Source of the DNA: a virus
Lineage: Duplodnaviria; Heunggongvirae; Uroviricota; Caudoviricetes
Length of the DNA: 38,853 nucleotides
IMG/VR virus record: IMGVR_UViG_2563366820_000006
Coordinates: 1-38,853 of that record
Direction: 5' to 3' (one strand)
Part shown: in pieces, positions 1-38,853 of the stretch
Layout: every line of letters starts with the position of its first letter
How positions within the stretch are numbered: position 1 is the first letter of the stretch
Position numbers and translations under genes: made by a program
The notes under the pieces: model-generated
Databases searched by the model: none
What the model saw: the letters and a program-made list of their open reading frames with translations, nothing else
Told to the model about the DNA's origin: nothing

Positions 1-483
1 ATGACGAAGAAAAAAGCACATAAACCTGGTTCAGCGACCATCGCGCTTAACAAGCGCGCCCGTCACGAATACTTTATCGAAGAAGAGTTCGAGGCGGGAC
101 TTGCCCTGCAAGGCTGGGAGGTTAAATCCCTGCGCGCAGGAAAAGCCAATATCAGCGACAGCTACGTCCTTCTGCGTGACGGAGAGGCATTTCTGTTTGG
201 CGCTAACATCACGCCAATGGCCGTGGCCTCCACGCATGTGGTGTGCGATCCTACCCGTACCCGCAAGTTACTTCTCAACCAGCGCGAACTGGACTCATTG
301 TACGGTCGCGTCAATCGAGAAGGCTATACCGTAGTGGCGCTCTCCCTGTACTGGAAAAATGCCTGGTGCAAAGTGAAAATCGGCGTCGCCAAAGGTAAGA
401 AACAGCATGATAAACGTTCAGATATCAAAGAACGCGAATGGCAGGTGGATAAAGCGCGTATCATGAAAAACGCCCACCGTTAA
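1..483 (+). CDS. smpB: SsrA-binding protein SmpB
   Basis: Complete 160-aa ORF recognisable as SmpB over its whole length, with the basic C-terminal tail; lies immediately upstream of tmRNA as in enterobacterial chromosomes. Confidence 0.95.
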
Positions 484-697
484 ACCTGCACTGCAATTAT
501 TGACCAGCTCCTCACCGCGCCTCCCTCTCCGGCGGCGCGAATGCACATCTTATTGGCTATCACATCCGACACAAATGTTGCCATCCCATTGCTTAATCGA
601 ATAAAAATCAGGCTACATGGGTGCTAAATCTTTAACGATAACGCCATTGAGGCTGGTCATGGCACTCATGAATCTGGTATACTTACCGTTACACATT

Positions 698-1060
698 GGG
701 GCTGATTCTGGATTCGACGGGATTTGCGAAACCCAAGGTGCATGCCGAGGGGCGGTTGGCCTCGTAAAAAGCCGCAAAAAATAGTCGCAAACGACGAAAA
801 CTACGCTTTAGCAGCTTAATAACCTGCTTAGAGCCCTCTCTCCCTAGCCTCCGCTCTTAGGACGGGGATCAAGAGAGGTCAAACCCAAAAGAGATCGCGT
901 GGAAGCCCTGCCTGGGGTTGAAGCGTTAAAACTTAATCAGGCTAGTTTGTTAGTGGCGTGTCCGTCCGCAGCTGGCAAGCGAATGTAAAGACTGACTAAG
1001 CATGTAGTACCGAGGATGTAGGAATTTCGGACGCGGGTTCAACTCCCGCCAGCTCCACCA
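698..1060 (+). ncRNA. ssrA: tmRNA (transfer-messenger RNA, SsrA), 363 nt
   Basis: 5' end GGGGCTGATTCTGGATTCGACGGG; internal tag-peptide reading frame region (GCAAACGACGAAAACTACGCTTTAGCAGCTTAA); 3' tRNA-like end GGTTCAACTCCCGCCAGCTCCACCA. Length and sequence match enterobacterial ssrA. Confidence 0.95.
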
Positions 1061-1188
1061 ATCATGATTGGACGGTGTAAGGACAACACCAACAAAAACA
1101 GGAAGTTAGCAGTCTCAGCAGGACACCGACCAGACGGTGAGGAGACAAAAAAGGATACGCAAAGGAGCCGCGGCTCTCAAGTGTGAAA

Positions 1189-1218
1189 GAAGCCCGCAAA
1201 TTGCGGGCTTTTTTATTG
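1189..1218 (+). terminator. Rho-independent terminator-like hairpin downstream of ssrA
   Basis: AGCCCGCAA-tt-TTGCGGGCT stem followed by TTTTTTATT. Confidence 0.6.
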
Positions 1219-1269
1219 ATCAGTCAACAATAAACAGTAACCGAATGAGAATTTAATAAGGATATTCAT

Positions 1270-1767
1270 ATGGAAGCTACTGTGGATTCGATTGATTTTC
1301 TGATCCGTAGTGAAGATGATTTTCTAAACTTTCTGGAAGAAATGAAAGCCCGAGAGGGGCTTGATTCTAAAGAGTTTATTTTCCCTAACGTAAAGTTTGC
1401 AGGCTGGCCATCCTTAGACATAAATGTTAAAGGAGAGCGGTATCATTCATCAATTACATCAGCAATGTTGTTTGGTATGTCAATGCTCAACGAGGAGATA
1501 CAGCGGGCGTTTGCAACCATACGATACGGATCGCAGAATCTTCAACGCTTGACTAATGAAGACAAGCAACGACTTGATATAAATTTTAAAATTAGCGAAG
1601 GTTCTAGTGATGCGGAAGGCACCACTGACAAGATCATCAACGCAGTAACTGATTTTTTGCGAGATACTATGTCTGGACTGAACGGCTGGCAGAAAATGCT
1701 TGTTATAATCACAATGGTTGGCGCGCCAGCACATGTGGTTATCACTACATTTCAGAAAATGCCGTAA
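1270..1767 (+). CDS. Hypothetical protein (AT-rich cargo; possibly the N-terminal part of a frameshifted longer gene)
   Basis: 165-aa ORF with AAGGA Shine-Dalgarno about 9 nt upstream of ATG; low GC relative to flanking chromosomal and phage structural genes; no domain recognised. Confidence 0.6.
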   Translation: MEATVDSIDFLIRSEDDFLNFLEEMKAREGLDSKEFIFPNVKFAGWPSLDINVKGERYHSSITSAMLFGMSMLNEEIQRAFATIRYGSQNLQRLTNEDKQRLDINFKISEGSSDAEGTTDKIINAVTDFLRDTMSGLNGWQKMLVIITMVGAPAHVVITTFQKMP

Positions 1768-1925
1768 CAGAAAGACATGCAACTGATCGGCAGGTTGAAA
1801 TTGCGAAAACCACATCCGATGGCATAAACAAAGCCATAGAAGCAACATTAGATTATAAAATCTATGGGAAATCAGCGATTAGCGATAAAGTTACTAGTCA
1901 CGGACAAGCAGGTAAAAGTGCTTTA

Positions 1926-2300
1926 GTGAAGCAATTAGCTGCTGATCCTACTGTCGAAACCGTGACTTTAGGAAATGAGAAACTAACACGACAAGACCTA
2001 AATACCTACAACAGCCGACAATCTGTAGATAGAGAACGTAAAGAACGAACTGATATATTTTCCATCAAAGGTGTAACCAGAACAGGGCCAACAAATCAGG
2101 ATATTAATATTAACGTTGTTAGGGTCTCTAATGACGAATGCTTCACAATCAAAGCTTCAGCTGATGTTATCACCCAAGATGAGTTGACAGCTATTGTTGA
2201 CGCTTTGTCAAACAACTCTCATATTAAAATCAGTTACTTAGAGGTAATTGAAAAGGGTGCTGTTTCTATAGGTCAGTTCAACACTATTGTTTCAGAATAA
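1926..2300 (+). CDS. Hypothetical protein (frame is open upstream to about 1653 with no ATG; may be the C-terminal part of the 1270..1767 gene via a -1 shift)
   Basis: 124-aa ORF as tracked starts at GTG; the same frame runs stop-free and protein-like from 1653, overlapping the previous ORF by about 110 nt. Confidence 0.5.
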   Translation: MKQLAADPTVETVTLGNEKLTRQDLNTYNSRQSVDRERKERTDIFSIKGVTRTGPTNQDININVVRVSNDECFTIKASADVITQDELTAIVDALSNNSHIKISYLEVIEKGAVSIGQFNTIVSE

Positions 2301-2351
2301 TCACTTAACCCCATTTATGTAGGTTGAGGTTATAAGTCACGGAGACCAGAT

Positions 2352-2696
2352 ATGTCCTTAAAGTATGCACATGAAAAATTTCATACTGCAGTACTTACTC
2401 TTGCGGGCCATGGAAGTATTCAAGAACGCTTGATTAATTCGTATGTTTTTAGCCTTGGGCATCTTAAAACAGCCGATGATATTCCAAATGCCTTACAAAG
2501 CAGGTTCGATGAATTATGTAAGGAACTGACTAAGTTTGATGCCACTGGCGATGAGGGGCGAGTTCAAGCAACAGTATCAAAACTTAACGATTTCGAGATC
2601 AATAAACTGATCGAAGATATTGTCAGTCTTAACGAAGATATTTGCATGAAATTGGCTCTGACGGATGAGACTTACCAAGACATACACCAAAGTTAA
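2352..2696 (+). CDS. Hypothetical protein
   Basis: 114-aa ORF with GGAG Shine-Dalgarno 8 nt upstream; AT-rich; followed by a terminator. Confidence 0.6.
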   Translation: MSLKYAHEKFHTAVLTLAGHGSIQERLINSYVFSLGHLKTADDIPNALQSRFDELCKELTKFDATGDEGRVQATVSKLNDFEINKLIEDIVSLNEDICMKLALTDETYQDIHQS

Positions 2697-2723
2697 TTGA
2701 TTAAATTCAAAAAGTTAACGTTC

Positions 2724-2752
2724 AACCAGCCAGTTTTTGGCTGGTTTATTGT
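2724..2752 (+). terminator. Rho-independent terminator
   Basis: CCAGCC-agttttt-GGCTGG hairpin followed by TTTATTGTCTTAT. Confidence 0.6.
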
Positions 2753-2780
2753 CTTATAATATTCTTGCTCGAATGATGCA

Positions 2781-2993
2781 CTATTTATGATGTAATCCGG
2801 ACATCAGTTCATGGACAAGATTATCTCTTTCATTGTGTTGCAACCGTAAATGCATAGCAAAAAGGTGAGCACTATCCTCATTCCTCTTCAAGCCATGCTG
2901 TTCAAGATACCCGAAAAAACGGCTTCTCTTATCCGCTATTTCCTGAGTCTGACGTGCAACATTTACCAAATTTTCTAGCGTTTTTCTTGGCAT
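2781..2993 (-). CDS. Hypothetical small protein downstream of the invertase
   Basis: 70-aa ORF preceded by a near-consensus AGGAGG Shine-Dalgarno 8 nt upstream of ATG; function not recognised. Confidence 0.55.
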   Translation of the reverse strand: MPRKTLENLVNVARQTQEIADKRSRFFGYLEQHGLKRNEDSAHLFAMHLRLQHNERDNLVHELMSGLHHK

Positions 2994-3191
2994 ACTATTT
3001 CCTCCTGAAATTGTTGTAATTCACTAGGATATTCATTTTAATTTGTATCATTTAGTACCAAAACCGCTATCAATTAACAAAGCCATCGTTGTGGTTTACC
3101 TTGCAGCCGTTTTTTGTCATTGACTCTATGTGAAAATAATGAATCATCATGAGATTGGCTCACACGTTCTTGAATTCGACGAGCTGTGTCT

Positions 3192-3746
3192 TTATTTATC
3201 TCCTGCCGGAAACCTCTGATACAAAGTCGATACGCCAACATCATAGATAATCGCAACTTTCTGGCGCGGAACTCCTGATGCAATTAATCGTCCGGCTTGT
3301 GCCCATTGTTCTGGTGTAAGTTTGGGACGACGTCCACCAATTCGTCCCTGTGCGCGAGCAGCTTCCAGTCCAGCTTTTGTTCGTTCAACAATCAGTTCTC
3401 GTTCCATTTCAGCCAGGGCCCCCATCACATGAAAGAAAAAGCGCCCCATTGGGGTACTGGTATCAATTGAATCCGTCAGACTACGAAAGTTGATGCCTCG
3501 TTCGCGCAACTCCTCCACCAGCACGACAAGATGCCGCATACTGCGCCCCAGCCGGTCCAGTTTCCAGACCACCAGCGTGTCACCTGCCGATAATGTCCTG
3601 AGCAGTTTTTTCAGTCCCGGCCTTTCGGACTTTGTACCGCTTATCTTGTCTTCAAAAATCAGCTCGCATCCTGCACAGTTCAGCGCATTACGTTGTAGAT
3701 CTGTGTTCTGGTCATTTGTTGATACGCGTACATAGCCAATAAGCAT
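3192..3746 (-). CDS. Site-specific DNA invertase, serine recombinase (Hin/Gin/Cin/Pin family)
   Basis: 184 aa starting MLIGYVRVSTNDQ (catalytic Ser region), resolvase core and C-terminal HTH; GGGGGA Shine-Dalgarno before the ATG at 3746; adjacent to tail-fibre cassettes. Confidence 0.92.
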   Translation of the reverse strand: MLIGYVRVSTNDQNTDLQRNALNCAGCELIFEDKISGTKSERPGLKKLLRTLSAGDTLVVWKLDRLGRSMRHLVVLVEELRERGINFRSLTDSIDTSTPMGRFFFHVMGALAEMERELIVERTKAGLEAARAQGRIGGRRPKLTPEQWAQAGRLIASGVPRQKVAIIYDVGVSTLYQRFPAGDK

Positions 3747-3789
3747 GGTAGATCCCCCTGACAAAAGCAGGAATGATGCCATTTGCTCG

Positions 3790-4146
3790 TTATTTCTGCA
3801 TTTTCATAAACGTTCTGTAAGCAGAATTAAAGCCGGTTAACGTTGGGCCTTCTGCAGTCATCACGAACCCTCGCCCAGCGCCTAAAGGCGCACCGCCATC
3901 ACCAGAATGAGTAAGCATGGCGCAGTCCGCTTTTTTGGGGAAAGGGATGCTAAATGTAATTCTCATTGTTTGCGTCGATAATGTCGGCGTAACCGCACCA
4001 CGACCATATTGCAGGATTTTCCCGTTGGGTAATTTCATCCATCCATCACCACTGGCAAAAGAGGCCATGTCCGGTATCTGATTTTCCCCTGTCCCTACAT
4101 CCCGTTTTGCCGCTTCTCCCAAACCAACGTCATCAACCAGCGACAC
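3790..4146 (-). pseudogene. Promoterless tail-fibre C-terminal variable cassette (S'v-like), lacking an N-terminal constant region
   Basis: 118-aa frame beginning ..VDDVGLGEAAKRDVGTGENQIPDM.., a motif typical of tail-fibre variable domains; in-frame stop a few codons upstream; overlaps a crossover-site-like sequence. Confidence 0.55.
4113..4139. repeat. Invertase crossover-site-like sequence (good left half-site only): cTTCTCCCAAACCAA
   Basis: 15 nt identical to the left half of the site at 5692..5717; matches the left half of the Hin/Gin-type consensus; the right half is degenerate. Confidence 0.5.
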
Positions 4147-4206
4147 GGTATCGATGAATTACAGTTGGTGGGCTGTTGGTGAGTAATTTTATTCAGGGTG
4201 ATTTAT

Positions 4207-4650
4207 ATGAACGAATATGTTTATAGCGCAAGGCATAATGCTTTTTTCCCTGTGGATATGATTGATAAATATAAATCAGAGGGATGGGATTTATCAGACG
4301 CTAAGGAAGTAAATCAAAATATTATCAGTGAGTTTATGGCTGAACTGCCACAAGGAAAAATCCGTATTGCCGGAGATGATGGGCTGCCTGCGTGGGCAGA
4401 GATTCCTCCACCCACGCATGAAGAACTTATTGAAATTACTGAATCAGAAAGACAGCTACTAATTAACCAAGCCAACGAATACATGAACAGTAAGCAATGG
4501 CCCGGTAAAGCCGCTATTGGTCGTCTGAAAGATGATGAACTGGCGCAATATAATTTGTGGCTGGATTATCTGGACGCACTGGAACTGGTTGATTCCTCCA
4601 GTGCGCCAGATATTGAATGGCCTGCGCCTCCGGCAGTTCAGGCCAGATGA
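4207..4650 (+). CDS. Tail fibre assembly protein (alternate, opposite-strand cassette)
   Basis: C-terminus LDYLDALELVDSSSAPDIEWPAPP is the conserved Tfa C-terminal motif; convergent and overlapping with the other tfa gene. Confidence 0.7.
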   Translation: MNEYVYSARHNAFFPVDMIDKYKSEGWDLSDAKEVNQNIISEFMAELPQGKIRIAGDDGLPAWAEIPPPTHEELIEITESERQLLINQANEYMNSKQWPGKAAIGRLKDDELAQYNLWLDYLDALELVDSSSAPDIEWPAPPAVQAR

Positions 4651-5224
4651 CATCCGGCGCGGTGCTGGTATCTGTTGCCGTCACCGCGTCAATGTAATCC
4701 AGCACAGCGTTAAGTCTGGTTGTTTCTGCCTGCGTCAGTTTACGTCCGGCCTGCAATTTCAGTTGAATCAGACTGATGGAAGCCATTGCTGCATCAATCA
4801 GTGACTGGCGCTGTGCTTCTGCCGCTTCTACTGCGGCACCGTGTTGTGCCTCAGTATCTGTCAACCATTTTTCACCATCCCATTTATCGTATGGCGTTAA
4901 CGGGGCGATAGTGGTTGTATTTTCGGGATAGTCGCCTAGTGCTGTGATTTCTTTGGCATCTCCCGTTTCGGTGTTATAGACGATTTCACCGCGATGGTCT
5001 GACACATATTCCCATGATTTTAAATCCACAGAACGGCAAATTGTATAACCAGCCTTAGATGTACCAGGAGCGTCTAAACAGGAATATGCTGGAATACCGA
5101 CACCCACTGCAAGATATTCAGTTGATGCAGAAATATATTCCCGCGTCTCACCATCATAGTTATAGACGGTAATATTCCCCGCCTTCGTGGTAATAAGCTC
5201 GCTATTTAATACGGCGTTATCCAT
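4514..5224 (-). CDS. Tail fibre assembly protein (Tfa)
   Basis: 236 aa with the conserved Tfa motif ..DYIDAVTATDTSTAPDVIWPELP; start codon overlaps the stop of the upstream tail-fibre gene. Confidence 0.8.
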   Translation of the reverse strand: MDNAVLNSELITTKAGNITVYNYDGETREYISASTEYLAVGVGIPAYSCLDAPGTSKAGYTICRSVDLKSWEYVSDHRGEIVYNTETGDAKEITALGDYPENTTTIAPLTPYDKWDGEKWLTDTEAQHGAAVEAAEAQRQSLIDAAMASISLIQLKLQAGRKLTQAETTRLNAVLDYIDAVTATDTSTAPDVIWPELPEAQAIQYLAHWRNQPVPVRPDNPATNYIAPVHHLSDDQ

Positions 5225-5994
5225 TATGCAGCCCTCACGATATAGTTAAATGCAATATTTCGTGGACGGGTTTCACTCCCGCCAGTATTACCGATACTCC
5301 CTCGTGAATGAAGTGTCGGTGATGGGATCAGACTCCCTCCGGCAGCGGCAGCATCAAGCCCCCTGCCTTGCGTATATGCTCTTCTGAAGATTGTCGCCAG
5401 TTCCCATTCCTCTTTTGAGTCATACCCATCGTTGGCGACAACAGGATGACGGTGCTTTTCCAGCATTCCGGCCTGAATACTCAATAAAACACGTCCTGCA
5501 TCAATACCGCGCCCGTCATCCCAGCCACGAATAAACTCACCGCGTAAATCAGGTAATTTATTTGTTGGATAAGCCTTTGCCAGTTCCGGGTATTCTTCAG
5601 CAGAAAATGCCGCACCGTTGCATTTCAGCCAGCCTGTTGGCGGTGTGGCTGAAGGCCATGGAACAGGCACACCAACAGGTAATGCAGAGCCTTCTCCCAA
5701 ACCAAGGTTTTCGAGAGCCGTTTTCACCGTGCCGTCCGATTTGATATCACCAAACGGATTCTTGCGGCTTAACAGCAACGCACGAAGTGCGGTAAGTAAC
5801 TGGTCGTGCCGCCCCTTCTCCAGGCTGGCACCGGATGCCTCCACCACGATGCAAAGTTCCTCCTGCAACATGTCAAAGTAGTCATCATCCAGATCGGTGG
5901 CAGGAGTGCCGGTCTGGGGGTTACCACGGGTAAAACCGTTCTTACCCGCGCCGAACTTATCCTTCTGCGCGGTTTTCGTGTCTATACGATGCAT
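5224..5994 (-). CDS. Tail fibre protein with C-terminal tail-collar domain
   Basis: N-terminus [26 protein letters not shown] typical of Mu/e14-type tail fibres; collar motif [22 protein letters not shown]; crossover site embedded at codons about 93 to 101 ([10 protein letters not shown]). Confidence 0.85.
5692..5717. repeat. 26-bp invertase crossover site (gix/hix/pix-like): TTCTCCCAAACC-AA-GGTTTTCGAGAG
   Basis: Imperfect palindrome with AAACC/GGTTT arms and central AA, matching the Hin/Gin-family recombination-site consensus; lies inside the tail-fibre gene at the constant/variable junction. Confidence 0.7.
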
Positions 5995-5997
5995 GGA

Positions 5998-6582
5998 TTA
6001 CTCCGGATATTTAAAAATTACGTAGGTATGCGACGGGCAGAGTTTATTAAGCACACACTCGACAACGGTGTCGCCCCAGATACGCAGTGCGGAATCACAG
6101 GGATCGCCACATGTCATCCAGGTGGTGTTGGTGGTGGCTGGCATGTTGACCTGCCAGTAATACCGCCATTCCGGCGCATTCACCGCGTCAGTACAGGCCG
6201 ATGAGCAGGTGAACGTGCTTTTGTCGTATCGCGTGATGTTGGCATCTGGTCTGCCCAGGGCAGCAAGCTGTGCAAGATAAAAATTCTCGTTGATGCCGCC
6301 CGCCAGGTTAACCTTCGCATCCAGCCGTTGCTGACGCTGGCGAAGGGTCTGTGTCCCTGCGGGAATACATTCATCCGGCAGACCGCACAGACGCTCCCAG
6401 CGGTTTATCAGTTCAGTGGTGGTGCGCGGATCCAGCTCCCGCATCAGGGCATCCGCACGCTGATGAACGCGGGTTAATGAAGGTGCCGCACCGGCAATCG
6501 CCGGATCGCTGGCTGACCACGCCGGACCGGGCGGCAGCAGTGCCGACAACAGACGGATGTAATCATCGTTTGTCACGTCCAT
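5998..6582 (-). CDS. Phage tail protein (Mu gp48-like / e14 YmfQ-like, DUF2313 family)
   Basis: 194 aa, positioned between the baseplate J gene and the tail fibre as in Mu-like and e14 tail modules. Confidence 0.65.
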
Positions 6583-7631
6583 GAAATCGTCCCCAGAACC
6601 GCCAGTTCATTTTTTGCAATGGAGATATTGTCCGCCGGTGCAAGCAACTGATGGCTGTATTCCCCGTTCGCACCGGAAATCGCCTCACTGATACGCGATA
6701 CCTTCAGTTCTCCCTGCGGATAACCATCACGCAGCAGGAACGAACGCAACTCCGCGGTAATGGCAGCCCGTATTTCTGGTGTGTCCGGCGTCACGCGGAT
6801 ATGAAAATCCACCGTATGTGCCACCGGCCTGAATACATACAAATCAGAGCCTGCCACCGGGGCCAGTGGCCCGATATGTTGTCTTGCTGCCGTTTCCGTT
6901 GATTCTTCCGGAATGGGATTAATCAGGTCACTGCTGGCAATCATCACACCGACAGTTCCCGTTCCCATCCAGTGACGGTATGTCCATGCGCGGGTAATGC
7001 CGGGCACTTCTTTAGCCCAGACGACATAGTCCCCGTCAGCCCCGCCCTGAGGCGTCCAGTAATACCGCTCAATGACGCGGGCGCGCCACGTTTCCAGCTC
7101 TTCAGTATCAAATCCGCCTGTCAGGGTATCTGCCACGCCGGAAGACGGCAGACCATTCACCGGCGTGACCAGGATTAATGCCGTACCGTCGTCAGCGTTA
7201 CCGACCGCGCCTGCATTTGAGCAGGCGATCGGCACGCGCAGGACACCACCGGAGCTGGTTGCATCGGCAGTTGCAGTATACTGAACCAGGTCATCGCGCT
7301 GAATAACACTCCCGGCGGTCACCTTCAGGCCATCGCTGACACCTTCCCAGCGCATATACCCGCTGGCAGCCGTGGCCCCCTTGCGCGGACACCGTTTCAT
7401 CGCAGCATGTCGCGCCAGCCAGGACTCATCGCACAGGTCAGGCAGCATGTTCATTGCCAGATAATCGATGTATCCGTAAACCGTATGCAGCGCCGCCGCA
7501 TACACCTTTGCCCGCACGTCTTCATCCATGCGCCGGAGCGTGTCGCTGACGTCCAGCCTGGCGAATAAATCGTTACGGAGCATACTGATATTTTCTGCCA
7601 GCGTCGGGCGCTGAAATTCACTGTCCGCCAT
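6573..7631 (-). CDS. Baseplate J-like protein (Mu gp47 family)
   Basis: 352 aa; baseplate_J-like sequence features; synteny. Confidence 0.8.
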
Positions 7632-8046
7632 GCGTTATCGCACTCCACAGATCATCAAAAGAAATCATTACCGGTCCGTCACGACGCCAGAGGGTGATAC
7701 TGTTACCCAGTTCATTAATCCCGGGGCGGCGGATATCCAGATCAATACGGGACACCACGCCGTCATCAATCATCCATTGCAGGCATTCGCGGATATACCC
7801 CCTTACCGTCTGCACCAGCTGATTGGTCAGTTTGCAGCGCTGAAGCAGCCACAGTCGGGAGCCGTAACGGTCATTCTGTACCGCAGGCCAGGTATCCCCC
7901 CACCATCCCATCGGGACGTCGGCGTTGTCATCAGGCTCCGCCCGCCGCCAGGTAAACAGGGAAATCACCACGGCGCGGGTCAGCGGATCCAGCGGTGCGC
8001 TGGCACAGGTGCGTTTACCGTTCACCGTCAGCCACAGTTCCATCAT
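7618..8046 (-). CDS. Phage GP46-family baseplate protein
   Basis: 142 aa; synteny between the gpV-like and gpJ-like genes. Confidence 0.75.
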   Translation of the reverse strand: MMELWLTVNGKRTCASAPLDPLTRAVVISLFTWRRAEPDDNADVPMGWWGDTWPAVQNDRYGSRLWLLQRCKLTNQLVQTVRGYIRECLQWMIDDGVVSRIDLDIRRPGINELGNSITLWRRDGPVMISFDDLWSAITHGGQ

Positions 8047-8591
8047 GCCTCCATCGCTTTATCAGGTTTGTCGGTGTTACTGCCCTGACCGTTCTCTCTG
8101 TGACGATGCCCGTTATAGGCAAGCCGCATCGCTGACATGGTGGTGCCGCCGGAGTCGCACAGGTCTTTCACCTGTCCTGTCACTTCCAGGTCCATTTCAA
8201 AACGTGCTTCAGGTGCATTGCGAAACGTGATCGTTTTACCTGCACCGTCCACCACGATCCCCTCCCGGGTCAGCGTCACGGACTGCCCCTGATCGTCATA
8301 GACAGCCACCTCACCCGTCTGCAGCCCTTTCAGGCGGTAACGCCGGTCCGACACCGTAACAACCACCGCATGAGAACGGTCACCATCCGGAAACAACACC
8401 ACCGCTTCCGCACCGCTGTTTGCCCTTGCGGTAAAACCGTAGGGTTCAAGATGTTCAACCCCGGCTTTGGGTTCACCGGCAATCAGGGACACATCCACGG
8501 TCTGACATTTCGTGGCGGCACTGATGCTTTTCACCACCGCCCGCCCAATCAGGCCGAGGAGTTGTCGCTGTATGGTTTCAATCGCCTTCAT
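8043..8591 (-). CDS. Baseplate assembly protein V-like (Mu gp45 family)
   Basis: 182 aa; OB-fold spike-like N-terminal region; synteny. Confidence 0.75.
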   Translation of the reverse strand: MKAIETIQRQLLGLIGRAVVKSISAATKCQTVDVSLIAGEPKAGVEHLEPYGFTARANSGAEAVVLFPDGDRSHAVVVTVSDRRYRLKGLQTGEVAVYDDQGQSVTLTREGIVVDGAGKTITFRNAPEARFEMDLEVTGQVKDLCDSGGTTMSAMRLAYNGHRHRENGQGSNTDKPDKAMEA

Positions 8592-9670
8592 CAGAACGGG
8601 TCCTCCTGTACTCTGGCTTTTTTCTTTTTCCGCGCGCCGGGGGCTTCGGGTTCAGGCAGATAAGCATCAGGTGGGCCGACACGGATTTCCGTCAGGGTGC
8701 CATTCTGGTCCTGAGTAAACGTGACTTCCGAGACAAGCAGTTCGGTATTGTCGAAACCACAGACCGGATCGAAGACAATCACCCGCTGGTTGGGCTGCCA
8801 CAGCGTACCGTTACCCTGTCGCCAGCCCTGCACCACATAGGTGGTTTCATCCGTCCGCGCCGCCCGTTGTCGGGCTTCAAAGTCAGCACGCGCAATACAG
8901 CCTGCCCCCGTAGCCTGCCCTGTCTGCCTGATATACATCGGACGATAACGGGCAATAAATGCATCCTCTGTGCGGGCCCGCAGCGCGGTGGTGGTGGCCT
9001 CACCGAAATCATCGTCGTTTCCGGCACGCTGCCCCGCCACCTGGTAAACTGAAAACCGCTCCCGGATACTCTTCTCCGTATCACAGGAAAGGATGTTTTC
9101 CCCAAGTACCAGCGCGGTATGTGCCCGCGTTGAGCCAATACCACCAATCACCAGCCTGCCGTGCGGGTCGTCATAAGCCAGCGCCTGCTGCTGACCGAGT
9201 ATTTTGTTGATCACCTCGATCACCGTTTCACCGTGATCAGGCTGGACATCCGGAATAACACCCGACGGCGCATTGCTGTTCACCACCTCAATGCCGAAAG
9301 GCGCAGCAAGCGCCTGCGCAATCTGTACCAGCGATCGTCCGTTAAACTGTGTCGGTTCGGCTGCACAGTCAATCAGGTCAGCAGTCAGACTACGTCCGGC
9401 AATACCGGTGCTGACCGAACGGGCATCGTAACGAACGGGGGTCGCCTCCACCCAGCCGGTGATCACCAGCTCATCACCAATCAGCACTTCCACTTTTGAA
9501 CCATTTTTAATGCGCGGCTGAAGCGTGGTGATACCCTCATCACCCGGCCACTGGCGGGTGATCTCCACGCTGAAATCCCGCGCCAGCCGTTCAATACCGG
9601 CACCGATGCGCACCGATGTCCAGCCATTCCACTCCCGGCCATTTACCCGTAGCGTGACATTGTCGTTCAT
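8591..9670 (-). CDS. Baseplate hub / tail protein (Mu gp44, gpD-like)
   Basis: 359 aa; position after the DNA-circulation gene in the Mu-like order. Confidence 0.7.
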   Translation of the reverse strand: MNDNVTLRVNGREWNGWTSVRIGAGIERLARDFSVEITRQWPGDEGITTLQPRIKNGSKVEVLIGDELVITGWVEATPVRYDARSVSTGIAGRSLTADLIDCAAEPTQFNGRSLVQIAQALAAPFGIEVVNSNAPSGVIPDVQPDHGETVIEVINKILGQQQALAYDDPHGRLVIGGIGSTRAHTALVLGENILSCDTEKSIRERFSVYQVAGQRAGNDDDFGEATTTALRARTEDAFIARYRPMYIRQTGQATGAGCIARADFEARQRAARTDETTYVVQGWRQGNGTLWQPNQRVIVFDPVCGFDNTELLVSEVTFTQDQNGTLTEIRVGPPDAYLPEPEAPGARKKKKARVQEDPF

Positions 9671-10995
9671 TGCACTGGCACCTTCAGAGGGATCACCGGC
9701 ACAAAGCCGGGATGCGTAATGGCATTACGCCGGATAATGTCCGCGTCACGCGCCGCGTTATCAAACCAGGTCGCCGCCAGCACCAGCGCGGGTAAAACCT
9801 CATCCGGTGTGCGCTGAATGATCCGTGCAGACTGTTCAAGGCGCGTGTTGATATCCGCATTCAGATCTGCTTTCACCCGGCGCAGCGCCAGAAACAGCGC
9901 ATCGCTGGTTGTACGGGACAACTCCTTATCAATTGCCGTATTCAGTGTGTCGCGAATGTCAGTCAGTTCTTCCCACGTCGGCAGGTCAACCGTGTTTTTC
10001 ACCGCCGGTGCATTGTTCAGTGCCGGATGCGTGACGGAAGGCCAGCCAGTGCTCTGCGCGGGTGTTGTTGCCTGCCCCACTGCGGAATTCTGCATCACCG
10101 CGGAAGTTGTTGGCGCAGGCAATCGGGTGACGGCATACGCCGCTTCGCTGATTGCGGTCGTACGAAGGGTGCTGGCAACCACGTTACGCTGCTGCGTCGC
10201 CGTGGCGGTGGTTTTACTGTCCGTTTTCCAGACGCCGCGCGGTTGCAGATCGCTGCCGAGGCTGACACCGGAAAGCGTTTTGATCATGGTGACCAGGTCG
10301 CTGGCGTTACCATAAAGGCGTTTCCCGGTACGCCACATTTTCTGCACCTGCTCAACGAAATTTTTGCCTGACGATGGCGGCGGCAGAAGTACCGAGATAT
10401 CCCCCTGCAACAGCCTGGCGGCATCCGATACGGCAGAATCCACCACTTTCATCGCATTAGAAACATACCCCAGCATTATGCTGGCATTACCGATAACGTC
10501 GTTCTGCACGAAATCCGCCACACCATCGATACTGAAACCGCTGAAGCTGTCACTGATGCAGTCATCCAGTGCAGAACAGGATGACATCAGCGTCTGCGCC
10601 GTCGCCGCACCTGATGTGGGGTAAGAGAGTTCTCCTGCTTCGACAAACTTCAGGTCAAAGCGGACAATACGCCCTTCACTTTTCGATGTGCTGACCCGAA
10701 CTTCCCCGTCAACACAGACTTTCAGCTCACCGTATGTCGGATGGACAAGCGTGCCGGGACCGGGTTTATTCAGCGCGTCAATCAGGCGATCGCGCTGGTC
10801 AAAGCAGTCATCTCCCACCACATAAGCCGTGATGGACGGGCGGAAAGTGACTTTTCCCAGATCTTCGGTATAGGGTTTGTCGCGGTTCGGGTATTCGTGC
10901 GTTTCCACACGGCGACCTGTTCCCGCACTTTCTTCTTCGACCTTAAACGGCACGCCGCGAAATGACGCGTCCTGAAGCCTGTCTTTCCACGTCAT
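9667..10995 (-). CDS. Mu-like DNA circulation protein (gp43 family)
   Basis: 442 aa; N-terminus MTWKDRLQDASFRGVPFKVEEESAGTGRRVETHEYPNRDKPYTEDLG matches the DNA_circ_N family; GGAG Shine-Dalgarno. Confidence 0.8.
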   Translation of the reverse strand: MTWKDRLQDASFRGVPFKVEEESAGTGRRVETHEYPNRDKPYTEDLGKVTFRPSITAYVVGDDCFDQRDRLIDALNKPGPGTLVHPTYGELKVCVDGEVRVSTSKSEGRIVRFDLKFVEAGELSYPTSGAATAQTLMSSCSALDDCISDSFSGFSIDGVADFVQNDVIGNASIMLGYVSNAMKVVDSAVSDAARLLQGDISVLLPPPSSGKNFVEQVQKMWRTGKRLYGNASDLVTMIKTLSGVSLGSDLQPRGVWKTDSKTTATATQQRNVVASTLRTTAISEAAYAVTRLPAPTTSAVMQNSAVGQATTPAQSTGWPSVTHPALNNAPAVKNTVDLPTWEELTDIRDTLNTAIDKELSRTTSDALFLALRRVKADLNADINTRLEQSARIIQRTPDEVLPALVLAATWFDNAARDADIIRRNAITHPGFVPVIPLKVPVQ

Positions 10996-11007
10996 ATATA
11001 CTCCGAA

Positions 11008-11038
11008 AATTAAAAAGCCACCTATTAGAAGGTGGCCT
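11008..11038 (-). terminator. Rho-independent terminator of the moron gene
   Basis: On the minus strand: GCCACC-loop-GGTGGC hairpin followed by TTTTTAATTTT, immediately after the stop of the 176-aa ORF. Confidence 0.6.
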
Positions 11039-11056
11039 TGTAATGAATTTTATTAA

Positions 11057-11587
11057 TTAGCGAGTCAGAAACAACGAATCTTTATACTTTTGCTGTTGTT
11101 CATTTAAATACTTAGCTGTTTCATCGCTGGCAAATGGAAATATTACCGTATTTTTAGGCATGGTAATTTCTTTTTTGTCCAGCGTCAGAGTAAACATAGG
11201 AACATACTGAGCAGAGTAACGCACCGCAGAAACGAGCTCTAGTTTAGACTCTTCAATAACACTTAAATTATCCAGGCTAACTTTCTCTTCATCTTTTTTC
11301 TTTGACGCATTTAAAGTTTTTATTACTTTATTTAATTTCTCCTGAAAATCCTCCTTAAAGTTTTCAGGATTGCCGTCGACAACAAGAATCTGTTCACCCT
11401 GATTATCTGGAAAAATAATCTTTGCACTTATCAATTTATTTTCTTTATAAACATCACCAAGTTTTATGGCTCCTCCAGATAACTGAATAATATGTTCATC
11501 TTTAAAGGAGATGTTGCCAGAGATTATGAGAGATGAAAAAACAGCCGCTGCTCCAAGAATTACACTTGCTGTGATATAGCCTTTCAT
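11057..11587 (-). CDS. Secreted protein of unknown function (moron inserted in the tail operon)
   Basis: 176 aa; N-terminal signal-peptide-like hydrophobic segment MKGYITASVILGAAAVFSSLIISG; strongly AT-rich versus flanking tail genes; own upstream intergenic region and own terminator. Confidence 0.7.
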   Translation of the reverse strand: MKGYITASVILGAAAVFSSLIISGNISFKDEHIIQLSGGAIKLGDVYKENKLISAKIIFPDNQGEQILVVDGNPENFKEDFQEKLNKVIKTLNASKKKDEEKVSLDNLSVIEESKLELVSAVRYSAQYVPMFTLTLDKKEITMPKNTVIFPFASDETAKYLNEQQQKYKDSLFLTR

Positions 11588-11678
11588 TTTTCGCCTATTA
11601 ACATTTTTCTAAATGTGCATTAATTCTATCACTCTATTTATGACTTACAACCAGCAATACCTGTGAGGGGAATCCTGG

Positions 11679-13511
11679 CTACCAAAATCGGGTATAGCCA
11701 ACATCGTGATTTATATCAATGCCACTGGAGCGTGTTTCCGTAACCCGCATACCTGGTGGCATATTTATAAATGATACCTTGATCTCACCATCAACTTTTG
11801 GCGCAGAAGCTTTGTTAATCATGAAGGGATTCGGGCCTGTGGCATCGGAGGCGTTGTTTGACTGAGCCGGATCTACCGCCTGATAAGGTGTGTATCCCCG
11901 TGCCGGTATTCCCGTCCCATAAGCATCATAAGCACCCGCGCCCCACTGCGCCGAGTTAATGGTATCGACCGTGTCACAGGAACTGTCGGTAAACCATTCA
12001 ATAATCGGCTTCAGCTTATCCCACATATCCTGAAACCACTTAACAACCGGTCCCCAGTTATTGATCACCATCCCCAGCGGCGACCAGGCAAAAACCTTCT
12101 TCAGAAGTTCCCGGCCAGCCTCAAAATAAGGACCAATGGTTTCCCAGAGCTTCTTGAAATAAGGTCCGACAACATCCCAGTTAGTGATAATTAATCCCGC
12201 AGCCAGAGCAATCGCCGTCGCAATCATGCCAATCGGCGTCATCGACATGATCCTGCTGACAATACTGATGGCACTGCCCACGCCCATCAATCCCAGTTTC
12301 AGAATCGCAAGACCGGCAGCAAGCCCGACGACGCCGCGAATAACCCGGGGATTTTCATCCGCAAACTTCGTGAATTTCTCCCCCAACTCCCCCAGCCATT
12401 GTGTGATATTTTTAGCGTCACCAGAAAATGCGCCGCCAATAGCCGCAAGGCCGTTAGTTGCGGTCCCTGTCATTGCCTCCCACAGGTTGGACAGCGTACC
12501 AAGCTGTGCCTGAACACGTTTATTCAGGCTGGCCTGTTTATTCATCTTCTGCTGGATCTGATCGTAGCCATCCTTTCCTTTATCGATCAGTGCATTGACC
12601 ACCTGAAGGGTTTCGGCATCATCACCAAATATTGCCTTAAGTACACCTGTTCGCTTAACGTCGGTCAGTTTTCGCAGCTTTGCCAGTTGCCTGAACATGT
12701 TATCAAGACCGCCAAAACTTCCTTTGCCGTCAGTAAAATCGAGCTGTACCCCGAGTTTCTGGCGGGCCATAACTTTATTAACGTCCCTGATTTTCTTAAC
12801 GCTTAATCCGGACTGGATAACTTTTCGCAGGGCATTACCTGCCGACTCCCCGTTCATCCCCATCTGATCCATCATGACGCTGATGGGGGCAAGGCTCTGT
12901 GCAGCCTGAAGACCATCCTTGTTCACCATCTTCAGAACAGAACTGGTTTTAGTGAAGAAGGACAACATGTTGGTATCGTCAACGCCCAGATAAAACGCCT
13001 TCTGGATAGTGTCGAACAGCCCCATCATGTCTTCTGACGCCGTTCCGGTAGCATCCTGCATCTTTGCAGCAAACTCAGCAGCCGCTTCCGGTGTTTTTTT
13101 CAGTTGTACCGCAAGATAAGCTGTCGCTTTACCCACACCGCCAAGAATGTTTTCTGCCGGGATCCCCTGACGCACCAGCATCTGCATCATGTTCTGGAAA
13201 TCAGCCGTTGTACCGGGTAGCTGGTTACCCAGACCAATAGCCAGTTTATTGATGTCCTGAAAGCGCTTTCCGACCTCACCGTTCGCATCCATCATGGCAA
13301 CTTTCAGCCCGGTGGCGGCGTTTTCCTGATCGGCATAAGATTTCAGGGAAAGCGTCAGACCCGCAGCCAGTCCGCCACCAAGCGCCAGCCCACCCTGTGA
13401 CGCTTCTTCCGCCTGGCGTTTAAATCCCCGGATTTTCTTTTGTATTTTCGACAGCGCGGGAGAAAGCCTGTCGACACCGGTGATCAACGCCTTAAGCTCA
13501 AATTCAGCCAT
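11679..13511 (-). CDS. Tail tape measure protein
   Basis: 610 aa, Ala/Gly-rich with a hydrophobic central segment, located downstream of the tail-chaperone frameshift pair. Confidence 0.85.
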   Translation of the reverse strand: MAEFELKALITGVDRLSPALSKIQKKIRGFKRQAEEASQGGLALGGGLAAGLTLSLKSYADQENAATGLKVAMMDANGEVGKRFQDINKLAIGLGNQLPGTTADFQNMMQMLVRQGIPAENILGGVGKATAYLAVQLKKTPEAAAEFAAKMQDATGTASEDMMGLFDTIQKAFYLGVDDTNMLSFFTKTSSVLKMVNKDGLQAAQSLAPISVMMDQMGMNGESAGNALRKVIQSGLSVKKIRDVNKVMARQKLGVQLDFTDGKGSFGGLDNMFRQLAKLRKLTDVKRTGVLKAIFGDDAETLQVVNALIDKGKDGYDQIQQKMNKQASLNKRVQAQLGTLSNLWEAMTGTATNGLAAIGGAFSGDAKNITQWLGELGEKFTKFADENPRVIRGVVGLAAGLAILKLGLMGVGSAISIVSRIMSMTPIGMIATAIALAAGLIITNWDVVGPYFKKLWETIGPYFEAGRELLKKVFAWSPLGMVINNWGPVVKWFQDMWDKLKPIIEWFTDSSCDTVDTINSAQWGAGAYDAYGTGIPARGYTPYQAVDPAQSNNASDATGPNPFMINKASAPKVDGEIKVSFINMPPGMRVTETRSSGIDINHDVGYTRFW

Positions 13512-13671
13512 GTGTGCGTTTCTCCTGCTCTATCCTGTTTGCCTGACTGACCAGCAAGGGAATTTCACTGATCGGCATATTCAGCAATTCGAAAGGATTA
13601 ATGCGCCAGTAGCTGGCGCAGTCAAAGAAGCGATCAGTGAGGTATTCAGCCGTCAGGCCTGGAGGAAAAAA
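13504..13671 (-). CDS. Tail assembly chaperone -1 frameshift extension (GT-like product)
   Basis: Overlapping -1 frame ORF entered at slippery T_TTT_TTC (plus-strand 13665..13671); extension FPPGLTAEYLTDRFFDCASYW.. ends just before the tape measure start. Confidence 0.6.
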   Translation of the reverse strand, partial: FFPPGLTAEYLTDRFFDCASYWRINPFELLNMPISEIPLLVSQANRIEQEKRTHG

Positions 13672-13922
13672 CCAGCCACAAGCCACGCCGCTGCATTCAG
13701 GTCTGCCGGAGACATCTGGTCGACAGAGCTTTGCGGCACTTTCGCCAGCCGCACAATGTATTTCGACACCACATGCGCCAGAAGTCTGACTGACTCATCC
13801 TGATTCATCTGGTAGGGATACCCCAGCTCGCGGACATCCTTCCCGGTGGGCTCATCAAACTCCAGTACGGAGAGTGTCTCGCCATGAGCAGTAATCGGTT
13901 TCTTTAACTCAAGCTCTTTCAT
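13653..13922 (-). CDS. Tail assembly chaperone (G-like)
   Basis: 89 aa between the tail tube and tape measure genes; ends ..GFFLQA with a TTTTTTC slippery heptamer near the stop. Confidence 0.7.
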   Translation of the reverse strand: MKELELKKPITAHGETLSVLEFDEPTGKDVRELGYPYQMNQDESVRLLAHVVSKYIVRLAKVPQSSVDQMSPADLNAAAWLVAGFFLQA

Positions 13923-14278
13923 TACTGGTAATCCCCTTCTTCACCGTGGAACTCAAGATCAACCGTGCCTTCTTCGGCATTATGGTTCGCTTCGCCGTGC
14001 AGCCAGGCAGACGACAGTACATAGACCTGACCGTTCGCCAGCTCGGCAGTGATTGTCATCTCATCAGACGAGGTGATTTTGTTCACCGGAAAATTCTTCG
14101 GCACCTTGAAGGTCCCTTTGACATAAGGCGCACGGTGAGTTTCCTTGCGGTCCACTGAACCGTCCAGGCCGATGATGTCATCATTGACCGTCCTGTTCAT
14201 GGGCACCTCAATGCCGCCGGTCAGCGATAGCTGCTGACCGTCAATTTTGAAATAACAGGTTCCCCCGATACGGGCCAT
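13922..14278 (-). CDS. Tail tube protein (contractile tail)
   Basis: 118 aa immediately downstream of the sheath gene. Confidence 0.8.
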   Translation of the reverse strand: MARIGGTCYFKIDGQQLSLTGGIEVPMNRTVNDDIIGLDGSVDRKETHRAPYVKGTFKVPKNFPVNKITSSDEMTITAELANGQVYVLSSAWLHGEANHNAEEGTVDLEFHGEEGDYQ

Positions 14279-15774
14279 TATGCAGACTCCTCTGAATACT
14301 GAAGACGGAACTGGTTAACCACGGCAAAAACACGCAACTGGTTAACATAGTCAGGCGGGAACAGCGTGTTCAGGCGGTTCGGATCGCTGGCATCACGCTC
14401 CACAACCAGGTACTGCTTAAACAGTTCGTAGTTTTCCACGATCCCCGCACGCTCGAGCTGACGGTAGGTTGCCAGCAGTTCCCCTTTGATTACCGCCGGG
14501 GTGACAATCGCCTGACCGGGACCAAAGCGGGTACCGTCGCTGGCAAGCTTGTGACGCCCGTACTTACTGGTAATGACGGATTTCAGTATGCGCAGTACAT
14601 ACGCGCTGGTATGCAGCGTCTCGCTGTCGAGGTAGCTGTTATCCGCAACCCCGTAAGCATTTTTCCTGTACGTGGTGACATCACGCTGAATGCGCAGCAC
14701 CCCGCTTTCGACATACGCCGTTGCCACGCCATGAGACAGCAGGGTCTGCTGCTCGGTCATCGTGAACCGTTTCCCCTTCGGCGCAGGCAGCATACCCACC
14801 AGCTCACCGGTCTGCGTGGGACGTGCCGGATCGTTGCGGATAAACACCGCTGCGCGGGCGGTACGGCTTGCCGCCAGCTCGTCGGCAGGCGTCTGGGTCT
14901 CTTTTTCGTACCCCGCCAGGGTGATGTGCTGCTGGTTAAACTGGTCACCTGCGTTCACCAGTTCTGACAGTGTGCCGGTCTTTGCCGTATACACATGACC
15001 ATACAGCTGACGCGCATAGCTCCAGCGACCGCTGGTATCGTTCATCTCGGTCACCAGCGTGTTAACGGAGGCCGTGTCGTTGAACGGCAGACCGATATAA
15101 TCAAACGGCTCATCCGCCATTGCAGCCACCGCGCCGGTGAGAACCGGAGCGCCCGTTCCGGCGGTCCCCGTCGCCACGGCAATCTGTACGCCCGCTGGCA
15201 GCACTTCGCCCCCACCGAAGCCGTAGTAATTGAGGCTGACAGGAATTTCATTCCCGCAAAGCCCCTTATGACGCGCGGTCAGTGTGACCACGCCTGCCGA
15301 AGATGAGGCCGTAAACGGCAGGGTCGGAACGGCATTGATGGCATCCTGGATACTGCTGGCAATCGTCGCGACGTTATCGCCATTGGTCACCGGTGCCTGC
15401 ACGCGGGTACGTCCCACATAAACATTCACCGTGCCGGTTTCGGTTGCCGCCCCTGTCACCGTCAGCGTAACCGTTGCCGCCGCGCCCGTGGATTCAGGAA
15501 CGGCAATCACATACAACTCGCCAAACGGGTCGGTCTGGCGATAAGCCTCAACCATACGCGCCAGCTGACTTCCCGCACCACAAATCTGGCGTGCATAGTC
15601 TGCCGACGGCATCAGCACCAGACTGTTGGCAACAATCTCTGCACCGTTATTGGCATGACCAATCAGCAGCGACGCTCCGCTGTCCTGTGCAGTATTCGCC
15701 GCCGAGTTATCCATTTCCGCATAAAACAACGGAACCAGCGTATTCGACGGAATGGTGTTAAAGCTTATCGTCAT
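14278..15774 (-). CDS. Tail sheath protein
   Basis: 498 aa; N-terminus MTISFNTIPSNTLVPLFYAE typical of myovirus sheath proteins. Confidence 0.9.
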   Translation of the reverse strand: MTISFNTIPSNTLVPLFYAEMDNSAANTAQDSGASLLIGHANNGAEIVANSLVLMPSADYARQICGAGSQLARMVEAYRQTDPFGELYVIAVPESTGAAATVTLTVTGAATETGTVNVYVGRTRVQAPVTNGDNVATIASSIQDAINAVPTLPFTASSSAGVVTLTARHKGLCGNEIPVSLNYYGFGGGEVLPAGVQIAVATGTAGTGAPVLTGAVAAMADEPFDYIGLPFNDTASVNTLVTEMNDTSGRWSYARQLYGHVYTAKTGTLSELVNAGDQFNQQHITLAGYEKETQTPADELAASRTARAAVFIRNDPARPTQTGELVGMLPAPKGKRFTMTEQQTLLSHGVATAYVESGVLRIQRDVTTYRKNAYGVADNSYLDSETLHTSAYVLRILKSVITSKYGRHKLASDGTRFGPGQAIVTPAVIKGELLATYRQLERAGIVENYELFKQYLVVERDASDPNRLNTLFPPDYVNQLRVFAVVNQFRLQYSEESA

Positions 15775-15928
15775 CGGTATTCACCTTTTTATTCACGCGC
15801 CGGATATCACCCGCTGCTTCACGGCGCAGCCAGTAGTTGTTCTCGTCAACATTTCGCCCTTCGGCGGGCAAAAGGTCGCCGCGGGCAGGGTCAGGAACTG
15901 ACCGCCCTTTAACAGGTTTGACAAACAT
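15758..15928 (-). CDS. Small phage protein (DUF2635-like), below the ORF-track size cutoff
   Basis: 56-codon ORF found by manual translation (MFVKPVKGRSVPDPARGDLLPAEG..); overlaps the sheath start, consistent with translational coupling. Confidence 0.4.
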   Translation of the reverse strand: MFVKPVKGRSVPDPARGDLLPAEGRNVDENNYWLRREAAGDIRRVNKKVNTDDDKL

Positions 15929-15936
15929 GAGGATCC

Positions 15937-16497
15937 TCAGGAAGGAAGGGTTATTTCGGTGTGATGTTCGATATCGCCGTCAGGCCCGTTACCGGGCTCG
16001 AGATAATCAACATCAATCGCCAGCGTTTGCAGTTCATCCAGACTGTTCAGGTCATCCTGCTGGCGGGTATCGTCTTCGGTAAGCTCGCTGATGACCGAAA
16101 AATCGAACTGATAAATCAGCTCATGACGATTCAGATCCAGCAGCGTGCCGCCGTCATAGGTAATCGGGTTACCGCACGCTTCCGGATTCCAGCCCAGCAG
16201 GGCCTTAAAGAGCATCTGCCGGACATCGTCCACCACATCATACGAGGCAAACTGACCGCGCTCATCACGCCCGTTACTCAGTATGACAACCACGGAGAAG
16301 CCCTCTTTCAGCTCCTGCCAGTAGTCGGTCTGGCTTTTGTTTTCTCCCGGAGAATCATCCCCCGGTACCACATATGCCGCCGGGAGTTTCAGCTTTCCGA
16401 CCTCCGGCAGATTTTTGAACTGGGCCGCGCCTGCAACCCGGTTTTCAAAATACTGACAGCGGGCACGCAGTGCAGCAATAACAGGCGTCAGTTTCAT
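15937..16497 (-). CDS. Putative tail completion / neck protein
   Basis: 186 aa; position between the HK97-gp10-like gene and the sheath gene. Confidence 0.55.
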   Translation of the reverse strand: MKLTPVIAALRARCQYFENRVAGAAQFKNLPEVGKLKLPAAYVVPGDDSPGENKSQTDYWQELKEGFSVVVILSNGRDERGQFASYDVVDDVRQMLFKALLGWNPEACGNPITYDGGTLLDLNRHELIYQFDFSVISELTEDDTRQQDDLNSLDELQTLAIDVDYLEPGNGPDGDIEHHTEITLPS

Positions 16498-17000
16498 CTG
16501 TGTCGTCGCTCCGGCTTCAGTGATTTACTCAATTCCCGCGCCAGAAAATAGCGTGTCCAGCTGCGGTTCTTTTCAAGCGTTTCCACCATGAAGTTATTAC
16601 GTGGAGCCAGTCGCCAGCCGCTGCCACCGGATGCACCACGATGATGGCTGCGACGACGCTTTGCCCCTCGCCTCACGCCATAGAACAAAAAAGCCGGATA
16701 AAAATCACCGGTGATACGGCGGTTTCCCTCTCCATTACGCTGGTTAGGGGCTATACGTGCCATAAAACCGGGGCGATGTTTACTGGCTCTGGGTACCATA
16801 TACCCAATCGAACGAGCCAGGCGTCCGGTCTGATAACCGGGGTTTTCACCCGGTGCCGACCGTGAACGGCGCATCACCAGCCGACGGGCATCACGCATAT
16901 GACGCTGACCAATCGTGACAAACGCCCGCCGGACACGGGCGCGGTTAAAGCGCATCTCCGCGAGCTGCTGAAAATCAACGTGCAAAAAGGAAGTCGCCAT
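16494..17000 (-). CDS. HK97 gp10-family virion morphogenesis (tail/neck) protein
   Basis: Basic protein starting MATSFLHVDFQQLAEMRF; internal ATG at 17000 chosen over the longer tracked ORF; synteny. Confidence 0.55.
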   Translation of the reverse strand: MATSFLHVDFQQLAEMRFNRARVRRAFVTIGQRHMRDARRLVMRRSRSAPGENPGYQTGRLARSIGYMVPRASKHRPGFMARIAPNQRNGEGNRRITGDFYPAFLFYGVRRGAKRRRSHHRGASGGSGWRLAPRNNFMVETLEKNRSWTRYFLARELSKSLKPERRHR

Positions 17001-17385
17001 TGTTGCCTCCGTGACTCTGCGTAAATTCGCCCAGCTCCGTACACTCCAGCAGCAGAAAGCGCCGCGCACCGTTCAGATCGCGCTGACGTTTCACCCGATA
17101 CACACTGTCACCGCAGACCACCTCATAATCAGCGGTGATCCCCCGGCGGTAGCGAATGGTGATGTAATGGGTGATGGCGTCTCCGGTCTGCGCGGTTTCC
17201 TGCCAGGTGGTGGCACTGGTCTGGACAACCTTCGCCCATGCCCGGAACGCAACCGGGTATTGAGGCTCCACGCCAAAGTTATCCGCGGGCATATCCACCC
17301 GCTGGCGGATCAGGACGCGTTTATTCAGTTCGCCGGGGTCCGGCAGAATGTAGGTTGCGCTGGTCTGCGCCTGACGAATTTTCAT
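16975..17385 (-). CDS. Head-tail adaptor / head closure protein
   Basis: 136 aa; synteny downstream of the gp6-like connector. Confidence 0.55.
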   Translation of the reverse strand: MKIRQAQTSATYILPDPGELNKRVLIRQRVDMPADNFGVEPQYPVAFRAWAKVVQTSATTWQETAQTGDAITHYITIRYRRGITADYEVVCGDSVYRVKRQRDLNGARRFLLLECTELGEFTQSHGGNNGDFLFAR

Positions 17386-17705
17386 TGCGGAAAGTACCTG
17401 TACGGGCCGACAAGCCAGCCAAAACTCTGCGGCATGTCGAGTTTCTCCACTTCCGTAACCGACGAGCGGTTTTCGTAAAAATGGCTGATAAGCATCAGCA
17501 TCCCCAGACGAATATCATCCGGCAGGTGCAGCCCGTCCGGATCGCTGTCCGGAATGGTTTCATCCGGTGCATAGAGCTTCCGGTTCAGATACGTTTCCGT
17601 CCGCTTTTGTGCCGCACAGGCCAGCAGTTGCAGATGGCGGTCATCAGCATCGAAATCCTCATCCAGCCGGAGTTGGGCTTTAATCTCTTCCATTGTCAGA
17701 AGCAT
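17382..17705 (-). CDS. Head-tail connector protein (gp6-like)
   Basis: 107 aa; synteny after the major capsid gene. Confidence 0.55.
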   Translation of the reverse strand: MLLTMEEIKAQLRLDEDFDADDRHLQLLACAAQKRTETYLNRKLYAPDETIPDSDPDGLHLPDDIRLGMLMLISHFYENRSSVTEVEKLDMPQSFGWLVGPYRYFPQ

Positions 17706-17707
17706 AC

Positions 17708-17908
17708 TCAGCCCTCTTTACTGGTCGTGGCTTTTTTCTCTTTTGTCGCTTTACTGCTTTTTGCACTGGTTCCGCGCTCTGCTAACCCGGCCTGAAGTGC
17801 AACCTCCTGCACCCGGGCAGGAAGCGCCCCGTCGTCATACTCACCGGCCCGAATGACCTCAACACGCATACCGTCCGGTGACCATTTCAGATCTTGTTTC
17901 AGGATCAT
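17708..17908 (-). CDS. Small hypothetical protein with Lys/Ala-rich C-terminus
   Basis: 66-aa ORF between the capsid and connector genes. Confidence 0.4.
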   Translation of the reverse strand: MILKQDLKWSPDGMRVEVIRAGEYDDGALPARVQEVALQAGLAERGTSAKSSKATKEKKATTSKEG

Positions 17909-17956
17909 GATTCTTCACCCATCAGAACAGGGGCGCGGTTCCGCGCCCCTGAGTGA

Positions 17957-19162
17957 TTACGCCACTGCAATCTTCAACAGTTTGATGGCCTGCGAATCGA
18001 CCAGCATGCCGCCGGTGCGTTTGGTGGTATAAAAACCGACAAACGGTTTATTGGTGTACGGGTCACGCAGAATGCGGGTGCCGATACGGTCAACGATGGT
18101 GTAACCCCGTTTGAAGTTACCAAATGCAATGGCTTTCGCATCAGCGGCGATATCCGGCATCTGTTCGTTTTCAGCGATACCGTAACCCGCCAGAGAGGAC
18201 GGCTGCCCCAGTTCCAGCCCCGGACGCCACAGATAGTTACCCTCGGTGTCTTTCAGCAGACGGATGGCAAACAGGCTGTTGTTGTTCATCATGAACTTCG
18301 CGCCAGTGCGGTGTGCCTTTCGCAGCGTGTAAATCAGTTTGATAATGGCGTCTGCGGTCACCGCAGTCGCGTCGCCGGATACAATATGCTGAAGTTTGCC
18401 GAACGCCCGGACCTTATCGGTTTCATCCGTGGATTCATACGCCAGGAACCCTTTCGGCTTCTTGGTACCATCGCCGGTGGTAAAGGCAATTTCTTCCTGT
18501 TCGGCAAATTCGGTTGCCAGCTCGCTGTTGATCCAGGCCTCCACGTTGAAAAAGGCATCATCCAGCATTTTCTGGGTGGCCTGCGGGTTACCGTAGATTT
18601 CCCCCATGAAAGGTTCAATCAGCCCCAGTTTTGAGGTGGCAGTCTGGGAGCGCGCGTCAGTCTCGCCAACCCATCCGGAAGCCGTGCCGCCCAGATTCAC
18701 CAGTTTTTTGTAGTCGGAACCACCAACGGTGATCACCGTGGCTTCCTGACGCATCACCACTTCATCTTTCAGCAGGTTAAGAATGTTGCGATCCAGTTCT
18801 TCCGGCACGGCGTAGCCACCGTCTTCATCGGTGCCCACCTGCAATGCCTTACGCTCCAGATCGCGCAGACCGTCTTCACGGCCTTTACGCAGGAAGCCCA
18901 CAAACGCCTCTTTATGCTCGGTGGCCAGTTTATTTTGCGCACCACCTGCCGGACGTTTCAGCTCAAGCAGCTCTTTTTCAAGATCGCTTTTGAGGTTTTC
19001 CAGCTCGCTGAGTTTCCCGTTCAGGGTTTCCACCTGCCCGGCAAGTTTGCCTTTTTCCTGCTCAATCGCATCCACGCGCTTGTCGTTCTTTGCTTTGAAG
19101 TCGTCAAACTTCTGCTGCAGCTCCTGCGCGACCTGTTCGACATCTTTAATATCAACCGCCAT
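17957..19162 (-). CDS. Major capsid protein, HK97 fold with N-terminal delta (scaffold) domain
   Basis: 401 aa; coiled-coil-like N-terminal about 100 aa followed by an HK97-type capsid region; follows the protease gene. Confidence 0.9.
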   Translation of the reverse strand: MAVDIKDVEQVAQELQQKFDDFKAKNDKRVDAIEQEKGKLAGQVETLNGKLSELENLKSDLEKELLELKRPAGGAQNKLATEHKEAFVGFLRKGREDGLRDLERKALQVGTDEDGGYAVPEELDRNILNLLKDEVVMRQEATVITVGGSDYKKLVNLGGTASGWVGETDARSQTATSKLGLIEPFMGEIYGNPQATQKMLDDAFFNVEAWINSELATEFAEQEEIAFTTGDGTKKPKGFLAYESTDETDKVRAFGKLQHIVSGDATAVTADAIIKLIYTLRKAHRTGAKFMMNNNSLFAIRLLKDTEGNYLWRPGLELGQPSSLAGYGIAENEQMPDIAADAKAIAFGNFKRGYTIVDRIGTRILRDPYTNKPFVGFYTTKRTGGMLVDSQAIKLLKIAVA

Positions 19163-19176
19163 CGTATTTCTCCTGA

Positions 19177-19863
19177 TTAGAAGTTCAGATTTTTCAGTGC
19201 ATTCAGTGCAGAGCCCACATCCTCAGCGTCGCGCAGGGACAGTGCGCCATAGCCCCCGGCCATGAATGCTTTGGCCTGGGTACGGGAGAGTCCGACATCA
19301 CGCAGGACTCTTTCGATTTTTTTCTGTTCGGGGATTTCCCCGCGGGCCAGCGCGTTCTTGACGTCGCTGATCCGCGCCTCGTCGTTAGACGGAAACGTCA
19401 CCAGACTGACTTCCCAGAGGTCGATTTCTTTCAGCAGAAAGGCTTCTTTCGTCTGGTCGTATTCCCAGTCCTTCAGGACGTACCCAATAGAAAGGCCGGT
19501 TAACGAACCGGCCTTCATGTGTGCATGTGCGCGTTTTGCCAGAGGATCATCATCAATGAGCAACCGCCCCCTGACGTAAAGCCCGACATCGTCTTCCTTC
19601 ATTTCGGTGTAAACACCGATGGGCTCATCCATGCGGTGCTGCCAGAGCAGCGCAGGTAACGCTTTTCTGTCACTCCACGCCCGCAGGGAAGCAGCAAATG
19701 CCCCGGACATCACCACATCATCGTGGCTGTCCTTTACACCAAAGACGGAGCCATACCCTTCAAACTCACCGGAGTCACTGACAGATTTCAGACTCAGCGG
19801 TACATCAAGACGTTGTTTCGTCTGCATTGGCGTTATCCTTCTGCTTACCGGCTTTACTGCCAT
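19177..19863 (-). CDS. Prohead maturation protease (HK97 family)
   Basis: 228 aa with HK97 protease-like features; true start probably the internal MQTKQRL; sits between portal and capsid genes. Confidence 0.8.
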   Translation of the reverse strand: MAVKPVSRRITPMQTKQRLDVPLSLKSVSDSGEFEGYGSVFGVKDSHDDVVMSGAFAASLRAWSDRKALPALLWQHRMDEPIGVYTEMKEDDVGLYVRGRLLIDDDPLAKRAHAHMKAGSLTGLSIGYVLKDWEYDQTKEAFLLKEIDLWEVSLVTFPSNDEARISDVKNALARGEIPEQKKIERVLRDVGLSRTQAKAFMAGGYGALSLRDAEDVGSALNALKNLNF

Positions 19864-21046
19864 CGGAGGGTTTCGTGGTCATGTTCATCGGTGTGAGATA
19901 GACATCCCCACCGGGACGCGGATTCATATCTTCCAGGTCGCGGCAGTCATTGGGAGAGTAAATTCCCCAGTTGATCCCGGTGGCGTAGGCTTCAAAACGG
20001 GACTTCATATCCCCGCGCAGTAACGCCCCGGCGTTAAATTTGGCGTAATAAACGCCCTGCTTACTTTTTCGTACCAGTCCGGTGTTGATCCGCTGTTCGA
20101 TGCGGGTCAGATACGGCACCAGTGAATAGTTGATAAATCCCAGCCCCAGCTCTTCGATATTGTTGAAGGTGGCGCGATCGGTGTTCTGCACCATGTGCAA
20201 CGGCACCCGGAACAGACGACAGATTTCTTCAAGCTGAAACTTGCGGGTTTCCAGGAACTGGCTGTCCTCGGCGTTCAGCGCCATCGACTTCCAGTCCAGC
20301 CCCATCTCAAGGATCATCGGGCGGTGAGCATTGCCAAGCCCGGTGTGACGCTCCTCAAAATCTTTCTTCAGGCGCTCATAAGCCTGATCTGACAGCGTCT
20401 GCTCTGTACGCAACACACCCGACGTCACCGCGCCATTGCTGAACAGTCTGGCCCCGTGCTCTTCGGTCGCTGCCGCCAGCGATATTGCCTCGCGGGCATA
20501 GGCGATGGGATTCAGCCCCACCAGTCCGTCCAGCGTCAGCGTGCGCACATGCCAGATATCCTCCTGGCTCAGTACATCCGTGGAGCCATCCGGGAATGTG
20601 ACCTGATAGACCGGCTCCCAGCTACTGTTAAGCTTCGGTACCACACAGCCGGGATCGACGGGCAGCAGTTCAGCCACTTCGCCAAATGCTTTCACTTTGT
20701 AGGCGTAAAAGTTTCCCCGCAGGCACAGACAGGTGACCACCAGCTCCCAGAACTCCTGCGGCGTCATATAGCCATTGGGATGCGTGGAGATCAGCTTATG
20801 CAGACGTTCGCCAGTGGCTCTCCGCTTCAGGCTGCCGTTCAGGTGATACAGGTTGCAGGGCAACATCCCGACCGACTCCGCCAGCACCCTGACACAGGAA
20901 AAAACCGCCGTCAGTCGCATGGCCCGCTGGCTGCTGATCTGCTTTCCGGTATAGGTGTCGTAGGACAACCCGATAGCATCCGCCAGCTCTGCTGGCGTGG
21001 TCACCGGTGCGTCACTTTTTCGTTGAAATAATCCCGAAAAGAACAC
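19805..21046 (-). CDS. Portal protein (HK97 family)
   Basis: 413 aa; classic portal position between terminase and protease. Confidence 0.9.
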   Translation of the reverse strand: MFFSGLFQRKSDAPVTTPAELADAIGLSYDTYTGKQISSQRAMRLTAVFSCVRVLAESVGMLPCNLYHLNGSLKRRATGERLHKLISTHPNGYMTPQEFWELVVTCLCLRGNFYAYKVKAFGEVAELLPVDPGCVVPKLNSSWEPVYQVTFPDGSTDVLSQEDIWHVRTLTLDGLVGLNPIAYAREAISLAAATEEHGARLFSNGAVTSGVLRTEQTLSDQAYERLKKDFEERHTGLGNAHRPMILEMGLDWKSMALNAEDSQFLETRKFQLEEICRLFRVPLHMVQNTDRATFNNIEELGLGFINYSLVPYLTRIEQRINTGLVRKSKQGVYYAKFNAGALLRGDMKSRFEAYATGINWGIYSPNDCRDLEDMNPRPGGDVYLTPMNMTTKPSDGSKAGKQKDNANADETTS

Positions 21047-21228
21047 TATTTACCTCCGCCGACAGACGACTGTGTACGGTCGAGATATCGCGCCACCAGC
21101 CACGACCAGAACAGGCACAACGCCCCGGCAACAACAAACCCCGCCGGGGGATAAATCAGCCAGGCACCATACGCCAGCAAAAGCGCCCCCAGCACGCCCA
21201 CCAGAGGCGCGAGAATCAGCATGATCAT
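21046..21228 (-). CDS. Small hydrophobic protein (two predicted transmembrane segments)
   Basis: 60-aa ORF between the terminase large subunit and portal genes. Confidence 0.35.
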
Positions 21229-21239
21229 AATTACCTCAG

Positions 21240-22973
21240 TTAAAGCGAGCGGATCCCATAGGACTCAATGTGGTCAGACAGCGTGTCTTCTTTCTCGTAC
21301 AGCATGGCTCTGCCAACCGCCATAATCAGCGCAACTGCACCATCGATTTTGTTTTCCGCCTGCTCTTTGACGGGCTTCACCACATCATCGTTACCCGGAA
21401 TGGTTTTGCCGACCACGTTACCGATACACCAGGTCATGATGGGATTGCCATCATGATGAAAGCGCCCCGATTCAATTGCCGCTTCCAGCTCTTTCATCGG
21501 GTCGGACATGTTGGTGTAGTTCTGAATGATAGTGATGGGGTTCAGGTCTTCATCAGCAAGGTCATGTGACAACCCGGTCGCCCCGAAGGGATCGATGGGT
21601 GACTCACTGACCGGGCTGATTTTGTTCGCCGCTTTGGCCTCCTCGAGGATGTAGCGATAATCCACCTCCGCACCATCGGTAACGGTCAGAACGCCCATTT
21701 CCACCCATTTCTGAAAGCGTTCGGCTGTCCGTCGATCTTCATTTTTCTCGACGCTGTACACCGTGTCATACGGTACCCAGAAACGCGGGGCCACACTGTA
21801 GTAATGCGTTTTACCGTCAATCTCGCGGGTATAAAGTCGCGCCATGCTGTTCATATCCAGCTTACGCGCCAGGTCAAAGGCCAGAATGCACGGCTGCCCC
21901 TCGAACTGCTCAAGGGTCAGTGATTTATCCTCGCAGCTCTGCCAGCTCACCAGGTTGAAATACGCCGAACGCGCCGACACCCAGATATTGAGGTGTTTTG
22001 TTTTAAAGACGTTTGCCAGACGGGCGTTATTTTTCGCACGCTGCTGCTGACTTAACAAAAATTCGCGATAAATCGACACGCCAATATTTGGATTGGCTTT
22101 TTCCAGCACCTGCGGGTCGGTCCAGTCGTCACCTTCATCAACGGTATAGATGATCCCGAACAGTTCATCGTTAGGCACCGAGCCGTTGAGCATCTCGATG
22201 ACTTCCCGCCGTTTGTCGTAGCACGGCCCCTCAATGTTGTACCCGGCGGTAGTGATAGCCCACATCAGTGGCTGACGTCGCGCCCCCATCCCGGTAAGCA
22301 TCGTGGTGTAAAGCGCATCTGTGGCGTGCTCGTGATATTCATCCACCACCGCACAGTGGGGTGATGAACCATCACCGGGGTTACCGATCAGCGGTTCAAA
22401 ACGCGCACCATCCTCCGGACGGTTCATGTTTGAGGCGTTAACCTCAATCCCGAACGCTTCCGTCAGCATGGGTGTGCGTTTACACATCAGTCTTGCCGGA
22501 CGAAAGACTTCCCATGCCTGTTTCTCCGTCGTGGCACCGGAATACACTTCCGCGCCGAACTCGTTATCACAGGCAAAACAATACAGGGCGACACCGGCAG
22601 AGATTGCCGATTTGCCGTTCTTACGGGGGATTTCGGTATACACCTCACGGAAGCGGCGCAGCCGGGAGCCTTTATTGACCCAGCCAAACGCGCAGCAGAT
22701 CACAAAGAGCTGCCACGGCTCCAGCGTGATGGGCATCCTCTTAAATGCCCACTCACCCTTGGTGTGCGGCAACAGCTGAATAAATTTGGCGGCCCGTTCA
22801 GCCAGGTCCTTGTCGAAGCGGTAACGAAACGACTTACTTTTTTCCGCCATCAGGTCATCAAGATGGCGCTGGCAGGCCTGAATCACAAACTGGCAGGCAA
22901 CAATCTTTCCGCGCACGACATCCCGGGCATACTGATTTGCAGCATTTACGTTGGGGTAAGATTTCCGGCTCAT
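21240..22973 (-). CDS. Terminase large subunit
   Basis: 577 aa with an ATPase N-terminal domain and nuclease C-terminal domain; overlaps the small subunit stop. Confidence 0.92.
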
Positions 22974-23473
22974 GATTCGATGATTTTCAGAAACGGGTTA
23001 GTGGCTTTCTTCTGCCCCGCCAGGCCAATCAGACGCTGGCGGCTGCTGGGGTCGAGTCCGAGCATTGCCCCCGTACTGCTCATCTCGGACTCCTGTTCTT
23101 TTTTGGCGGTCAGCTCCGGATTTTTGACCATACCGCCCATTGCACCGGTGATGGTGTTGCCCTGTATGGCAATATTTTTCACGGCACGTCGCCAGAACTC
23201 ATAGGCCACGCACCACCGCTCAAGTACCGCCAGGTCAGTCACGCACAGCAGGCCCTGACCGCAGAGTTCTTTGGTTGTCAGTTGCCACATGATCGTGGCG
23301 AGAGGGAGCTCTTCTTCAGCGAACCACTCCGGTGGCTCAACACCTTTGATGGGCGTAAAAACAGGTTCATCTTTGTTCAGGGCTCGCTTGCCGGGGTTTC
23401 CGGCCAGCGCCTTGCGCGCCGTTGGCTTGGGGCGACGCCCGGAACGCCCCGCCGTTCCAGCCATATGCGGCAC
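22970..23473 (-). CDS. Terminase small subunit (P27 family)
   Basis: 167 aa; basic N-terminus; immediately upstream of and overlapping the large subunit gene. Confidence 0.8.
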
Positions 23474-23589
23474 TCCTGGTTAAATTTCATTTTTCGCGGG
23501 TATAAAAAAACGATGGGGCGGGCAGTCCGGAAGACGTCAGGTCACAGGGATTTGACCCGCCCCTCCCCTCAGACAGTTGAGAATTATTA

Positions 23590-23940
23590 TCACTTTAGCC
23601 GTTCACGGGTCGTCTTCGTCTTATGGCACGGCCAGCACAGGCTCTGCAGATTACTGTCTGCATCGGTGCCGCCATGCGCTTTAGGGATGATGTGGTCAAC
23701 GGTTTTCGCCTCACGCACCACACCAGCACGCAGACATAACTGACACAGGCCTTTGTCACGCTTCAATATGCGCGCGCGGATACTGTCCCACTTCGAACCG
23801 TAGCCGCGCTGATGACGGGATTGTCCAGGTTTGTATTGCTTCCAGCCTTCGCTTTTGTGCCTTTCGCAATAGCCTGACGAGTCAGTGGTGGTATGGGGGC
23901 AGCCGCGAACGCGGCAGGCTTTTGGGGTTCGAGGAGGCAT
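23590..23940 (-). CDS. HNH endonuclease (terminase-associated)
   Basis: 116 aa with C-x2-C ... H ... N ... H ... C-x2-C spacing (CRVRGC .. DHIIPKAHGG .. CWPCH); classic position upstream of the small terminase. Confidence 0.85.
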   Translation of the reverse strand: MPPRTPKACRVRGCPHTTTDSSGYCERHKSEGWKQYKPGQSRHQRGYGSKWDSIRARILKRDKGLCQLCLRAGVVREAKTVDHIIPKAHGGTDADSNLQSLCWPCHKTKTTRERLK

Positions 23941-23966
23941 AAATATATTCCTGTTCTTTGTCCAGA

Positions 23967-24239
23967 CTATTTGCCTGCTGCCAGCAAAGCGTTACGGCGC
24001 ATCTCGATACTTCTAATCCCCGCTTTGTCAATATTGCATTGTCCCAACGCCGAAAGCAGGCTCACATTCAGATCCAGACTGGCCCCATAGGTCAGCGGAT
24101 CGGGAATAACTGGCTGGGGAGTTTCAGTAGTCAGGCTTGCTGGCAACGGTACCGCCGGAATAGGCACGTAAACTGTTCGCGTACTTCCGCAACCGGTCAG
24201 CAGCGGCAGCAGGCACAGGACGTGAAGCACAATCATCAT
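23967..24239 (-). CDS. o-spanin (Rz1-like outer-membrane lipoprotein), embedded in the i-spanin gene
   Basis: MMIVLHVLCLLPLLTGC: signal peptide plus lipobox LTGC; Pro-rich mature part; sits in a different frame inside the Rz-like gene. Confidence 0.6.
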   Translation of the reverse strand: MMIVLHVLCLLPLLTGCGSTRTVYVPIPAVPLPASLTTETPQPVIPDPLTYGASLDLNVSLLSALGQCNIDKAGIRSIEMRRNALLAAGK

Positions 24240-24516
24240 CCGCAACAGCCACTTTGATATCTTCCTGGGTTCTCTGTGACTCCAGTGCGATCTGCTGTTT
24301 TGCATGCTGGTTAGCCTCCAGAACTGTATTTACGATTTGTATTGATTGCAGGATGTTACGGGTAATAGCTGTTGCTGATTCAGCATTTCGTACAGCCTCA
24401 TCAGCACGCTCCTTTTCGTGCTGATATTTGCTGTAGTAATGCCCGGCAGACCAGATGAAGGAACCAATGACGGTAACAAAGAAAGCAACAATAACCAGCT
24501 TATATCTCAGCTTCAT
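24124..24516 (-). CDS. i-spanin (Rz-like)
   Basis: 130 aa; N-terminal transmembrane helix then coiled-coil-like periplasmic domain; follows the endolysin. Confidence 0.7.
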   Translation of the reverse strand: MKLRYKLVIVAFFVTVIGSFIWSAGHYYSKYQHEKERADEAVRNAESATAITRNILQSIQIVNTVLEANQHAKQQIALESQRTQEDIKVAVADDDCASRPVPAAAADRLRKYANSLRAYSGGTVASKPDY

Positions 24517-24976
24517 TTACTACCCCACCAGCTTCTTTAAATCGGGCAATCAGGTCACCGATTTTATGTTCATACTGACCGTAACCTGCACCAGGTAACG
24601 ACGCCCAGATATTGCTGCAACGGTCGATTGCCTGACGAATATTGCCGCGGTCAATCATCGGTAAAGCGCCACGCTCTTTAATCTGCTGCAGAGCTACAGC
24701 GTCCTGGCTTTTCGGAGAGAAGTCTCTCAGGCCAAGCTGCTTGCGGTAGGCATCCCACCAACGGGAAAGAAGCTGGTAACGTCCAGCTGCGGTTGATTTA
24801 AGTTGCGGGTTTAGCATGACAAGTTTGCGAGGGTGATCGGAGTAATCAGTGAACAGTTCACCACCAACAATAACATCATAACCGTGGTTACGTGTCGGTT
24901 GTCGCCCGTTATCCGTTCCTTCTGACCATGCCACCATATCGAGGAAAGCTTTACGCTGGGAATTTAGTACCTGCAT
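24500..24976 (-). CDS. Endolysin, lambda R-type lytic transglycosylase
   Basis: 158 aa near-colinear with lambda R (NSQRKAFLDMVAWSEGTDNGRQPTRNHGYDVIVGGELFTDYSDHPRK..). Confidence 0.92.
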   Translation of the reverse strand: MQVLNSQRKAFLDMVAWSEGTDNGRQPTRNHGYDVIVGGELFTDYSDHPRKLVMLNPQLKSTAAGRYQLLSRWWDAYRKQLGLRDFSPKSQDAVALQQIKERGALPMIDRGNIRQAIDRCSNIWASLPGAGYGQYEHKIGDLIARFKEAGGVVNEAEI

Positions 24977-24979
24977 AAA

Positions 24980-25306
24980 TTACTCCTTAGAGCCACCAAA
25001 CTTATTACCGATTACTCTCATTGCAGCCCCACGAATAGCATCGACACCGATCAACCCAACGCCACCACCAATGGCAACAGAAAGCGATTTAGGCCATCCG
25101 ACATACTCAAGAGCGGATGCAAAAGTCAGCGTCAGAGCACCACAGAGTAGAATTTCGAGTGTTTTTCGCTTCCAGCCACCACCACCGCCAAAATAGGCAA
25201 TGCGCAAACCAGCCATAACAATCGACATAATCACTGCGCCCAGCGGTGTGTCTCCACGCCACCAGCTCTGGACCAACTCCAGCCAGGTATTTGGGTTATG
25301 AGGCAT
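24980..25306 (-). CDS. Holin
   Basis: 108 aa with transmembrane segments and a charged C-terminus; immediately upstream of the endolysin; GAGGTGAGAG Shine-Dalgarno. Confidence 0.75.
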   Translation of the reverse strand: MPHNPNTWLELVQSWWRGDTPLGAVIMSIVMAGLRIAYFGGGGGWKRKTLEILLCGALTLTFASALEYVGWPKSLSVAIGGGVGLIGVDAIRGAAMRVIGNKFGGSKE

Positions 25307-25448
25307 TTGTAGTTATCTCTCACCTCGCCGATACAAGAGGTGCAAATTGAGGGAGTACCACGAACCGCAAATCAGAAGCGGAAACGTAAAAGAAGCCGAG
25401 CCAATGGATAAGAGCTAGATAGACCAAGCCCAACGAATACCAAAGCCC

Positions 25449-25480
25449 AGAAACGACAAAAACCCGCTCGACGGCGGGTT
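25449..25480 (-). terminator. tR'-like intrinsic terminator upstream of the lysis genes
   Basis: Minus strand: CCCGC-cgtcga-GCGGG hairpin followed by TTTTTGTCGTTT; lies between the AT-rich putative late promoter region and the holin. Confidence 0.45.
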
Positions 25481-25761
25481 TAAGCTGTGTGGCGAAGTAA
25501 CCACTCTTAACACAATACAATTATTTTTGCGTACGCGTTAGCAATTTTATTAAATTATATGGAGTAGTTATACAATATACGTAAATCGATGCTTGCAAAT
25601 AGTTTACTCACATTACCATTAACAATTAACATCAATAACCAAAAACCACAACAAATAGTGATCAACATCACAACAAACGCATCTAAAAGCCTTTTGTGCA
25701 ATACAAATTTGAAACATATGGTTAATATACATTATCTAAAAAATATTGGTATATTTTAACA

Positions 25762-26778
25762 ATGTACAATTTGGATGTATCAAAAAAAGAAATCGGTAGA
25801 GTCGGTGATCGGCTCGCATCATTAGCAGAGAGTAATCAAACCCTCCCAGAGAGCGATCTTAATATTTTGCACTCGTGGAGAATGCTACATCTATATCCTT
25901 TAACTAAGCTCACTGAATATTTAACTAGAGAAGCAAATTCAATAAATCAAAATTGTTTAATATCATCAAGAATTAAACGACTCCCATCTATAATATCAAA
26001 ACTTCAACGTTTTGAAGATATGAAGCTAAACAAAATGCAGGATTTGGGGGGGTGTAGAGCTATACTTAGCAATCTTGATGAAGTATATAATACATATGAT
26101 AATATTAAAAAATTAAAATTTAAGCATCAAATAGTCAGAACAGATGATTACATTAAACAAGTAAAAGACTCTGGATATAGAAGTTTACATTTAGTTTATT
26201 CTTTTCAGAATGAGAAGCATGTTAATTTAAATGGGTTAAAAATCGAAATTCAACTCAGAACAGCTATACAACACAGTTGGGCTACTGCGGTTGAAATGGT
26301 TGGCCTTTTTAGGAAAGAATCTCTAAAATCTAGTTTTGGAGATCCTGATTGGTTACGTTTCTTTGAGCTAGTGTCAGAGTTATTTTATGGCATAGAATCA
26401 GGGAAATCCGTTGGTCATTATATGAAAACATCCAGTGACCTAAAAATATTAACAGAAAAACTCAACGTATTCACAATACTTGAAGCCTACAACAAAGTAG
26501 CAAGCCACATTGATTCCTCTGATACATACACCTCGGGTTTTTGCGTTATAATAGTCGATACAGAAAAGCGCAAAATGAATATAAAAAGTTTTCCTGTCCA
26601 TAGCCATAAAGCAGCATCTGATTTTTATATAAAAGAAGAAAAAAATTGTGAAGGGATAAAAGGATATGAGGTAGCCATGGTATCAGTTGATGATATATCA
26701 AATTTAAAAAATGCGTACCCTGCATTCTTCCTAGACACAAAAACATTCTTAAATAACCTGAGTAGATTTATTTTCTAA
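25762..26778 (+). CDS. RelA/SpoT-homologue (RSH) synthetase-domain protein; CapRel-like fused toxSAS toxin-antitoxin candidate
   Basis: 338 aa with the ordered RelA/SpoT synthetase motifs SRIKRLPSIISKL, DLGGCRAIL, GYRSLHLVY and EIQLRTAIQHSWA; about 150 aa C-terminal extension; no adjacent small ORF; AT-rich; opposite strand to the flanking Q and lysis genes. Confidence 0.8.
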   Translation: MYNLDVSKKEIGRVGDRLASLAESNQTLPESDLNILHSWRMLHLYPLTKLTEYLTREANSINQNCLISSRIKRLPSIISKLQRFEDMKLNKMQDLGGCRAILSNLDEVYNTYDNIKKLKFKHQIVRTDDYIKQVKDSGYRSLHLVYSFQNEKHVNLNGLKIEIQLRTAIQHSWATAVEMVGLFRKESLKSSFGDPDWLRFFELVSELFYGIESGKSVGHYMKTSSDLKILTEKLNVFTILEAYNKVASHIDSSDTYTSGFCVIIVDTEKRKMNIKSFPVHSHKAASDFYIKEEKNCEGIKGYEVAMVSVDDISNLKNAYPAFFLDTKTFLNNLSRFIF

Positions 26779-26787
26779 ATCACTATA

Positions 26788-26819
26788 AATGGTAAGGTAA
26801 GTTACTCCCCTTACCATTT
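26788..26819. terminator. Strong hairpin between the convergent RSH and Q genes (possible bidirectional terminator)
   Basis: 11-bp perfect stem AAATGGTAAGG / CCTTACCATTT with about 11-nt loop. Confidence 0.45.
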
Positions 26820-26833
26820 AAACAATGTAACTT

Positions 26834-27187
26834 TCACACTGCGTGAATTATTGATAAAACACCCTCAACAAATCCCATTGCAGTTTGCAGTTCCTTCCTA
26901 ATTGTGCCATCTGAACATTTCCGCTTCCTTGCGATTGTACGGAGTGAAATACCGATAACAAAGTGAGCGATGATCAGCTCATACTCTTCTGGTTTATATT
27001 TACGCAACCGAGCCACACAACTGTCTATCATAATGCCTTCGTCATCATCACACTGAATCCGGGACTTTTTGCCATGAGGTAAAAGCCCCTTGAAGCCAGC
27101 GGCTACCGGTTGCCAATCCACACCACTGTTCTCTGCCGCAGCCCACGCTCCCCAACGGTCTAATACTTCATACATATCACGCATCAA
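26834..27187 (-). CDS. Late-gene antiterminator Q (QuuD/YbcQ-like)
   Basis: 117 aa; MRDMYEVLDRWGAWAA .. AAGFKGL .. CDDDEGIMID .. ARLRKYKPEE closely follows the DLP12 QuuD pattern. Confidence 0.8.
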   Translation of the reverse strand: MMRDMYEVLDRWGAWAAAENSGVDWQPVAAGFKGLLPHGKKSRIQCDDDEGIMIDSCVARLRKYKPEEYELIIAHFVIGISLRTIARKRKCSDGTIRKELQTAMGFVEGVLSIIHAV

Positions 27188-27201
27188 CTTTCTCCACCAA
27201 A

Positions 27202-28197
27202 TCAGGCCAGCACGCCAATTGCCAACGCACGGTCGATAAAACGAAATATCAGCTCCAGCTGGGAGCCATACTTCTCTTCAAATGCCACGGTATCCGCATG
27301 CAGCTCGTCGTGATGCTTTCTGCACAAAGGCAACACAAAGAGGTCATGCGCTTTTGTACCCATTCCACCCTGACCGTGGCCTATCAGGTGGTGGGGATCA
27401 TCAGCAGGCTTTCCACAACATGCACACGGCTGTGTCTTAACCCAGCGCGTGTACTTTTCATTAACCCAGCGGCGACGTTTTGGGCGTAACATAAAAGACT
27501 CCGGCGACTCTGGATCCACTTTCAGCGCCAGCACCTTTTTCGCTTTATCCTGGATAATGCTGGTGGCAGGAACCGAAGGAACAAGGTCACTCTCCCGGGT
27601 GACAGACGGCACAACAGGCTTAGGTAATCTCAGTGCCTTACGGGCTGCACTTTCCGGTAAGGCATCCGCCAGGTCATTACGAATCAGCCACCAGCACAGT
27701 TCCGGCATTGTCACAACGTGACTGTCATCAAAACCGAGATCCCGACGCACAACAGACAACACCCAGCGGGCACAGTTATCCGTTGCCATTGATTCCAGCC
27801 GTTCCGTGAACTGATCGCGCAGCTGGTTATCGCAGTGCCAGCACAGACGGATTGCGCCCGGAGCGTGTCGCATTGTGGTCATGTTCTCGCTGTGCCAGTC
27901 GGAATGAGGCCACTGGCAGCCATTTTCACGAAGTAACCAGCTTTCAAGACATTCCACGCCACCAGCACGACGGATCACTGCCTCATTGCGGAACACTGCC
28001 CGAACGGCAGGATCATCCGCCAGCGGTTGTGATGCCGCCGGAACGGCACCACTGGCGAAAGATGAATAACGTTCCGGCTCAGGCTCCAGCAGGACACGCC
28101 CCTGCATAAACAAGGGCATCAGCTCTGAACCAGGTCTGAACAATACGATCCCCATACGCGGGGCAATTTCAGGGGTCAGTAGTGCTCTCACGGTCAC
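27202..28197 (-). CDS. DUF968-like phage protein with C-terminal HNH/zinc-finger-like motif
   Basis: 331 aa; C-terminal CACCGKP .. HHLIGHGQGG .. CRKHHDELH; nin-region position upstream of Q. Confidence 0.5.
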   Translation of the reverse strand: MTVRALLTPEIAPRMGIVLFRPGSELMPLFMQGRVLLEPEPERYSSFASGAVPAASQPLADDPAVRAVFRNEAVIRRAGGVECLESWLLRENGCQWPHSDWHSENMTTMRHAPGAIRLCWHCDNQLRDQFTERLESMATDNCARWVLSVVRRDLGFDDSHVVTMPELCWWLIRNDLADALPESAARKALRLPKPVVPSVTRESDLVPSVPATSIIQDKAKKVLALKVDPESPESFMLRPKRRRWVNEKYTRWVKTQPCACCGKPADDPHHLIGHGQGGMGTKAHDLFVLPLCRKHHDELHADTVAFEEKYGSQLELIFRFIDRALAIGVLA

Positions 28198-28198
28198 C

Positions 28199-28996
28199 TC
28201 AATGAACGGTATCGAGCAGCTTTAACAGCTCAGGGAATCGGGATTCGAAGAAATGCGGCTGCGTCTCGCGCGGATTTGCGGGACTGGTGATGTTCTTGCC
28301 GAACATGCAGCCTTTCGCCGTTAGCGACCAGAATTTTTTGATGTTGTTAATCGCGGTACGGCTGTATCGTTCGCGCTGTTCGACGATCCCCAGTTTCACC
28401 ATCTGGTGATATGCCTGATTAGCTGTCAGGCGGATACCATACTGCTTCAGCAGTGCACTCAGTGACAGCGTGGGGCGGCTTGAGCCATCAGGCGCGTCAG
28501 CAGGAGCATCAATGGCATAGCGCGGTGCCAGATTCGGTAAGCCAACAGCCTCCTGGAGTTTCTGACAGGCACCAAGCACTGAAGAGTTAGACAGGTTTAA
28601 CTCCCTGCGCATAAAGTCCAGCAGAATCACACCAGCCTGCATCTTGTCAGCAGCCTGCCCGGATAATTTTTCCGGTGCGCTGGTTACCATATCGAAAGTA
28701 CGGATCACCTTCAGATGGAATGACGGGCTGATCCACATTGCATAGGCATACACCAGTTCTTTGCAGACATACGTCCCCTGGTTATTTCCGCCACGAATAA
28801 CGTTAACTGGCTCTATATTGACCGAGTTGCAAATCTGCAACTCGCTTATTAAACGTTCAGTTTGCTCATTGCGGAGCCAGAATGCAGGCTTATGCTTATC
28901 CAGAGAACCGGCAGCCCTGTGCAGATCGTTCAGGCTGTAACGACCATAAGCATCACGACGAACTTCAATACCATCAATGACCATCAGATTATTCAT
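28199..28996 (-). CDS. KilA-N domain protein (antirepressor-like)
   Basis: 265 aa; N-terminal KilA-N/APSES-like region (YGRYSLNDLHRAAG .. KELVYAYAMWISPSFHLKVI). Confidence 0.7.
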   Translation of the reverse strand: MNNLMVIDGIEVRRDAYGRYSLNDLHRAAGSLDKHKPAFWLRNEQTERLISELQICNSVNIEPVNVIRGGNNQGTYVCKELVYAYAMWISPSFHLKVIRTFDMVTSAPEKLSGQAADKMQAGVILLDFMRRELNLSNSSVLGACQKLQEAVGLPNLAPRYAIDAPADAPDGSSRPTLSLSALLKQYGIRLTANQAYHQMVKLGIVEQRERYSRTAINNIKKFWSLTAKGCMFGKNITSPANPRETQPHFFESRFPELLKLLDTVH

Positions 28997-29015
28997 ACTT
29001 CGTTTCTCCTCTTAA

Positions 29016-29405
29016 TCAGGCGGCTGCACCCGCCGTTTTCTCGTACTTACTGATAGTGATCTCGACCTTCCCTTCCGGGATAACCGGTCCCCACTCCACC
29101 AGCATTCTTTTCACCTGACTGTCGTCTTCCCACACACCCGCGTGGGTCAGGGCGTCAAACAGCGCCTTGTTATAGTTGTCCAGATCGCGGATCCGGTTAT
29201 CCGGTGGAAACAACACGATCTCCACTGCAGCAGGTGCCGACGTTGGTTTCGGCAGACGACGTAACTGCTCAACTATTGCTGCGCACGCCGCGCTCTGGAA
29301 TTTTCGCCCCGCCGTGCTTATCAGGCTCTTACCAGCAAACGCCCCTTTGTTGGGGTGTCGCCAGTACGTGTTCACGCTGGGCGGAAAAGGCAGAATAAGC
29401 TTCAT
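29016..29405 (-). CDS. rusA: Holliday junction resolvase RusA
   Basis: 129 aa; RusA family pattern (.. PPSVNTYWRH .. RDLDNYNKALFDALTHAGVWEDDSQV ..). Confidence 0.85.
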   Translation of the reverse strand: MKLILPFPPSVNTYWRHPNKGAFAGKSLISTAGRKFQSAACAAIVEQLRRLPKPTSAPAAVEIVLFPPDNRIRDLDNYNKALFDALTHAGVWEDDSQVKRMLVEWGPVIPEGKVEITISKYEKTAGAAA

Positions 29406-29761
29406 ACTTTCAGGCCCCTCTCATGTAACCAGTGGGCTGCACGCAGCCTGGCGTTTTCCTCACCGGCAAGCAGTGAGCGGATAATCCCGACCGCCTCGCT
29501 GTCGTCGTCCTTCACCGCGGTATGAAGCGTTATCCCCCGGGCCACGCCACGCTTTATCGTGATGACGCCTTTTTTCTCCAGAGCACGAAGATGCTCCACC
29601 GCTGCATTCACCGAACGGTATCCCAGCATGGTTGCCACCTCCTGATTGGTTGGTGGGAAGCCACGTTCTTTCTGATAAGAAATCAGCATATCCAGCACCT
29701 GCTGCTGGCATTGAGTTAACGTCGTCATTAAGCCCCCACGTAATTCCCTGACAGATACCAC
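29402..29761 (-). CDS. LexA-N-terminal-domain-like DNA-binding protein (no peptidase domain)
   Basis: Resembles the LexA winged-HTH (TLTQCQQQVLDMLISYQKERGFPPTNQEVATMLGYRSVNAAVEHLRALEKKGVI); real start probably the internal MTTLTQ. Confidence 0.55.
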   Translation of the reverse strand: MVSVRELRGGLMTTLTQCQQQVLDMLISYQKERGFPPTNQEVATMLGYRSVNAAVEHLRALEKKGVITIKRGVARGITLHTAVKDDDSEAVGIIRSLLAGEENARLRAAHWLHERGLKV

Positions 29762-30222
29762 TCTTCACCCGATGCAGCGCGCTTGCTGCTTTTCCGTAAG
29801 CACCGCTCACGACGCGCCAGAAAATTGTTTCGTTCTGGCTGGGAGTGGCTTTCACGGAATGCCGCCATCCACACGGTTGCAGCACGACGAAATAAGCCCC
29901 TGGACTCCAGTTGTTCCGCCTGGCGGGCCAGGCACAAAATCACCCGCGGGTCGTTAGTGCCAACATAGAAATTGCGCACAGGTCTGGTTTCACGAACTGG
30001 TTGTGGTTCCGGTTCCTGCGCTCTCTCAGTCAGGCGCGGGAAATGTCTGCGTGTATCTCCTTCACAACGGTGAGCCACACGCCCACTCTGACGTAACTTG
30101 CTTGCTGACTGCAGAACGCGCTGCCGTGAGTAACCAGCAAAAGCATCCGCAATGTCTCCGGAAGTACACCCCGGATGGGCTTCAATGAATTTCTGAACGT
30201 CATTTAACAGACTCATGATCAC
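29728..30222 (-). CDS. Hypothetical regulator with PerC-like motif
   Basis: 164 aa; central ARQAEQLESRGLFRRAATVWM resembles the PerC/Pch family signature; family assignment tentative. Confidence 0.4.
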   Translation of the reverse strand: MIMSLLNDVQKFIEAHPGCTSGDIADAFAGYSRQRVLQSASKLRQSGRVAHRCEGDTRRHFPRLTERAQEPEPQPVRETRPVRNFYVGTNDPRVILCLARQAEQLESRGLFRRAATVWMAAFRESHSQPERNNFLARRERCLRKSSKRAASGEEWYLSGNYVGA

Positions 30223-31130
30223 CCCCTGAATCCTGCCGGGATCTGGCTGTAGTCCACGTTGTCGTAACTGGCTTTGAAGTACGGGTCTTCACGTTTTTCT
30301 GTGTGCGTGCTGACGGACGGCGATAAGCGCAGGGAAAGCTCATCCCATTTTTCCCGCAACTTCGACGGGCTGAGCACGTTACGGCACCAGAACGGATCGC
30401 GGCTGACGCGGCTGTACATCTCGCAGATTTGTTTGTGAGTACGACCATCCTGCACACACATCAGGCGAATTTCGTTTGCCCAGGCTGTCCAGTTAGGTTC
30501 TTTGGGACGAACCACCTCGCCGTCACATTCGGCGGCCTGCTCGTACAGGGCGATGATTTTTTTCCAGAGCCACTGTGCGCAGGTCAAATCATCCTGCGTT
30601 CCCCACTGGCGCTTTTTAGGGCTGAATACAACCGCATCAGGATGGCGAGTTAAAAAATCCTGTTCAGCCGTCTGCGTGTCCGGTTGCGAAGCGTCCGGAC
30701 GAGAAGGTTTTTTATCTGACGGATCATGTTTTGATTTTACTGACGGATCCCCGCCAGATTCTGACGGGTGAAAACCCGCTTTTTTGCCAGATTTCGACGC
30801 ATCAAATTTTGACGGGTCAGAATCTGACAGTTGAGAAAATGCCGCTGCCTGAAGCTTCGCAACGTTAAGCTGATAAACATTCGACGCATTGCGGTTACCC
30901 TGGCGACGCGCCTTACGCGTTAACCAGCCTTCTGCTTCCAGCCGTGCGATAGCCGTTCTGACGGTACTCATCCCCGCGCCAATCTGACGGGCAATGGTTT
31001 CAATTGATGGCCAGCACACACCTTCGTCATTACTGAAATCAGCCAGGCGGGCCATAATTGCCACGCTGGATAACTTCATGCCTGATGCAGCGCAACCATC
31101 CCATACATAGCCGGTTAATTTAGTGCTCAT
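30219..31130 (-). CDS. Phage replication initiation protein (N-terminal winged HTH)
   Basis: 303 aa; N-terminal HTH-like region (SSVAIMARLADFSNDEGVCWPSIETIARQIGAGMSTVRTAIARLEAEGWL); low-complexity linker; positioned after the cro/cII-like genes. Confidence 0.6.
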   Translation of the reverse strand: MSTKLTGYVWDGCAASGMKLSSVAIMARLADFSNDEGVCWPSIETIARQIGAGMSTVRTAIARLEAEGWLTRKARRQGNRNASNVYQLNVAKLQAAAFSQLSDSDPSKFDASKSGKKAGFHPSESGGDPSVKSKHDPSDKKPSRPDASQPDTQTAEQDFLTRHPDAVVFSPKKRQWGTQDDLTCAQWLWKKIIALYEQAAECDGEVVRPKEPNWTAWANEIRLMCVQDGRTHKQICEMYSRVSRDPFWCRNVLSPSKLREKWDELSLRLSPSVSTHTEKREDPYFKASYDNVDYSQIPAGFRG

Positions 31131-31478
31131 GACCGACCTCTATTTCCCTGAATTTACGACGAAACTGTTCGAGCGGACTGAAGCATTCATGCTCATAACC
31201 TTCGCGGAGGTAAATAACCCGTTGTGTTTCCGGCTCCCAACGAATGACTCTGACGGGCACTCCGTAGTGATCTTTGAACCAGCGGTTAACTTGTCGCAAA
31301 GGACTGTCTCCTTCTGCCGGTTGAAATCACCCACAGCCCACTCTGCAAAGCTGTGGGTTACAATTTCCCTGTCACCTGGTACATTCACTGCATAGCAATA
31401 TTCCACCTTCGCTTTTCCACCCGGTACAGGAAGCGCAATCAGTTGCGAGCGACGGTAGTGTGTTGTTAAACTGTTCAT
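31120..31478 (-). pseudogene. Hypothetical gene with apparent internal frameshift
   Basis: N-terminal 112-aa frame ([18 protein letters not shown]..) is followed by a second protein-like frame (..[66 protein letters not shown]) with no start codon of its own, ending in overlap with the replication gene ATG. Confidence 0.45.
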
Positions 31479-32044
31479 GCGTTAGTTTCTCCACAACCAG
31501 AAGCAATCGACGCCACGACGCCCGGAGCTGCACACTCGCGGGCGTCATTACTTTCTGAAATGCAAAAAATTTTGTAGACAAGTGCTGCATGCTCCTGCAG
31601 CTTCGAAATTGAGAGATACAGCTCGTCGTTAATTGCTGTCTTCTCATGCGGTTCCACTACACCGTCTTCGATTGCTGAACGAATCTGTTTTGAATAACTG
31701 CCGATCTGTTCAATGACTTCCAGCAGACGCTGGTTAATATCGGCGTTGTCCACATCCTCGACGTCAGGAAGAGACACAAAGACGCCATTTGCAGACTGCG
31801 CCACAGCATCAGCAATGAAGTGAGTGCCACCAGCACGCTGTAAAACCATTGCCCATCCCAGCGGGAAAATCTGATCGCCATCTGCACGAAGGCGGTTGAA
31901 TAAAGCGTTTTCTGTTACATCGAGCCAGTCAGCCGCTTCAGCGTAACCACCCGGCAACGCCGCGATAGTTTTTCTGACAGCTTTCACGTACCACTCAGGC
32001 TGTTTTTCTATTTTCCAGTGATGCTTACCCACGATTAGCCTCAT
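31475..32044 (-). CDS. YdaT-like / CII-like phage regulatory protein (putative)
   Basis: 189 aa directly downstream of the cro-like gene, the same arrangement as ydaS-ydaT-type pairs; assignment by position and weak similarity. Confidence 0.4.
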
Positions 32045-32075
32045 CGTTCTGTGGTTAAAAATTGAAAGTGTTCTG

Positions 32076-32276
32076 CTAATCTTTCGGATAGATATCCGGT
32101 CTTAAGTCAGATTTCGTAATTGCACCTGACGTGCATTGCTCAAGTTTTTTAGCCAGCACAAAACTGGCTTTTTTATAGCCATTGAAAACCAGCCGTAAGT
32201 AGCCAGGTGTTGAGCCAACTTTTCCGGCCAACTCGCCCTGCTGTTCTTTGGTTAAAGAGTCCCAATACGCTTTCAT
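32076..32276 (-). CDS. Cro-like HTH regulator (YdaS/Cro family)
   Basis: 66 aa from the ATG at 32276 with GGAGGT Shine-Dalgarno; HTH segment and C-terminal ..SDLRPDIYPKD typical of the family; divergent from the repressor gene. Confidence 0.7.
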   Translation of the reverse strand: MKAYWDSLTKEQQGELAGKVGSTPGYLRLVFNGYKKASFVLAKKLEQCTSGAITKSDLRPDIYPKD

Positions 32277-32366
32277 ACAATATGTACCTCCGGTGTACAT
32301 ATTACATGATTGAAATGAACCTTCAAGATACTTGTACCTTAACGGTACAAGGGTTTTAATTTCGTT
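32277..32366. promoter_or_regulatory. Immunity-region operator/promoter segment (OR-like) between divergent cro-like and cI-like genes
   Basis: Inverted repeats built from TGTACC / GGTACA half-sites: TGTACCTCCGGTGTACA and TTGTACCTTAACGGTACAA. Confidence 0.55.
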
Positions 32367-33041
32367 ATGAAAACAATCCATGACATCCGGCGGTCTAACG
32401 CCAGAAAACTGAGAGATGGTGTTGGCGGGAATTCTTCCTTTGCCACTATGATTGATCGCGAGCCAACCCAGACCAGCAGGTTTATGGGAGATGGTGCTAC
32501 TAAAAATATCGGTGACAGCATGGCACGACACATCGAAAAATGTTTCGACCTGCCTGTCGGATGGCTCGATCAAGAACACCAGACAACGAACATCACAAAA
32601 AAACCTGATGTTTCAATCACTAATAAACAAATCACATTAGTCCCTGTCATATCATGGGTACAGGCCGGAGCATGGAAAGAAGTTGGATATTCTGAGGTTG
32701 ATTTGAGCACAGCAGAAACGTATCCCTGCCCTGTACCCTGTGGGGAAATGACTTATATCTTGCGGGTGATAGGTGATTCAATGATTGATGAGTACCGCCC
32801 GGGAGACATGATTTTTGTCGATCCTGAAGTACCTGCCTGCCACGGTGACGACGTTATTGCATTGATGCACGATACAGGTGAAACTACCTTCAAAAGGTTG
32901 ATAGAAGATGGGACACAGCGTTATCTCAAAGCGTTAAACCCAAACTGGCCTGAGCCTTACATTAAGATCAACGGTAATTGCTCTATAATTGGTACAGTGA
33001 TTTTCTCAGGAAAACCAAGAAGATACAAAATCAAAGCCTAA
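32367..33041 (+). CDS. CI-like prophage repressor with S24 (LexA-type) peptidase domain
   Basis: 224 aa; N-terminal HTH-like region; C-terminal S24 features (VIGDSM .. GDMIFVDP .. KRL); no Shine-Dalgarno before the ATG at 32367, possibly leaderless like lambda cI from pRM. Confidence 0.85.
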   Translation: MKTIHDIRRSNARKLRDGVGGNSSFATMIDREPTQTSRFMGDGATKNIGDSMARHIEKCFDLPVGWLDQEHQTTNITKKPDVSITNKQITLVPVISWVQAGAWKEVGYSEVDLSTAETYPCPVPCGEMTYILRVIGDSMIDEYRPGDMIFVDPEVPACHGDDVIALMHDTGETTFKRLIEDGTQRYLKALNPNWPEPYIKINGNCSIIGTVIFSGKPRRYKIKA

Positions 33042-33051
33042 TCAATGTTTA

Positions 33052-33078
33052 TGAACCTGCTTCGGCAGGTTTTTTTAT
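33052..33078 (+). terminator. Rho-independent terminator after the repressor gene
   Basis: AACCTGC-ttcg-GCAGGTT hairpin followed by TTTTTTT. Confidence 0.65.
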
Positions 33079-33080
33079 AC

Positions 33081-33108
33081 TTGACAATGTACCTTTGAGA
33101 TACATAAT
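33081..33108 (+). promoter_or_regulatory. pL-like sigma70 promoter with overlapping operator half-sites
   Basis: TTGACA (33081..33086), 16-nt spacer, CATAAT (33103..33108); TGTACC motifs inside and just after the promoter; faces the xis/int-proximal operon. Confidence 0.55.
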
Positions 33109-33217
33109 GTACCCAAGCGAAACAACGAACAGGCAGGACGCCCACGAAGTAGCCGCCTGGGGCATATGAAGTCCAGGATGATTCGTTAGCAACAAAAAAG
33201 CGCCCTATAGGACGCTT

Positions 33218-33231
33218 CGCTCTTTAACAAT
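33218..33231 (+). promoter_or_regulatory. boxA-like antitermination element (rrn/nut type)
   Basis: CGCTCTTTAACAAT about 110 nt downstream of the pL-like promoter; core GCTCTTTAACAA matches the E. coli rrn boxA core. Confidence 0.5.
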
Positions 33232-33448
33232 CTGGAGATCCCCAACACTTAACGGGATTTTGGCTTCGGTTCTGGCGGTGAAGGACGAGGTTTTAAGGGT
33301 ATATGATCCTCTTTCCATGTATATATAAATGCATTCATTTGGTCATCTCAATATAGAATCCATTATTAATTCATACTCATAAAGCCTGTGTGACTTTGGT
33401 GATGGTGGTCTGGGCTTTGGAGGTACATGGTTAGGGATTATGGGAATT

Positions 33449-33928
33449 CTATTTGTCATTATTACACCTTTTTGACCGAGGCAAATCTCCAGCAAACCAT
33501 GCGATAACGCTATGCATGAATGATATTTCTGACTCATCAACACGTCCCAGCGCAATACAGGTCCGTTTGAACGCAGCATCTTGTAAAGATCTCCATGGAT
33601 TACTATCAGCGTCTTGAACCTTTAAAAACCGAGTGCGTAGTTCGTCATCAGAAAGGGAGGAAAACTCAACAATCAACCTTTTATACTGTCGCATCTGTTC
33701 CTTTGATAAGCCAGCTTCCTGCCCAAATTGGTATACCAATTGAAGCACCGACAAAATAGCTACAGATGCGCCAAAAATAAACATATTGCTATATGGCGCA
33801 AAAACAGAAAAGCCCAAGACAATGAGAACAAGAGTTATGCTCTTGTCTATCCGATTTAAAAGGGTGTAATTCATTTTCTCAAGAAAGAAAGAATAATGAA
33901 TATCGAATGCTAGATCGTCTCGAGTCAT
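33449..33928 (-). CDS. SieB-like superinfection exclusion membrane protein (putative)
   Basis: 159 aa; two adjacent transmembrane helices then a soluble C-terminal domain; AT-rich; located in the early-left region next to pL as sieB is in lambdoid phages. Confidence 0.4.
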   Translation of the reverse strand: MTRDDLAFDIHYSFFLEKMNYTLLNRIDKSITLVLIVLGFSVFAPYSNMFIFGASVAILSVLQLVYQFGQEAGLSKEQMRQYKRLIVEFSSLSDDELRTRFLKVQDADSNPWRSLQDAAFKRTCIALGRVDESEISFMHSVIAWFAGDLPRSKRCNNDK

Positions 33929-34308
33929 CTCTATTCCCTTACATTTCAGGTTTCGGCTCAGGGATCGGTGCTGGTCTCTGATTTACCGGAACATGAAATT
34001 TTTCATTGCTATCTACGTACATATTTCCTTCCTACCTGTTGTTGGGATATCCAGATTATACCGAATCCTTGTTGTTGGGGAATAACCAGGTCCACCTCGC
34101 CTGATGTGGCTAAAAGCAGGCACATAACAGCTAAGTATTTTCAACCAGAGAGAATCCTTAGCGTTGTGGTGAATGCGGCTCAGCGCACGCGGGTTAAGGT
34201 TGAGGCTGACAGTCGACCTTCTGTGGATACCCACCCGTCTGGTGTACAACCTTCGCCAGGCACCGGGAGGCACCCGGCACCACAACTTTATGCTGTGTGT
34301 TGTCTTGG

Positions 34309-34355
34309 CGGTACCAGCTTGTACCCTTGCTTCCGGCTGGTACCGTCCTTTTTAC
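34309..34355 (+). terminator. tL-like intrinsic terminator in the early-left transcript
   Basis: 10-bp stem CGGTACCAGC / GCTGGTACCG with 17-nt loop (containing TTGTACCC), followed by TCCTTTTTAC. Confidence 0.4.
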
Positions 34356-34566
34356 AAAACAGAGAAGAGCATCATCGGACGACGGGCTCATAACCCAATC
34401 CATCCGGGCGGCTGCCACCACAGGTGTTCTTCTCTGTTTTGTGGAGAAACTAACCCCCCCTACGGGGGCATTTATGGAAATGTAATTGACTCAATAATCG
34501 CCGGACGGTGAGGGCTTCCTTTTACCCGAATTCAGCGCGGTGCAGCGCATATACGTGGAGAACAAA

Positions 34567-35103
34567 ATGTCATTTATTAAAACTTTTTCCGGGAAGCATT
34601 TTTATTATGACAGGATAAATAAAGACGACATCGTTATTAACGATATCGCGGTTTCCCTTTCAAATATCTGTCGCTTTGCAGGACATCTTTCACACTTCTA
34701 CAGCGTCGCCCAACATGCGGTGCTTTGCAGCCAGCTGGTACCGCAGGAATTTGCTTTTGAAGCGTTAATGCATGATGCAACAGAAGCGTATTGCCAGGAC
34801 ATCCCGGCTCCACTGAAACGCCTTCTTCCTGACTATAAACGGATGGAAGAAAAAATAGACGCCGTAATCCGTGAGAAATACGGGTTACCCCCGGTTATGA
34901 GCACGCCTGTGAAATATGCCGATCTCATCATGCTGGCAACCGAACGCCGCGATCTCGGGCTTGATGATGGCTCTTTCTGGCCTGTACTGGAAGGCATCCC
35001 GGCAACAGAGATGTTCAACGTGATTCCACTGGCACCGGGCCAGGCCTACGGGATGTTTATGGAACGTTTTAACGAGTTATCGGAGTTACGCAAATGCGCA
35101 TGA
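34567..35103 (+). CDS. HD-domain phosphohydrolase (YfbR-like 5'-deoxynucleotidase family)
   Basis: Start chosen at the ATG with GGAG Shine-Dalgarno; H .. HD signature (VAQHAVL .. LMHDATEAY) and DIPAPLKRLL region parallel YfbR. Confidence 0.7.
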   Translation: MSFIKTFSGKHFYYDRINKDDIVINDIAVSLSNICRFAGHLSHFYSVAQHAVLCSQLVPQEFAFEALMHDATEAYCQDIPAPLKRLLPDYKRMEEKIDAVIREKYGLPPVMSTPVKYADLIMLATERRDLGLDDGSFWPVLEGIPATEMFNVIPLAPGQAYGMFMERFNELSELRKCA

Positions 35104-35456
35104 ATGTTTTCGAAATGGAAGGGTTTCTTCGCGGGAAATGTGTACCGCGAGATCTGAAAGTGAACGAAACAAATGCTGAGTACCTAGTTCGTAAATTCAA
35201 CGCGCTTGAAGCTAAATGTGCGGCACTGGAAAACAAAATAATACCAGTGTCAGCTGAACTGCCACCAGCAAATGAAAGTGTTCTGTTATTTGATGCTAGT
35301 GGAGAAGGCTGGCTGATTGGCTGGCGTTCTCTCTGGTACACATGGGGGCAAAAAGAAACCGGAGAATGGCAGTGGACATTTCAGGTCGGGGACCTTGAAA
35401 AGGTCAATATTACCCACTGGGCAGTAATGCCGAAAGCACCGGAGAATAAAAAATGA
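35094..35456 (+). CDS. DUF551-like phage protein
   Basis: 120 aa; Trp-rich C-terminal region (GWLIGWRSLWYTWGQ .. THWAVMP); GGAG Shine-Dalgarno. Confidence 0.5.
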   Translation: MRMNVFEMEGFLRGKCVPRDLKVNETNAEYLVRKFNALEAKCAALENKIIPVSAELPPANESVLLFDASGEGWLIGWRSLWYTWGQKETGEWQWTFQVGDLEKVNITHWAVMPKAPENKK

Positions 35457-35668
35457 GCGTGATAAAAACTCATACAGGAATTGTTATCACCCGAGACGGT
35501 GAAAAGCGGATGAAATTACATTCCACTGAAACCTCCTGGGTTGTCGGACGTTGTGAATCCTACGACAAAAAGACTGGTTACCGTTGGGGCGCGCCAAACA
35601 TGCGCCGCCGTCTGCTCCTGGACAGCATCAGGCCAATAAAACAAGTAGCAACCAGAGAACAAAATTAA
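35453..35668 (+). CDS. Hypothetical small protein
   Basis: 71-aa ORF with GGAG Shine-Dalgarno, within the xis/int-proximal operon. Confidence 0.45.
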   Translation: MSVIKTHTGIVITRDGEKRMKLHSTETSWVVGRCESYDKKTGYRWGAPNMRRRLLLDSIRPIKQVATREQN

Positions 35669-35727
35669 TTATCAGGACTGGAATTTAATATTACTGCCCA
35701 TGTGCAGCGGGCTAAGTGGAGAAACAT

Positions 35728-35934
35728 ATGCTGAACCTCGATTGTGTTCCTATCTCAACTTATTGCAAAGAAACTGGCGAAACTCCTGAAGCAATAAACA
35801 AACGTGTACAGCGCGGTGTTTGGCGTGAAGGTGTTCAGGTTTTAAAGGTTGAAGGCGTTAAGGAGAGGTGGATTGATCTTAGTGAGGTTGCAAAATGGGC
35901 CAGACAAAACTGCTCAAACTACCGCGCGGCGTAA
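35728..35934 (+). CDS. Excisionase-like DNA-binding protein (Xis)
   Basis: 68 aa from the ATG with GGAG Shine-Dalgarno; basic winged-helix-like sequence with conserved Trp residues; immediately upstream of and overlapping int. Confidence 0.6.
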   Translation: MLNLDCVPISTYCKETGETPEAINKRVQRGVWREGVQVLKVEGVKERWIDLSEVAKWARQNCSNYRAA

Positions 35935-37061
35935 CAATCAGGAAACACCGCCAGGGCGAAACGATCAATATAACTTTCACCTACAAAGGCGTTAAATGTC
36001 GTGAGCCTCTTTCCAATCTGGAAGTAACACCAAAGAACATTAAATACGCCGAGCGCACACTCGGCGAAATTCATAATAAGATCGAAAGGGGAACATTCAT
36101 TTATGCGGAATATTTTCCCCGTTCTGCTCGTTTGAAAATTTTTGGTAATGCTGCTGCAGGCAAAACGGTAAAAATGTACCTGGACGAATACCTTGAAATC
36201 TGCGAAACGAGAAAACTTTCACCATCTACGATTGGTGGTTATAAAAAATGCCGTAGTGCGTTAGCCTCACTCCACATTTGCCCTGCAAGTGAATTAACAC
36301 CAGCAATCCTGAAAGCGTGGATTCAAAGCCAGAAAACGACCTTAAAAACAATTCGCAACCAGTTATCTTTCCTGCGGTCAGCACTTGATGAAGCCGTAAC
36401 CGATGGGGTACTTCAAATTAACCCCGTATCGTTGGTAACTGCTTCGCGCTACCAAAGTGATAAGTCAGAAGCAGAAAGCAGCTATGTGGTTGATCCGCTA
36501 TCACCAGCAGAAGTTGATGCATTACTAGCAGCAGCCGGAAACAAACAATGGGAAAATCTGTTCCGGTTCGCCATACATACAGGCCTGCGTAGTTCTGAAT
36601 TATGTGCCCTACGATGGCATGATATCGACTTTGTTGGAAAAACAGCCCATGTTCAGAGCGCAAGTGTTGTCGGAGTTATCAAAGGAACAAAGACAAAAGC
36701 CGGTACCCGTAAAGTTGAACTGACTGAAGAAGCAATGTTGGCGTTGATAAACCAGAAGCCATTTACATTCATGAAGGATGCTACTGTCTTTGAAGATCCA
36801 AAGACCAATAAACCCTGGGCAAGTGCTGATGCAATTAGGAAAAAAGCATGGGTGCCAACATTGCGAAAAGCAGGTATTCGTTACAGAAACCCATATCAAA
36901 CCAGGCATACATTCGCCACCAGACATATCAGCCGGGGAGCAAACCTGTTTTGGCTTGCAGCTCAAATGGGGCATAAAGGGCCTGAGATGCTTTTCAGGCA
37001 CTATGGCTCATATCTGAAGGAATATGATGGACAAACAAGCTTGAAGAAGATAACAATATAA
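35895..37061 (+). CDS. Tyrosine integrase (phage integrase family)
   Basis: 388 aa; N-terminal arm-binding-type domain; C-terminal catalytic region with conserved R .. H-x-x-R .. Y pattern (..TRHTFATRH .. LFRHYGSY). Confidence 0.92.
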   Translation: MGQTKLLKLPRGVTIRKHRQGETINITFTYKGVKCREPLSNLEVTPKNIKYAERTLGEIHNKIERGTFIYAEYFPRSARLKIFGNAAAGKTVKMYLDEYLEICETRKLSPSTIGGYKKCRSALASLHICPASELTPAILKAWIQSQKTTLKTIRNQLSFLRSALDEAVTDGVLQINPVSLVTASRYQSDKSEAESSYVVDPLSPAEVDALLAAAGNKQWENLFRFAIHTGLRSSELCALRWHDIDFVGKTAHVQSASVVGVIKGTKTKAGTRKVELTEEAMLALINQKPFTFMKDATVFEDPKTNKPWASADAIRKKAWVPTLRKAGIRYRNPYQTRHTFATRHISRGANLFWLAAQMGHKGPEMLFRHYGSYLKEYDGQTSLKKITI

Positions 37062-37079
37062 TCCAAGCATGAAACTATT

Positions 37080-37103
37080 GGCCACAATTTGTGGCCATTT
37101 TAC
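37080..37103 (+). terminator. Hairpin / terminator-like element after int
   Basis: Perfect palindrome GGCCACAA-t-TTGTGGCC followed by ATTTTAC. Confidence 0.45.
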
Positions 37104-37119
37104 GGAGCAAGATAGAAAC

Positions 37120-38853
37120 ATGGCAAATCAAATTACCAAACTAAAAAATATAAATGTTGTGAAGTTTCGCGGACTGAAAAATATAAACATCGAGTTTGGT
37201 TCTCGCCTAACTGTTATTTGTGGTAAAAATGGCACATCTAAATCCACAATTCTTGGCATTATCGCCCAAATATTTAGCTTTACAAAGGACTTTACCAAAA
37301 ACCCTGAGACTGATTTAACACAATATAAAACATTAACAAATGGCAGCTTCAAGTCAGCTTTCAGCGAACATTTTAGGCTTTCAGAACAATTTGATGTTCC
37401 TGGTTCAATGGACGTCAAAATTAGTGTCTATGATGGTGCATCGAACAAACATCTTGAAAAACTAACATTAGGTTTATACAGCTACAGTGACAGAGATAAA
37501 TCAAGGCCTGTAGTCAGGGGAAATGATTCAATACCGGAAAAAAACCAAAGTAGAAACGTTACTCATCCTGTTATTTTTTTAAGCTTAGCACGACTTCTTC
37601 CTATTACATTAAGGACTGATTACTCAACACGGGATGTTCAGTACATCAATGAAAATTCTGATGAAATCAGAATGATGAGTAACCAACTCTTACTAAAAAA
37701 CAATGGAAGCTCAGTAACAGCAACAAAAGGTACTATCGATTCAATGGTTGTCCATGGTGACAATTATGATCACCAATCAGTATCTGTTGGTGAAGATAAT
37801 GTTGGACAATTAATCCAAGCAATTTTTTCATTTAAAAGATTGAAGGAAACTTATTCTGATTATCATGGCGGAATATTGTTAATTGATGAAGCCGATGCAG
37901 GTCTTTTCCCTGCTGCACAGTTAGAGCTAATTAATATTCTAACTAAAGCAGCAAAACAATACGATCTGCAAATAATCATGACCTCGCACTCTCCATTAAT
38001 AATAGAGGATATCTATAATCGTTCAAAACAAGATAGTGATAGCTTTAAAACAATATATCTTACAGACACATATGGAGATATTAAAACAAAGAATAATCTT
38101 TCATGGACAGATATCCACGCTGATTTACATGTTGAAACTGTAAAAATTAATGATGACATTTGTCTTCCAAAGGCAAATGTATATTTTGAAGACAAAGAAG
38201 GTTTCGACTTTTTCAAACAATTGATAACAGATCGTAAAATAAATAAAATATTAAATCCATTAGGGAATATAAATATTAGCTGCTCTGCCATGCTTGACTT
38301 AATGGCAAGAAAAATACCAGAATTTACAGCTAAAAGCTTGATCGTCTTAGACGGTGATGTTGTTCACGACAATAGTGCTAATGCAAAAAAAGCCAAAAAA
38401 GAAAAAAACTTATGTTTGCTTCCAAGCACCTTACCTCCAGACCAAATGATTTTTGAGTTTTTATATAATTTACCACCTGATGATGCATATTGGGAAAATA
38501 AAAATAAATTTACAAAAGCTGTTTTTATGAAAACAGCTAAAGACATAATTGCAACGCTAAAGATTGGTAACGCTCCGATTGATTTAAAAATCCTTATAGA
38601 TAATTATAAAAAAGTTAACAAAAACCATGGCGGGATAGTTAGAAAACTGTTTAAAGATTTTGCACATACGACTCAATTTCAGGCCCAAGTAAAAGGGCGA
38701 GTTAAAGATAACCCATATCGATATTGGGTCGAGAAAAATCCTGTGCAATCGGATAGCTTCAAGAATGAACTAATAAAGAGTCTTAAAGTTATTATGACAA
38801 GTGGACATGGTGTCGATTCTGCTACCATCTCATCATATCTGTCAGATAACTAA
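37120..38853 (+). CDS. ABC-type ATPase fused to a C-terminal TOPRIM-like domain (OLD-family-like; P2 Old / PARIS-like defence candidate)
   Basis: Start taken at MANQITKLKNINVVKF (tracked ORF starts at 37069). Walker A GKNGTSKST; Walker B ILLIDEADAGL; H-loop-like MTSHSP; C-terminal acidic motifs YFEDKEG and LIVLDGD about 45 aa apart. AT-rich; ends at the window edge. Confidence 0.75.
   Translation: MANQITKLKNINVVKFRGLKNINIEFGSRLTVICGKNGTSKSTILGIIAQIFSFTKDFTKNPETDLTQYKTLTNGSFKSAFSEHFRLSEQFDVPGSMDVKISVYDGASNKHLEKLTLGLYSYSDRDKSRPVVRGNDSIPEKNQSRNVTHPVIFLSLARLLPITLRTDYSTRDVQYINENSDEIRMMSNQLLLKNNGSSVTATKGTIDSMVVHGDNYDHQSVSVGEDNVGQLIQAIFSFKRLKETYSDYHGGILLIDEADAGLFPAAQLELINILTKAAKQYDLQIIMTSHSPLIIEDIYNRSKQDSDSFKTIYLTDTYGDIKTKNNLSWTDIHADLHVETVKINDDICLPKANVYFEDKEGFDFFKQLITDRKINKILNPLGNINISCSAMLDLMARKIPEFTAKSLIVLDGDVVHDNSANAKKAKKEKNLCLLPSTLPPDQMIFEFLYNLPPDDAYWENKNKFTKAVFMKTAKDIIATLKIGNAPIDLKILIDNYKKVNKNHGGIVRKLFKDFAHTTQFQAQVKGRVKDNPYRYWVEKNPVQSDSFKNELIKSLKVIMTSGHGVDSATISSYLSDN

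Follow-up and report, generated by a model that had tools for sequence, protein, structure and literature searches.

The described systems closest to the locus reported here belong to temperate phages. RexA and RexB of phage lambda mediate abortive infection, which for the 343-aa protein encoded at our locus is only a candidate role. Homologs of its gene share the place of rexAB after cI and a membrane component occurs in both cases (predicted in ours), but lambda employs two genes and our locus one, and sequence or profile similarity is absent. RexB has four hydrophobic helices, as compared to one in the 343-aa protein. Homology to the Rex proteins was rejected after an hhalign comparison with the 61-sequence profile of the family, which gave probabilities of 0.3% for lambda RexA and 0.4% for lambda RexB.

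The bstA gene reportedly lies downstream of the prophage repressor. Its product is a prophage-encoded abortive-infection protein that acts at sites of phage DNA replication and not at the membrane (Owen et al. 2021, PMC8585504). Similarity to it was absent, with neither a BstA nor a KilA-N match in PADLOC, Pfam or PHROGs. SieA of P22, an inner-membrane superinfection exclusion protein encoded by a single prophage-expressed gene, is necessary and sufficient in P22 (Leavitt et al. 2024, PMC10883804). The 343-aa protein is also the product of a single prophage gene, but homology to SieA was not detectable, phrog_6191 being the only family matched and no annotated exclusion family among the matches, and the predicted architecture, a large N-terminal domain together with an OB fold, differs. 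In SfV and SfII, phages of the same type as the prophage studied here, the O-antigen conversion genes gtrABV occupy the same slot beyond the tail-fibre genes, convergent with them, provided with a terminator and next to the attachment site. Like the 343-aa gene they are low-GC lysogenic-conversion cargo; the proteins, however, are unrelated, since gtr modifies the O-antigen and glycosyltransferase or flippase domains are absent here. Lastly, the switches of the Hin/Gin/Cin/Pin type (Mu G segment, e14 P region, p15B Min) consist of a serine invertase beside alternative tail-fibre C-termini and assembly genes. Unlike in those switches, one crossover site at our locus lies outside the fibre genes.

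The window, that is the whole stretch of 38,853 nt that was analysed, carries a prophage of the SfV-like myovirus type integrated at the 3' end of ssrA. The 38,853 nt were found to contain this ssrA terminus only once, which places the other prophage end beyond position 38853. The features of the left end are:

698..1060, + strand: ssrA (tmRNA), identified by ARAGORN and by Rfam (tmRNA, 295.8 bits)
1025-1060, + strand: core of the prophage attachment site, the last ~36 nt of ssrA; homology of locus L032 to the window starts at 1025
1186..1214, + strand: strong intrinsic terminator 3' of ssrA (-19.3 kcal/mol, z -5.8, followed by a U-run)
1270..2300, + strand: gene of the family phrog_6191 for a 343-aa protein, disrupted here; a single 1032-nt CDS in E. 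coli 042 and NWU_1
1270-1767 (165 aa) and 1926-2300 (124 aa, GTG start), + strand: ORF halves of the disrupted gene
1724..1725, + strand: one-base deletion, G missing from GGCGCGGCCAGC, the sole indel relative to loci L001 and L002
2352..2696, + strand: acidic ORF of 114 aa, WP_000054185.1-like, called by PGAP
2575..2600: crossover site a for Pin (Hin/Gin family), GTATCAAAACTT-AA-CGATTTCGAGAT, in the 114-aa ORF at about codon 79; breakpoint in L032
2724..2746, either strand: hairpin terminator lying where the 114-aa and 70-aa ORFs converge, from folding and a T-run
2781..2993, - strand: basic ORF of 70 aa, WP_021530619.1, located downstream of pin and preceded by AGGAGG as a strong ribosome-binding site
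3192..3782, - strand: pin, serine invertase (Resolvase and HTH_7; Pfam E 1.8e-51), pinE in NWU_1
3800..3825: Pin crossover site b, just upstream of pin; breakpoint in L032
4115..4140: Pin crossover site c, where the C-terminal segment of the tail fibre begins; breakpoint in L032

The left end of the prophage precedes the disrupted gene by about 210 nt, and the ssrA terminator lies 55 nt before its start codon. At locus L032 a different integrase-bearing element precedes the homology to the window. The tmRNA was the sole Rfam match in positions 1-4300. An earlier note, made from the letters alone, had described an AT-rich same-strand cassette of three ORFs with their own Shine-Dalgarno sequences and a terminator. 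The coordinates of all three ORFs were confirmed, as was the base composition, with a GC content of 0.386 (1216-2760) against 0.513 for the chromosomal smpB-ssrA region and 0.545 for the tail and head genes of the phage. The terminator was recovered both by scanning and by folding (-14.6 kcal/mol, z -4.3); the hairpin forms on either strand and adjoins the T-run. Shine-Dalgarno sequences precede the first and third ORFs (AAGGA 8 nt before the ATG at 1270, GGAG 7 nt before the ATG at 2352), but inspection of the sequence upstream of 1926 revealed nothing convincing for the second. The three ORFs on the + strand are real; they nevertheless amount to only two genes on this strand, since restoring the missing G joins 1270-1767 to 1926-2300. 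The note's description did not include the 70-aa ORF on the - strand. A scan for sigma-70 consensus promoters between the ssrA terminator and position 1270 found none, so that expression of the cassette in its own prophage is putative.

Together, the ORFs 1270-1767 and 1926-2300 make up a single prophage gene of 343 codons from which one G is missing. The frame of the second ORF is open from 1653 through 2300, preceded by a stop at 1650, and one restored base at 1724/1725 (GGCGCG[G]CCAGC, codon 152/153, inside a hydrophobic helix) fuses both into a 343-aa protein equal to that of E. coli 042 and recorded in its intact form as WP_021530618.1. Pairwise alignments to L001 and L002 contain no other indel, and all 46 complete E. 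coli genomes carrying the locus (46/46) have the additional G and a single 343-aa ORF. The idea that a -1-type frame change splits one gene of about 340 aa is hence borne out by comparative genomics, although the shift had been placed near CAG_AAA_ATG (1753..1761) and the true lesion is located about 30 nt upstream. Recoding had also been considered. A programmed -1 ribosomal frameshift would yield both the 165-aa and the 343-aa products, and the 115-nt overlap of the two frames (1653-1767) as well as the A-rich CAG AAA ATG near the end of the first ORF would agree with it. However, the homologs encode one continuous ORF and not two separate genes, in 46/46 complete genomes and in 76 plus 832 homologs, and the two-frame layout is not conserved. 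The change itself is a plain 1-nt deletion; it lies 30 nt before the A-run, in GC-rich sequence that is not slippery, and an X_XXY_YYZ heptamer is absent. Recoding is effectively refuted by these comparative data, and a programmed frameshift appears highly improbable.

In E. coli KTE146, either the gene was truly inactivated by mutation or the frame change arose as an error of assembly, the two options that the earlier note had rightly paired as pseudogene or sequencing indel; the missing G is private to this one strain. The truncated 165-aa product is on record solely for KTE146, in 1 contig. This restriction to one contig of one draft genome speaks for an error, in which case the KTE146 chromosome would carry an intact gene and the missing G would be a draft artefact, and so do the GC-rich GCGCGGCC context and the single substitution in 1740 nt that, apart from the indel, separates the cassette from the nearest complete genome. 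On the other side, low-quality marks are absent from the window itself and other broken alleles exist, namely a 124-aa C-terminal fragment called on 8 contigs and the homolog at L017, which is broken at a different position to give 112 + 210 aa, so that real inactivation of the gene is not unusual. We consider an artefact possible, with an appreciable chance that stays clearly below even. Whichever of the two applies, there is nothing unusual about a frameshift confined to a single strain. In the KTE146 allele as it stands here the 343-aa protein would be inactive.

The 343-aa protein affiliates with phrog_6191 (E 6.8e-38, residues 7-340 on profile positions 5-331 of 338), an uncharacterised family of 832 clusters at 50% identity, which was also matched by all of 61 diverse homologs (61/61; best E 1e-107). 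It was the sole family match when the 343-, 114- and 70-aa products were searched against Pfam, NCBIfam, PADLOC and PHROGs, in line with the earlier failure to recognise a domain in any of them. PADLOC-DB v2.0.0, which covers systems described to 2023, contained no defence family for the 343-aa protein. Among the 61 homologs PADLOC returned three single-member matches at E 0.005-0.01, and Pfam likewise only scattered single-member noise. The check for remote homology that the note had proposed gave, in a sequence profile search of the PDB, only weak matches, all of them over membrane anchors. A literature search for the accessions, phrog_6191, phi458 and PhiR12 retrieved no functional data.

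The structure was predicted with AlphaFold from an alignment of 61 sequences (pLDDT 87, pTM 0.75). A previous model from 27 sequences was poor (pLDDT 65) and yielded only weak OB-like matches in Foldseek. In this model a conserved alpha/beta domain at the N-terminus is followed by a hydrophobic helix and a helical hairpin, and the C-terminal part forms an OB fold, predicted as a five-stranded closed beta-barrel with an inter-strand helix, as in solved OB folds. In structural comparisons the OB domain came closest to OB proteins that are periplasmic or secreted. Conserved residues of a catalytic type are absent from the protein, and the model suggests binding rather than catalysis. The position of the one hydrophobic helix is conserved in 60/61 members, with a KD of at least 1.6 in 43/61 and a moderate 1.41 in the allele of the window. 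The helix is probably membrane-spanning. The positive-inside rule leaves the topology unsettled, with 26 members in favour of one orientation and 21 of the reverse. In the deep AlphaFold model the helix is interrupted at residue 153; together with the high pTM this could mean that the two domains pack together as a soluble protein instead of being separated by the membrane.

Homologs of phrog_6191 are located either directly after a cI-type repressor or at the extreme att-proximal edge of a prophage. Those next to cI (phi458, PhiR12_2, Yersinia, Photorhabdus and metagenome contigs) are co-oriented and precede N, which is the rexAB position of lambda. The window's own copy is not behind cI but at the att edge, the slot held by gtrABV in SfV. 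As the earlier note had proposed for defence, the position is typical of accessory or defence genes of prophages, and both contexts point to a stand-alone accessory gene (moron) in the intact state. From the recurrence of the family where temperate phages hold host-protecting genes, behind cI or at the att-proximal edge, we infer expression in the lysogen and protection of the host, and the protein becomes a candidate for phage exclusion. PADLOC finds nothing at this locus, so that "defence", though the slot is typical for it, is drawn from genomic context. We favour as the likelier explanation of the whole locus a broken single gene whose intact form is a lysogen-expressed moron for a membrane-anchored, non-enzymatic phage-exclusion protein. 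In the intact state, such a protein would shield the host from other phages by binding a component of the incoming phage at the inner membrane or blocking it there.

The same contexts allow two other roles for the intact protein. As a functional analog of RexAB, it would be an abortive-infection effector whose cytoplasmic domain senses infection while the helix oligomerises and depolarises or kills the cell. The slot behind cI and the single conserved hydrophobic helix agree with this, the OB fold could bind phage nucleic acid if cytoplasmic, and the recurrent disrupted alleles might reflect a fitness cost. Yet one moderately hydrophobic helix would be a weak pore-former, the OB domain resembles periplasmic or secreted proteins most closely, and homology to RexA/RexB is absent (hhalign probability <1%); we regard an effector of this kind as unlikely. 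The other role is a lysogenic conversion unrelated to defence, e.g. in envelope, stress or colonisation fitness, or a function in the phage cycle such as lysis-lysogeny regulation. Here it counts that the same slots house non-defence morons (gtrABV in SfV), that periplasmic OB proteins such as CusF/SilF and YgiW serve in the handling of metals or stress and that a defence role has been deduced for the 343-aa protein from its surroundings. A function outside defence has, in our judgement, a similarly low probability.

Applied to the family, phage exclusion would make phrog_6191 a widespread, unrecognised single-gene exclusion or defence family. Its members would be membrane-anchored and would combine a conserved N-terminal module with an OB-fold domain that varies. 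Temperate phages of Gammaproteobacteria would swap them into the rexAB and att-proximal slots, and at the inner membrane they would target a component of the incoming phage without enzymatic activity. We put this forward tentatively, as a proposal with not quite even chances. A link between phrog_6191 and phage exclusion was found neither in annotations, PADLOC, Pfam or NCBIfam nor in the literature searched, in which the accessions and phrog_6191 are not named. A family of several hundred unannotated clusters that repeatedly occupies two slots of lysogen-expressed protective genes offers, in the 343-aa gene, a cheap and well-defined candidate for a single-gene exclusion or defence function, and intact alleles (E. 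coli 042 and phage phi458) as well as the broken one of KTE146 are available for comparison.

The gene might also be part of a multi-gene system, in which the 343- and 114-aa genes, perhaps joined by the 70-aa ORF, form a toxin-antitoxin pair or an effector with its regulator or immunity protein. The two genes are co-linear, separated by a 51-nt gap and served by one shared terminator, and they co-occur in 46/46 E. coli genomes. The pair recurs in a different context at L031 (87% nt identity), where an SRAP/YedK-like gene follows instead of pin. Between the window and L031 the 114-aa ORF differs by 19 synonymous and 18 non-synonymous codons; the dN/dS of roughly 0.3, an estimate from these counts, is coding-like. 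The 114-aa ORF has, however, only 6 close homologs, and it adjoins the 343-aa gene only at nucleotide identities of at least 87% (E. coli lineage, L031), being missing from every locus with a 343-aa homolog of 82% identity or less. Homologs of the 114- or 70-aa proteins are not found beside the gene in Mangrovibacter (80% identity) or Cronobacter (82%), nor in Citrobacter, Yersinia, Enterobacter, Serratia, Photorhabdus, lambdoid phages or metagenome contigs, and tblastn of both proteins against 50,697 phage records gave no match. A type II toxin-antitoxin domain was not detected above noise in any of the three products (Pfam, NCBIfam, PADLOC). Toxin-antitoxin cargo, as the earlier note had suggested, is not supported, with no toxin or antitoxin family matched and the bicistronic pairing expected of a type II module not conserved across homologs. 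The Pin site in the 114-aa ORF, moreover, allows its 3' end to be swapped, which would be odd for an essential partner. A multi-gene system seems to us quite improbable, and the distribution of the 114- and 70-aa ORFs argues for lineage-restricted neighbours rather than obligatory partners of a stand-alone 343-aa gene.

The Pin crossover sites consist of 12-nt half-sites around an AA core, and an AACG core is common to a, b and c. The ORF neighbouring site c (3790-4146) is Gp53-like_C. In the sibling prophage L032, the segments corresponding to 2594-3810 and 3815-4125 of the window are each inverted in place, and its three junctions share the AA-CG core next to the serine invertase gene pin (3192-3782). 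The inverted orientation was observed in 1 draft genome and in 0/46 complete genomes. Since site a lies in the 114-aa ORF, outside the fibre genes, pin and the 70-aa ORF are located on an invertible segment, and a tail-fibre invertase can also rearrange the adjacent cargo. The 2,637-bp record NZ_CP148395.1 ends at 3812, inside crossover site b. An excised circle was considered for this record and rejected; it is most likely an assembly-graph fragment, its ends matching record ends, one of them at an inversion breakpoint.

All window DNA to the right of ssrA is prophage, and its structural genes are 97% identical to those of SfII, SfI, SfIV and SfV, Mu-tailed phages of Shigella and E. coli with a lambdoid early region. 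In L032, a sibling prophage locus, homology to the window begins at 1025, i.e. 36 nt before the 3' end of the tmRNA, and the window-like part sits behind a different integrase-bearing element; the 3' end of ssrA is hence the attachment core, which places the AT-rich cassette no more than 2 kb into the prophage:

1-483, smpB, at the window start
698-1060, ssrA, the tmRNA gene (ARAGORN; Rfam tmRNA, 295.8 bits)
1186-1214, strong terminator closing ssrA, from its fold
1270-1767 and 1926-2300, first and second ORF of the cassette
2352-2696 (+), third ORF, 114 aa
2724-2746, hairpin, a plausible terminator
2781-2993 (-), 70-aa ORF
3192-3782 (-), pin, a serine invertase gene

The earlier note, made from the sequence alone, had described the three ORFs correctly, including the frame of the second (open from 1653), the terminator near 2724 and the low GC content (0.386; smpB-ssrA has 0.513, the head and tail genes 0.545). 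Ribosome-binding sites were found upstream of 1270 and 2352, and the three products, in which it had recognised no domain, matched nothing in Pfam, NCBIfam or PADLOC. It overlooked the opposite-strand 70-aa ORF, for which other genomes carry an annotation and which is preceded by an AGGAGG ribosome-binding site. In a megablast against 5,426 complete E. coli genomes the cassette was present in 46 only. Part of the query 1061-2800 matched 4,170 of these genomes at 80-95% identity; this part presumably represents the post-ssrA trailer and terminator (1061-1215) of different ssrA-integrating elements.

The first two ORFs are one gene. All 46 genomes have one base more than the window in the corresponding region, where one hypothetical protein is annotated; in E. 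coli 042 and NWU_1 it is a 1,032-nt CDS (WP_021530618.1, 343 aa). Base-by-base alignment revealed a single indel, a G absent from the window in GGCGCGGCCAGC at 1724/1725, and putting it back yields a protein identical to that of 042. The lesion falls at codon 152/153, in the middle of a hydrophobic helix; the sequence around it is GC-rich and non-slippery, and the CAG_AAA_ATG at which a shift had been proposed lies 30 nt further downstream. A split, two-frame arrangement occurred in none of the 76 word-indexed homologues, most of which have 333-377 aa, while eleven of 192-311 aa align to the query only in part; of the 832 cluster representatives, those full-length matches that rank among the best 150 have about 300-400 aa. 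By exact-sequence look-up, the truncated 165-aa product (ELG87080.1, A311_03273) and the 114-aa variant (ELG87081.1, A311_03274) are those of E. coli KTE146, which identifies the strain. The truncated product is known from a single contig, and an intact variant was counted on at least 1,000 contigs of E. coli, Salmonella, Citrobacter and Klebsiella. Programmed recoding is thereby excluded for practical purposes, and the other suggestion of the earlier note, a pseudogene or sequencing indel, was right. This leaves either an inactivating mutation private to the strain or an error of assembly, separable by reads alone; as assembled, the KTE146 allele would yield only the N-terminal domain and half a helix, and would be non-functional. 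Another disrupted allele was found in L017 (124-1156), a Logan assembly with indels elsewhere too, where the gene is split into 112 and 210 aa, and gene calls of the 124-aa C-terminal fragment exist for 8 contigs. If real, such recurrent inactivations would hint at a fitness cost; alternatively, they are sequencing errors. The significance of the locus lies in the gene family rather than in the frameshift.

The 343-aa protein matches the PHROG family phrog_6191 (function unknown) end to end, and the same holds for each of 61 diverse homologues. This large family extends past the Enterobacterales to Pseudoalteromonas and Pseudomonas putida; a further member is encoded in a 4.3-Mb genome (L019). 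An alignment of 27 sequences gave a poor structural model, and one of 61 sequences a confident one (pLDDT 86.6, pTM 0.75) with the following parts:

residues about 8-135, N-terminal alpha/beta domain
from residue 139, helix carrying the hydrophobic stretch
residues 156-175, disordered linker
residues 174-225, two long helices
residues 229-340, C-terminal beta-barrel

In the alignment, 60 of 61 members have the hydrophobic stretch in the same column, without sequence conservation, and the only PDB sequence matches, all weak, align over membrane anchors. It is a probable single transmembrane helix. The stretch is marginal in the window's allele, and the protein could instead be compact and soluble, with which the high pTM is compatible. 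For the membrane-anchored form, flanking charges leave the topology undecided, and N-in/C-out is assumed solely because a signal peptide is lacking. Within the family, conservation is highest in the N-terminal domain; positions conserved in at least 70% of members are structural residues, one serine excepted, which argues against an enzyme.

Homologues occupy two kinds of position. Lambdoid phages and prophages carry the gene immediately 3' of the cI-type repressor gene and co-oriented with it; elsewhere it lies at the extreme prophage edge with its 5' end toward the host flank:

phi458, behind the repressor, 25-nt gap
PhiR12_2, behind the repressor, annotated 'T2SS GspM containing protein'
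Yersinia (two loci) and Photorhabdus, behind the repressor
three metagenomic contigs, between repressor and N
window, 042 and Mangrovibacter, host flank ssrA
Enterobacter and Serratia, host flank a yejM-like gene
Citrobacter, adjoining an invertase
Scandinavium, between icd and a lambda-type integrase

At a Cronobacter locus (L011), another unannotated 343-aa ORF of different sequence, with several hydrophobic segments, lies about 1.1 kb downstream of the homologue (7157-8188), and the right-hand flank recurs behind three different islands.

The prophage of the window has two more genes of defence type, at other moron positions, listed here with an ORF near its repressor gene:

25762-26778 (+), 338-aa RelA/SpoT-domain protein, encoded against the direction of the late genes around it
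37069-38853 (+), AAA_15/AAA_21 ATPase of more than 594 aa, running past the window end
33449-33928 (-), 159-aa ORF with hydrophobic stretches, convergent with the cI-type repressor gene (32367-33041) and in its rex-like slot; no Pfam or PADLOC match

Along its full length the RelA/SpoT protein matches PDC-S33 (E 1.9e-114), a candidate defence family of PADLOC, and looks like a toxSAS/CapRel-type prophage defence gene. The ATPase gene begins 8 nt downstream of the integrase gene (35895-37061), and PADLOC matched it best to PtuA, GajA and AriA. It is a second cargo of defence type and lies between int and the right att site beyond the window.

The earlier note had thought of toxin-antitoxin cargo. 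The products contain no toxin or antitoxin domains, and the 114-aa ORF, which all 46 E. coli genomes have next to the 343-aa gene, is absent beside every homologue of at most 82% identity. It has only six close homologues and no match in 50,697 phage records. A diverged copy of both genes (87% nucleotide identity) in L031 is followed by a SRAP/YedK-like gene in place of pin; codon differences from this copy are 19 synonymous and 18 non-synonymous in the 114-aa ORF, 14 and 3 in the adjoining part of the 343-aa gene, and the ORF is, judged by these differences, probably coding and fast-evolving. The 70-aa ORF behaves alike. We conclude that both are lineage-restricted additions, not obligatory partners, which together with the missing domains argues against a toxin-antitoxin module.

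These placements, with the other defence-type genes, suggest that the 343-aa gene stands alone as an accessory gene, is expressed in the lysogen and probably acts against phages. The mechanism that fits best is that of a prophage exclusion protein, the intact product acting by binding at the inner membrane. In favour of it are the single gene in repressor- or att-linked lysogeny slots, the probable membrane anchor, the lack of a catalytic signature, and the conserved N-terminal module joined to a more variable helical/OB part. Its nearest functional model is SieA of P22, a protein of the inner membrane which on its own stops DNA delivery (PMC10883804). The rexA-rexB genes of lambda occupy exactly the position of the repressor-linked homologues; RexA and RexB have no profile similarity to phrog_6191. 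The protein may instead have a Rex-like abortive-infection role or a non-defence conversion function; the equivalent slot of SfV holds gtrV-gtrB-gtrA and a terminator. By its placement, this widespread uncharacterised phage family newly qualifies as a reasonable candidate for a role in phage exclusion.

Two segments of the window, 2594-3810 and 3815-4125, are inverted in L032 (4535-6130), each at its own place. An AA-CG core with Hin/Gin-like half-sites on either side is common to the three junctions:

2575-2600, Pin site a, inside the 114-aa ORF
3800-3825, Pin site b, just upstream of pin
4115-4140, Pin site c, at the tail-fibre C-terminal segment

Pin can thus invert a segment that spans pin itself, the 70-aa ORF, the terminator and the final 36 codons of the 114-aa ORF, which turns the latter into a 122-aa variant. 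Site a has the window orientation in all 46 complete genomes and is inverted in one draft E. coli genome (L032), so this inversion happens rarely and may involve a secondary site. A 2,637-bp RefSeq record labelled 'circular plasmid' (NZ_CP148395.1) corresponds to window 1177-3812, exactly the cassette plus pin; one end lies inside site b and that genome lacks a chromosomal copy. It is most likely an assembly-graph fragment arising from the inversion polymorphism and the repeated post-ssrA sequence.

Follow-up and report, generated by a model that had tools for sequence, protein, structure and literature searches.

A prophage tail-fibre switch of the e14/Pin type probably broken by a 313-bp inversion between a crossover site and a quasi-site

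The locus described here raises the question of how an apparently intact DNA invertase came to lie beside a tail-fibre cassette that is no longer bounded by a pair of inverted crossover sites, and of what such a switch might still be able to do. The window that we analysed is the whole 38,853-nucleotide stretch of the Caudoviricetes record IMGVR_UViG_2563366820_000006. A sequence-only reading of this DNA had noted a 26-bp site at the junction of the constant and variable parts of the fibre gene, a second copy of half of that site in direct rather than inverted orientation, and a tail-fibre assembly gene (tfa) on the opposite strand. It had proposed either a frozen or partially decayed switch, or a variant in which deletion between direct sites would replace the C-terminus of the fibre. 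The features on which our own account is based are collected in Table 1.

Table 1. Coordinates (window numbering) of genes, crossover sites and cassette remains at the tail-fibre locus
Feature	Positions	Strand	Evidence
pin DNA invertase, 184 aa	3192..3746	-	Pfam Resolvase 1.5e-51 and HTH_7 3.6e-13
Annotated start of silent-cassette ORF (MPFARYFCIFINV), with outer half of former right site	3776..3814	+	translation
118-aa ORF created by the inversion, artefactual	3790..4146	-	Pfam Gp53-like_C 1.5e-9; phrog_1396 tail fibre
Hybrid site J1, TTTTCATAAACG TT CTGTAAGCAGAA, core 3813-3814	3801..3826	+	blastn breakpoints and site sequences
Inverted piece, most of S′v (Gp53-like_C), now on the strand of the expressed fibre gene	3815..4125	-
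Hybrid site J2, TTCTCCCAAACC AA CGTCATCAACCA, core 4126-4127	4114..4139	+	blastn breakpoints and site sequences
S′v 3′ remnant (TSSTSDTVSMNYSWWAVGE and stop), last 19 codons plus stop, directly before tfa U′	4127..4186	+
tfa U′, assembly protein of the silent cassette, intact	4207..4650	+	Caudo_TAP 2e-30; phrog_188
tfa U, assembly protein of the expressed cassette	4514..5224	-	Pfam Caudo_TAP 6.4e-32
Expressed tail-fibre gene, 256 aa, Collar domain	5224..5994	-	Pfam
Constant part Sc (5706-5994) joined at site A to variable part Sv (5224-5703, Collar)	5224..5994	-
Site A, TTCTCCCAAACC AA GGTTTTCGAGAG, core 5704-5705	5692..5717	+	sole intact 26-bp site in window
YmfQ/Mu gp48-like baseplate gene, directly upstream of the fibre gene	5998..6582	-	Phage_Mu_Gp48 1.9e-26

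In the Hin/Gin/Cin/Pin family, the active-site serine lies near residue 9-10. The catalytic serine of the Pin protein encoded in the window falls within its N-terminal motif, MLIGYVRVST, and the protein has the resolvase domain, C-terminal HTH and approximate length (~185-200 aa) of these invertases. It shares 97.8% amino acid identity with PinE of K-12 and 100% with the corresponding protein of E. coli NWU_3, the closest relative (locus L001). Judged by its length and its Resolvase and HTH_7 domains, the invertase is thus apparently intact, as the sequence-only reading had supposed. The Fis-dependent recombinational enhancer of the Hin, Gin and Cin systems sits in the invertase gene itself, in its 5′ part. 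Over the first 200 nt, pin has 97.5% identity with K-12 pinE. The order of the baseplate and fibre genes agrees with that of ymfQ and stfP in e14. The opposite-strand tfa gene, U′, is indeed a Caudo_TAP gene, and its counterparts in L001 and in a second reference locus, L002, are annotated as tail fiber assembly protein. The accompanying statement that no variable segment lies upstream of it was wrong, as a remnant of the silent variable part, S′v, directly precedes it. Overlooked altogether was U, the partner tfa of the expressed fibre, which has lost its stop codon (TAG to CAG at 4622-4624) and gained 36 residues in an alignment with L001, L002 and K-12 tfaE. As for the cassette having been called promoterless, the promoter-like matches found by scanning were no more numerous than expected from shuffles.

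The 26-bp site at the fibre junction, site A, was found once in the window and in none of 100 shuffles, and it has the same sequence as the left site of K-12 e14, L001 and L002. It encodes ..ENLGLGEGS.. in frame, with the constant N-terminus of the fibre lying outside the segment. The partial copy was likewise borne out by sequence matching: TTCTCCCAAACCAA, comprising the inner half and the core, is found again at 4114-4127, and the longer CTTCTCCCAAACCAA at 4113-4127 is identical at 15/15 positions (17/18 across 4113-4130). Because this copy and site A are on the same strand, they are in direct orientation. A search across the window for a further full crossover site, allowing up to three mismatches, returned none. 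The inverted site that the earlier reading had suggested looking for does exist at the conventional place, adjoining the invertase. Just the outer half of it is of the conventional kind, a find that goes half-way towards refuting that reading; we recognised it as a third, hybrid site (J1) only through comparison of the window with its relatives. J1, which is inverted relative to site A, combines the outer half of pixR with the left half of a quasi-site, Q, and J2, in direct orientation with site A, combines the inner half of pixR with the right half of Q. The four reference loci (L001-L004, including K-12 e14) each have exactly two 26-bp sites, which are inverted and bound the segment (4/4), whereas the window, with its one full site, has no such pair.

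Comparison with related prophages, a check that had been recommended, not only revealed this canonical layout but also exposed a cause that had gone unnoticed. Window positions 3001-3814 (100% identity) and 4126-6200 (98.9%) run collinearly with L001, while positions 3810-4130 correspond to the reverse complement of L001 2211-2531, with 321/321 identical positions by blastn. In L001 the right site is the same as pixR of K-12 e14 (TTCTCCCAAACCAACGTTTATGAAAA), and one breakpoint coincides, within a 5-bp overlap, with its central dinucleotide. The other is at Q (TTCTGCTTACAG AA CGTCATCAACCA), near the 3′ end of the silent S′v. When positions 3815-4125 were re-inverted in silico, the resulting S′v ORF was identical to that of L001. 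The alignments show the rearrangement to be a single inversion of 313 bp, bounded by the right site on one side and by a quasi-site within the silent cassette on the other.

Q is poor as a site, agreeing with the inner half-site at 6/12 and 4/12 positions. It has an AA core like that of pixR, the motif AACGT is common to both, and it lies in cis and inverted at a distance of 313 bp from pixR. Of the 128 AA-core positions in the segment with the correct orientation, Q ranked 2nd when scored with a position weight matrix derived from just 5 distinct real half-sites, and it was the sole AACGT position with a positive score. The arrangement has the features of a quasi-site product, namely a breakpoint in the core of a bona fide site and an inverted, weak partner with the same dinucleotide.

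The silent cassette has been taken apart by this event. The start codon that opens an intact 136-aa gp53-like ORF in L001 now leads to a stop after 14 codons, and the remnant before U′ is identical to the C-terminus of S′v in L001 and L002 and closely resembles the C-terminal end of the fibre expressed in L003. Mirror-oriented pairs of variable part and assembly gene are no longer complete: both tfa genes are present, but S′v is split. The frame that had been described as tail-fibre related and encoding GLGE is just that (it reads ..VGLGEAAK..), and is made up of the antisense of the S′v 3′ remnant, then S′v from GLGE to AYRT, and then a nonsense tail, FMKMQK, before its stop. Of the 84 model positions of Gp53-like_C, its match spans 1-71, versus 1-83 for the intact relative. 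The inversion accounts for the odd annotation of the region, with its truncated "gp53-like" ORF and seemingly orphan tfa.

How common is the arrangement? The aberrant junctions were found in 0/868 and 0/1054 complete E. coli genomes that carry the respective half-sequences, and a J2 30-mer had no occurrence in the genome, viral and metagenome collections in which it was sought. Intact Q is present in 49 viral contigs; in all 47 that could be assessed, an inverted site lies 313 bp upstream of Q, and the aberrant form was seen in none (0/47). On these counts, we rejected the idea that the arrangement in the window is the ancestral or common state. The diagnostic 92-aa product occurred in one contig only among ~15 billion proteins, in E. 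coli KTE146 (GCA_000352685.1), and an exact look-up of the 118-aa ORF protein gave no match. The KTE146 assembly is probably the source of the window, and the arrangement is a singleton. Across complete E. coli genomes, these modules are often found with either canonical junction (783 and 558 genomes), which suggests that the switch in its normal form operates in nature.

We consider it likely, with a probability of roughly 0.85, that an e14/Pin-type switch was broken by a rare and recent pixR × Q inversion catalysed by a Pin-type invertase. The starting order would have been the constant fibre part, the left site, Sv and U, then U′ and S′v in reverse, the right site and pin. A Pin-type serine invertase, whether the resident enzyme or another acting in trans, would have recombined pixR with the weak quasi-site; we infer catalysis from the position of the breakpoint. 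In doing so, it would have flipped the body of S′v, divided pixR into J1 and J2, and left the last 19 codons of S′v in front of U′. There is precedent for such a reaction, as Cin of phage P1 rarely uses secondary or quasi sites, their choice depending on the central dinucleotide (Arber interview, PMC4270481; Iida & Hiestand-Nauer, 1987, as cited in PMC4134206). The literature that we found on secondary crossover sites or quasi-sites deals mainly with integrons, the relevant items being the Arber interview and the EC958 paper.

Because the right site is no longer one unit and the silent cassette is split, the normal flip-flop is impossible, and the description of the switch as frozen or partially decayed was therefore essentially right. 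The prophage would be locked on the Sv/U fibre, having lost the flip between site A and pixR, which in our model of the canonical arrangement gives an in-frame Sc-S′v fibre of 220 aa. As for the reactions that remain, whose rates we infer, J1 × J2 would on rare occasions return the locus to the canonical arrangement and A × J1 would be an inversion leading to a truncated fibre of 98 aa. A × J2 would be a topologically disfavoured deletion, leaving a defective fibre of 208 aa without its assembly gene. Translated in silico, the A × J2 product ends in a nonsense tail in place of the last 18 Gp53-like residues. Invertases of the Hin/Gin/Cin/Pin type disfavour deletion, and this, together with the defective product and the singleton status of the arrangement, left the proposal of a programmed replacement of the fibre C-terminus by direct-site deletion unsupported, and we rejected it.

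Could the inversion have arisen independently of an invertase, by template switching during replication or by illegitimate recombination at a palindromic microhomology of 5-6 bp, AACGT(T), with the crossover site struck by chance? The breakpoints do have only AACGT in common, the 5-bp inverted microhomology AACGT/ACGTT could support a replication-based event, and Q only weakly matches the site consensus. We nevertheless find this improbable, as the breakpoint falls exactly on the 2-bp core, a target of ~5 bp in a 1.9-kb segment that we estimate would be hit by chance well under 1% of the time, and the partner is the second-ranked of 128 positions with a matching core, so that the core hit and partner together fit the Cin quasi-site rule. 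Slightly less probable again is an artefact of assembly in the source draft genome, the true DNA being canonical. The flipped piece is bounded by just 5 bp of inverted identity, one of its boundaries lies in unique coding sequence and at neither canonical site, and blending the two canonical orientations cannot yield the inversion, whose breakpoints follow the recombinase core rule. In favour of an artefact are the presence of the arrangement only in GCA_000352685.1, a scaffold-level assembly, the probable origin of the DNA from a draft scaffold of 2013, and the trouble that assemblers have with invertible regions (PMC4134206).

The least probable of the explanations is that the arrangement is a designed variant, in which Q would be a genuine third site of a multi-state switch similar to Min or a shufflon, or in which deletion between the direct sites would exchange the C-terminus. 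Multi-site systems do exist, including an IMG/VR locus with four sites (L009), and Q is conserved in all of the relatives examined. However, Q lies in coding sequence, and its conservation is therefore explained by the protein; moreover, the pixR × Q product was seen in no other genome or contig, and all products save the reversion would be defective fibres. With one full site in the window and alternative products that are defective, a Min-like multi-site system was rejected.

The locus, which we read as an e14/Pin-type switch broken at a quasi-site, can be set beside several known systems. The P segment of e14 with PinE in K-12 (Plasterk & van de Putte, 1985, cited in PMC4272514; also PMC12529663) has the same order of ymfQ, fibre, tfa, reversed tfa, reversed silent fibre part and pin. 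Besides the close similarity of the invertases, the left sites are identical and the constant fibre parts are 97% identical in nucleotide sequence. The window differs in its split right site and inverted silent cassette body, and in that its gp53-like silent variable part has no nucleotide match in K-12 e14. Whilst e14 is a 15-kb remnant, the element in the window is, by gene content, a ~36-kb prophage adjoining ssrA with head, tail and integrase genes. The quasi-site events of P1 Cin likewise joined a bona fide site to a weak sequence sharing its dinucleotide, giving inversion and new fusions at low frequency, but they were selected in laboratory plasmid and phage constructs, whereas here the product is fixed in the prophage of a natural isolate. 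Also unlike the Cin cases, the quasi-site in the window sits within the invertible segment, and the event disables the switch. With Mu G/Gin and P1 C/Cin, the locus shares a serine invertase beside a segment with two fibre C-termini and their assembly genes, and 26-bp sites at the constant/variable junction, but the fibre modules and site sequences of those systems are different and both of their sites are intact. p15B Min and L009 also have the inner half-site in more than two copies and cassettes in mixed orientations. Yet those systems contain several full sites, and an intact cassette follows each of them, where the window offers a single full site plus two hybrids and lacks any intact alternative. 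The locus reveals no new kind of system.

It is conceivable, though very doubtful, that Q serves Pin-type invertases as a low-rate and biologically meaningful lock that disables switching and destroys the silent-cassette ORF; an anti-phage role has been claimed for the e14 ORF at the equivalent position (PMC12529663). If that were true, prophage fibre switches would regularly be frozen or retired through inversions at secondary sites. The arrangement predicts that the prophage makes a single fibre type, and pixR × Q offers a defined pair of substrates with which to gauge the off-target activity of the Pin family. Secondary-site action is known from laboratory work with P1 Cin and has seldom been documented in wild genomes; the locus provides a natural case, with each breakpoint resolved to within 5 bp, of an invertase that has apparently broken its own switch at a secondary site.

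Megablast of positions 3100-6100 against 5,426 complete E. coli genomes returned many related loci, the best being that of E. coli O155 NWU_3 (L001), where two collinear pieces together account for 90% of the query. L001 and the O157:H7 locus (L002) are both annotated with the canonical order: pinE (-), a 136-aa gp53-like ORF (+), tfa (+), tfa (-), fibre (-), and ymfQ (-). By pairwise blastn, window positions 3001-3814 correspond to L001 1402-2215 (100%) and 4126-6200 to L001 2527-4601 (98.9%), with 3810-4130 matching L001 2531-2211 on the opposite strand at 321/321 positions. A single small inversion between collinear flanks thus separates the window from its closest relative. The inverted piece matches L001 without a difference, and elsewhere in the segment there are only four; the event is therefore recent.

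Features of the window discussed in the text
Feature	Position	Strand	Remarks
smpB, then tmRNA gene ssrA	window start; ssrA 698-1060
Four ORFs between ssrA and pin	1270-2993	+ and -	165, 124, 114 aa (+); 70 aa (-)
Invertase (pin)	3192-3746	-	184 aa; Resolvase + HTH_7
Hybrid site J1	3801-3826		pixR outer half + Q left half; core TT; inverted relative to A
118-aa ORF	3790-4146	-	truncated Gp53-like_C domain
Hybrid site J2	4114-4139		pixR inner half + Q right half; core AA; direct relative to A
Second tfa (U')	4207-4650	+
Tail-fibre assembly gene (tfa U)	4514-5224	-
Fibre gene	5224-5994	-	256 aa; Collar domain
Site A	5692-5717		intact crossover site, 26 bp
YmfQ/Mu gp48 gene	5998-6582	-
Baseplate J/gp47 gene	6573-7631	-
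176-aa ORF	11057-11587	-	hydrophobic N-terminus
338-aa ORF	25762-26778	+	RelA_SpoT nucleotidyltransferase domain
Integrase	35895-37061
ATPase ORF	37069-38853	+	at least 594 aa; AAA_15/AAA_21; runs off window end
Other prophage genes			HK97-type capsid, large terminase, Mu-type baseplate (gp44-48 homologues), S24 repressor

On the left, the breakpoint falls in the middle of TTTTCATAAACG TT GGTTTGGGAGAA (L001 2202-2227), the reverse complement of which, TTCTCCCAAACC AA CGTTTATGAAAA, has exactly the sequence of the right crossover site (pixR) of e14, the cryptic K-12 prophage with the P segment. The right breakpoint is TTCTGCTTACAG AA CGTCATCAACCA (L001 2515-2540; quasi-site Q), within codons ..NSAYR|TSSTS.. 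close to the end of the gp53-like ORF. Q lies 313 bp from pixR in inverted orientation and has the AA core and the pentamer AACGT in common with it; it agrees with the inner half-site at 6/12 positions in its left half and 4/12 in its right. A position weight matrix built on only five distinct real half-sites placed Q second among the 128 AA-core positions that have the correct orientation across the invertible segment as a whole; no other AACGT position scored above zero.

Because one breakpoint falls exactly on the 2-bp core of a genuine crossover site and the other on a weak inverted look-alike with the same core, the inversion is, judging from the sequence, most likely the product of secondary-site (quasi-site) recombination by a serine invertase of the Hin/Gin/Cin/Pin type. 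Exchange between pixR and Q by a Pin-type enzyme would have flipped the body of the silent variable cassette (S'v) and formed the hybrids J1 and J2. Site A (TTCTCCCAAACCAAGGTTTTCGAGAG) has exactly the sequence of the left site of K-12 e14, occurs once in the window and had zero matches in shuffles; its inner half and core recur at 4114-4127 on the same strand. The sequence-only reading had placed both correctly, and in direct orientation, but its "second half-site" is better read as J2, a product of the exchange, and the hybrid site adjoining pin had escaped it.

With 3815-4125 re-inverted in silico, the S'v ORF is exactly that of L001. As it lies in the window, the ORF reads MPFARYFCIFINVL from its annotated start (3776) and then stops; its body is now the minus-strand 118-aa ORF with a nonsense tail (..AYRTFMKMQK*), and its true C-terminus (TSSTSDTVSMNYSWWAVGE*) is left at 4127-4186, in front of U'. 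The plus-strand tfa, real as originally reported, therefore does have variable fibre sequence directly upstream, as a 60-nt 3' remnant of the silent cassette; the minus-strand tfa U had been overlooked. A P2-like prophage (L003) shows S'v and U' to be a functional pair: a 501-aa fibre gene there has this S'v module at its end, with the same 147-aa tfa after it. Relatives (e.g. L001 2177-2587) have the silent cassette annotated as a full ORF whose start lies within the outer half of the right site (MPFARYFCIFINVGLGE..). The e14 ORF at the equivalent position (StfE2) is reported to block phage T2 adsorption (PMC12529663); its equivalent in the window (3776-3814, +) is shortened to 14 codons. Unrelated to the inversion, the tfa U stop codon is changed from TAG to CAG (minus-strand codon, 4622-4624), so that the protein grows from 200 to 236 aa and reads into antisense sequence of the convergent U'; the change is common to L001, where PGAP labels the gene a pseudogene.

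When complete E. coli genomes were searched with 100-nt queries centred on each junction, J1 was found in 0 of the 1,054 genomes holding its half-sequences and J2 in 0 of 868, and a J2 30-mer had no match in GTDB representative genomes, IMG/VR or JGI metagenomes. Among ~15 billion proteins, the diagnostic 92-aa product (WP_432704368.1) is found on one contig only, scaffold KB733122.1 of E. coli KTE146 (GCA_000352685.1), whose gene order is that of the window and from which the window evidently comes. Both canonical junctions formed by these modules are frequent, the constant fibre part being joined to S'v in 783 genomes and to the expressed variable part (Sv) in 558, so the normal switch flips in nature, consistent with published e14 observations (PMC4272514; PMC12529663). 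Intact Q is present in 49 IMG/VR contigs, with an inverted crossover site 313 bp upstream in 47/47 assessable cases. The IMG/VR locus IMGVR_UViG_2693429728_000004 has the inner half-site in four copies, of which three face one way and one the other, and may be a multi-inversion fibre system; two further loci (L007 and L008) have the same outer half at both sites, which would not be expected of a two-site switch and may come from mixed orientations having been assembled together.

The draft status of the source scaffold lends something to the idea of an assembly artefact, which is nevertheless unlikely, as the boundaries have just 5 bp in common and one lies in unique coding sequence. Inversion through microhomology, independent of any invertase, would need a chance landing on the core of a crossover site and is unlikely. 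A designed third site, or the deletion-based replacement of the fibre C-terminus previously suggested, is contradicted by the singleton status of the arrangement and by its defective products.

Quasi-site recombination has precedents: P1 Cin rarely uses "secondary crossover sites", according to Arber (PMC4270481), and Iida and Hiestand-Nauer (1987), as cited in PMC4134206, held that the central dinucleotide decides which quasi-site is used. Pin as encoded at this locus is intact (97.8% identical to K-12 PinE and 100% to the L001 protein) and could have been the acting enzyme; equally, the invertase of another prophage may have acted in trans, as is reported for PinQ on e14 (PMC12529663). Reversion by J1 x J2 would be possible, and is expected to be rare because each hybrid keeps one natural half-site. 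Inversion between A and J1 would give a 98-aa truncated fibre, and deletion between A and J2 a 208-aa fibre with the wrong C-terminus and no tfa. Invertases of the Hin/Gin/Cin/Pin type, acting in a Fis/enhancer invertasome, disfavour deletion between direct sites. As the sequence stands, the switch is locked, leaving the prophage with the Sv (Collar) fibre and tfa U.

The prophage occupies ~36 kb downstream of ssrA in the window, with the switch locus at its ssrA-proximal end. The four ORFs between ssrA and pin had no Pfam or PADLOC matches, and only the first matched a PHROG, of unknown function; they are conserved in L001 from ~1725 on, upstream of which the sequence has diverged. Lying between the tape-measure gene and the tail gene beyond it, the 176-aa ORF has phrog_5485 (unknown function) as its sole match and resembles a moron-type insertion. 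The 338-aa ORF (Pfam 6.2e-21; phrog_4773), on the strand opposite to the adjoining phage genes, aligns end to end with PDC-S33, a candidate single-gene defence family in PADLOC (1.9e-114); it is probably cargo, a defence gene of toxSAS/CapRel-like type. The ATPase ORF directly after the integrase gives matches of moderate strength to defence ATPases of the PtuA, AriA and GajA type (~1e-17 to 1e-20), and may be a defence gene at the prophage/island border.

By its enzyme, site sequences and gene order, the locus belongs to the e14/Pin family; in its present state it lacks the two inverted sites and mirror-image cassettes that define such a switch, because the probable secondary-site event disrupted both. 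The fibre-switch system and this type of accident were already known; the novelty lies in the particular natural case and in the quasi-site used.

What the first reader, a model, noticed from the sequence alone, without database searches (positions are those of the whole stretch)
11008..11678. Secreted-protein moron inside the Mu-like tail operon
A 176-aa ORF with a signal-peptide-like N-terminus (MKGYITASVILGAAAVFSSLIISG) and markedly AT-rich composition is inserted between the tape measure and DNA-circulation genes. It has its own upstream intergenic region and a minus-strand terminator (GCCACC/GGTGGC hairpin plus T-tract) directly after its stop. Exported morons in structural operons are commonly lysogenic-conversion, superinfection-exclusion or receptor-masking factors; the function here is unknown.
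Basis: partly seen in the sequence, partly recalled or inferred. Interest (0 to 1): 0.5.

Follow-up and report, generated by a model that had tools for sequence, protein, structure and literature searches.

The report
Membrane-anchored moron beside tape-measure gene
An AT-rich accessory gene cassette sits between two tail genes of an SfV-like E. coli prophage and encodes a membrane-tethered periplasmic protein of an uncharacterised family. It is dispensable for the tail and most likely protects the lysogen at the cell envelope, probably against other phages, but this has not been tested.

Summary
ORF 11057-11587 (-), 176 aa and 34.5% GC, lies between the tape-measure gene (51% GC) and the DNA-circularization gene (57% GC). 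It has a promoter-like motif upstream and a hairpin plus T-run downstream.

The prophage is SfV-like, with an HK97-type head, a Mu-type tail and a Q antiterminator. The infectious phages SfV, SfII, SfI and SfIV have an empty junction here, so the gene is not a tail part. Sister E. coli prophages carry at least five other cargos in the same slot, and five of the six cargo types have export signals. One of them matches a PHROG annotated as Sie-like.

The protein belongs to a family of about 175-aa proteins (77 clusters at 50% identity) in Enterobacterales and Aeromonas. It stays AT-rich and recurs beside tape-measure genes in four unrelated tail modules. A Lelliottia prophage remnant has kept it alone.

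Best reading: a moron in a cargo hotspot, probably encoding a superinfection-exclusion-type envelope protein. It parallels HK97 gp15 in layout but is not homologous to it. The function is inferred, not shown.

The parts
11007..11678 (-). Whole accessory cassette (moron): everything between the tape-measure stop codon and the ribosome-binding site of the DNA-circularization gene
   Evidence: The 683-bp spacer is 34.1% GC. The same junction is 24-60 bp in SfV, SfIV and L004. Phage tail regions are otherwise 97-98% identical.
11057..11587 (-). 176-aa ORF, member of PHROG 5485 (function unknown): a membrane-anchored periplasmic protein
   Evidence: The family has 77 clusters at 50% identity. Across 75 copies and 26 alleles there are 14 synonymous and 10 non-synonymous changes (ratio ~0.19) and no internal stops.
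11519..11584 (-). Codons 2-23: N-terminal hydrophobic helix, read as a signal anchor with the N-terminus inside
   Evidence: AlphaFold helix 2-23. KD19 maximum 2.09 and a 26-residue uncharged run after K2. 55 of 58 family members have K or R before the hydrophobic run. There is no Cys, so no lipobox.
11060..11518 (-). Codons 24-176: periplasmic alpha/beta domain, with conserved motifs G39-x4-LG-x2-Y-x-E49 and V-x-Y124-x-S-E-x2-P
11623..11650 (-). Sigma-70 promoter-like motif TTGTAA-16 nt-TGaTAGAAT (extended -10)
   Evidence: It lies in the cassette's own 91-bp upstream spacer. Not verified, and not statistically enriched.
11592..11596 (-). Weak Shine-Dalgarno-like AGGCG, 4 nt before the ATG
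   Evidence: Read directly from the sequence.
11014..11039 (-). Intrinsic-terminator-like hairpin (GGCCACC-loop-GGTGGC) followed by TTTTTAATTTT
   Evidence: -17 kcal/mol. Equivalent hairpins with different sequences follow every cargo and also the empty junction.
10993..11005 (-). Ribosome-binding site (CGGAG) and ATG of the DNA-circularization gene, where backbone homology resumes
   Evidence: CGGAGT(A/T)TATATG is shared by the window, L001, L003 and L004.
11679..13511 (-). Upstream neighbour: tail tape-measure protein (610 aa)
   Evidence: PF10145 E=5e-27; PHROG tape-measure families.
9667..10995 (-). Downstream neighbour: DNA-circularization / baseplate-hub protein (442 aa, Mu gp43-like)
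   Evidence: PF07157 E=3e-34; phrog_184 baseplate hub.
26834..27187 (-). Context: Q-type late antiterminator, which would let late transcription read through the cassette's terminator
   Evidence: PF06530 E=1.2e-45. Read-through itself is inferred from lambda Q biology.

Best explanation
The segment 11007-11678 is a self-contained accessory cassette (a 'moron') with a promoter-like spacer, one gene and a terminator. It occupies a cargo hotspot at the junction between the tape-measure and baseplate-hub genes of an SfV-like temperate myovirus integrated in E. coli.

Its product is inserted into the inner membrane by an N-terminal signal-anchor helix and displays a ~150-residue alpha/beta domain in the periplasm. 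The domain shows no conserved catalytic-type residues, so it probably acts by binding.

The most likely role is envelope-level superinfection exclusion. Expressed from the prophage, the tethered domain would interfere with the step at which an incoming phage tail crosses the periplasm and inner membrane, for example tape-measure or hub insertion, peptidoglycan digestion or channel formation. DNA would then not enter, while outer-membrane receptors stay unblocked.

During lytic growth, the Q-antiterminated late transcript would read through the cassette's terminator, so tail gene expression is not interrupted.

What is shown:
- the cassette anatomy;
- dispensability for the virion;
- hotspot behaviour;
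- a real, constrained protein family;
- the periplasmic-facing, membrane-tethered architecture.

What is inferred:
- promoter activity in the lysogen;
- read-through by Q;
- the exclusion function and its target.
For: **Moron and hotspot**
- The junction is empty in SfV, SfII, SfI, SfIV and some E. coli prophages.
- The same slot holds other cargos:
  - a bPH_1 protein;
  - a TM plus OB-fold protein;
  - two different signal-peptide proteins;
  - a lipoprotein.
- All these slots are 31-40% GC.
- 175 of 5426 complete E. coli genomes carry this cargo, out of 525 that have the flanking sequences.

**Real, constrained gene**
- 77 clusters of uniform ~175-aa length.
- A crude non-synonymous/synonymous ratio of ~0.19 with no internal stops.
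- A co-evolution-driven AlphaFold model with pLDDT 91.5.

**Periplasmic, tethered domain**
- TM helix 2-23 and charge bias consistent with the N-terminus inside.
- A remote homologue of the same fold has a lipobox (LLTG|C) in place of the helix. Foldseek gives E=2.5e-6 and TM-score 0.55/0.65; hhalign gives E=4.6e-5 over 124 columns.

**Phage-versus-phage role**
- The sister cargo TM plus OB-fold matches phrog_8545 'superinfection exclusion Sie-like' (E=1.5e-49).
- Five of six cargo types are envelope proteins.
- The family recurs within three genes of tape-measure genes in four unrelated tail modules.
- The remote homologue sits in a strictly lytic phage, where host-virulence cargo is not expected but exclusion proteins are known (T5 Llp, T4 Imm and Sp; my knowledge).
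- A Lelliottia chromosome has kept only the last 41 tape-measure codons, this gene and its terminator. That suggests a benefit independent of virion production.
- HK97 gp15, the original moron, has the same layout next to a tape-measure gene and is an inner-membrane exclusion protein (PMC3594210).

**Read-through**
- A Q antiterminator is present.
Against: - There are no experimental or expression data, so the function rests on context and analogy.
- There is no sequence, profile or fold similarity to any characterised exclusion protein or defence system:
  - Pfam, NCBIfam and PADLOC give no hits;
  - hhalign against gp15 gives 0.2% probability;
- The promoter motif is not statistically distinguishable from chance in AT-rich DNA. 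DNA at 34% GC is a likely H-NS target (my knowledge), so the gene may be silent in the lysogen.
- The gene is co-oriented with the late operon, so it could be mainly a late gene.
- It is not tied to a particular tape-measure allele. Leclercia carriers have tape measures 36% and 77% identical to the window's. This weakens any idea of a cognate pairing between tape measure and blocker.
- The recurrence beside tape-measure genes may only reflect a permissive operon junction.
- The PHROG 'Sie-like' label on the sister cargo is an annotation, not a tested function.
Confidence: 0.5

Rival explanations
1. The gene is a lysogenic-conversion or host-fitness factor that does not act against phages. The tethered periplasmic protein would change envelope properties, such as serum or bile resistance, adhesion or stress tolerance, in the manner of lambda Bor or Lom.
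For: - It is an envelope location encoded by a prophage of commensal and pathogenic E. coli from gut, poultry and urine sources.
- It is retained in a decayed prophage remnant.
- Other slot cargos include an outer-membrane-type lipoprotein.
- PMC3594210 lists such roles for morons.
Against: - A remote homologue occurs in a strictly lytic Pseudomonas phage, where a host-virulence role is not expected.
- The family is found almost only inside tail modules of phages from several genera.
- The sister cargo is annotated as Sie-like.
- Neither point excludes this rival.
Confidence: 0.17
2. The gene acts mainly in the lytic cycle and is expressed with the tail genes. It would prevent progeny or co-infecting phages from injecting into the already infected or lysing cell, or protect the envelope until lysis. 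This is late exclusion or anti-'suicide' adsorption, as with T5 Llp.
For: - It has the same orientation as the late operon and lies inside it, so Q-dependent read-through transcription necessarily includes it.
- The homologue is in a lytic phage.
- The promoter motif is unproven.
Against: - The cassette has its own spacer with an extended -10 motif.
- The gene is kept intact in a Lelliottia remnant that has no late promoter or late genes.
- This rival overlaps with the best explanation: the activity is the same and only the timing differs.
Confidence: 0.15
3. The gene is an orphan immunity protein against periplasm-acting toxins, such as colicins, type VI peptidoglycan or membrane effectors, or tailocins, carried by the phage as cargo.
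For: It is a small, AT-rich, membrane-tethered periplasmic binding-type protein with no catalytic motif. Such immunity genes are often mobile (my knowledge).
Against: - No effector or toxin gene is adjacent in any of the contexts examined.
- There is no Pfam, NCBIfam or PADLOC match to known immunity families.
- The context is consistently a phage tail module.
Confidence: 0.08
4. The gene is a conserved tail or baseplate assembly component of this phage lineage, retained at a fixed position.
For: Homologues sit in exactly the same slot in Leclercia and Edwardsiella prophages, and within baseplate clusters of other myoviruses.
Against: - SfV, SfII, SfI and SfIV were isolated as infectious phages, have 97-98% identical tail genes, and lack the gene (PMC3851460).
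- Unrelated genes, one of them on the opposite strand, replace it in sister prophages.
- It diverges faster (41-55% identity) than sheath, tube and gpP (75-89%).
- A membrane anchor is not expected in a cytoplasmically assembled tail.
- A copy exists with no phage genes around it.
Confidence: 0.03

Closest known systems
HK97 gp15 moron (inner-membrane superinfection-exclusion protein; Cumby et al. 2012, reviewed in PMC3594210)
   Same: - Both are one-gene cassettes inside a tail operon directly beside the tape-measure gene.
- Both are AT-rich.
- Both have an N-terminal hydrophobic helix.
- In both, a hairpin plus T-run lies ~10-15 nt before the next tail gene's ribosome-binding site (compared).
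- Relatives of HK97 lack gp15 (PMC3594210).
   Different: - There is no homology: hhalign probability is 0.2%.
- gp15 is 62 aa and belongs to the YebO-like family, while this protein is 176 aa with a folded periplasmic domain.
- gp15 lies upstream of the tape-measure gene and this gene lies downstream.
- gp15's function was tested experimentally; this one's was not.
phrog_8545 'superinfection exclusion Sie-like' TM plus OB-fold (PF12869) protein, which occupies the same slot in sister E. coli prophages
   Same: - It sits in the identical genomic slot.
- It is AT-rich.
- It has a single N-terminal TM helix followed by a small extracytoplasmic domain.
   Different: - Its fold (OB) and sequence are unrelated.
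- It is encoded on the opposite strand.
- The Sie label is a database annotation that I could not trace to an experiment.
Lipoprotein of lytic Pseudomonas phage ventosus (UniProt A0A2H4P829; MG018930 51995-52429)
   Same: It has the same predicted fold (Foldseek E=2.5e-6, probability 1.00) and weak profile similarity across the whole domain (hhalign E=4.6e-5). It is also membrane-tethered and extracytoplasmic.
   Different: - It has a lipobox (LLTG|C) instead of a TM helix.
- It is 144 aa.
- It lies among early or middle genes of a 97-kb virulent phage, not in a tail operon.
- Its function is also unknown.
T4 Imm and Sp, T5 Llp, phi80/N15 Cor, P22 SieA (phage-encoded envelope proteins that block entry; my knowledge, plus PMC3594210 and PMC10883804)
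   Same: All are small phage-encoded membrane or lipid-anchored proteins acting at the envelope. Llp and Cor are genetically linked to the tail or receptor-binding genes of the phage that carries them.
   Different: There is no sequence or family match: Pfam, PHROG, PADLOC and NCBIfam give none. The mechanism and target here are unknown.
Lambda Bor and Lom (morons in late regions that alter host surface properties)
   Same: They are exported products of late-region morons expressed from the prophage (PMC3594210).
   Different: They are outer-membrane proteins with virulence-type phenotypes. There is no similarity to them.

Membership tests
Moron (Juhala/Hendrix definition, as restated in PMC3594210) | Present in some genomes and absent from close relatives, between otherwise conserved neighbouring genes | tested here: met
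   SfV, SfII, SfI, SfIV and L004 have a 24-60 bp junction, compared with 683 bp here. The flanks are 97-98% identical.
Moron (Juhala/Hendrix definition, as restated in PMC3594210) | Base composition differs from the surrounding genes | tested here: met
   34.5% GC (GC3 30%) against 51-57% for the neighbours. The same holds for homologues in other hosts.
Moron (Juhala/Hendrix definition, as restated in PMC3594210) | Own terminator | tested here: met
   Hairpin plus T-run at 11039->11014, -17 kcal/mol. Caveat: a hairpin plus T-run also occupies this position at empty junctions.
Moron (Juhala/Hendrix definition, as restated in PMC3594210) | Own promoter | tested here: inconclusive
   TTGTAA-16-TGaTAGAAT at 11650->11623. 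The motif count in the region is not above the shuffled expectation, and there are no transcript data.
Moron (Juhala/Hendrix definition, as restated in PMC3594210) | Expressed from the repressed prophage | not testable with these tools
   Needs RNA-seq or 5'-RACE on a lysogen.
HK97 gp15 / YebO-like exclusion proteins | Sequence or profile similarity to gp15 | tested here: not met
   hhalign of the 58-sequence family profile against gp15 gives probability 0.2%. There is no Pfam family at E<=0.01.
Known anti-phage defence systems (PADLOC-DB 2.0) | Match to any defence-protein model | tested here: not met
   0 families at E<=0.1.
Phage tail structural or assembly protein | Present in all infectious members of the tail lineage | tested here: not met
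   Absent from SfV, SfII, SfI and SfIV. Replaced by unrelated genes in sister prophages.
Secreted protein with a cleaved Sec signal peptide | Short hydrophobic region (7-15 residues) followed by a small-x-small cleavage site conserved in homologues | tested here: inconclusive
   The uncharged run is 26 residues and KD19 is 2.09. ISG|N is possible here, but most homologues have D or N at -1. No SignalP-type predictor was available. An anchor is favoured, but cleavage is not excluded.
Bacterial lipoprotein | Lipobox with Cys at the end of the signal sequence | tested here: not met
   There is no Cys in residues 1-30. The remote ventosus homologue does have LLTG|C.
PHROG 5485 | Full-length match to the family profile | tested here: met
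   E=4.3e-108 over residues 1-176 of 176. The family is annotated 'unknown function'.

The most novel reading that the evidence does not exclude
The junction between the tape-measure and baseplate-hub genes of SfV-like (and other) temperate myoviruses would be a dedicated hotspot for interchangeable envelope-acting anti-phage proteins. This ~175-aa family would be a new, widespread class of periplasmic superinfection-exclusion protein with a fold absent from the PDB. It would be tethered by either a TM helix or a lipid, and would intercept the tape-measure/hub complex of incoming tails. It would be genetically linked to the injection machinery in the way Llp and Cor are linked to receptor-binding genes.
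Probability: 0.3. Interest if true: 0.6.

Novelty: new member of a known kind. Interest (0 to 1): 0.42.

Why it matters
Tail-operon morons that encode envelope proteins are a known kind of element, and HK97 gp15 is the founding example. Very few have an assigned mechanism.

This work defines three things that can be tested directly:
- a protein family with 77 clusters at 50% identity, a confident model and no solved relative;
- a clear topology prediction for that family;
- a compact hotspot in a common E. coli and Shigella prophage lineage, present in about 10% of complete E. coli genomes, whose six cargo types are almost all exported.

If these cargos are entry blockers, the slot would be a ready source of new superinfection-exclusion proteins. 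It would also matter for phage-therapy host-range prediction, because lysogens would resist phages at the injection step without any receptor change. If the gene is not an entry blocker, it is an ordinary moron of unknown function.

Tried and rejected
- **Protein family searches.** Pfam, NCBIfam and PADLOC scans of the protein and of all 58 family members gave nothing meaningful.
- **PDB sequence search.** Only chance hits at E>0.4.
- **afdb50 library.** Unavailable.
- **tblastn against 50,697 isolated phage genomes.** No hits with the window protein or with two distant members. The family is known only from prophages and metagenomes, apart from the remote ventosus homologue.
- **Species-representative genome scan.** One locus only, in Edwardsiella.
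- **Distant-member alignments.** Two were too divergent for the locus finder.
- **Transposon-like insertion.** Rejected, because no flanking direct or inverted repeats were found.
- **Known RNA element.** Rejected. The only Rfam hits were sub-threshold leader-peptide matches caused by the hairpin plus T-run.
- **Cognate coupling to one tape-measure allele.** Rejected, because carriers have very different tape measures.
- **Recent foreign arrival.** Rejected, because AT-richness is maintained across 41-58% identical homologues in the same slot.
- **Literature.** Searches for the protein accession WP_001560827 and for a described hotspot at this junction found nothing in the held library.
- **One dubious family member.** P0091 (L018, 56% GC, unclear context) may be a false member and was not used.
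Full report

Yes. The minus strand carries a 176-aa ORF at 11057-11587 that begins MKGYITASVILGAAAVFSSLIISG.
- The ORF is 34.5% GC (GC3 29.9%) and its two spacers are 29.5% and 35.2%.
- The upstream gene is 51.1% GC and the downstream gene 56.6%.
- Pfam identifies the neighbours as a tape-measure protein (PF10145, 11679-13511) and a Mu gp43-like DNA-circularization/baseplate-hub protein (PF07157, 9667-10995). Tube, chaperone, sheath and gpP/gp44 genes lie around them.
- A consensus scan finds an extended -10 promoter-like motif (TTGTAA-16-TGaTAGAAT) at 11650->11623 in the 91-bp spacer, and a hairpin plus T-run at 11039->11014 (-17 kcal/mol).
- The promoter motif is supported only by its position. 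Three such motifs in 5 kb is not more than the shuffles give (4.1 +/- 2.1).

**2. What is the element it sits in?**

The window is a complete temperate phage.
- It has an integrase, an S24 repressor, RusA, a Q antiterminator (PF06530, 26834-27187), a holin, an HK97-type head and a Mu-type contractile tail.
- Its tail region is 97-98% identical to the Shigella and E. coli phages SfV, SfII, SfI, SfIV, SKA5 and others.
- The flanks of the finding occur in 525 of 5426 complete E. coli genomes. 175 of those carry this insert at 98-100% identity.

**3. Presence, absence and replacement**

SfV, SfII and SfI match the 5.5-kb query in a span about 620 bp shorter, and SfIV in one about 540 bp shorter.
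- The annotated records show tape measure directly followed by the DNA-circulation gene in SfV and SfIV.
- Some E. coli prophages are also empty.
- These phages were isolated as infectious particles (PMC3851460 for SfIV), so the gene is not needed to build a tail.

Other prophages hold different single genes in the same slot:

| Cargo | Export signal | Locus |
|---|---|---|
| 176-aa protein (this finding) | N-terminal TM helix | window |
| 125-aa bPH_1 protein | none | L001 |
| 148-aa tRNA_anti-like OB-fold protein, opposite strand | N-terminal TM helix | L024 (a truncated copy in L002) |
| 164/170-aa protein | Sec-type signal peptide | L003, phage SKA5 |
| 162-aa protein | signal peptide | phage vB_EcoM-720R4 |
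| 225-aa protein | lipobox LLGG\|C | L106 |

- All filled slots are 31-40% GC.
- Five of the six cargo types therefore carry export signals. With a generous 30% background this gives p~0.01 (my arithmetic, small n).
- The OB-fold cargo matches phrog_8545, annotated 'superinfection exclusion Sie-like' (E=1.5e-49). The other cargos match PHROGs of unknown function.

**4. Junction anatomy**

Aligning the junctions shows that backbone homology ends at the tape-measure stop codon and resumes at CGGAGT(A/T)TATATG, the ribosome-binding site and start of the DNA-circulation gene.
- Each co-oriented cargo ends in its own hairpin plus T-run, each with a different sequence, ~10-20 nt before that ribosome-binding site.
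- Empty junctions of the SfV type have one too (TCCCAC-TCCG-GTGGGA-T6). A terminator at this position is thus a property of the backbone and of every cassette, not special to this one.
- A terminator in the middle of a tail operon is tolerable because the phage has a lambda-type Q antiterminator. Read-through is inferred from lambda biology.
- No flanking repeats suggest transposition, and no Rfam family reaches threshold.

**5. The protein**

Sequence searches
- Pfam, NCBIfam, PADLOC and PDB sequence searches find nothing. PHROG 5485 (unknown function) matches end to end.
- A word-indexed search found only close relatives: E. coli, and 52-58% identical proteins in Leclercia and Lelliottia.
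- An exhaustive profile search found 77 clusters at 50% identity, nearly all 170-180 aa. Named members come from Edwardsiella and Aeromonas.
- The 58-sequence alignment shows a hydrophobic N-terminus and two conserved motifs: N-I-I-x3-G-x-V-[KR]-L-G-x-V-Y-x-E, and V-x-Y-x-S-E-x2-P-x-F-x-L. G44 and Y124 are invariant. No catalytic-looking His, Cys, Ser or Asp set is conserved.

Selective constraint
- Among 75 E. coli and IMG/VR copies (26 alleles) there are 14 synonymous and 10 mostly conservative non-synonymous changes over 111 and 417 sites. The ratio is ~0.19, and there are no internal stops.

Structure
- AlphaFold with 14 sequences was poor (pLDDT 59.6).
- With 58 sequences it was confident (pLDDT 91.5, pTM 0.76). 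It gives helix 2-23, a beta-hairpin and long strands (33-72), helix 74-93, two long strands (114-143) and helix 149-171.
- Foldseek against viral models gives one significant hit, a 144-aa 'lipoprotein' of the virulent Pseudomonas phage ventosus (E=2.5e-6, probability 1.00, TM-score 0.55/0.65).
- I located that gene (MG018930 51995-52429). It starts MKRLLFLGITALLLTG|C. hhalign aligns it to the family profile over 124 columns (E=4.6e-5, probability 68%).

Topology
- The same domain carried on a lipid anchor in one phage and on a hydrophobic helix in the others argues strongly that it works outside the cytoplasm while tethered to a membrane.
- Charge bias also fits an N-in/C-out orientation. K or R precedes the helix in 55 of 58 members, and the net charge after it is -0.7.
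- Whether the helix is cleaved cannot be settled here. Its length (26 uncharged residues, KD19 2.09) and the D or N at the would-be -1 position in most homologues favour an anchor.

**6. Where else the family occurs**

| Context | Position of the gene |
|---|---|
| Leclercia, Edwardsiella and metagenomic SfV-like prophages | same slot, tape measure -> X -> DNA_circ |
| E217-like tail module (L110) | directly after a 723-aa SLT-domain tape-measure-like protein and before a Dit-like gene |
| Pam3/E217-like module (L016, L017, L111) | between the hub and spike genes, three genes after the tape measure |
| L023 | convergent with a TMP_3 tape-measure gene |
| L022 | chromosomal, beside dctPQM at a contig end |

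- In the SfV-like relatives it is 41-55% identical to the window protein, while sheath, tube and gpP are 75-89% identical, DNA-circ is 68%, and the mosaic tape measure is 33-77%.
- In these prophage and chromosomal contexts the gene is 33-40% GC, against 45-56% flanks, and the phage copies have their own terminator.
- In Lelliottia amnigena the gene stands alone next to icd. Homology to the phage covers only the last 41 tape-measure codons, the gene and its terminator. This is a prophage remnant in which only this gene survives intact.

**7. Most likely mechanism, and how sure**

The moron and hotspot reading is well supported (I put it at ~0.9), as is the tethered periplasmic topology (~0.8). 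The function is an inference. I favour envelope-level superinfection exclusion (~0.45-0.5) for these reasons:
- (a) the location and topology match those of the known entry blockers (gp15, Imm, Sp, SieA, Llp, Cor; PMC3594210, PMC10883804 and my knowledge);
- (b) the slot's other cargos are almost all envelope proteins, and one is annotated Sie-like;
- (c) a homologue in a virulent phage argues for a phage-related role rather than a host-virulence role;
- (d) survival in a decayed prophage argues for a benefit to the cell;
- (e) the family repeatedly sits beside the genes for the injection machinery.

Points against:
- there are no data on expression or phenotype;
- there is no similarity to any characterised exclusion protein;
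- the promoter is unproven, and AT-rich DNA is likely to be bound by H-NS;
- there is no link to a particular tape-measure allele;
- the position beside tape-measure genes may only mark a permissive junction.

The rivals (host-fitness factor, late-acting function, toxin immunity, tail component) are scored in the report sections. The tail-component rival is effectively excluded.

**8. Comparison with what is known**

The closest analogue in layout is HK97 gp15, the first moron.
- In the HK97 record it is a 62-aa protein with an N-terminal hydrophobic helix, placed between the tail chaperone and tape-measure genes.
- It is followed by CCCGC-loop-GCGGG-T8 and then the tape-measure ribosome-binding site.
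- It is reported to be an inner-membrane exclusion protein (PMC3594210).

The cassette logic is the same, but there is no homology (hhalign probability 0.2%), and the sizes and domains differ. This is therefore a new family in a known category, not a member of the gp15/YebO family.

I found no paper in the held library that describes this protein or this hotspot. That is not proof that none exists.

**9. Verdict**

The finding is real and correctly interpreted, and it is of moderate interest. It is an ordinary kind of element (a tail-operon moron), but it has three features worth following up:
- a well-defined hotspot whose cargo is rich in exported proteins;
- an uncharacterised, confidently modelled fold with no solved relative;
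- a recurrent association with tape-measure genes that suggests a testable entry-blocking function.

Noticed in passing
window 25762-26778 (+): A 338-aa RelA_SpoT-domain protein (PF04607) matches the PADLOC candidate defence family PDC-S33 (E=1.9e-114). It lies on a 33% GC island between the Q antiterminator and the holin, encoded antisense to the late genes. It looks like a toxSAS/CapRel-like defence moron at the classic Q-lysis slot.
   Followed up: partly
window 37069-38853 (+), runs off the window end: An AT-rich (31-36% GC) gene begins 8 bp after the integrase stop codon. It encodes an AAA/ABC-type ATPase that matches PtuA, GajA and AriA-type defence models (best E=3.7e-20). It is probably a defence gene at the prophage or island border.
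   Followed up: partly
window 1201-3000: Another AT-rich stretch (38-40% GC) carries three plus-strand ORFs (1270-1767, 1926-2300, 2352-2696), opposite to the tail genes. They have no PADLOC match. This may be a further accessory island near the tail-fibre end.
   Followed up: partly
L013 (SfV) 2012-2056; L004 2597-2656: Even the empty tape-measure/DNA-circ junction carries a hairpin plus T-run (TCCCAC-TCCG-GTGGGA-TTTTTT, about -14 kcal/mol) just before the DNA-circ ribosome-binding site. This is an intra-operon terminator or attenuator between the tail-tube/tape-measure block and the baseplate block.
   Followed up: partly
L009 5806-6582 (Lelliottia amnigena chromosome, next to icd): This is a prophage remnant reduced to the last 41 codons of a tape-measure gene, an intact homologue of the 176-aa gene and its terminator. 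No other phage genes lie within 6 kb.
   Followed up: yes
L002 1624-2010 compared with L024 506-952: In strain MZ1211 the OB-fold 'Sie-like' cargo has lost its start codon and TM helix through a ~140-bp deletion. RefSeq annotates it with a non-canonical start. It is probably a decayed copy.
   Followed up: partly
L109 2585-3119: In strain GCUET01 an IS4-like IS421 transposase sits where the tape-measure gene should be, next to the 225-aa lipoprotein cargo. The prophage is disrupted at this junction.
   Followed up: no
L005/L010 8012-9820: The Leclercia-type relatives carry two extra genes (about 503-507 aa and 94 aa, no Pfam hit) between the DNA-circ and gpP genes. These are absent from the window, so this is a second variable point in the baseplate block.
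   Followed up: no

Follow-up and report, generated by a model that had tools for sequence, protein, structure and literature searches.

Does the AT-rich gene that sits next to the late antiterminator gene in this tailed-phage genome encode an antiphage defence protein, and if so, of what kind and in what sort of genomic slot? The gene lies in IMG/VR record IMGVR_UViG_2563366820_000006 (Caudoviricetes), and the whole 38,853-nucleotide stretch of that record that was analysed is referred to below as the window. A sequence-only reading had described the product as a solitary RelA/SpoT-domain protein, a candidate fused toxSAS of the CapRel kind, carried in the position that stx occupies in Stx phages. 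CapRel is a well-studied bacterial immune protein that binds a phage protein directly, and the mechanistic work on it has so far all been carried out with SJ46-like proteins.

The gene product is a fused CapRel-family protein

The open reading frame runs from 25762 to 26778 on the + strand, begins with ATG and encodes a protein of 338 amino acids, all as previously described. RelA_SpoT is the single Pfam domain found in it (residues 69-175, E=6.2e-21; score 75 bits, cut-off 27 bits), so that the profile search which the sequence-only reading had proposed as a check on the synthetase fold gave a match well past the cut-off. No HD/hydrolase domain was detected in the Pfam search, which bears out the earlier statement on this point, and the NCBIfam matches were likewise restricted to the synthetase region. 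The four synthetase motifs that had been picked out by eye are all present and in sequence order, at S69-L81, D94-L102, G138-Y146 and E162-A174. They are followed by a structured C-terminal extension of ~145 residues, close to the ~150 residues first estimated.

An AF2 model of the protein (pLDDT 88.4, pTM 0.85) was compared with known structures using Foldseek. It can be superimposed on CapRelSJ46 (7ZTB) with a TM score of 0.85-0.86 and an RMSD of 3.1 A over 351-354 columns, that is, over the full length including the sensor, and the predicted C-terminal fold fits the CapRel pseudo-ZFD of 7ZTB. All remaining structures gave a TMq of ~0.4 or lower, the other RSH proteins covering the core alone. 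Sequence comparison gave the same picture: phmmer aligned residues 29-337 with residues 36-370 of 7ZTB (E=2.4e-37), with a similar result for 9ERV (E=2e-37), while the next-best RSH proteins (RelP/RelQ/Rel) matched in the core only, with E=7e-12 or weaker. Among RSH and toxSAS proteins of solved structure, CapRel is thus the nearest to the 338-residue protein. A housekeeping RelP or RelQ enzyme was considered and rejected; these are single-domain proteins of ~200-230 residues whose structures cover only the core of the AF2 model (TMq ~0.4), as opposed to 338 residues with a structured extension here.

PDC-S33 of PADLOC, a profile for a single-gene 'phage defence candidate' (HMM PDLC04999), also matches the protein over almost its entire length (E=1.9e-114, residues 4-336 on profile positions 6-341 of 349). 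CapRelSJ46 matches the same profile through residues 35-369 (E=9.6e-82), with a bit score of 273 as compared with 381 for the window protein. A further full-length match was to PHROG 4773, a family of unknown function (E=2e-115). We conclude that both PDC-S33 and PHROG 4773 represent the CapRel family; it is the present analysis that connects PDC-S33 with CapRel, and we found no paper that mentions PDC-S33.

CapRelSJ46 comes from Salmonella phage SJ46 and E. coli prophages (Zhang et al. 2022, PMC9712102), and like the window gene it is a prophage-borne solitary gene whose product joins a toxSYNTH domain, anchor helices, a pseudo-ZFD and a C-terminal hinge in a single chain (7ZTB, 9ERV; PMC9712102). 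The two proteins are nevertheless only 32% identical overall. CapRelSJ46 has 373 residues; its insertions at 94-101, 280-284 and 302-307, among them the sensor residues L280 and L307, have no counterpart in the window protein. The SJ46 gene is carried on a P1-like phage-plasmid, whereas the window gene is on a lambdoid prophage beside Q. CapRelEbc, CapRelKp and CapRelEcHT belong to the same family and have the same architecture (PMC9712102, PMC13423816), but they fall in the SJ46-like group, in which the KLxR helix is followed by an 'LDG' insertion, and share ~32-35% identity with the window protein. Identity to all four tested CapRels (SJ46, Ebc, Kp and EcHT) is 30-35%, and all of them lie outside the enterobacterial clade of 338-340-residue proteins to which the window protein belongs. 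The proposal of a single-polypeptide CapRel-type toxSAS is therefore upheld by the full-length match in sequence and structure, the key residues, the PADLOC model and the lack of a conserved partner described below; the evidence supports the window protein as a member of the fused CapRel family from a previously uncharacterised branch, and as a sound defence candidate.

The catalytic core and the C-terminal tail are conserved and the sensor is variable

The toxSYNTH catalytic core (residues 63-194; 25948..26343, + strand) holds R70, D94, R99, the G-loop tyrosine Y139 and E162, and is 41% identical to the CapRelSJ46 core in a profile-guided alignment, from which the SJ46 residue numbers used here were assigned. 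[quoted passage not shown] Residue conservation was counted over 115 homologues. The sequence-only reading had allowed that the catalytic Asp or Glu might turn out to be lost on alignment; this is not seen, as E162 is invariant, along with R70, R99 and Y139, and D94 is found in 114 of the 115. The basic residues R40, K72/R73 and K80 are common to SJ46 and are invariant or nearly so in the family.

In the AF2 model the core is linked to the sensor by three 'anchor' helices (H195-213, H220-233 and H236-252, within residues 195-255; 26344..26526, + strand), which are 27% identical to those of SJ46. The sensor/antitoxin domain that follows, the pseudo-ZFD, was delimited from the AF2 elements and the identity profile (residues 256-308; 26527..26685, + strand) and has a predicted beta-beta-alpha-beta topology (E260-266, E271-277, H282-296, E302-308), as in CapRel, whose pseudo-ZFD is an antiparallel sheet of three strands with a helix after the second. 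Nowhere else in the family is conservation so low, with 24-30% identity among the 115 homologues, and the domain is 16% identical to the SJ46 sensor. Across the same homologues the core and the C-terminal tail are conserved and residues 221-300 are variable, the same pattern of constant core and tail and variable sensor that is described in the CapRel literature.

The pseudo-ZFD has no conserved Cys or His; there are two Cys in the whole C-terminal half, and H280 and H282 are not kept in the Yersinia orthologue. The sequence-only reading had correctly noted that a Cys-rich motif was missing, but its suggestion that the sensor domain might for that reason be a divergent one did not hold. The CapRelSJ46 sensor is itself called a 'pseudo-ZFD', by definition without cysteines (PMC9712102), so that their absence is normal for CapRel, and the model reproduces the topology of that domain. 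Judging from the model, the divergence of the sensor is one of sequence and not of fold.

The counterpart of the CapRel YXXY motif is Y319-P-A-F322 (26716..26727, + strand), which is equivalent to Y352 and Y355 of SJ46 and lies at the break, at residues 319-321 of the AF2 model, between two C-terminal helices. Y319 is invariant (115/115), and position 322 is Tyr in 103 homologues and Phe in 12, the window protein being among the latter, so that the hinge reads YPAF here as opposed to YPNY in SJ46. From the alignment, Phe at this position looks to be a conservative, aromatic, minority state; the Y355A substitution in SJ46 leads to constitutive toxicity. The SJ46 interface residues A77, V338, L339, A341 and A351 are represented by S68, A305, M306, S308 and A318, each of which is among the two commonest residues of its family column.

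The triggers known for CapRel proteins are diverse, and include a capsid protein, Bas11 Gp54 and a T7 Gp0.4-FtsZ complex, and the phage specificity of the tested CapRels is set by the sensor domain (PMC9712102, PMC13423816). As a separate observation, the prophage in the window encodes an HK97-type capsid protein of its own (17957..19162), of the class sensed by CapRelSJ46.

The gene is a solitary cassette found in prophages and defence islands

It had been stated that no antitoxin-sized open reading frame adjoins the gene. Taken strictly this is not so, as a mechanically called frame of 56 codons (25589..25759, + strand) stops 3 nt short of the start codon. However, the Yersinia locus does not retain it, and gene callers passed it over in all of six E. 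coli contigs; we therefore rejected it as a hidden antitoxin, and the statement stands in substance. No conserved partner gene was found across four contexts (E. coli, Yersinia, Serratia and Klebsiella). In the E. coli and Yersinia prophages the gene adjoins Q, in Serratia it is in an island with DCD-like genes, and in Klebsiella DndB-like and HSDR_N genes accompany it in an integrase island. The gene thus moves among prophages and defence islands by itself, as a single-gene cassette.

These contexts also separate it from two related kinds of system. The bicistronic toxSAS (FaRel, FaRel2, PhRel/Phrann gp29-gp30 and PhRel2) have in common with it the toxSYNTH fold, the G-loop Tyr and growth arrest as output, but they require an adjacent, co-oriented antitoxin gene, whereas here the regulatory domain is fused; with no conserved adjacent gene in any of the four contexts, a bicistronic pair was ruled out. 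[quoted passage not shown]

Members of the enterobacterial branch are present in E. coli, Yersinia, Pectobacterium, Serratia, Klebsiella and Aeromonas. When IMG/VR viral contigs were queried from the single protein, the peptide patterns were too specific and gave no matches, but a query built from the clade alignment found relatives at 133 loci. Many E. coli contigs, independent of one another, encode an identical protein, and the slot is the same each time. A megablast-level comparison with all 5,426 complete E. coli genomes found the gene in none of them. Purifying selection on the gene is strong, with a dN/dS of ~0.05 in every domain relative to the Yersinia orthologue.

An opposite-strand cargo slot distinct from the stx slot

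The GC content of the gene is 0.27-0.35 (~31%), as against 0.53-0.58 (~55%) in the flanking phage genes, and it is transcribed from the + strand while its neighbours, Q and the holin gene, are on the - strand; the AT-richness, the opposite orientation and the two bracketing genes had all been recognised from the letters of the window. The antiterminator gene Q (26834..27187, - strand; PF06530, E=1.2e-45) is convergent with it and is a distant match to Q21 (6P18, E=0.002). On the other side is a lambda-family holin gene (24980..25306, - strand; PF05106, E=5.7e-25), the first of the late genes.

The convergent stop codons of the capRel-like gene and Q are separated by a 55-bp spacer that contains a 12-bp hairpin (26786..26820), likely to be a terminator or insulator. 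Its minimum free energy is -14.1 kcal/mol on the + strand (z -3.3) and -19.5 kcal/mol on the - strand (z -3.9), and a hairpin follows the stop codon in most of the orthologous loci examined, as read by eye. Upstream of the gene is an AT-rich region belonging to the cargo (25553..25761, + strand), in which a promoter scan gave a promoter-like site at 25726-25755. Homology to the E. coli backbone stops near 25553, and homology to the Yersinia locus starts at 25656. No obvious Shine-Dalgarno sequence was seen upstream of the window allele in the upstream comparison; a leaderless mRNA as a trait of the family was ruled out, as Klebsiella, L017 and others have a normal Shine-Dalgarno sequence.

Beyond the cargo is a conserved block on the - strand, made up of the 18-mer CTAACGCGTACGCAAAAA (25541..25524) and a -10-like TATTGT (25517..25512). 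The 18-mer is identical in all related-Q loci, including Yersinia, an E. coli locus with alternative cargo, and Stx2a_1447, and the layout of the two elements agrees with the published Q21 cassette. By analogy, we infer that the block at 25512..25541 comprises the putative binding element of Q and a sigma-dependent pause element; an assignment of the binding site through homology to Q21 itself was dropped, as the match between the two proteins is too distant (E=0.002). An intrinsic terminator resembling tR' (25460..25481, - strand; an 8-bp stem with 5 GC pairs, then a T-run) lies upstream of the holin gene and is kept in L016 and L098. A perfect TATAAT (25559..25554, - strand) was considered as part of a sigma-70 pR' and set aside, having no credible -35 and not being listed by the promoter scan. 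An Rfam scan of the window found tmRNA only, and the conserved non-coding block matches no known RNA family.

This arrangement does not agree with the earlier placement of the gene in the stx slot. Stx-type late morons are likewise AT-rich accessory genes placed between Q and the lysis genes, but stx is a late-strand gene downstream of pR'/tR' and is Q-dependent, whereas the capRel-like gene has the opposite orientation and lies nearer to Q than either the terminator or the conserved block. A late-operon moron of the stx type was therefore ruled out. In Stx2a_1447, which has the same backbone, a different two-gene cargo is found in the capRel position and stx is ~2.9 kb further down the late transcript. 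Alternative cargos of the Q-side slot gave no informative match in Pfam or PADLOC. The locus comparison shows a variable cargo slot, with exchangeable contents on the opposite strand, that is bounded by Q on one side and by its probable loading site and terminator on the other and is distinct from the stx slot.

Proposed mode of action and alternatives

We consider it likely that the gene encodes a fused CapRel-type toxSAS, a one-protein toxin-antitoxin that serves the lysogen as an abortive-infection sensor. The steps proposed here follow from homology to CapRelSJ46 and CapRelEbc (PMC9712102, PMC11578894, PMC13423816). Transcription of the gene would start in the AT-rich region upstream of it, apart from the late transcript that depends on Q. 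In the uninfected cell the C-terminal hinge, through Y319 and F322, would dock between R70 and R99 and block the ATP site. A protein of a superinfecting phage, or a complex of phage and host proteins, would then bind the variable pseudo-ZFD and hold the enzyme open, and the open enzyme would transfer pyrophosphate from ATP to the 3' CCA ends of tRNA. Pyrophosphorylation of tRNA would stop translation, and with it the infection would be aborted. As the sensor is 16% identical to that of SJ46 and is without the segments bearing L280 and L307, the trigger is expected to differ from that of SJ46.

An autoinhibited toxSAS defence protein might instead make (pp)pApp with depletion of ATP, as in FaRel/Tas1, or (pp)pGpp, as in PANGU GRel. 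The acceptor substrate does vary among toxSAS subfamilies (PMC9712102; PANGU preprint), and a catalytic core only 41% identical to that of SJ46 leaves some room for such a difference. However, CapRelSJ46, for which alone trigger-stimulated tRNA pyrophosphorylation has been directly demonstrated, is by far the closest relative in both sequence and structure, and CapRel is described as a translation-inhibiting subfamily of toxSAS (PMC9712102). The basic residues R40, K72/R73 and K80 that are common to SJ46 are invariant or nearly so, and the NAP partner gene that PANGU requires is missing. We regard an output of this kind as unlikely.

That three fused CapRels have been tested and all protect against phage (PMC9712102) bears on a further alternative, namely that this CapRel-family protein acts mainly outside defence, in prophage addiction or stabilisation, in modulating host physiology, or in the timing of the prophage's own lytic growth. 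The gene does adjoin the late-gene switch Q, with which it is convergent, and the prophage's own HK97-type capsid is of the class that CapRelSJ46 senses. Toxin-antitoxin modules on mobile elements can serve as addiction systems, although a fused toxin-antitoxin is incapable of classical post-segregational killing by differential stability of two proteins. Orthologues are also found outside prophages, in islands beside other defence-type genes, and a conserved core that carries a variable sensor is the hallmark of host-pathogen sensing; together with the protection given by the tested proteins, this makes a mainly non-defence role very unlikely. Very low GC is typical of H-NS-silenced DNA, and the GC content of 27-35%, the absence of a recognisable Shine-Dalgarno sequence from the window allele and the absence of the gene, at megablast level, from the 5,426 complete E. 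coli genomes could be read as signs of a silenced or decaying horizontal acquisition without function in its present host. Against this, the reading frame is intact and all invariant family residues are kept, the dN/dS of 0.05 extends to every domain, and the identical protein recurs in the same slot in many independent E. coli contigs, so that a functionless gene is hardly credible.

A broader version of the preferred reading of the gene, as a fused CapRel-type sensor, can also be formulated. It holds, as one joint claim, that the 338-340-residue clade is a distinct CapRel lineage whose sensor surface, which looks unrelated, serves a trigger class new to CapRel, and that the interval between Q and its loading site is an undescribed exchangeable hotspot for defence cargo in lambdoid prophages, those of Stx phages included, where the cargo is always convergent with Q and read-through from the early-right operon damps it by antisense in the prophage's own lytic growth. 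We think it unlikely that all of this is true together. If the antisense damping were true, it would provide a built-in means of avoiding self-triggering by the prophage's own capsid.

Implications

The result is incremental and introduces no new principle. For annotation, the unnamed PADLOC PDC-S33 and PHROG 4773 become assignable to the CapRel family, and in the mining of prophages for defence genes the opposite-strand slot between Q and its loading site is worth noting separately from the stx slot. For the family, the window gene stands for an enterobacterial branch, compact and strongly conserved, in which the catalytic and autoinhibitory machinery has been kept and the sensor surface is essentially different; it therefore offers a ready means of testing to what extent the pseudo-ZFD scaffold can be given new targets, and whether the Tyr-to-Phe change in the hinge has an effect.

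The RelA/SpoT gene and its prophage neighbourhood

The ORF at 25762..26778 (+), hereafter capRel, is real, with an ATG start codon and 338 codons, and its product contains all four RelA/SpoT synthetase motifs quoted in the sequence-only reading. In a Pfam scan RelA_SpoT was the only domain found (residues 69-175, E=6e-21); a hydrolase domain is missing, as had been proposed. The gene is indeed AT-rich (GC 0.27-0.35 vs ~0.55 for the prophage) and is the sole plus-strand gene amid a run of minus-strand phage genes. On its right is the antiterminator gene Q (26834..27187, -; PF06530, E=1e-45), along with DUF968/HNH, KilA-N and RusA genes. On its left are the holin gene (24980..25306, -; PF05106), an endolysin-sized ORF (24500..24976) that has no Pfam match and whose counterpart in E. 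coli D217-5 is annotated as glycoside hydrolase family 24, a DUF2570 gene encoding a probable spanin, and an HNH endonuclease gene. No recognisable Shine-Dalgarno precedes the ATG of the window allele (25740-25764), and a TG-extended -10-like TATATT ends 6 nt 5' of it. Orthologues carry GGAG or AGGTG (Klebsiella and the IMG/VR contig L017), and in the window allele translation may be weak or leaderless.

The window opens with smpB (1-483) and the ssrA tmRNA gene (698-1060), followed by a lambdoid-type prophage of ~36 kb that carries an HK97-type capsid, an S24 repressor and an integrase. The integrase gene (35895-37061) is not beside ssrA; it lies at the far end of the prophage, ~35 kb away. 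Directly after it, an ABC/OLD-type ATPase gene (AAA_15/AAA_21; 37069-38853, +) runs off the window end; the truncated gene has partial matches to the Septu PtuA, Gabija GajA and PARIS AriA models, which make it a probable second defence gene. A serine recombinase/invertase (Resolvase + HTH_7; 3192-3782, -) encoded close to the prophage's tail-fibre end may constitute a tail-fibre inversion system for host-range switching.

Identification as a fused CapRel-type toxSAS

Four independent lines of evidence (sequence, structure, individual residues and a defence-model match) support the proposal that the window protein is a fused toxSAS of the CapRel type. The best solved-structure relatives in a sequence search were 7ZTB and 9ERV, both of them CapRelSJ46, the tested fused toxSAS of Salmonella phage SJ46 (E=2e-37; query residues 29-337 against CapRel 36-370); RelP, RelQ, Rel and RelA ranked next, at E=7e-12 or weaker, with alignments that ended at the synthetase core. 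The AF2 model, built from a 115-sequence alignment, was confident (pLDDT 88.4, pTM 0.85). After the core it has three helices, a strand-strand-helix-strand unit and two terminal helices with a break at 319-321, reproducing the published CapRel anchors, pseudo-zinc-finger domain (pseudo-ZFD) and hinge (PMC9712102). It can be seen from Foldseek that 7ZTB is also the closest structure (TM 0.85-0.86, RMSD 3.1 Å, 351-354 aligned columns), all other PDB matches covering only ~190 residues with TMq ~0.4 or less.

Residue correspondences come from a profile-guided alignment to the complete SJ46 protein as encoded in the phage genome. The adenine/ATP-coordinating R79 and R116 of SJ46 correspond to R70 and R99, the Mg-binding D111 to D94, and the G-loop tyrosine Y155 to Y139. 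At the intramolecular interface A77, V338, L339, A341 and A351 correspond to S68, A305, M306, S308 and A318, and in the YXXY neutralisation motif Y352 and Y355 correspond to Y319 and F322. R70, R99, Y139, Y319 and the catalytic E162 are invariant in 115/115 family members, and D94 is kept in 114.

PADLOC model PDC-S33 likewise matches the window protein along its whole length (E=1.9e-114). As CapRelSJ46 itself matches this model (E=9.6e-82), the unnamed bin corresponds to the CapRel family; none of the papers in the collection searched names PDC-S33. A further match was to PHROG 4773, a family without assigned function.

Differences from tested CapRels and proposed mechanism

The sequence-only reading was right that the C-terminal region lacks a Cys-rich motif; however, this does not point to a divergent sensor fold, as the cysteines are normally missing from the pseudo-ZFD. 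Divergence is seen instead in the sensor sequence, which is 16% identical to that of CapRelSJ46, with SJ46 L280 and L307 falling within insertions missing from the window protein. CapRelEbc, CapRelKp and CapRelEcHT (sequences from the synthetic genes in Supplementary Table 4 of PMC9712102) are all SJ46-like and ~32-35% identical to the window protein, which places its 338-340-aa clade outside the tested set. The hinge reads YPAF, whereas most family members have YPNY; Phe at the second aromatic position of YXXY is a minority state (12/115). A Y355A substitution renders SJ46 constitutively toxic (PMC9712102). Since Tyr-to-Phe keeps the aromatic ring, autoinhibition is probably retained.

Architecture, residue conservation, selection and mobility are established directly by the analysis. 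Most likely the window protein would act like CapRelSJ46 (PMC9712102), and from this homology we infer its autoinhibition, activation, tRNA target and protection against phage. With the protein closed, the hinge motif at its C-terminus would lie between the two adenine-coordinating arginines and block ATP binding. A phage-derived ligand on the pseudo-ZFD would stabilise the open state, in which the catalytic core (toxSYNTH) would pyrophosphorylate tRNAs, so that translation would halt and the infection abort. The trigger is not predictable, because the pseudo-ZFD varies more within the family than any other region (24-30% identity) and diverges from SJ46 as described, and because the triggers known so far differ widely, comprising the SECphi27 capsid protein, Bas11 Gp54, and a complex of T7 Gp0.4 with FtsZ (PMC9712102, PMC13423816).

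Relatives, mobility and selection

Database entries from E. coli include an identical protein, which occupied the same holin-Q slot in all six E. coli contigs inspected; at megablast level the exact gene was absent from 5,426 complete E. coli genomes. The Yersinia enterocolitica orthologue (86% identity) likewise lies directly beside Q, in another prophage, with DNA homology across window 25656-27154. In IMG/VR contigs L017 and L018 (82%) Q directly follows the capRel relative, and in L020-L022 (65%) the relative is in a different slot, ~1.7 kb upstream of DUF968-Q. The Serratia orthologue (61%) is in a chromosomal island (L010 3845-8030) beside HxsD, a radical-SAM gene and three tandem dCTP-deaminase (DCD)-like genes, and that of Klebsiella (57%) in an integrase-bounded island (L013 50-7344) encoding DndB-like, ParB-like (ParB-HTH) and HSDR_N proteins; both appear to be defence islands. 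Relatives were found at 133 loci among viral contigs and, among 50,697 sequenced phages, only in SJ46 and the ~95-kb E. coli phage vB_EcoM-673R5 (~30% identity).

No neighbouring gene is common to the E. coli, Yersinia, IMG/VR, Serratia and Klebsiella contexts, and a 56-aa ORF abutting the capRel start codon is absent at the Yersinia locus, in agreement with the claim that there is no adjacent antitoxin. A hairpin directly follows the stop codon in most loci examined. Selection on the gene is apparent against its Yersinia counterpart, with dN/dS 0.05 overall and 0.03-0.10 in those domains where an estimate was possible, dS being near saturation. The varied contexts, dN/dS and solitary gene are evidence for capRel being a functional, autonomous and mobile unit. 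In Yersinia prophages, a 205-aa membrane-like protein with a weak KwaA-like PADLOC match (E=0.005) is encoded on the other side of capRel (L007 3867-4484, -); the E. coli locus has no such gene.

A cargo slot beside Q

The suggestion that capRel occupies the slot of stx in Stx phages did not hold: capRel is on the Q side of a conserved block and terminator, whereas stx2 of Stx2a_1447 is ~2.9 kb farther down the late transcript, with the terminator, a methylase gene and three tRNA genes in between. A 12-bp hairpin takes up the 55-bp spacer that separates the Q and capRel stop codons, leaving no room there for a late promoter. Beyond the cargo, E. coli backbone homology resumes at the 18-mer CTAACGCGTACGCAAAAA (25541..25524, -), which contains the direct repeat ACGC-GT-ACGC and is identical at every related-Q locus (Yersinia, E. 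coli D217-5 and Stx2a_1447). Next come a -10-like TATTGT (25517..25512, -) and, at 25481..25460, a terminator hairpin. There is also a perfect TATAAT at 25559..25554 (-), for which no good -35 was found. The published Q21 cassette consists of a Q-binding element formed by two subsites in direct repeat, then a -10-like pause element and a terminator, and the layout here fits it, although the window Q is only distantly related to Q21. We regard 25512-25541 (-) as no more than a candidate for the binding element of this type of Q together with its sigma-dependent pause site.

The RusA-KilA-DUF968-Q backbone is common to the window, E. coli D217-5 and Stx2a_1447, and different cargo is found at the same position, on the opposite strand between Q and the 18-mer, TAT(T/C)GT and terminator (window 25460-26833; D217-5, L016 2407-3725; Stx2a_1447, L098 2780-4485). 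D217-5 encodes 87- and 246-aa hypothetical proteins there and Stx2a_1447 343- and 179-aa ones, with no informative match in Pfam or PADLOC. Each of the three cargos is convergent with Q, and both checked for composition (window and Stx2a_1447) are AT-rich. Together, the hairpin-filled spacer, the far-side block, putatively a Q site, and the separate stx2 point to a Q-proximal slot outside the Q-dependent late transcript.

The capRel interpretation is therefore supported with two corrections: a cysteine-free pseudo-ZFD is normal, and the slot is not that of stx. The gene is a new member of the already known fused-CapRel family, from a clade outside the tested set. It links PDC-S33 and PHROG 4773 to CapRel and reveals, as a side result of value, an exchangeable cargo slot beside Q, and its protein offers a divergent sensor for trigger discovery.

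Follow-up and report, generated by a model that had tools for sequence, protein, structure and literature searches.

A conserved structured RNA in the pL leader of lambdoid prophages without an N gene, with a possible role in antitermination

Except in HK022 and HK639, it is to our knowledge largely unexplained how lambdoid phages that have no N gene (such as e14, Rac/Gifsy-like phages, SfV and ST64B) carry early-left transcription through terminators and past the action of Rho as far as xis, int and the recombination genes. The same question is raised by a Caudoviricetes sequence of 38,853 nucleotides (IMG/VR record IMGVR_UViG_2563366820_000006, analysed over its whole length and referred to here as the window), in which a transcript from the pL promoter has to pass through about 1.45 kb without translation, and through a strong intrinsic terminator, before it reaches the first plus-strand gene. 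The early-left operon served by this promoter (34567–37061, plus strand) was delimited by Pfam matches and has a gene order as in SfV and PhiR29. It begins with a yfdR-like gene for an HD 5'-deoxynucleotidase (34567–35103, Pfam), which is followed by a DUF551 gene (35094–35456, Pfam), a small ORF, an ORF in the xis position (35716–35934) and the integrase gene (35895–37061, Pfam), all on the plus strand.

Positions 33052–33231 of the window are the pL/OL region of an e14/SfV-type lambdoid E. coli prophage without an N gene. The preceding gene encodes a cI-type repressor of the LexA/S24 family (32367–33041, plus strand; Peptidase_S24, E = 1.5e-26), and the identical gene in matching E. coli genomes is annotated in RefSeq as ymfK, LexA family. 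The repressor transcript ends at an intrinsic terminator (33053–33072, plus strand; an 8-bp stem, then TTTTTTT). The initial annotation of this region, made from the sequence alone, had placed a near-consensus sigma70 promoter after this terminator, and the analysis bears it out: pL (33081–33108, plus strand) combines TTGACA at 33081–33086, a 16-nt spacer and CATAAT at 33103–33108, reaches a consensus score of 11/12 and is the sole site of at least 11/12 within 31900–35200. Transcription is predicted to start near 33115. The operator half-sites that were said to overlap the promoter and to resemble those between cI and cro were likewise recovered. An imperfect palindrome, ATGTACCTTTGAGATACAT (33087–33105), lies across the pL spacer, ATGTACC half-sites are found at 33087 and 33107, and ATGTACC/GGTACA half-sites occur between cI and cro at 32282, 32333 and 32344, while TGTACC is present only 12 times in the remaining ~37.8 kb of the window. 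The pL sequence is identical in K-12 e14 and differs by one spacer base in SfV.

The absence of an N-like plus-strand ORF between pL and the gene at 34567, also proposed in the initial annotation, is upheld. No plus-strand ORF in 33100–34620 has any Pfam or PHROG match, and the interval 34133–34455 evolves as non-coding sequence, since its substitutions relative to ST64B show no codon periodicity (22/22/25 by codon phase) and its indels measure 1, 1 and 20 nt. On these two grounds, an N-like or other coding explanation of 33100–34620 was rejected. A 75-aa minus-strand ORF matches phrog_3651, a family that was apparently built from ORF calls over the RNA region. Antisense to the pL transcript lies a moron ORF encoding a membrane-like protein of 159 aa (33449–33928, minus strand; phrog_6315, unknown function), which sits inside a variable cassette (33189 to ~34036) where other phages carry different genes. 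The name 'SieB-like', previously given to this ORF, is not supported: no match was found in Pfam or PADLOC, BLASTP against the SieB of K-12 Rac gave E = 0.065, and the resemblance to sieB is one of position and orientation only.

Directly behind the promoter, and beginning about 9 nt into the predicted pL transcript, the window carries a conserved RNA motif of 64 nt (33124–33187, plus strand; alignment A1, covariance model R1). This leader has a three-helix fold. The closing stem P1 (33124–33129 paired with 33182–33187) encloses a near-invariant 24-nt joining region, AGGCAGGACGCCCACGAAGUAGCC (33131–33154), which contains a small GGC/GCC hairpin, and the helix P3 (33156–33160 paired with 33173–33177). 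The loop of P3, GGCAUAUGAAGU, has the conserved form GGCAUAYGAA and the helix is followed by an AUGA segment (33178–33181). The leader is a real, selected RNA structure. In alignment A1, which holds 86 distinct leader sequences, 93% of pair cells form pairs (63.6% in shuffles), compensatory double changes are found in 10 of 11 base pairs, and the covariation score of 0.705, compared with 0.186 in shuffles, was attained by none of 500 shuffled alignments. Controls with slid alignments did not exceed 0.17, and RNAalifold recovered identical helices. Folded as a single sequence, the leader shows no unusual stability (z = -0.8). Part of the near-invariance of the 18-nt core follows from how the copies were collected, the same 18-mer having served as the search pattern; in an independent set, four leader copies each have one substitution in this core. 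The window leader scores 91 bits with R1, which found no further (putR-like) copy in the window.

The motif was previously unannotated and has no Rfam family. Rfam gave no match at its position up to E = 10, under gathering and permissive thresholds alike, and the literature search returned no paper with the core sequence and no account of the motif under put-like or processive antitermination. The core of a hammerhead or other small ribozyme was considered and rejected, as the junction sequences misfit by inspection and Rfam was negative.

The leader motif is present in more than 130 distinct phage or prophage loci with differing immunity regions. It was found in at least 120 IMG/VR contigs. 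Of the first 120 matches in a genome-collection scan, 78 were chance 18-mers in GC-rich genomes and were filtered out, and the scan placed the motif in at least 42 Enterobacterales species. Among 5426 complete E. coli genomes, blastn located it in 1855; K-12 is one of them, and its e14 copy scores 72.9 bits. Further copies are carried by Aeromonas phage pAEv1818 (73.5 bits) and by PR1, a virulent T5-like phage that has the motif in its pre-early operon (64 bits). None of the sampled matches has an annotated feature over the motif. In most loci a TTGAC-type promoter ends 20–31 nt before the core and the operators vary from locus to locus; a few loci (L010-type) have no good promoter within ~90 nt upstream. 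Upstream of the motif, the gene clusters that recur most often are repressors on the same strand (68 and 49 of 125 loci), and this promoter-proximal, repressor-adjacent placement is the pL position.

No neighbouring gene family is universal across the 125 motif loci, the first-step-transfer region of PR1 has no protein in common with the window, and the annotations of the motif carriers SfV, ST64B, mEp237, SPN3UB and e14 list no N gene. In 33 of 78 motif loci, the 1.5 kb downstream of the motif contain strong terminator-like hairpins on the same strand (-17 kcal/mol or lower). The density of strong terminators downstream of the motif is 0.30 per kb compared with 0.10–0.12 per kb elsewhere, as counted by a crude finder, which is lenient at -8 kcal/mol and whose calls carry information only from -15 kcal/mol downwards. 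About half of the loci have the motif without any STnc100-like or terminator module.

In the window the leader is followed by a hairpin and a boxA. The hairpin, AAGCGCCC-UAUA-GGACGCUU (33197–33218; 9 pairs), is, together with a T-run, an intrinsic terminator on the minus strand, while on the plus strand it takes the place of the boxB hairpin of rrn leaders; the rrnB leader likewise has a hairpin directly before boxA. BoxA is a known Nus-factor antitermination signal, and a match to its rrn core had been noted ~110 nt after the promoter. The match proved to be exact: GCTCTTTAACAAT (33219–33231, plus strand; about +104 from the predicted start) is identical at 13/13 positions to the K-12 rrnB leader boxA, TGCTCTTTAACAAT. 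It matches the rrn-type boxA pattern GCUCUUUAACAA on the strand that is transcribed and lies close to the 5' end of a transcript without coding function, and the chance expectation for a boxA with at most one mismatch is 0.06 per window. Across the motif loci, a same-strand boxA follows the leader in 24 of 133 (18%), as opposed to 2 and 0 of 133 in the two control sets. The hairpin-boxA module recurs beside different cassettes, and some leader-boxA contexts are without the hairpin; one leader-boxA context is in the T5-like phage. The boxA is an optional companion of the leader motif. It is not the general mechanism, because SfV and K-12 e14 lack the module although their pL and leader are the same, as do the heteroimmune ST64B, which has the same leader, and 82% of the loci.

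SfV shares pL, the leader motif, an sRNA module and the terminator with the window at 96–97% identity, and yfdP and yfdQ, located 3' of the terminator in SfV, are missing from the window. The hairpin terminator that the initial annotation had reported at about 34309–34355 is strong (about -22 kcal/mol; plus strand, stem 34307–34349, T-run 34349–34353) and is conserved with compensatory changes. However, it is not a bare operon terminator but the 3' end of a divergent prophage sRNA module of the STnc100/PasD/KilS type (34133–34356, plus strand). Rfam RF02076 matches this module over the full model length with 39.6 bits (E = 9.6e-7), which does not reach the gathering score of 47, and the only Rfam match above threshold in the window is tmRNA. 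As in STnc100, PasD, EcOnc27 and KilS, the module has a closing helix, GUUGUGGUG...CACCACAAC (34166–34289), the exact conserved hairpin CACCGGGAGGCACCCGGCACCA (34261–34282) and the terminal intrinsic terminator (34307–34353). A 22-mer of the conserved hairpin occurs in at least 120 viral contigs, and in its 3' part the module shares homology with KilS, an annotated sRNA of K-12 Rac. The module also departs from STnc100 in having a variant 5' hairpin (GGUGAAUGCGGCUCAGCGCACG) and in its location, which is within the pL operon, after the repressor gene and before xis/int, whereas modules of this type lie mostly in late regions and downstream of stx2. A short element in front of it, consisting of a small hairpin and then CATAAC (34092–34132, plus strand), is conserved in SfV, sal3, Kp4866-6 and phiES15 (97%) and may be the sRNA promoter. 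Directly after the terminator follows a long hairpin of 20 bp, ACAAAACAGAGAAGAGCAUC...GGUGUUCUUCUCUGUUUUGU (34354–34442, plus strand), which is common to cdtI, mEp460 and Stx2c phages and is possibly a processing site. ST64B preserves the pairing of this hairpin through a single double change and a number of wobble changes, and the fold of 34085–34460 has z = -4.8.

Put RNAs act in cis on the beta' zinc-binding domain of RNA polymerase and suppress pausing and termination; the rpoC mutation Y75N in this domain blocks put. The HK022 putL lies at the pL position, the put RNA consists of two long stems with a triplex, and no dedicated trans-acting protein factors are needed (PMC9378689). The leader motif resembles the put RNAs of HK022 and HK639 in its location just downstream of pL, an early promoter, in a lambdoid phage without N, in being a structured nascent RNA of ~65–75 nt and in a GGAUGA-like segment; as in HK639, only a left-operon copy is present in the window. 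It differs in architecture, with a closing stem around a long invariant junction and a short hairpin in place of the two long stems of put, in that it is often accompanied by boxA, and in having a far wider distribution and a better conserved sequence. The leader does not match the put consensus (CGAACGGC...GUCGG...GGCGGG..AGGAUGA..CAAU with two long stem-loops). Model R1 did not match the put sites of HK022 and HK639, and model R2, which was built from HK022 putL, HK022 putR and HK639 putL, gave no match at the motif in the window, e14, PR1, pAEv1818, ST64B or SPN3UB. The reciprocal covariance models rule out that the leader is an HK022-type put, and since neither of them matches across, the analogy is functional only. 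The similarity seen by eye (CGAAC..GGC, CAGGAUGA) is partly a subfamily accident because CGAAC lies in the covarying P1. The put-like RNA that the initial annotation had suggested seeking just 3' of the promoter turned out to be a structured motif at that very place, but one without put homology.

Boxes A of the GCUCUUUA type, which are closer to consensus than the boxA of lambda, also invite comparison with the lambda nut site, and like nut the window element is a promoter-proximal RNA signal of the early-left operon. Unlike lambda, the window has neither an N gene nor an N-like ORF, and its boxA is not followed by a boxB with 5-bp stem and GNRA-like pentaloop; no conserved hairpin of any kind was found after boxA, where the sequence differs between loci. 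The order is also different, with the structure first and then boxA, and the one hairpin that is present stands in front of boxA. The boxA leaders of rrn, CRISPR and suhB share with the window a signal at the start of a long untranslated transcript, on which BoxA/Nus complexes block Rho (PMC7665894). The rrn leader, similar in its hairpin and its boxA, differs in that the window has no boxC, in that the window element is phage-borne and optional, and in that the window hairpin doubles as the minus-strand terminator of the antisense moron.

The reading that we favor, and to which we give about an even chance, is that the nascent leader RNA, here together with boxA and Nus factors, renders pL transcription resistant to termination so that it reaches yfdR, xis and int. 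This putative function, including the action on RNA polymerase and termination and the use of boxA, is deduced from position, association and analogy. Transcription would start near 33115, and ~9 nt further on the 64-nt leader would fold in the nascent RNA and act in cis on the transcribing RNA polymerase, making elongation resist termination, whether alone, like the put RNAs of HK022, or via conserved host factors. The rrn-like hairpin and boxA (33197–33231) would recruit NusB/NusE and guard the long untranslated RNA against Rho. Polymerase modified in this way would cross the antisense moron and pass both the terminator of the sRNA module (34307–34353) and the 20-bp hairpin, and yfdR, xis and int would be expressed. 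The covarying RNA, its pL position, its breadth, the lack of a common phage protein, the terminators and the boxA association count in favor of this reading, while the restriction of strong downstream terminators to 33 of 78 loci and the lack of boxA in 82% of them count against it. The initial annotation had proposed antitermination through host Nus factors or an unrecognised factor or RNA element; the conserved leader RNA (33124–33187) and its association with boxA support that proposal in part, except that boxA does not serve as a general mechanism.

Protection of the pL transcript by boxA and host Nus factors alone, in a complex of the rrn or CRISPR-leader type that would leave the leader some other role, is unlikely. 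It would account for the perfect rrnB identity and for the hairpin before boxA as in rrn leaders. The transcript is a plausible Rho substrate, because it is untranslated for ~1.45 kb and slightly C-rich across the moron, and for CRISPR arrays it is established that BoxA protects non-coding transcripts (PMC7665894). The absence of the module from SfV, K-12 e14, ST64B and most motif loci argues against this explanation, as does the lack of a boxC-like UGUGUGGG after boxA in the window. Moreover, rrn-type complexes are chiefly anti-Rho and weak against strong intrinsic terminators, such as the one at 34307–34353. A rather improbable alternative has the leader controlling a step other than termination, as a 5' stabiliser or processing signal, a CsrA-type binding platform or a ligand-sensing leader. 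The leader has two conserved GGA motifs ~40 nt apart, one in an AGGAC hairpin loop and the other in GGAUGA, an arrangement that resembles the sites of CsrA, a global RNA-binding protein; mRNA stabilisation is common for 5'-proximal structures, and a strong downstream terminator is found in only ~40% of loci. Yet a stabiliser would have no need of a near-invariant joining region of 24 nt, no consistent expression platform (a terminator or SD-sequestering helix) follows the motif, downstream of which the sequence varies freely, and the boxA association points to the elongation complex.

The juxtaposition of boxA and structured RNA mirrors the boxA plus boxB of lambda nut, and with the significant motif-boxA association it could be taken to mean that the leader is a nut-like site for an unrecognised phage antiterminator (an N analogue or the SfV 'Orf77'), with boxA as the Nus-factor half. 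The title of Roberts et al. 2007, as cited in PMC3475682, also implies an SfV function that prevents termination. Nevertheless, this explanation is quite unlikely, given that the 125 locus neighbourhoods have no gene family in common, that the first-step-transfer region of the T5-like phage has no protein in common with the window prophage, and that the window has no plus-strand ORF with a family match and a non-coding pattern of evolution over 34133–34455. The core is near-invariant across heteroimmune and unrelated phages, and a host target therefore fits better than a co-evolving phage protein. We regard as very improbable an RNA-based immunity in the style of P4, P1 and N15, in which the STnc100-type RNA of the lysogen (34133–34356) would act in trans and force premature termination of pL transcription, with the leader as its target or decoy. 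Roberts, Allison and Verma 2007 (J Gen Virol 88:3187) reportedly ascribe transcription-termination-mediated immunity to the SfV region, which is homologous to that of the window in a close relative, and their assignment of this region may differ from ours, with an immunity that works by RNA-mediated termination and with Orf77 as an antiterminator. That the sRNA module is conserved, that it sits within the pL operon and that its K-12 Rac counterpart, KilS, is an annotated sRNA would all suit such immunity. The evidence against it is that inspection revealed no obvious complementarity between leader and sRNA, that about half of the motif loci have no STnc100-like or terminator module, and that most STnc100-type modules are located elsewhere. 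This explanation and the favored one are compatible, not exclusive.

Returning to termination resistance conferred by the leader, we suggest, more tentatively than for the function itself, that the leader may represent a second class of phage RNAs able to reprogram the host RNA polymerase in cis for processive antitermination, unrelated in sequence to put and far wider in distribution, acting alone or with boxA and NusB-NusE. The conserved RNA modules downstream are now annotated as proteins, for example K-12 ymfH and the phrog_3651 ORFs. For lambdoid phages without N, a conserved leader at this point offers a concrete, testable answer to the question of early-left readthrough, and it can be tested in a standard laboratory strain since K-12 itself carries the motif. 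If RNA polymerase is indeed modified, this would be only the second such class of phage RNA known in Gram-negative bacteria, and it would also supply a compact tool and a target for structural work, both of them new. An antiterminator RNA would then be present in about a third of E. coli genomes, in many Enterobacterales prophages, in Aeromonas phages and in a T5-like pre-early operon.

The window is a prophage of E. coli belonging to the e14/SfV/SfIV/PhiR29 group. Its minus strand carries, in order, cro-like, CII(CP76)-like and O-like genes, DUF968, Q (PF06530), lysis genes and structural genes, while the plus-strand repressor gene (32367..33041 (+), Peptidase_S24) is followed by yfdR, DUF551, an ORF in the xis position and the integrase. 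This layout on both strands identifies the promoter at 33081..33108 as the equivalent of lambda pL. A clean intrinsic terminator (33053..33072) closes the repressor gene, and nine bases past it starts the TTGACA of pL (from 33081), which is followed by a 16-nt spacer and CATAAT (to 33108); this 11/12 match is the best promoter-like site within 3.3 kb. ATGTACC half-sites are present at 33087 and 33107, the former building an imperfect palindrome (ATGTACCTTTGAGATACAT) over the spacer, and recur at 32282, 32333 and 32344 on the stretch separating the repressor gene from its divergent cro-like neighbour. pL ranks as a strong promoter under repressor control. The promoter score and the shared half-sites bear out the near-consensus promoter with cI/cro-type operators described in the initial annotation. 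The reported absence of an N-like gene was also upheld, as no plus-strand ORF between pL and the yfdR-like gene (34567) matched a Pfam or PHROG family. About 1.45 kb of the pL transcript is untranslated and is slightly C-rich across the antisense moron ORF (33449..33928 (-)), whose suggested SieB-like identity could not be confirmed. Of 5426 complete E. coli genomes, 52 share the 1.5-kb arrangement exactly and 3034 contain parts of it; the RefSeq annotation across it consists of hypothetical proteins only.

Several other genes of the window were recorded. A complete tmRNA gene (ssrA, 698..1060 (+), 295.8 bits) occupies the left end, adjoining the tail end of the prophage and ~35 kb from the integrase (35895..37061). 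Directly 3' of the integrase is a 594-aa ABC-type AAA ATPase (37069..38853 (+), AAA_15/AAA_21) with best PADLOC matches to PtuA, GajA and AriA; it is a possible defence system sited at the edge of the prophage. A 338-aa RelA/SpoT-domain protein (25762..26778 (+)), whose gene lies between Q and the lysis genes but is oppositely oriented, matches the PADLOC candidate defence family PDC-S33 (E 2e-114) and resembles the product of a toxSAS-type moron or of a defence gene. A Pin/Gin-type serine invertase (3192..3782 (-)) is located near the tail-fibre end, and a homologue of PerC-like transcriptional activators (29728..30222 (-)) in the early-right operon.

The pL transcript begins with a 64-nt motif (33124..33187 (+)) that is almost certainly a genuine conserved RNA. 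Scanning of IMG/VR with its 18-nt core yielded at least 120 loci, and 86 distinct leader sequences, seeded by the exact 18-mer, were aligned. Helix P1 occurs as AACGAA/UUCGUU, GCGAA/UUCGC, GUCAUC/GAUGAC or CCACC/GGUGG, and helix P3 as CCUGG/CCAGG, CCGGU/ACCGG, CCGAC/GUCGG, CCAGC/GCUGG and others. Pair cells are paired in 93% of cases (63.6% in column shuffles), 10 of the 11 base pairs show changes on both sides, and the covariation score of 0.705 (0.186 in shuffles) was reached by none of 500 shuffles and falls to at most 0.17 when partners are slid by 1-3 columns. RNAalifold returned the same helices together with an invariant small hairpin (3-bp GGC/GCC stem, AGGAC loop). The conserved unpaired parts are the near-invariant AGGCAGGACGCCCACGAAGUAGCY, the junction AUGA and the loop GGCAUAYGAA; that the 18-mer does not vary is in part built in by the seeding. 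Four more copies, found by the covariance model of the motif in loci picked for another reason, carry one core substitution each, and the copy of a T5-like phage has a larger hairpin loop but retains the GGC/GCC stem. The motif had no match in Rfam 15 even at an E of 10, and a literature search with the core sequence found no paper containing it.

At most loci, a TTGAC-type promoter within unrelated operator palindromes ends 20-31 nt 5' of the motif, and same-strand repressors are the commonest gene clusters upstream; in the window, P1 begins ~9 nt past the predicted transcription start. The first 120 genome matches include at least 42 Enterobacterales species, the other 78 being chance matches in GC-rich genomes. 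Among 5426 complete E. coli genomes, 1855 carry the motif, and the sampled E. coli matches spanning it entirely have no annotated feature beneath them. An identical pL precedes the copy of K-12 e14 (NC_000913 1202106..1202180, 72.9 bits), and other carriers are SfV, SfII, SfIV, ST64B, mEp237, SPN3UB, SEN34, ZF40, the YeP phages, phiNP and Aeromonas phage pAEv1818 (73.5 bits). The virulent T5-like Providencia phage vB_PreS_PR1 carries a copy in its terminal repeat (64 bits; L360 2498..2600), directly 3' of the promoter TTGCTT-17-TATACT and followed by CGCTCTTTAAAAA. There it heads the leftward pre-early operon, comprising PR1_7, PR1_6, A2, A1, an annotated internal terminator and then dmp. A degenerate motif, missed by the covariance model, follows the racR-side pL of K-12 Rac (L238 8200..9700 (-)).

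Alignment of the pL-to-yfdR interval with SfV, PhiR29_1, ST64B, phage 118970_sal3, Klebsiella phage Kp4866-6, phiES15 and cdtI divided it into six parts: (a) the promoter/operator, common to homoimmune phages only; (b) a leader block (33122..33186; ST64B 87%, sal3 86%, Kp4866-6 95%), common even to phages with unrelated repressors and operators; (c) a variable cassette (33189..~34036), whose gene content differs from phage to phage; (d) a short conserved element (34092..34132); (e) a ~215-nt block with a terminator at its end; and (f) a 20-bp hairpin (34354..34442), which, with the terminator, is more widely distributed, occurring also in cdtI, mEp460 and Stx2c phages. The right cassette boundary (34040..34110) is conserved although cassettes differ, and its minus strand carries GGTATAATC, a perfect -10, probably of the promoter of the antisense moron. 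In cdtI-type phages (L007 2100..2500; L010/L047/L073), an 88%-identical pL precedes a different ~400-nt leader in place of the motif, containing its own STnc100-like domain (GUGGUAAUCCGCG...CACCACAAC); some contigs have a piece of this leader ahead of the motif.

The hairpin terminator noted near 34309..34355 is real (stem 34307..34349, T-run 34349..34353, about -22 kcal/mol). A full-length alignment to Rfam STnc100 spans 34133..34356 with 39.6 bits, under the gathering score of 47 (E 9.6e-7), and includes the closing helix, an exact 22-nt hairpin (CACCGGGAGGCACCCGGCACCA) and the terminator. Since this module ends in the terminator, the latter is the 3' end of an sRNA module inside the pL operon. 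STnc100, PasD and EcOnc27 are Hfq-associated prophage sRNAs (bioRxiv 10.64898/2026.05.13.724894; PMC12370729; PMC12711010). At least 120 viral contigs contain the 22-mer, some of them in tandem; HK639 has one copy, and several contigs (L136, L141, L157, L171, L180, L191, L196) have two, four of them at 484 nt spacing. In K-12 Rac, the annotated sRNA KilS has a 3' part homologous to the terminator and the ~20 nt before it, and a second STnc100-like domain lies directly 5' of kilR (L238). Compared with ST64B, blocks (e) and (f) have 22/22/25 substitutions over the three phases and indels of 1, 1 and 20 nt, and the terminator stem differs entirely in sequence with pairing retained; at the sequence level, both blocks evolve as non-coding. 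The K-12 e14 CDS ymfH (b1142, L365 5070..5381) covers most of the STnc100-like RNA, beginning at ~34157 in window terms, together with the terminator and the 20-bp hairpin, and a 75-aa ORF in the window (34194..34421 (-)) matches phrog_3651. Given the non-coding evolution of this region, both ORF calls are probably spurious, as is the PHROG family resting on them.

The boxA downstream of pL (GCTCTTTAACAAT, 33219..33231) proved to be of the rrn type as annotated: the K-12 rrnB leader reads ...GCGAAGCGGCAC-TGCTCTTTAACAAT, giving 13/13 identity, where 0.06 sites with at most one mismatch are expected by chance per window. A hairpin precedes boxA in both, although the window lacks the boxC of the rrn leader. 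In the window, boxA is part of a compact module consisting of an A-run, the hairpin GCGCCC-NNNN-GGACGC (a terminator when read on the minus strand), UU(N) and GCUCUUUAACAAUCUGG. Further copies of the module adjoin the left ends of several different cassettes or stand in other upstream settings. Across loci, boxA (at least 11/12 match to GCTCTTTAACAA, at most 250 nt downstream, same strand) follows the motif in 24 of 133 distinct loci, compared with 2 of 133 for the control region and none of 133 for the opposite strand, and is thus not noise. Two of these 24 loci do without the GGACGCUU hairpin arm that usually stands immediately 5' of boxA, namely L345 and the T5-like phage (CGCUCUUUAAAAA, 17 nt past the motif). 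The boxA module is not the general solution, since SfV, ST64B and K-12 e14 have the same leader without it. That the motif acts on the elongation complex is indicated most strongly by its recurrent pairing with a NusB/NusE loading signal.

The leader is not a lambda nut site, because N is missing and no boxB lies 3' of boxA. In HK022, nascent put RNA makes the RNA polymerase complex termination-resistant (PMC9378689), and the leader motif is proposed to work alike. Just past the promoter, where a search for put-like structure had been suggested, the comparison of phages revealed a conserved leader structure; it is not a put RNA, as the reciprocal covariance models fail and the architecture differs. 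In its GenBank record, HK639 has an 'M3-like RNA' annotated 3' of cII (L130 37910..37969) besides a putL-like RNA. A protein antiterminator is a live alternative; no protein family is common to all motif neighbourhoods, and none is shared between the T5-like first-step-transfer DNA and the window prophage, an argument that assumes motif activity during pre-early transcription. A trans-acting RNA is also a live alternative.

Between pL and the first gene, transcription meets evident barriers, a strong intrinsic terminator followed by a long hairpin, and by crude statistics strong same-strand terminators are ~threefold enriched in the 1.5 kb past the motif (33 of 78 loci). Repression of pL in the lysogen would explain why the leader RNA was missed in K-12 transcriptomes. 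By analogy with put, we give even chances to the leader motif conferring termination resistance, with boxA assisting where present. The nascent leader would bind RNA polymerase or a conserved host elongation factor, the leader-bound elongation complex would become termination-resistant, and boxA would add Nus-factor protection against Rho (PMC7665894).

Follow-up and report, generated by a model that had tools for sequence, protein, structure and literature searches.

The stretch of DNA analysed here (the window, 38,853 nucleotides) carries an e14/SfV-like prophage, and it raises the question of what is encoded by some 600 bp between a leftward accessory gene and yfdR. An initial annotation had described positions 33950-34540 as GC-rich, apparently non-coding DNA with strong hairpins, and had offered a decayed gene remnant, a structured regulatory RNA or a recombination scar as explanations. 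On the right, the non-coding stretch runs on to the ATG of yfdR at 34567. The high GC content is real but modest, with 0.50-0.56 in 300-nt windows over 34000-34599 compared with 0.40-0.43 just upstream. The features of the locus are listed in Table 1.

Public annotation treats this DNA as a gene. RefSeq attaches the label YmfH or hypothetical protein to it in essentially all 1841 genomes with the conserved core described below and annotates a 'frameshifted' pseudogene over the region in the nearest relatives; in addition, the window contains an uninterrupted ORF of 112 amino acids at 34173-34511. Nevertheless, we assign next to no probability to a protein-coding gene or recent pseudogene of the YmfH/SfII_35 family. 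The frame is not conserved, as e14 ymfH, SfII_35 and the PGAP ORFs do not use a common frame on this DNA and YmfH of e14 is a chimera of three frames of the window. Intact ORFs in homologous prophages, which according to the initial annotation would identify a pseudogene, are indeed annotated (e14 ymfH, SfII_35 and many PGAP 'hypothetical proteins'), but with their differing frames they do not indicate a gene. Between the E. coli and Salmonella copies there are three indels (1, 1 and 20 nt), and the substitutions are spread over the three codon positions as 18/23/18 (p = 0.64; overall p = 0.64-0.97), that is without codon periodicity and without a bias for the third position. No frame of the region matched a Pfam or NCBIfam family, and a conserved reading frame under purifying selection, as required of a YmfH gene, was not found. 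Overlapping ORFs in several frames had been seen before and had not been accepted as coding. They lie on both strands, with five of the six frames open, and this number of open frames is expected of a GC-rich structured RNA. The non-coding character was thus borne out for the whole of 33950-34566. A decayed gene remnant is not supported by the frames, the indels and the codon positions, and the changes between copies preserve RNA helices. ARAGORN detected no tRNA-like gene between 33000 and 35000.

The region is located inside the untranslated leader of the early-left (PL) operon. The intergenic region between cI and cro contains three 17-mers of the type TGTACC-N5-GGTACA (at 32283, 32316 and 32333), and similar 17-mers overlap a PL-type promoter on the other side of cI. 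This promoter is presumably the source of + strand transcription across the region. Rightward past the region the genes are arranged in the order yfdR, two small genes, xis and int. As regards expression, ymfH of e14 has been grouped with intE, xisE and the other e14 genes in the YmfT iModulon. The leader from PL to yfdR has a length of about 1.45 kb and is devoid of a conserved + strand ORF. A PL transcript would have to cross about 1 kb to reach the core and on the way pass a hairpin (33197-33218) and a convergent gene. Between positions 32900 and 34800 we counted 8 terminator-like sites, with 1.7 expected. The list of open reading frames shows no N-like gene between PL and the terminator, and no repeat of the ssrA 3' end was found near the integrase. 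A perfect boxA (CGCUCUUUAACAA) at 33218 was discarded as a conserved nutL site, since apart from the window only a near-identical relative has it, and other phages of the group do not.

Table 1. Coordinates of the prophage control elements, the structured RNA and its neighbours within the window.
Feature	Position	Strand	Basis or remark
cI-type repressor, LexA family	32367-33041	+	opposite a cro-like gene
PL-type early-left promoter, TTGACA-16-CATAAT	33081-33108	+ (rightward)	promoter scan 11/12; directly past cI terminator
Two operator-like 17-mers, TGTACC-N5-(G/A)xTACA	33088-33104, 33108-33124		overlap PL; match the three cI/cro copies
Leftward accessory gene	33449-33928	-	phrog_6315, E=2.8e-51 (real phage protein family)
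Candidate promoter of the leftward gene	34037-34080	-	perfect -10 TATAAT 34060->34055; -35 weak
Conserved '5' box'	34087-34146	+	CAGGUCCACC, hairpin GCCUG (34100-34104)/CAGGC (34117-34121), then ACAUAACAGCUAAGUAUUUUCAACC
Degenerate boxA-like motif GAAUCCUUAGCG	34152-34163	+	just 5' of P1
STnc100-family structured core	34164-34285	+	Rfam match, MFE fold, covariation
Core helix P1	34164-34171 with 34278-34285	+	covariation
Core junction J1/2 (AAU)		+	between P1 and P2
Core helix P2	34174-34191	+	covariation
Core helix P3, base	34190-34194 with 34233-34237	+	
Core helix P4	34237-34244 with 34254-34261	+	covariation
Core helix P5	34263-34267 with 34273-34277	+	
Loop-loop pseudoknot	b 34196-34202 (AAGGUUG) with b' 34247-34253 (CAACCUU)	+	b just past P2; b' is the P4 loop
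Single-stranded GU-rich linker CUUUAUGCUGUGUGUUGUCUU	34286-34306	+	DicF-like
Intrinsic terminator, 12-bp stem (one G.U) GGCGGUACCAGC/GCUGGUACCGUC, 16-nt loop, U5	34307-34353	+	sequence, fold
Long hairpin, 25-bp basal stem, small inner branches	34349-34450 (stem to 34447)	+	stem takes in the terminator U-tract
Conserved motif GUGGAGAAAC	34441-34450	+	closes the long hairpin
Small GC hairpin	34456-34468	+	sequence
yfdR 5' UTR	34456-34566	+	SD GGAGAA 34556-34561, ATG 34567; PGAP start

A permissive scan with covariance models, a check suggested by the initial annotation, gave a single significant Rfam match in this region, STnc100 (RF02076). It is located on the + strand at 34133-34356 and covers model positions 1-206 of 206. 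With 39.6 bits (E=1e-6 in a 1.6-kb search and 2.4e-5 in the whole window) the match does not reach the STnc100 gathering threshold of 47 bits, and the related copies score 29-42 bits. A sub-threshold match in the same position was present in six of ten related phage loci (SfII, PhiR29_1, e14, ST64B, sal3 and phiES15). The MFE fold reproduces the multi-helix junction of the core; core and terminator together have a z-score of -2.25, and the fold energy of the minus strand is similar (z = -2.55).

For comparison, copies of the core were collected from IMG/VR, a phage database and one genome per species; the scan by species yielded at least 120 loci, mostly from Enterobacterales. The copies share a common fold with P1 of the type GYGGUG/CACCRC, P2 with a CUNAGCG loop, a variable P3 and a near-invariant P5, CCGGG-AGGCA-CCCGG. 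Junction and loops contain invariant nucleotides. The sequence of P4 differs in nearly every copy and is always still paired. RNAalifold analysis of 63 diverse copies with less than 80% identity revealed UA in 37, CG in 20 and UG in 5 cases for P1, and CG, GC, UA and AU at P2 positions. In the subtype of the window, P2 consists of UGCG-GC/GC-A-CGCG in place of the canonical CCCCC/GGGG, with every C-G to G-C swap compensated, and these fully compensated swaps explain the score below the cut-off. Compared with canonical STnc100 the helices P1, P2, P4 and P5 are all formed with compensatory changes. Among 12 copies of the subtype 99.7% of the cells were paired, versus 33-51% in slid controls, and none of 500 shuffles reached the covariation score. 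The pseudoknot between b and b' covaries as well and occurs in five versions, including AAGGCUG/CAGCCUU, UGGUUAU/AUAACCA, UGGUUAA/UUAACCA and UGGUUAG/CUAACCA. This pairing was tested sequence by sequence, as MAFFT shifts the b' columns by one register between subtypes; at least 6 bp were found in 82% of 165 distinct copies, versus 29% with shuffled loops. The core is a variant of the STnc100/PasD family of prophage sRNAs which lies below the Rfam cut-off. The + strand is the functional one, because the P4 helices contain 190 G.U pairs and U-tracts follow the hairpins on this strand only.

The 3' flank of the core has a conserved layout. Directly after P1 follows a linker, UGCUGUGUG(U/A)(U/A)GUCUU, which is kept in copies from E. 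coli, Salmonella and Cronobacter with three different terminators. Its sequence can be aligned with the 5' portion of DicF, and we consider it a candidate for the seed region and for the site at which RNase E enters. As in canonical STnc100, a terminator is present soon after the core. The hairpin with T-tract at this site had been recognized before, and its stem is corrected here to 12 bp (34307-34318 with 34336-34347, T5 at 34349-34353). At the same position ST64B/sal3 and phiES15 possess unrelated hairpins with U-tracts; since three unrelated hairpins with U-tracts occupy one site, termination at this point is selected for. The 16-nt loop suggests that termination is only partial. Linker and terminator resemble DicF, with which they share the sequence UUGGCGGUA(U/C)CAGUUUU...CCGCCCUUUUU. 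The DicF model gave 17.1 bits (E=1.3) in the window, where its gathering threshold of 48 bits is not reached, 28.5 bits for the e14 copy and 76.7 bits for true DicF. A pairing of P4 with the terminator as an antiterminator was rejected by inspection, as it comprises only 4-7 bp and is not kept in ST64B. Duplex energies with ftsZ were no better than those of shuffled sequences in a crude test that did not single out real DicF either, and self-targets of the linker within the window (5 matches, 4.05 expected) were not enriched.

The long hairpin downstream is the strongest element of the locus. Its 18-nt inverted repeat (34354-34371/34425-34442) had been overlooked at first. Folding of 34350-34450 gave -44.1 kcal/mol (z = -5.9), and none of 200 shuffles was as good. 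In an RNAalifold analysis of 11 variants the stem showed the compensatory exchanges GC/CG/AU, AU/GC and CG/UA together with many G.U pairs. Candidate substrates for RNases in the window are this 25-bp helix (34349-34447) and the linker, whose first nucleotides are AU-rich. The helix looks like an RNase III site, and we propose that processing takes place there. Further downstream, the segment 34456-34566 is a separate mosaic module common to SfII and CPS-53 of K-12 (BLAST block 528-641 of the query). Two smaller hairpins of the initial annotation are present as well, with refined positions: CCCCC-TAC-GGGGG at 34456-34468 and CCGGG-AGGCA-CCCGG, which is P5 of the core, at 34263-34277.

To the left of the core the situation is different. 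The - strand TATAAT is flanked by both copies of the direct repeat TGTTGTTGGG (34037-34046 and 34071-34080), which had been noticed from the outset, and this block is common to close relatives only. By its sequence it is a candidate promoter of the leftward gene, which we propose with low confidence, and the left 140 bp (33950-34090) are probably promoter and 5' UTR of this gene. The leftward gene had not been considered as the owner of this segment. That the minus strand is the functional one throughout, with the region serving the leftward gene as promoter, 5' UTR or antisense regulator, is in our view highly improbable, even though in most relatives a leftward gene borders directly on the element, upl promoters are predicted right of the core in phage P1, and the TATAAT and the similar fold energy of the minus strand would fit. 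On this strand the abundant G.U pairs would turn into A.C mismatches, the hairpins are not followed by U-tracts, and phiES15 carries the element without the leftward gene. A minus-strand function therefore probably holds only for 33950-34090.

Between this block and P1 lies the 5' box, which is 97% identical over 38 nt in the Cronobacter phage phiES15 and also occurs, between unrelated flanks, in e14, SfII and sal3. It may belong to the sRNA precursor or serve as a processing site. Promoter scan and alignments revealed no detectable sigma-70 promoter in the 5' box or the adjoining core, and a sigma-54-like GGCAC...GC promoter was discarded by eye on account of its wrong spacing. The relatives contain A(A/G)UGCUCUUU in place of the boxA-like motif of the window, 4-6 nt upstream of P1, and UGCUCUUU matches the boxA consensus. 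In an upstream alignment of 40 distinct copies of the subtype the information peaks at -17 to -9. Canonical STnc100 copies have a -10 signal, TAnAnT, at -14 to -9, so that their transcripts likely start at P1; the window has AUCCUU at these positions and thus lacks a promoter of its own at the 5' end. Since the core has no adjoining promoter, the RNA depends on a PL transcript which crosses about 1 kb.

The core is widespread. Of 5426 complete E. coli genomes 1841 contain it, among them K-12 with e14, and about 3000 match some part of the 641-nt query. Terminator and long hairpin form a block of 151 bp, further copies of which are widespread in E. coli genomes and occur in Stx2, mEp460 and cdtI phages. 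Within this mosaic, in phages of the mEp460/Stx2 type, the helix UUGUGGU/ACCACAA encloses a different cassette in the same slot (cassette X), which in Qin lies upstream of dicF and in P1 is labelled 'dicF-like region'. Such an exchange, together with sharp block edges at about 34037, 34092, 34305 and 34455 that coincide with exchanges of flanking genes, would be compatible with a functionless mosaic junction or 'boundary sequence', whose blocks persist as linkers for homologous recombination. We regard this as very unlikely, as linkers need sequence identity and not compensatory changes, whereas here helices are kept through double substitutions and terminators are swapped for non-homologous terminators. 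The recombination scar of the initial annotation is accordingly not supported: mosaic junctions are present, but the blocks are conserved functional modules. The STnc100-type fold, the compensated helices and the conserved terminator support its other option, a structured regulatory RNA.

As to the function of this RNA, we lean, with slightly more than even confidence, to an sRNA locus at about 34133/34164-34353 on the + strand, with termination and cleavage by RNases freeing the sRNA once the early-left transcript is induced. Inactivation of the LexA-like repressor would allow PL to fire rightward. A fraction of the transcripts would halt at the terminator and release the sRNA, and in read-through transcripts RNase III would cleave the 25-bp hairpin, which would separate the sRNA from the yfdR-xis-int mRNA. 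RNase E may trim the precursor at the AU-rich start of the linker and leave a shorter RNA of about 60 nt, similar in size to DicF. The freed sRNA would act in trans via the linker, probably together with Hfq, and the terminator would also throttle the flow into the downstream early-left genes. The transcript ends, the processing by both RNases, the dependence on Hfq, the activity in trans and the targets are predictions of this model, for which DicF of Qin and lambda PreS are precedents. The sub-threshold Rfam score and the weak similarity to DicF in the window count against it, as do the lack of a promoter beside the core, the negative target searches (ftsZ and the window itself), the large terminator loop and the placing of the core in other contexts described below.

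The same arrangement can be read in another way. Core, boxA-like motif and GU-rich segment may be a cis-acting leader element for elongation, termination or translation downstream, either a nut/put-like antitermination site or a riboswitch-like attenuator, with the terminated RNA as a by-product only. We consider this rather unlikely for the window, although several observations are in its favour. The core is always oriented toward downstream genes in operon leaders, and its subtype has no promoter of its own. In other contexts this subtype also occurs without a terminator: in Qin of K-12 a copy with P5 compensated to CCUGG/CCAGG and an extended P1 of about 20 bp is placed after the dicF terminator and directly before dicB, and in phage P1 the core lies in the ban operon leader directly before tciA. 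These copies directly 5' of ORFs fit a cis role at least as well. In phiES15 and pPE4 the core is located directly 5' of kil. Canonical copies in Klebsiella and related genera show the order promoter, core, terminator-like hairpin and KdgM porin gene, and in K. michiganensis about 40 nt separate this hairpin from the start codon. The ornate fold with its invariant nucleotides resembles a ligand- or protein-binding RNA more than a typical seed-carrying sRNA, and the UGCUCUUU of the relatives and the lack of an N-like gene between PL and the terminator would also be in line with a cis element. However, the boxA-like motif is degenerate in the window (UCCUUAGCG), the put region of HK022 shows no similarity, and a search for alternative pairing between core and terminator was negative. 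Moreover, family members are bound to Hfq in vivo, and canonical STnc100 copies, which have a terminator within 120 nt in 67 of 110 cases, in part form tandem arrays in which each self-contained unit has its own terminator, as would be expected of sRNA genes.

More generally, the STnc100-type core might be primarily a cis device that governs the passage of RNA polymerase or ribosomes and not a trans-acting sRNA, which we consider doubtful. If it were true, N-less lambdoid and P1-like phages would possess a nut/put-like antitermination system or a ligand- or protein-sensing attenuator that stands before toxic early genes (dicB, kil, tciA and the xis-int operon) and is also present before a KdgM-family porin in several genera of Enterobacterales. 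The experimentally detected 'sRNAs' would then be its terminated leaders.

The RNA locus is genuine, conserved and wrongly annotated. It represents a variant, not yet curated, of a known family of prophage sRNAs and has been joined to processing signals like those of DicF. A structured RNA in a third of the complete E. coli genomes is mislabelled as a protein, and it escapes Rfam-based annotation because P2 is a compensated variant; a re-seeded model would repair this. The locus also links STnc100/PasD, DicF and the 'dicF-like region' of P1, which until now have been treated separately. They make up a single modular set of leader RNAs for early operons, in which a common helix closes cassettes that can be exchanged. 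The pseudoknotted fold with its many natural compensatory variants is suited to mutational tests of trans and cis action.

Comparison with known systems helps to place the element. It has in common with HK022 put and lambda nut that a lambdoid phage without an N gene has a structured RNA in the leader of an early operon and that relatives possess a boxA-like motif. In contrast to put, which lies just downstream of the promoter and comprises about 70 nt with two stems, the element is located about 1 kb from PL and comprises about 120 nt with five helices. The HK022 immunity region gave no shared Rfam match and no similarity to put, and with position and architecture also differing, homology to the put antiterminator was rejected. 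A lambda-type nut site with boxA, boxB hairpin and cognate N was likewise discarded, owing to the degenerate boxA-like motif and the lack of an N-like ORF in the window. PreS of lambda (LPR1), an Hfq sRNA of the lytic cycle that ends at the early-left terminator tL2a and is further processed, is also carved out of the PL operon at an internal terminator; it differs in showing no similarity of sequence or structure and in its size of about 68-88 nt without a large structured domain.

The closest relative of the core is STnc100 (RF02076, identical to EcOnc27/sRNA103, with the related PasD1/PasD2). EcOnc27/sRNA103 and PasD are Hfq-bound RNAs that were found experimentally, PasD being confirmed by northern blot. 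STnc100 and the window copy share the five-helix core with the GGUGAAU junction, the CUNAGCG loop of P2 and the P5 hairpin, the 3' intrinsic terminator, the location in prophages and the match over the full length of the covariance model. The window copy differs by its score below the Rfam cut-off, the re-paired P2, the lack of an adjacent -10 and the DicF-like 3' end. It is embedded in an operon leader instead of standing alone, and its location is early-left, whereas canonical copies have been described from the stx, Q and lysis region.

For the 3' half, the model is DicF of the dicBF operon in Qin. DicF is derived from a PL-like dicBp transcript, with the 3' end formed by termination or RNase III and the 5' end by RNase E or RNase III; a 72-nt form generated by RNase III ends 19 nt beyond the terminated form (PMC5069750). 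Differences concern the order of the modules, which is core and then DicF-like end in the window and DicF and then core in Qin, and the sequence of the seed region, with only 17 bits for the DicF model. In both systems a PL-like promoter controlled by a cI/DicA-type repressor is followed by a long leader and by an sRNA, or presumed sRNA, that ends at an internal terminator of the operon. The terminator GGCGGUA(U/C)CAG...CCGCC-U5 is in both cases followed by a long helix and then by downstream genes, and in Qin itself dicF and dicB are separated by a copy of the core. By count on the Qin sequence, the 3' end of the 72-nt form would fall inside the extended P1 of this core, which offers a structural explanation for its origin, namely cleavage by RNase III in the P1 helix of the following core. 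The place of this extended P1 in Qin is taken by the 25-bp hairpin in the window.

In E. coli K-12 the reading frame ymfH (b1142) of prophage e14 overlaps the STnc100-type core together with its terminator and the long hairpin downstream, and K-12 ymfH seems to represent no genuine gene but a spurious ORF. A scan of 5426 complete E. coli genomes found the core in 1841, and among the matches listed it was nearly always annotated as YmfH or as a hypothetical protein. Overexpression of ymfH was described to trigger RcaT, the toxin of retron-Sen2 (preprint, 10.1101/2020.06.22.160242). This triggering could be an effect of the RNA.

Within the core the P5 hairpin is extremely conserved, being near-invariant in all family members, and the Shine-Dalgarno-like sequence GGGAGG is exposed across its stem and loop. 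Downstream of the core the motif GUGGAG(A/U)(A/U)A(A/U)C recurs together with a small GC hairpin on its 3' side. Both elements persist even in loci without the long hairpin; in the window the motif is base-paired with the U-tract of the terminator.

Features of the window and of the compared loci (window coordinates unless a locus is named)
Feature	Locus	Position	Strand	Remark
tmRNA gene	window	698-1060		complete; left end
Operator-like 17-mers	window	32283-32349		three; cI-cro interval
Operator-like 17-mers	window	33088-33124		two; overlapping PL-type promoter
Hairpin and boxA-like site	window	33197-33230		hairpin called as - strand terminator of accessory gene
Leftward gene	window	33449-33928		phrog_6315
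Direct repeats	window	34037-34080		two copies
TATAAT	window	34060->34055	-	between the repeats
Core region	window	34160-34290		overlapped by ymfH in K-12 e14 (L005/L013)
P5 hairpin	window	34263-34277
GUGGAG(A/U)(A/U)A(A/U)C motif	window	34441-34455		also L273, L264, L272 and other Pantoea/Buttiauxella loci
IsrK RNA	L004 (ST64B)	21-97	-
Core copy	L202 (phage P1, NC_005856)	3501-3629		= 70077-70205
Core copy	L326 (K-12 Qin, NC_000913 1646500-1651500)	about 2960-3085		dicF-dicB interval
Alternative cassette	L326 (K-12 Qin)	2700-2880
Alternative cassette	L202 (phage P1)	2215-2316
Alternative cassette	L011, L006, L019			and about 40 further IMG/VR loci
KdgM-linked STnc100 subtype	L213, L224, L228, L230, L238, L241, L246, L256, L285			and others
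Tandem STnc100 copies	L236, L248, L283 (Superficieibacter)

Upstream of the core the window contains five operator-like 17-mers (TGTACC-N5-GGTACA and variants). About 100 nt past the PL start the sequence CGCUCUUUAACAA directly follows a hairpin on the + strand. It matches the rrn boxA consensus at 12 of 13 positions, and this boxA-like site is present only in the window and its near-identical relative and absent from the other phages of the group. Closer to the core, two copies of TGTTGTTGGG, located 34 bp apart, flank a TATAAT sequence, which on sequence grounds may be a regulated promoter of the leftward gene. Two hydrophobic segments were predicted for the product of this gene. A repeat of the 3' end of the tmRNA gene, which would have marked the attachment sites of this prophage, was sought near the integrase end of the window (37040-37330) and was not found there. 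A bona fide match to another RNA, IsrK, was identified in phage ST64B with 64.3 bits, exceeding the cut-off, close to the antirepressor-side genes.

Outside the window, one canonical STnc100 subtype is followed on the same strand, at a distance of 20-200 nt, by a porin gene assigned to the KdgM family (Pfam E=8.5e-74). The loci belong to Kosakonia, Klebsiella, Raoultella, Citrobacter and Enterobacter. The sequence upstream of these RNA copies fits the -10 signal of the family (TATTCT in L213), and a terminator-like hairpin lies between RNA and porin gene in the three loci inspected, which suggests a leader or attenuator arrangement beyond prophages. In Superficieibacter the canonical RNA occurs in tandem with two or three copies at a spacing of about 255 nt, each with a strong terminator of its own, and a phage holin gene follows the last copy.

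Unannotated copies of the core were also detected in phage P1 and in the Qin prophage of K-12. The full-length P1 copy is placed in the leader of the C1-controlled ban operon, with tciA 27 nt downstream and the predicted upl promoters immediately to its right on the opposite strand. The Qin copy, directly 3' of the dicF terminator, scores 34.4 bits, which is under Rfam's cut-off; its P5 is compensated to CCUGG/CCAGG and its P1 is lengthened to about 20 bp. By our own count, the 3' end of the published 72-nt RNase III form of DicF maps within this extended P1.

A second conserved structured cassette, distinct from the STnc100 core and without an Rfam family, starts with GCGCGGCGGUAAGUAUGGCGGGG and ends with GUGACAACCCC. 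This alternative cassette takes the slot of the core, and the closing helix UUGUGGU/ACCACAA is common to both. Both the Qin element upstream of dicF and the 'dicF-like region' of P1 correspond to this cassette.
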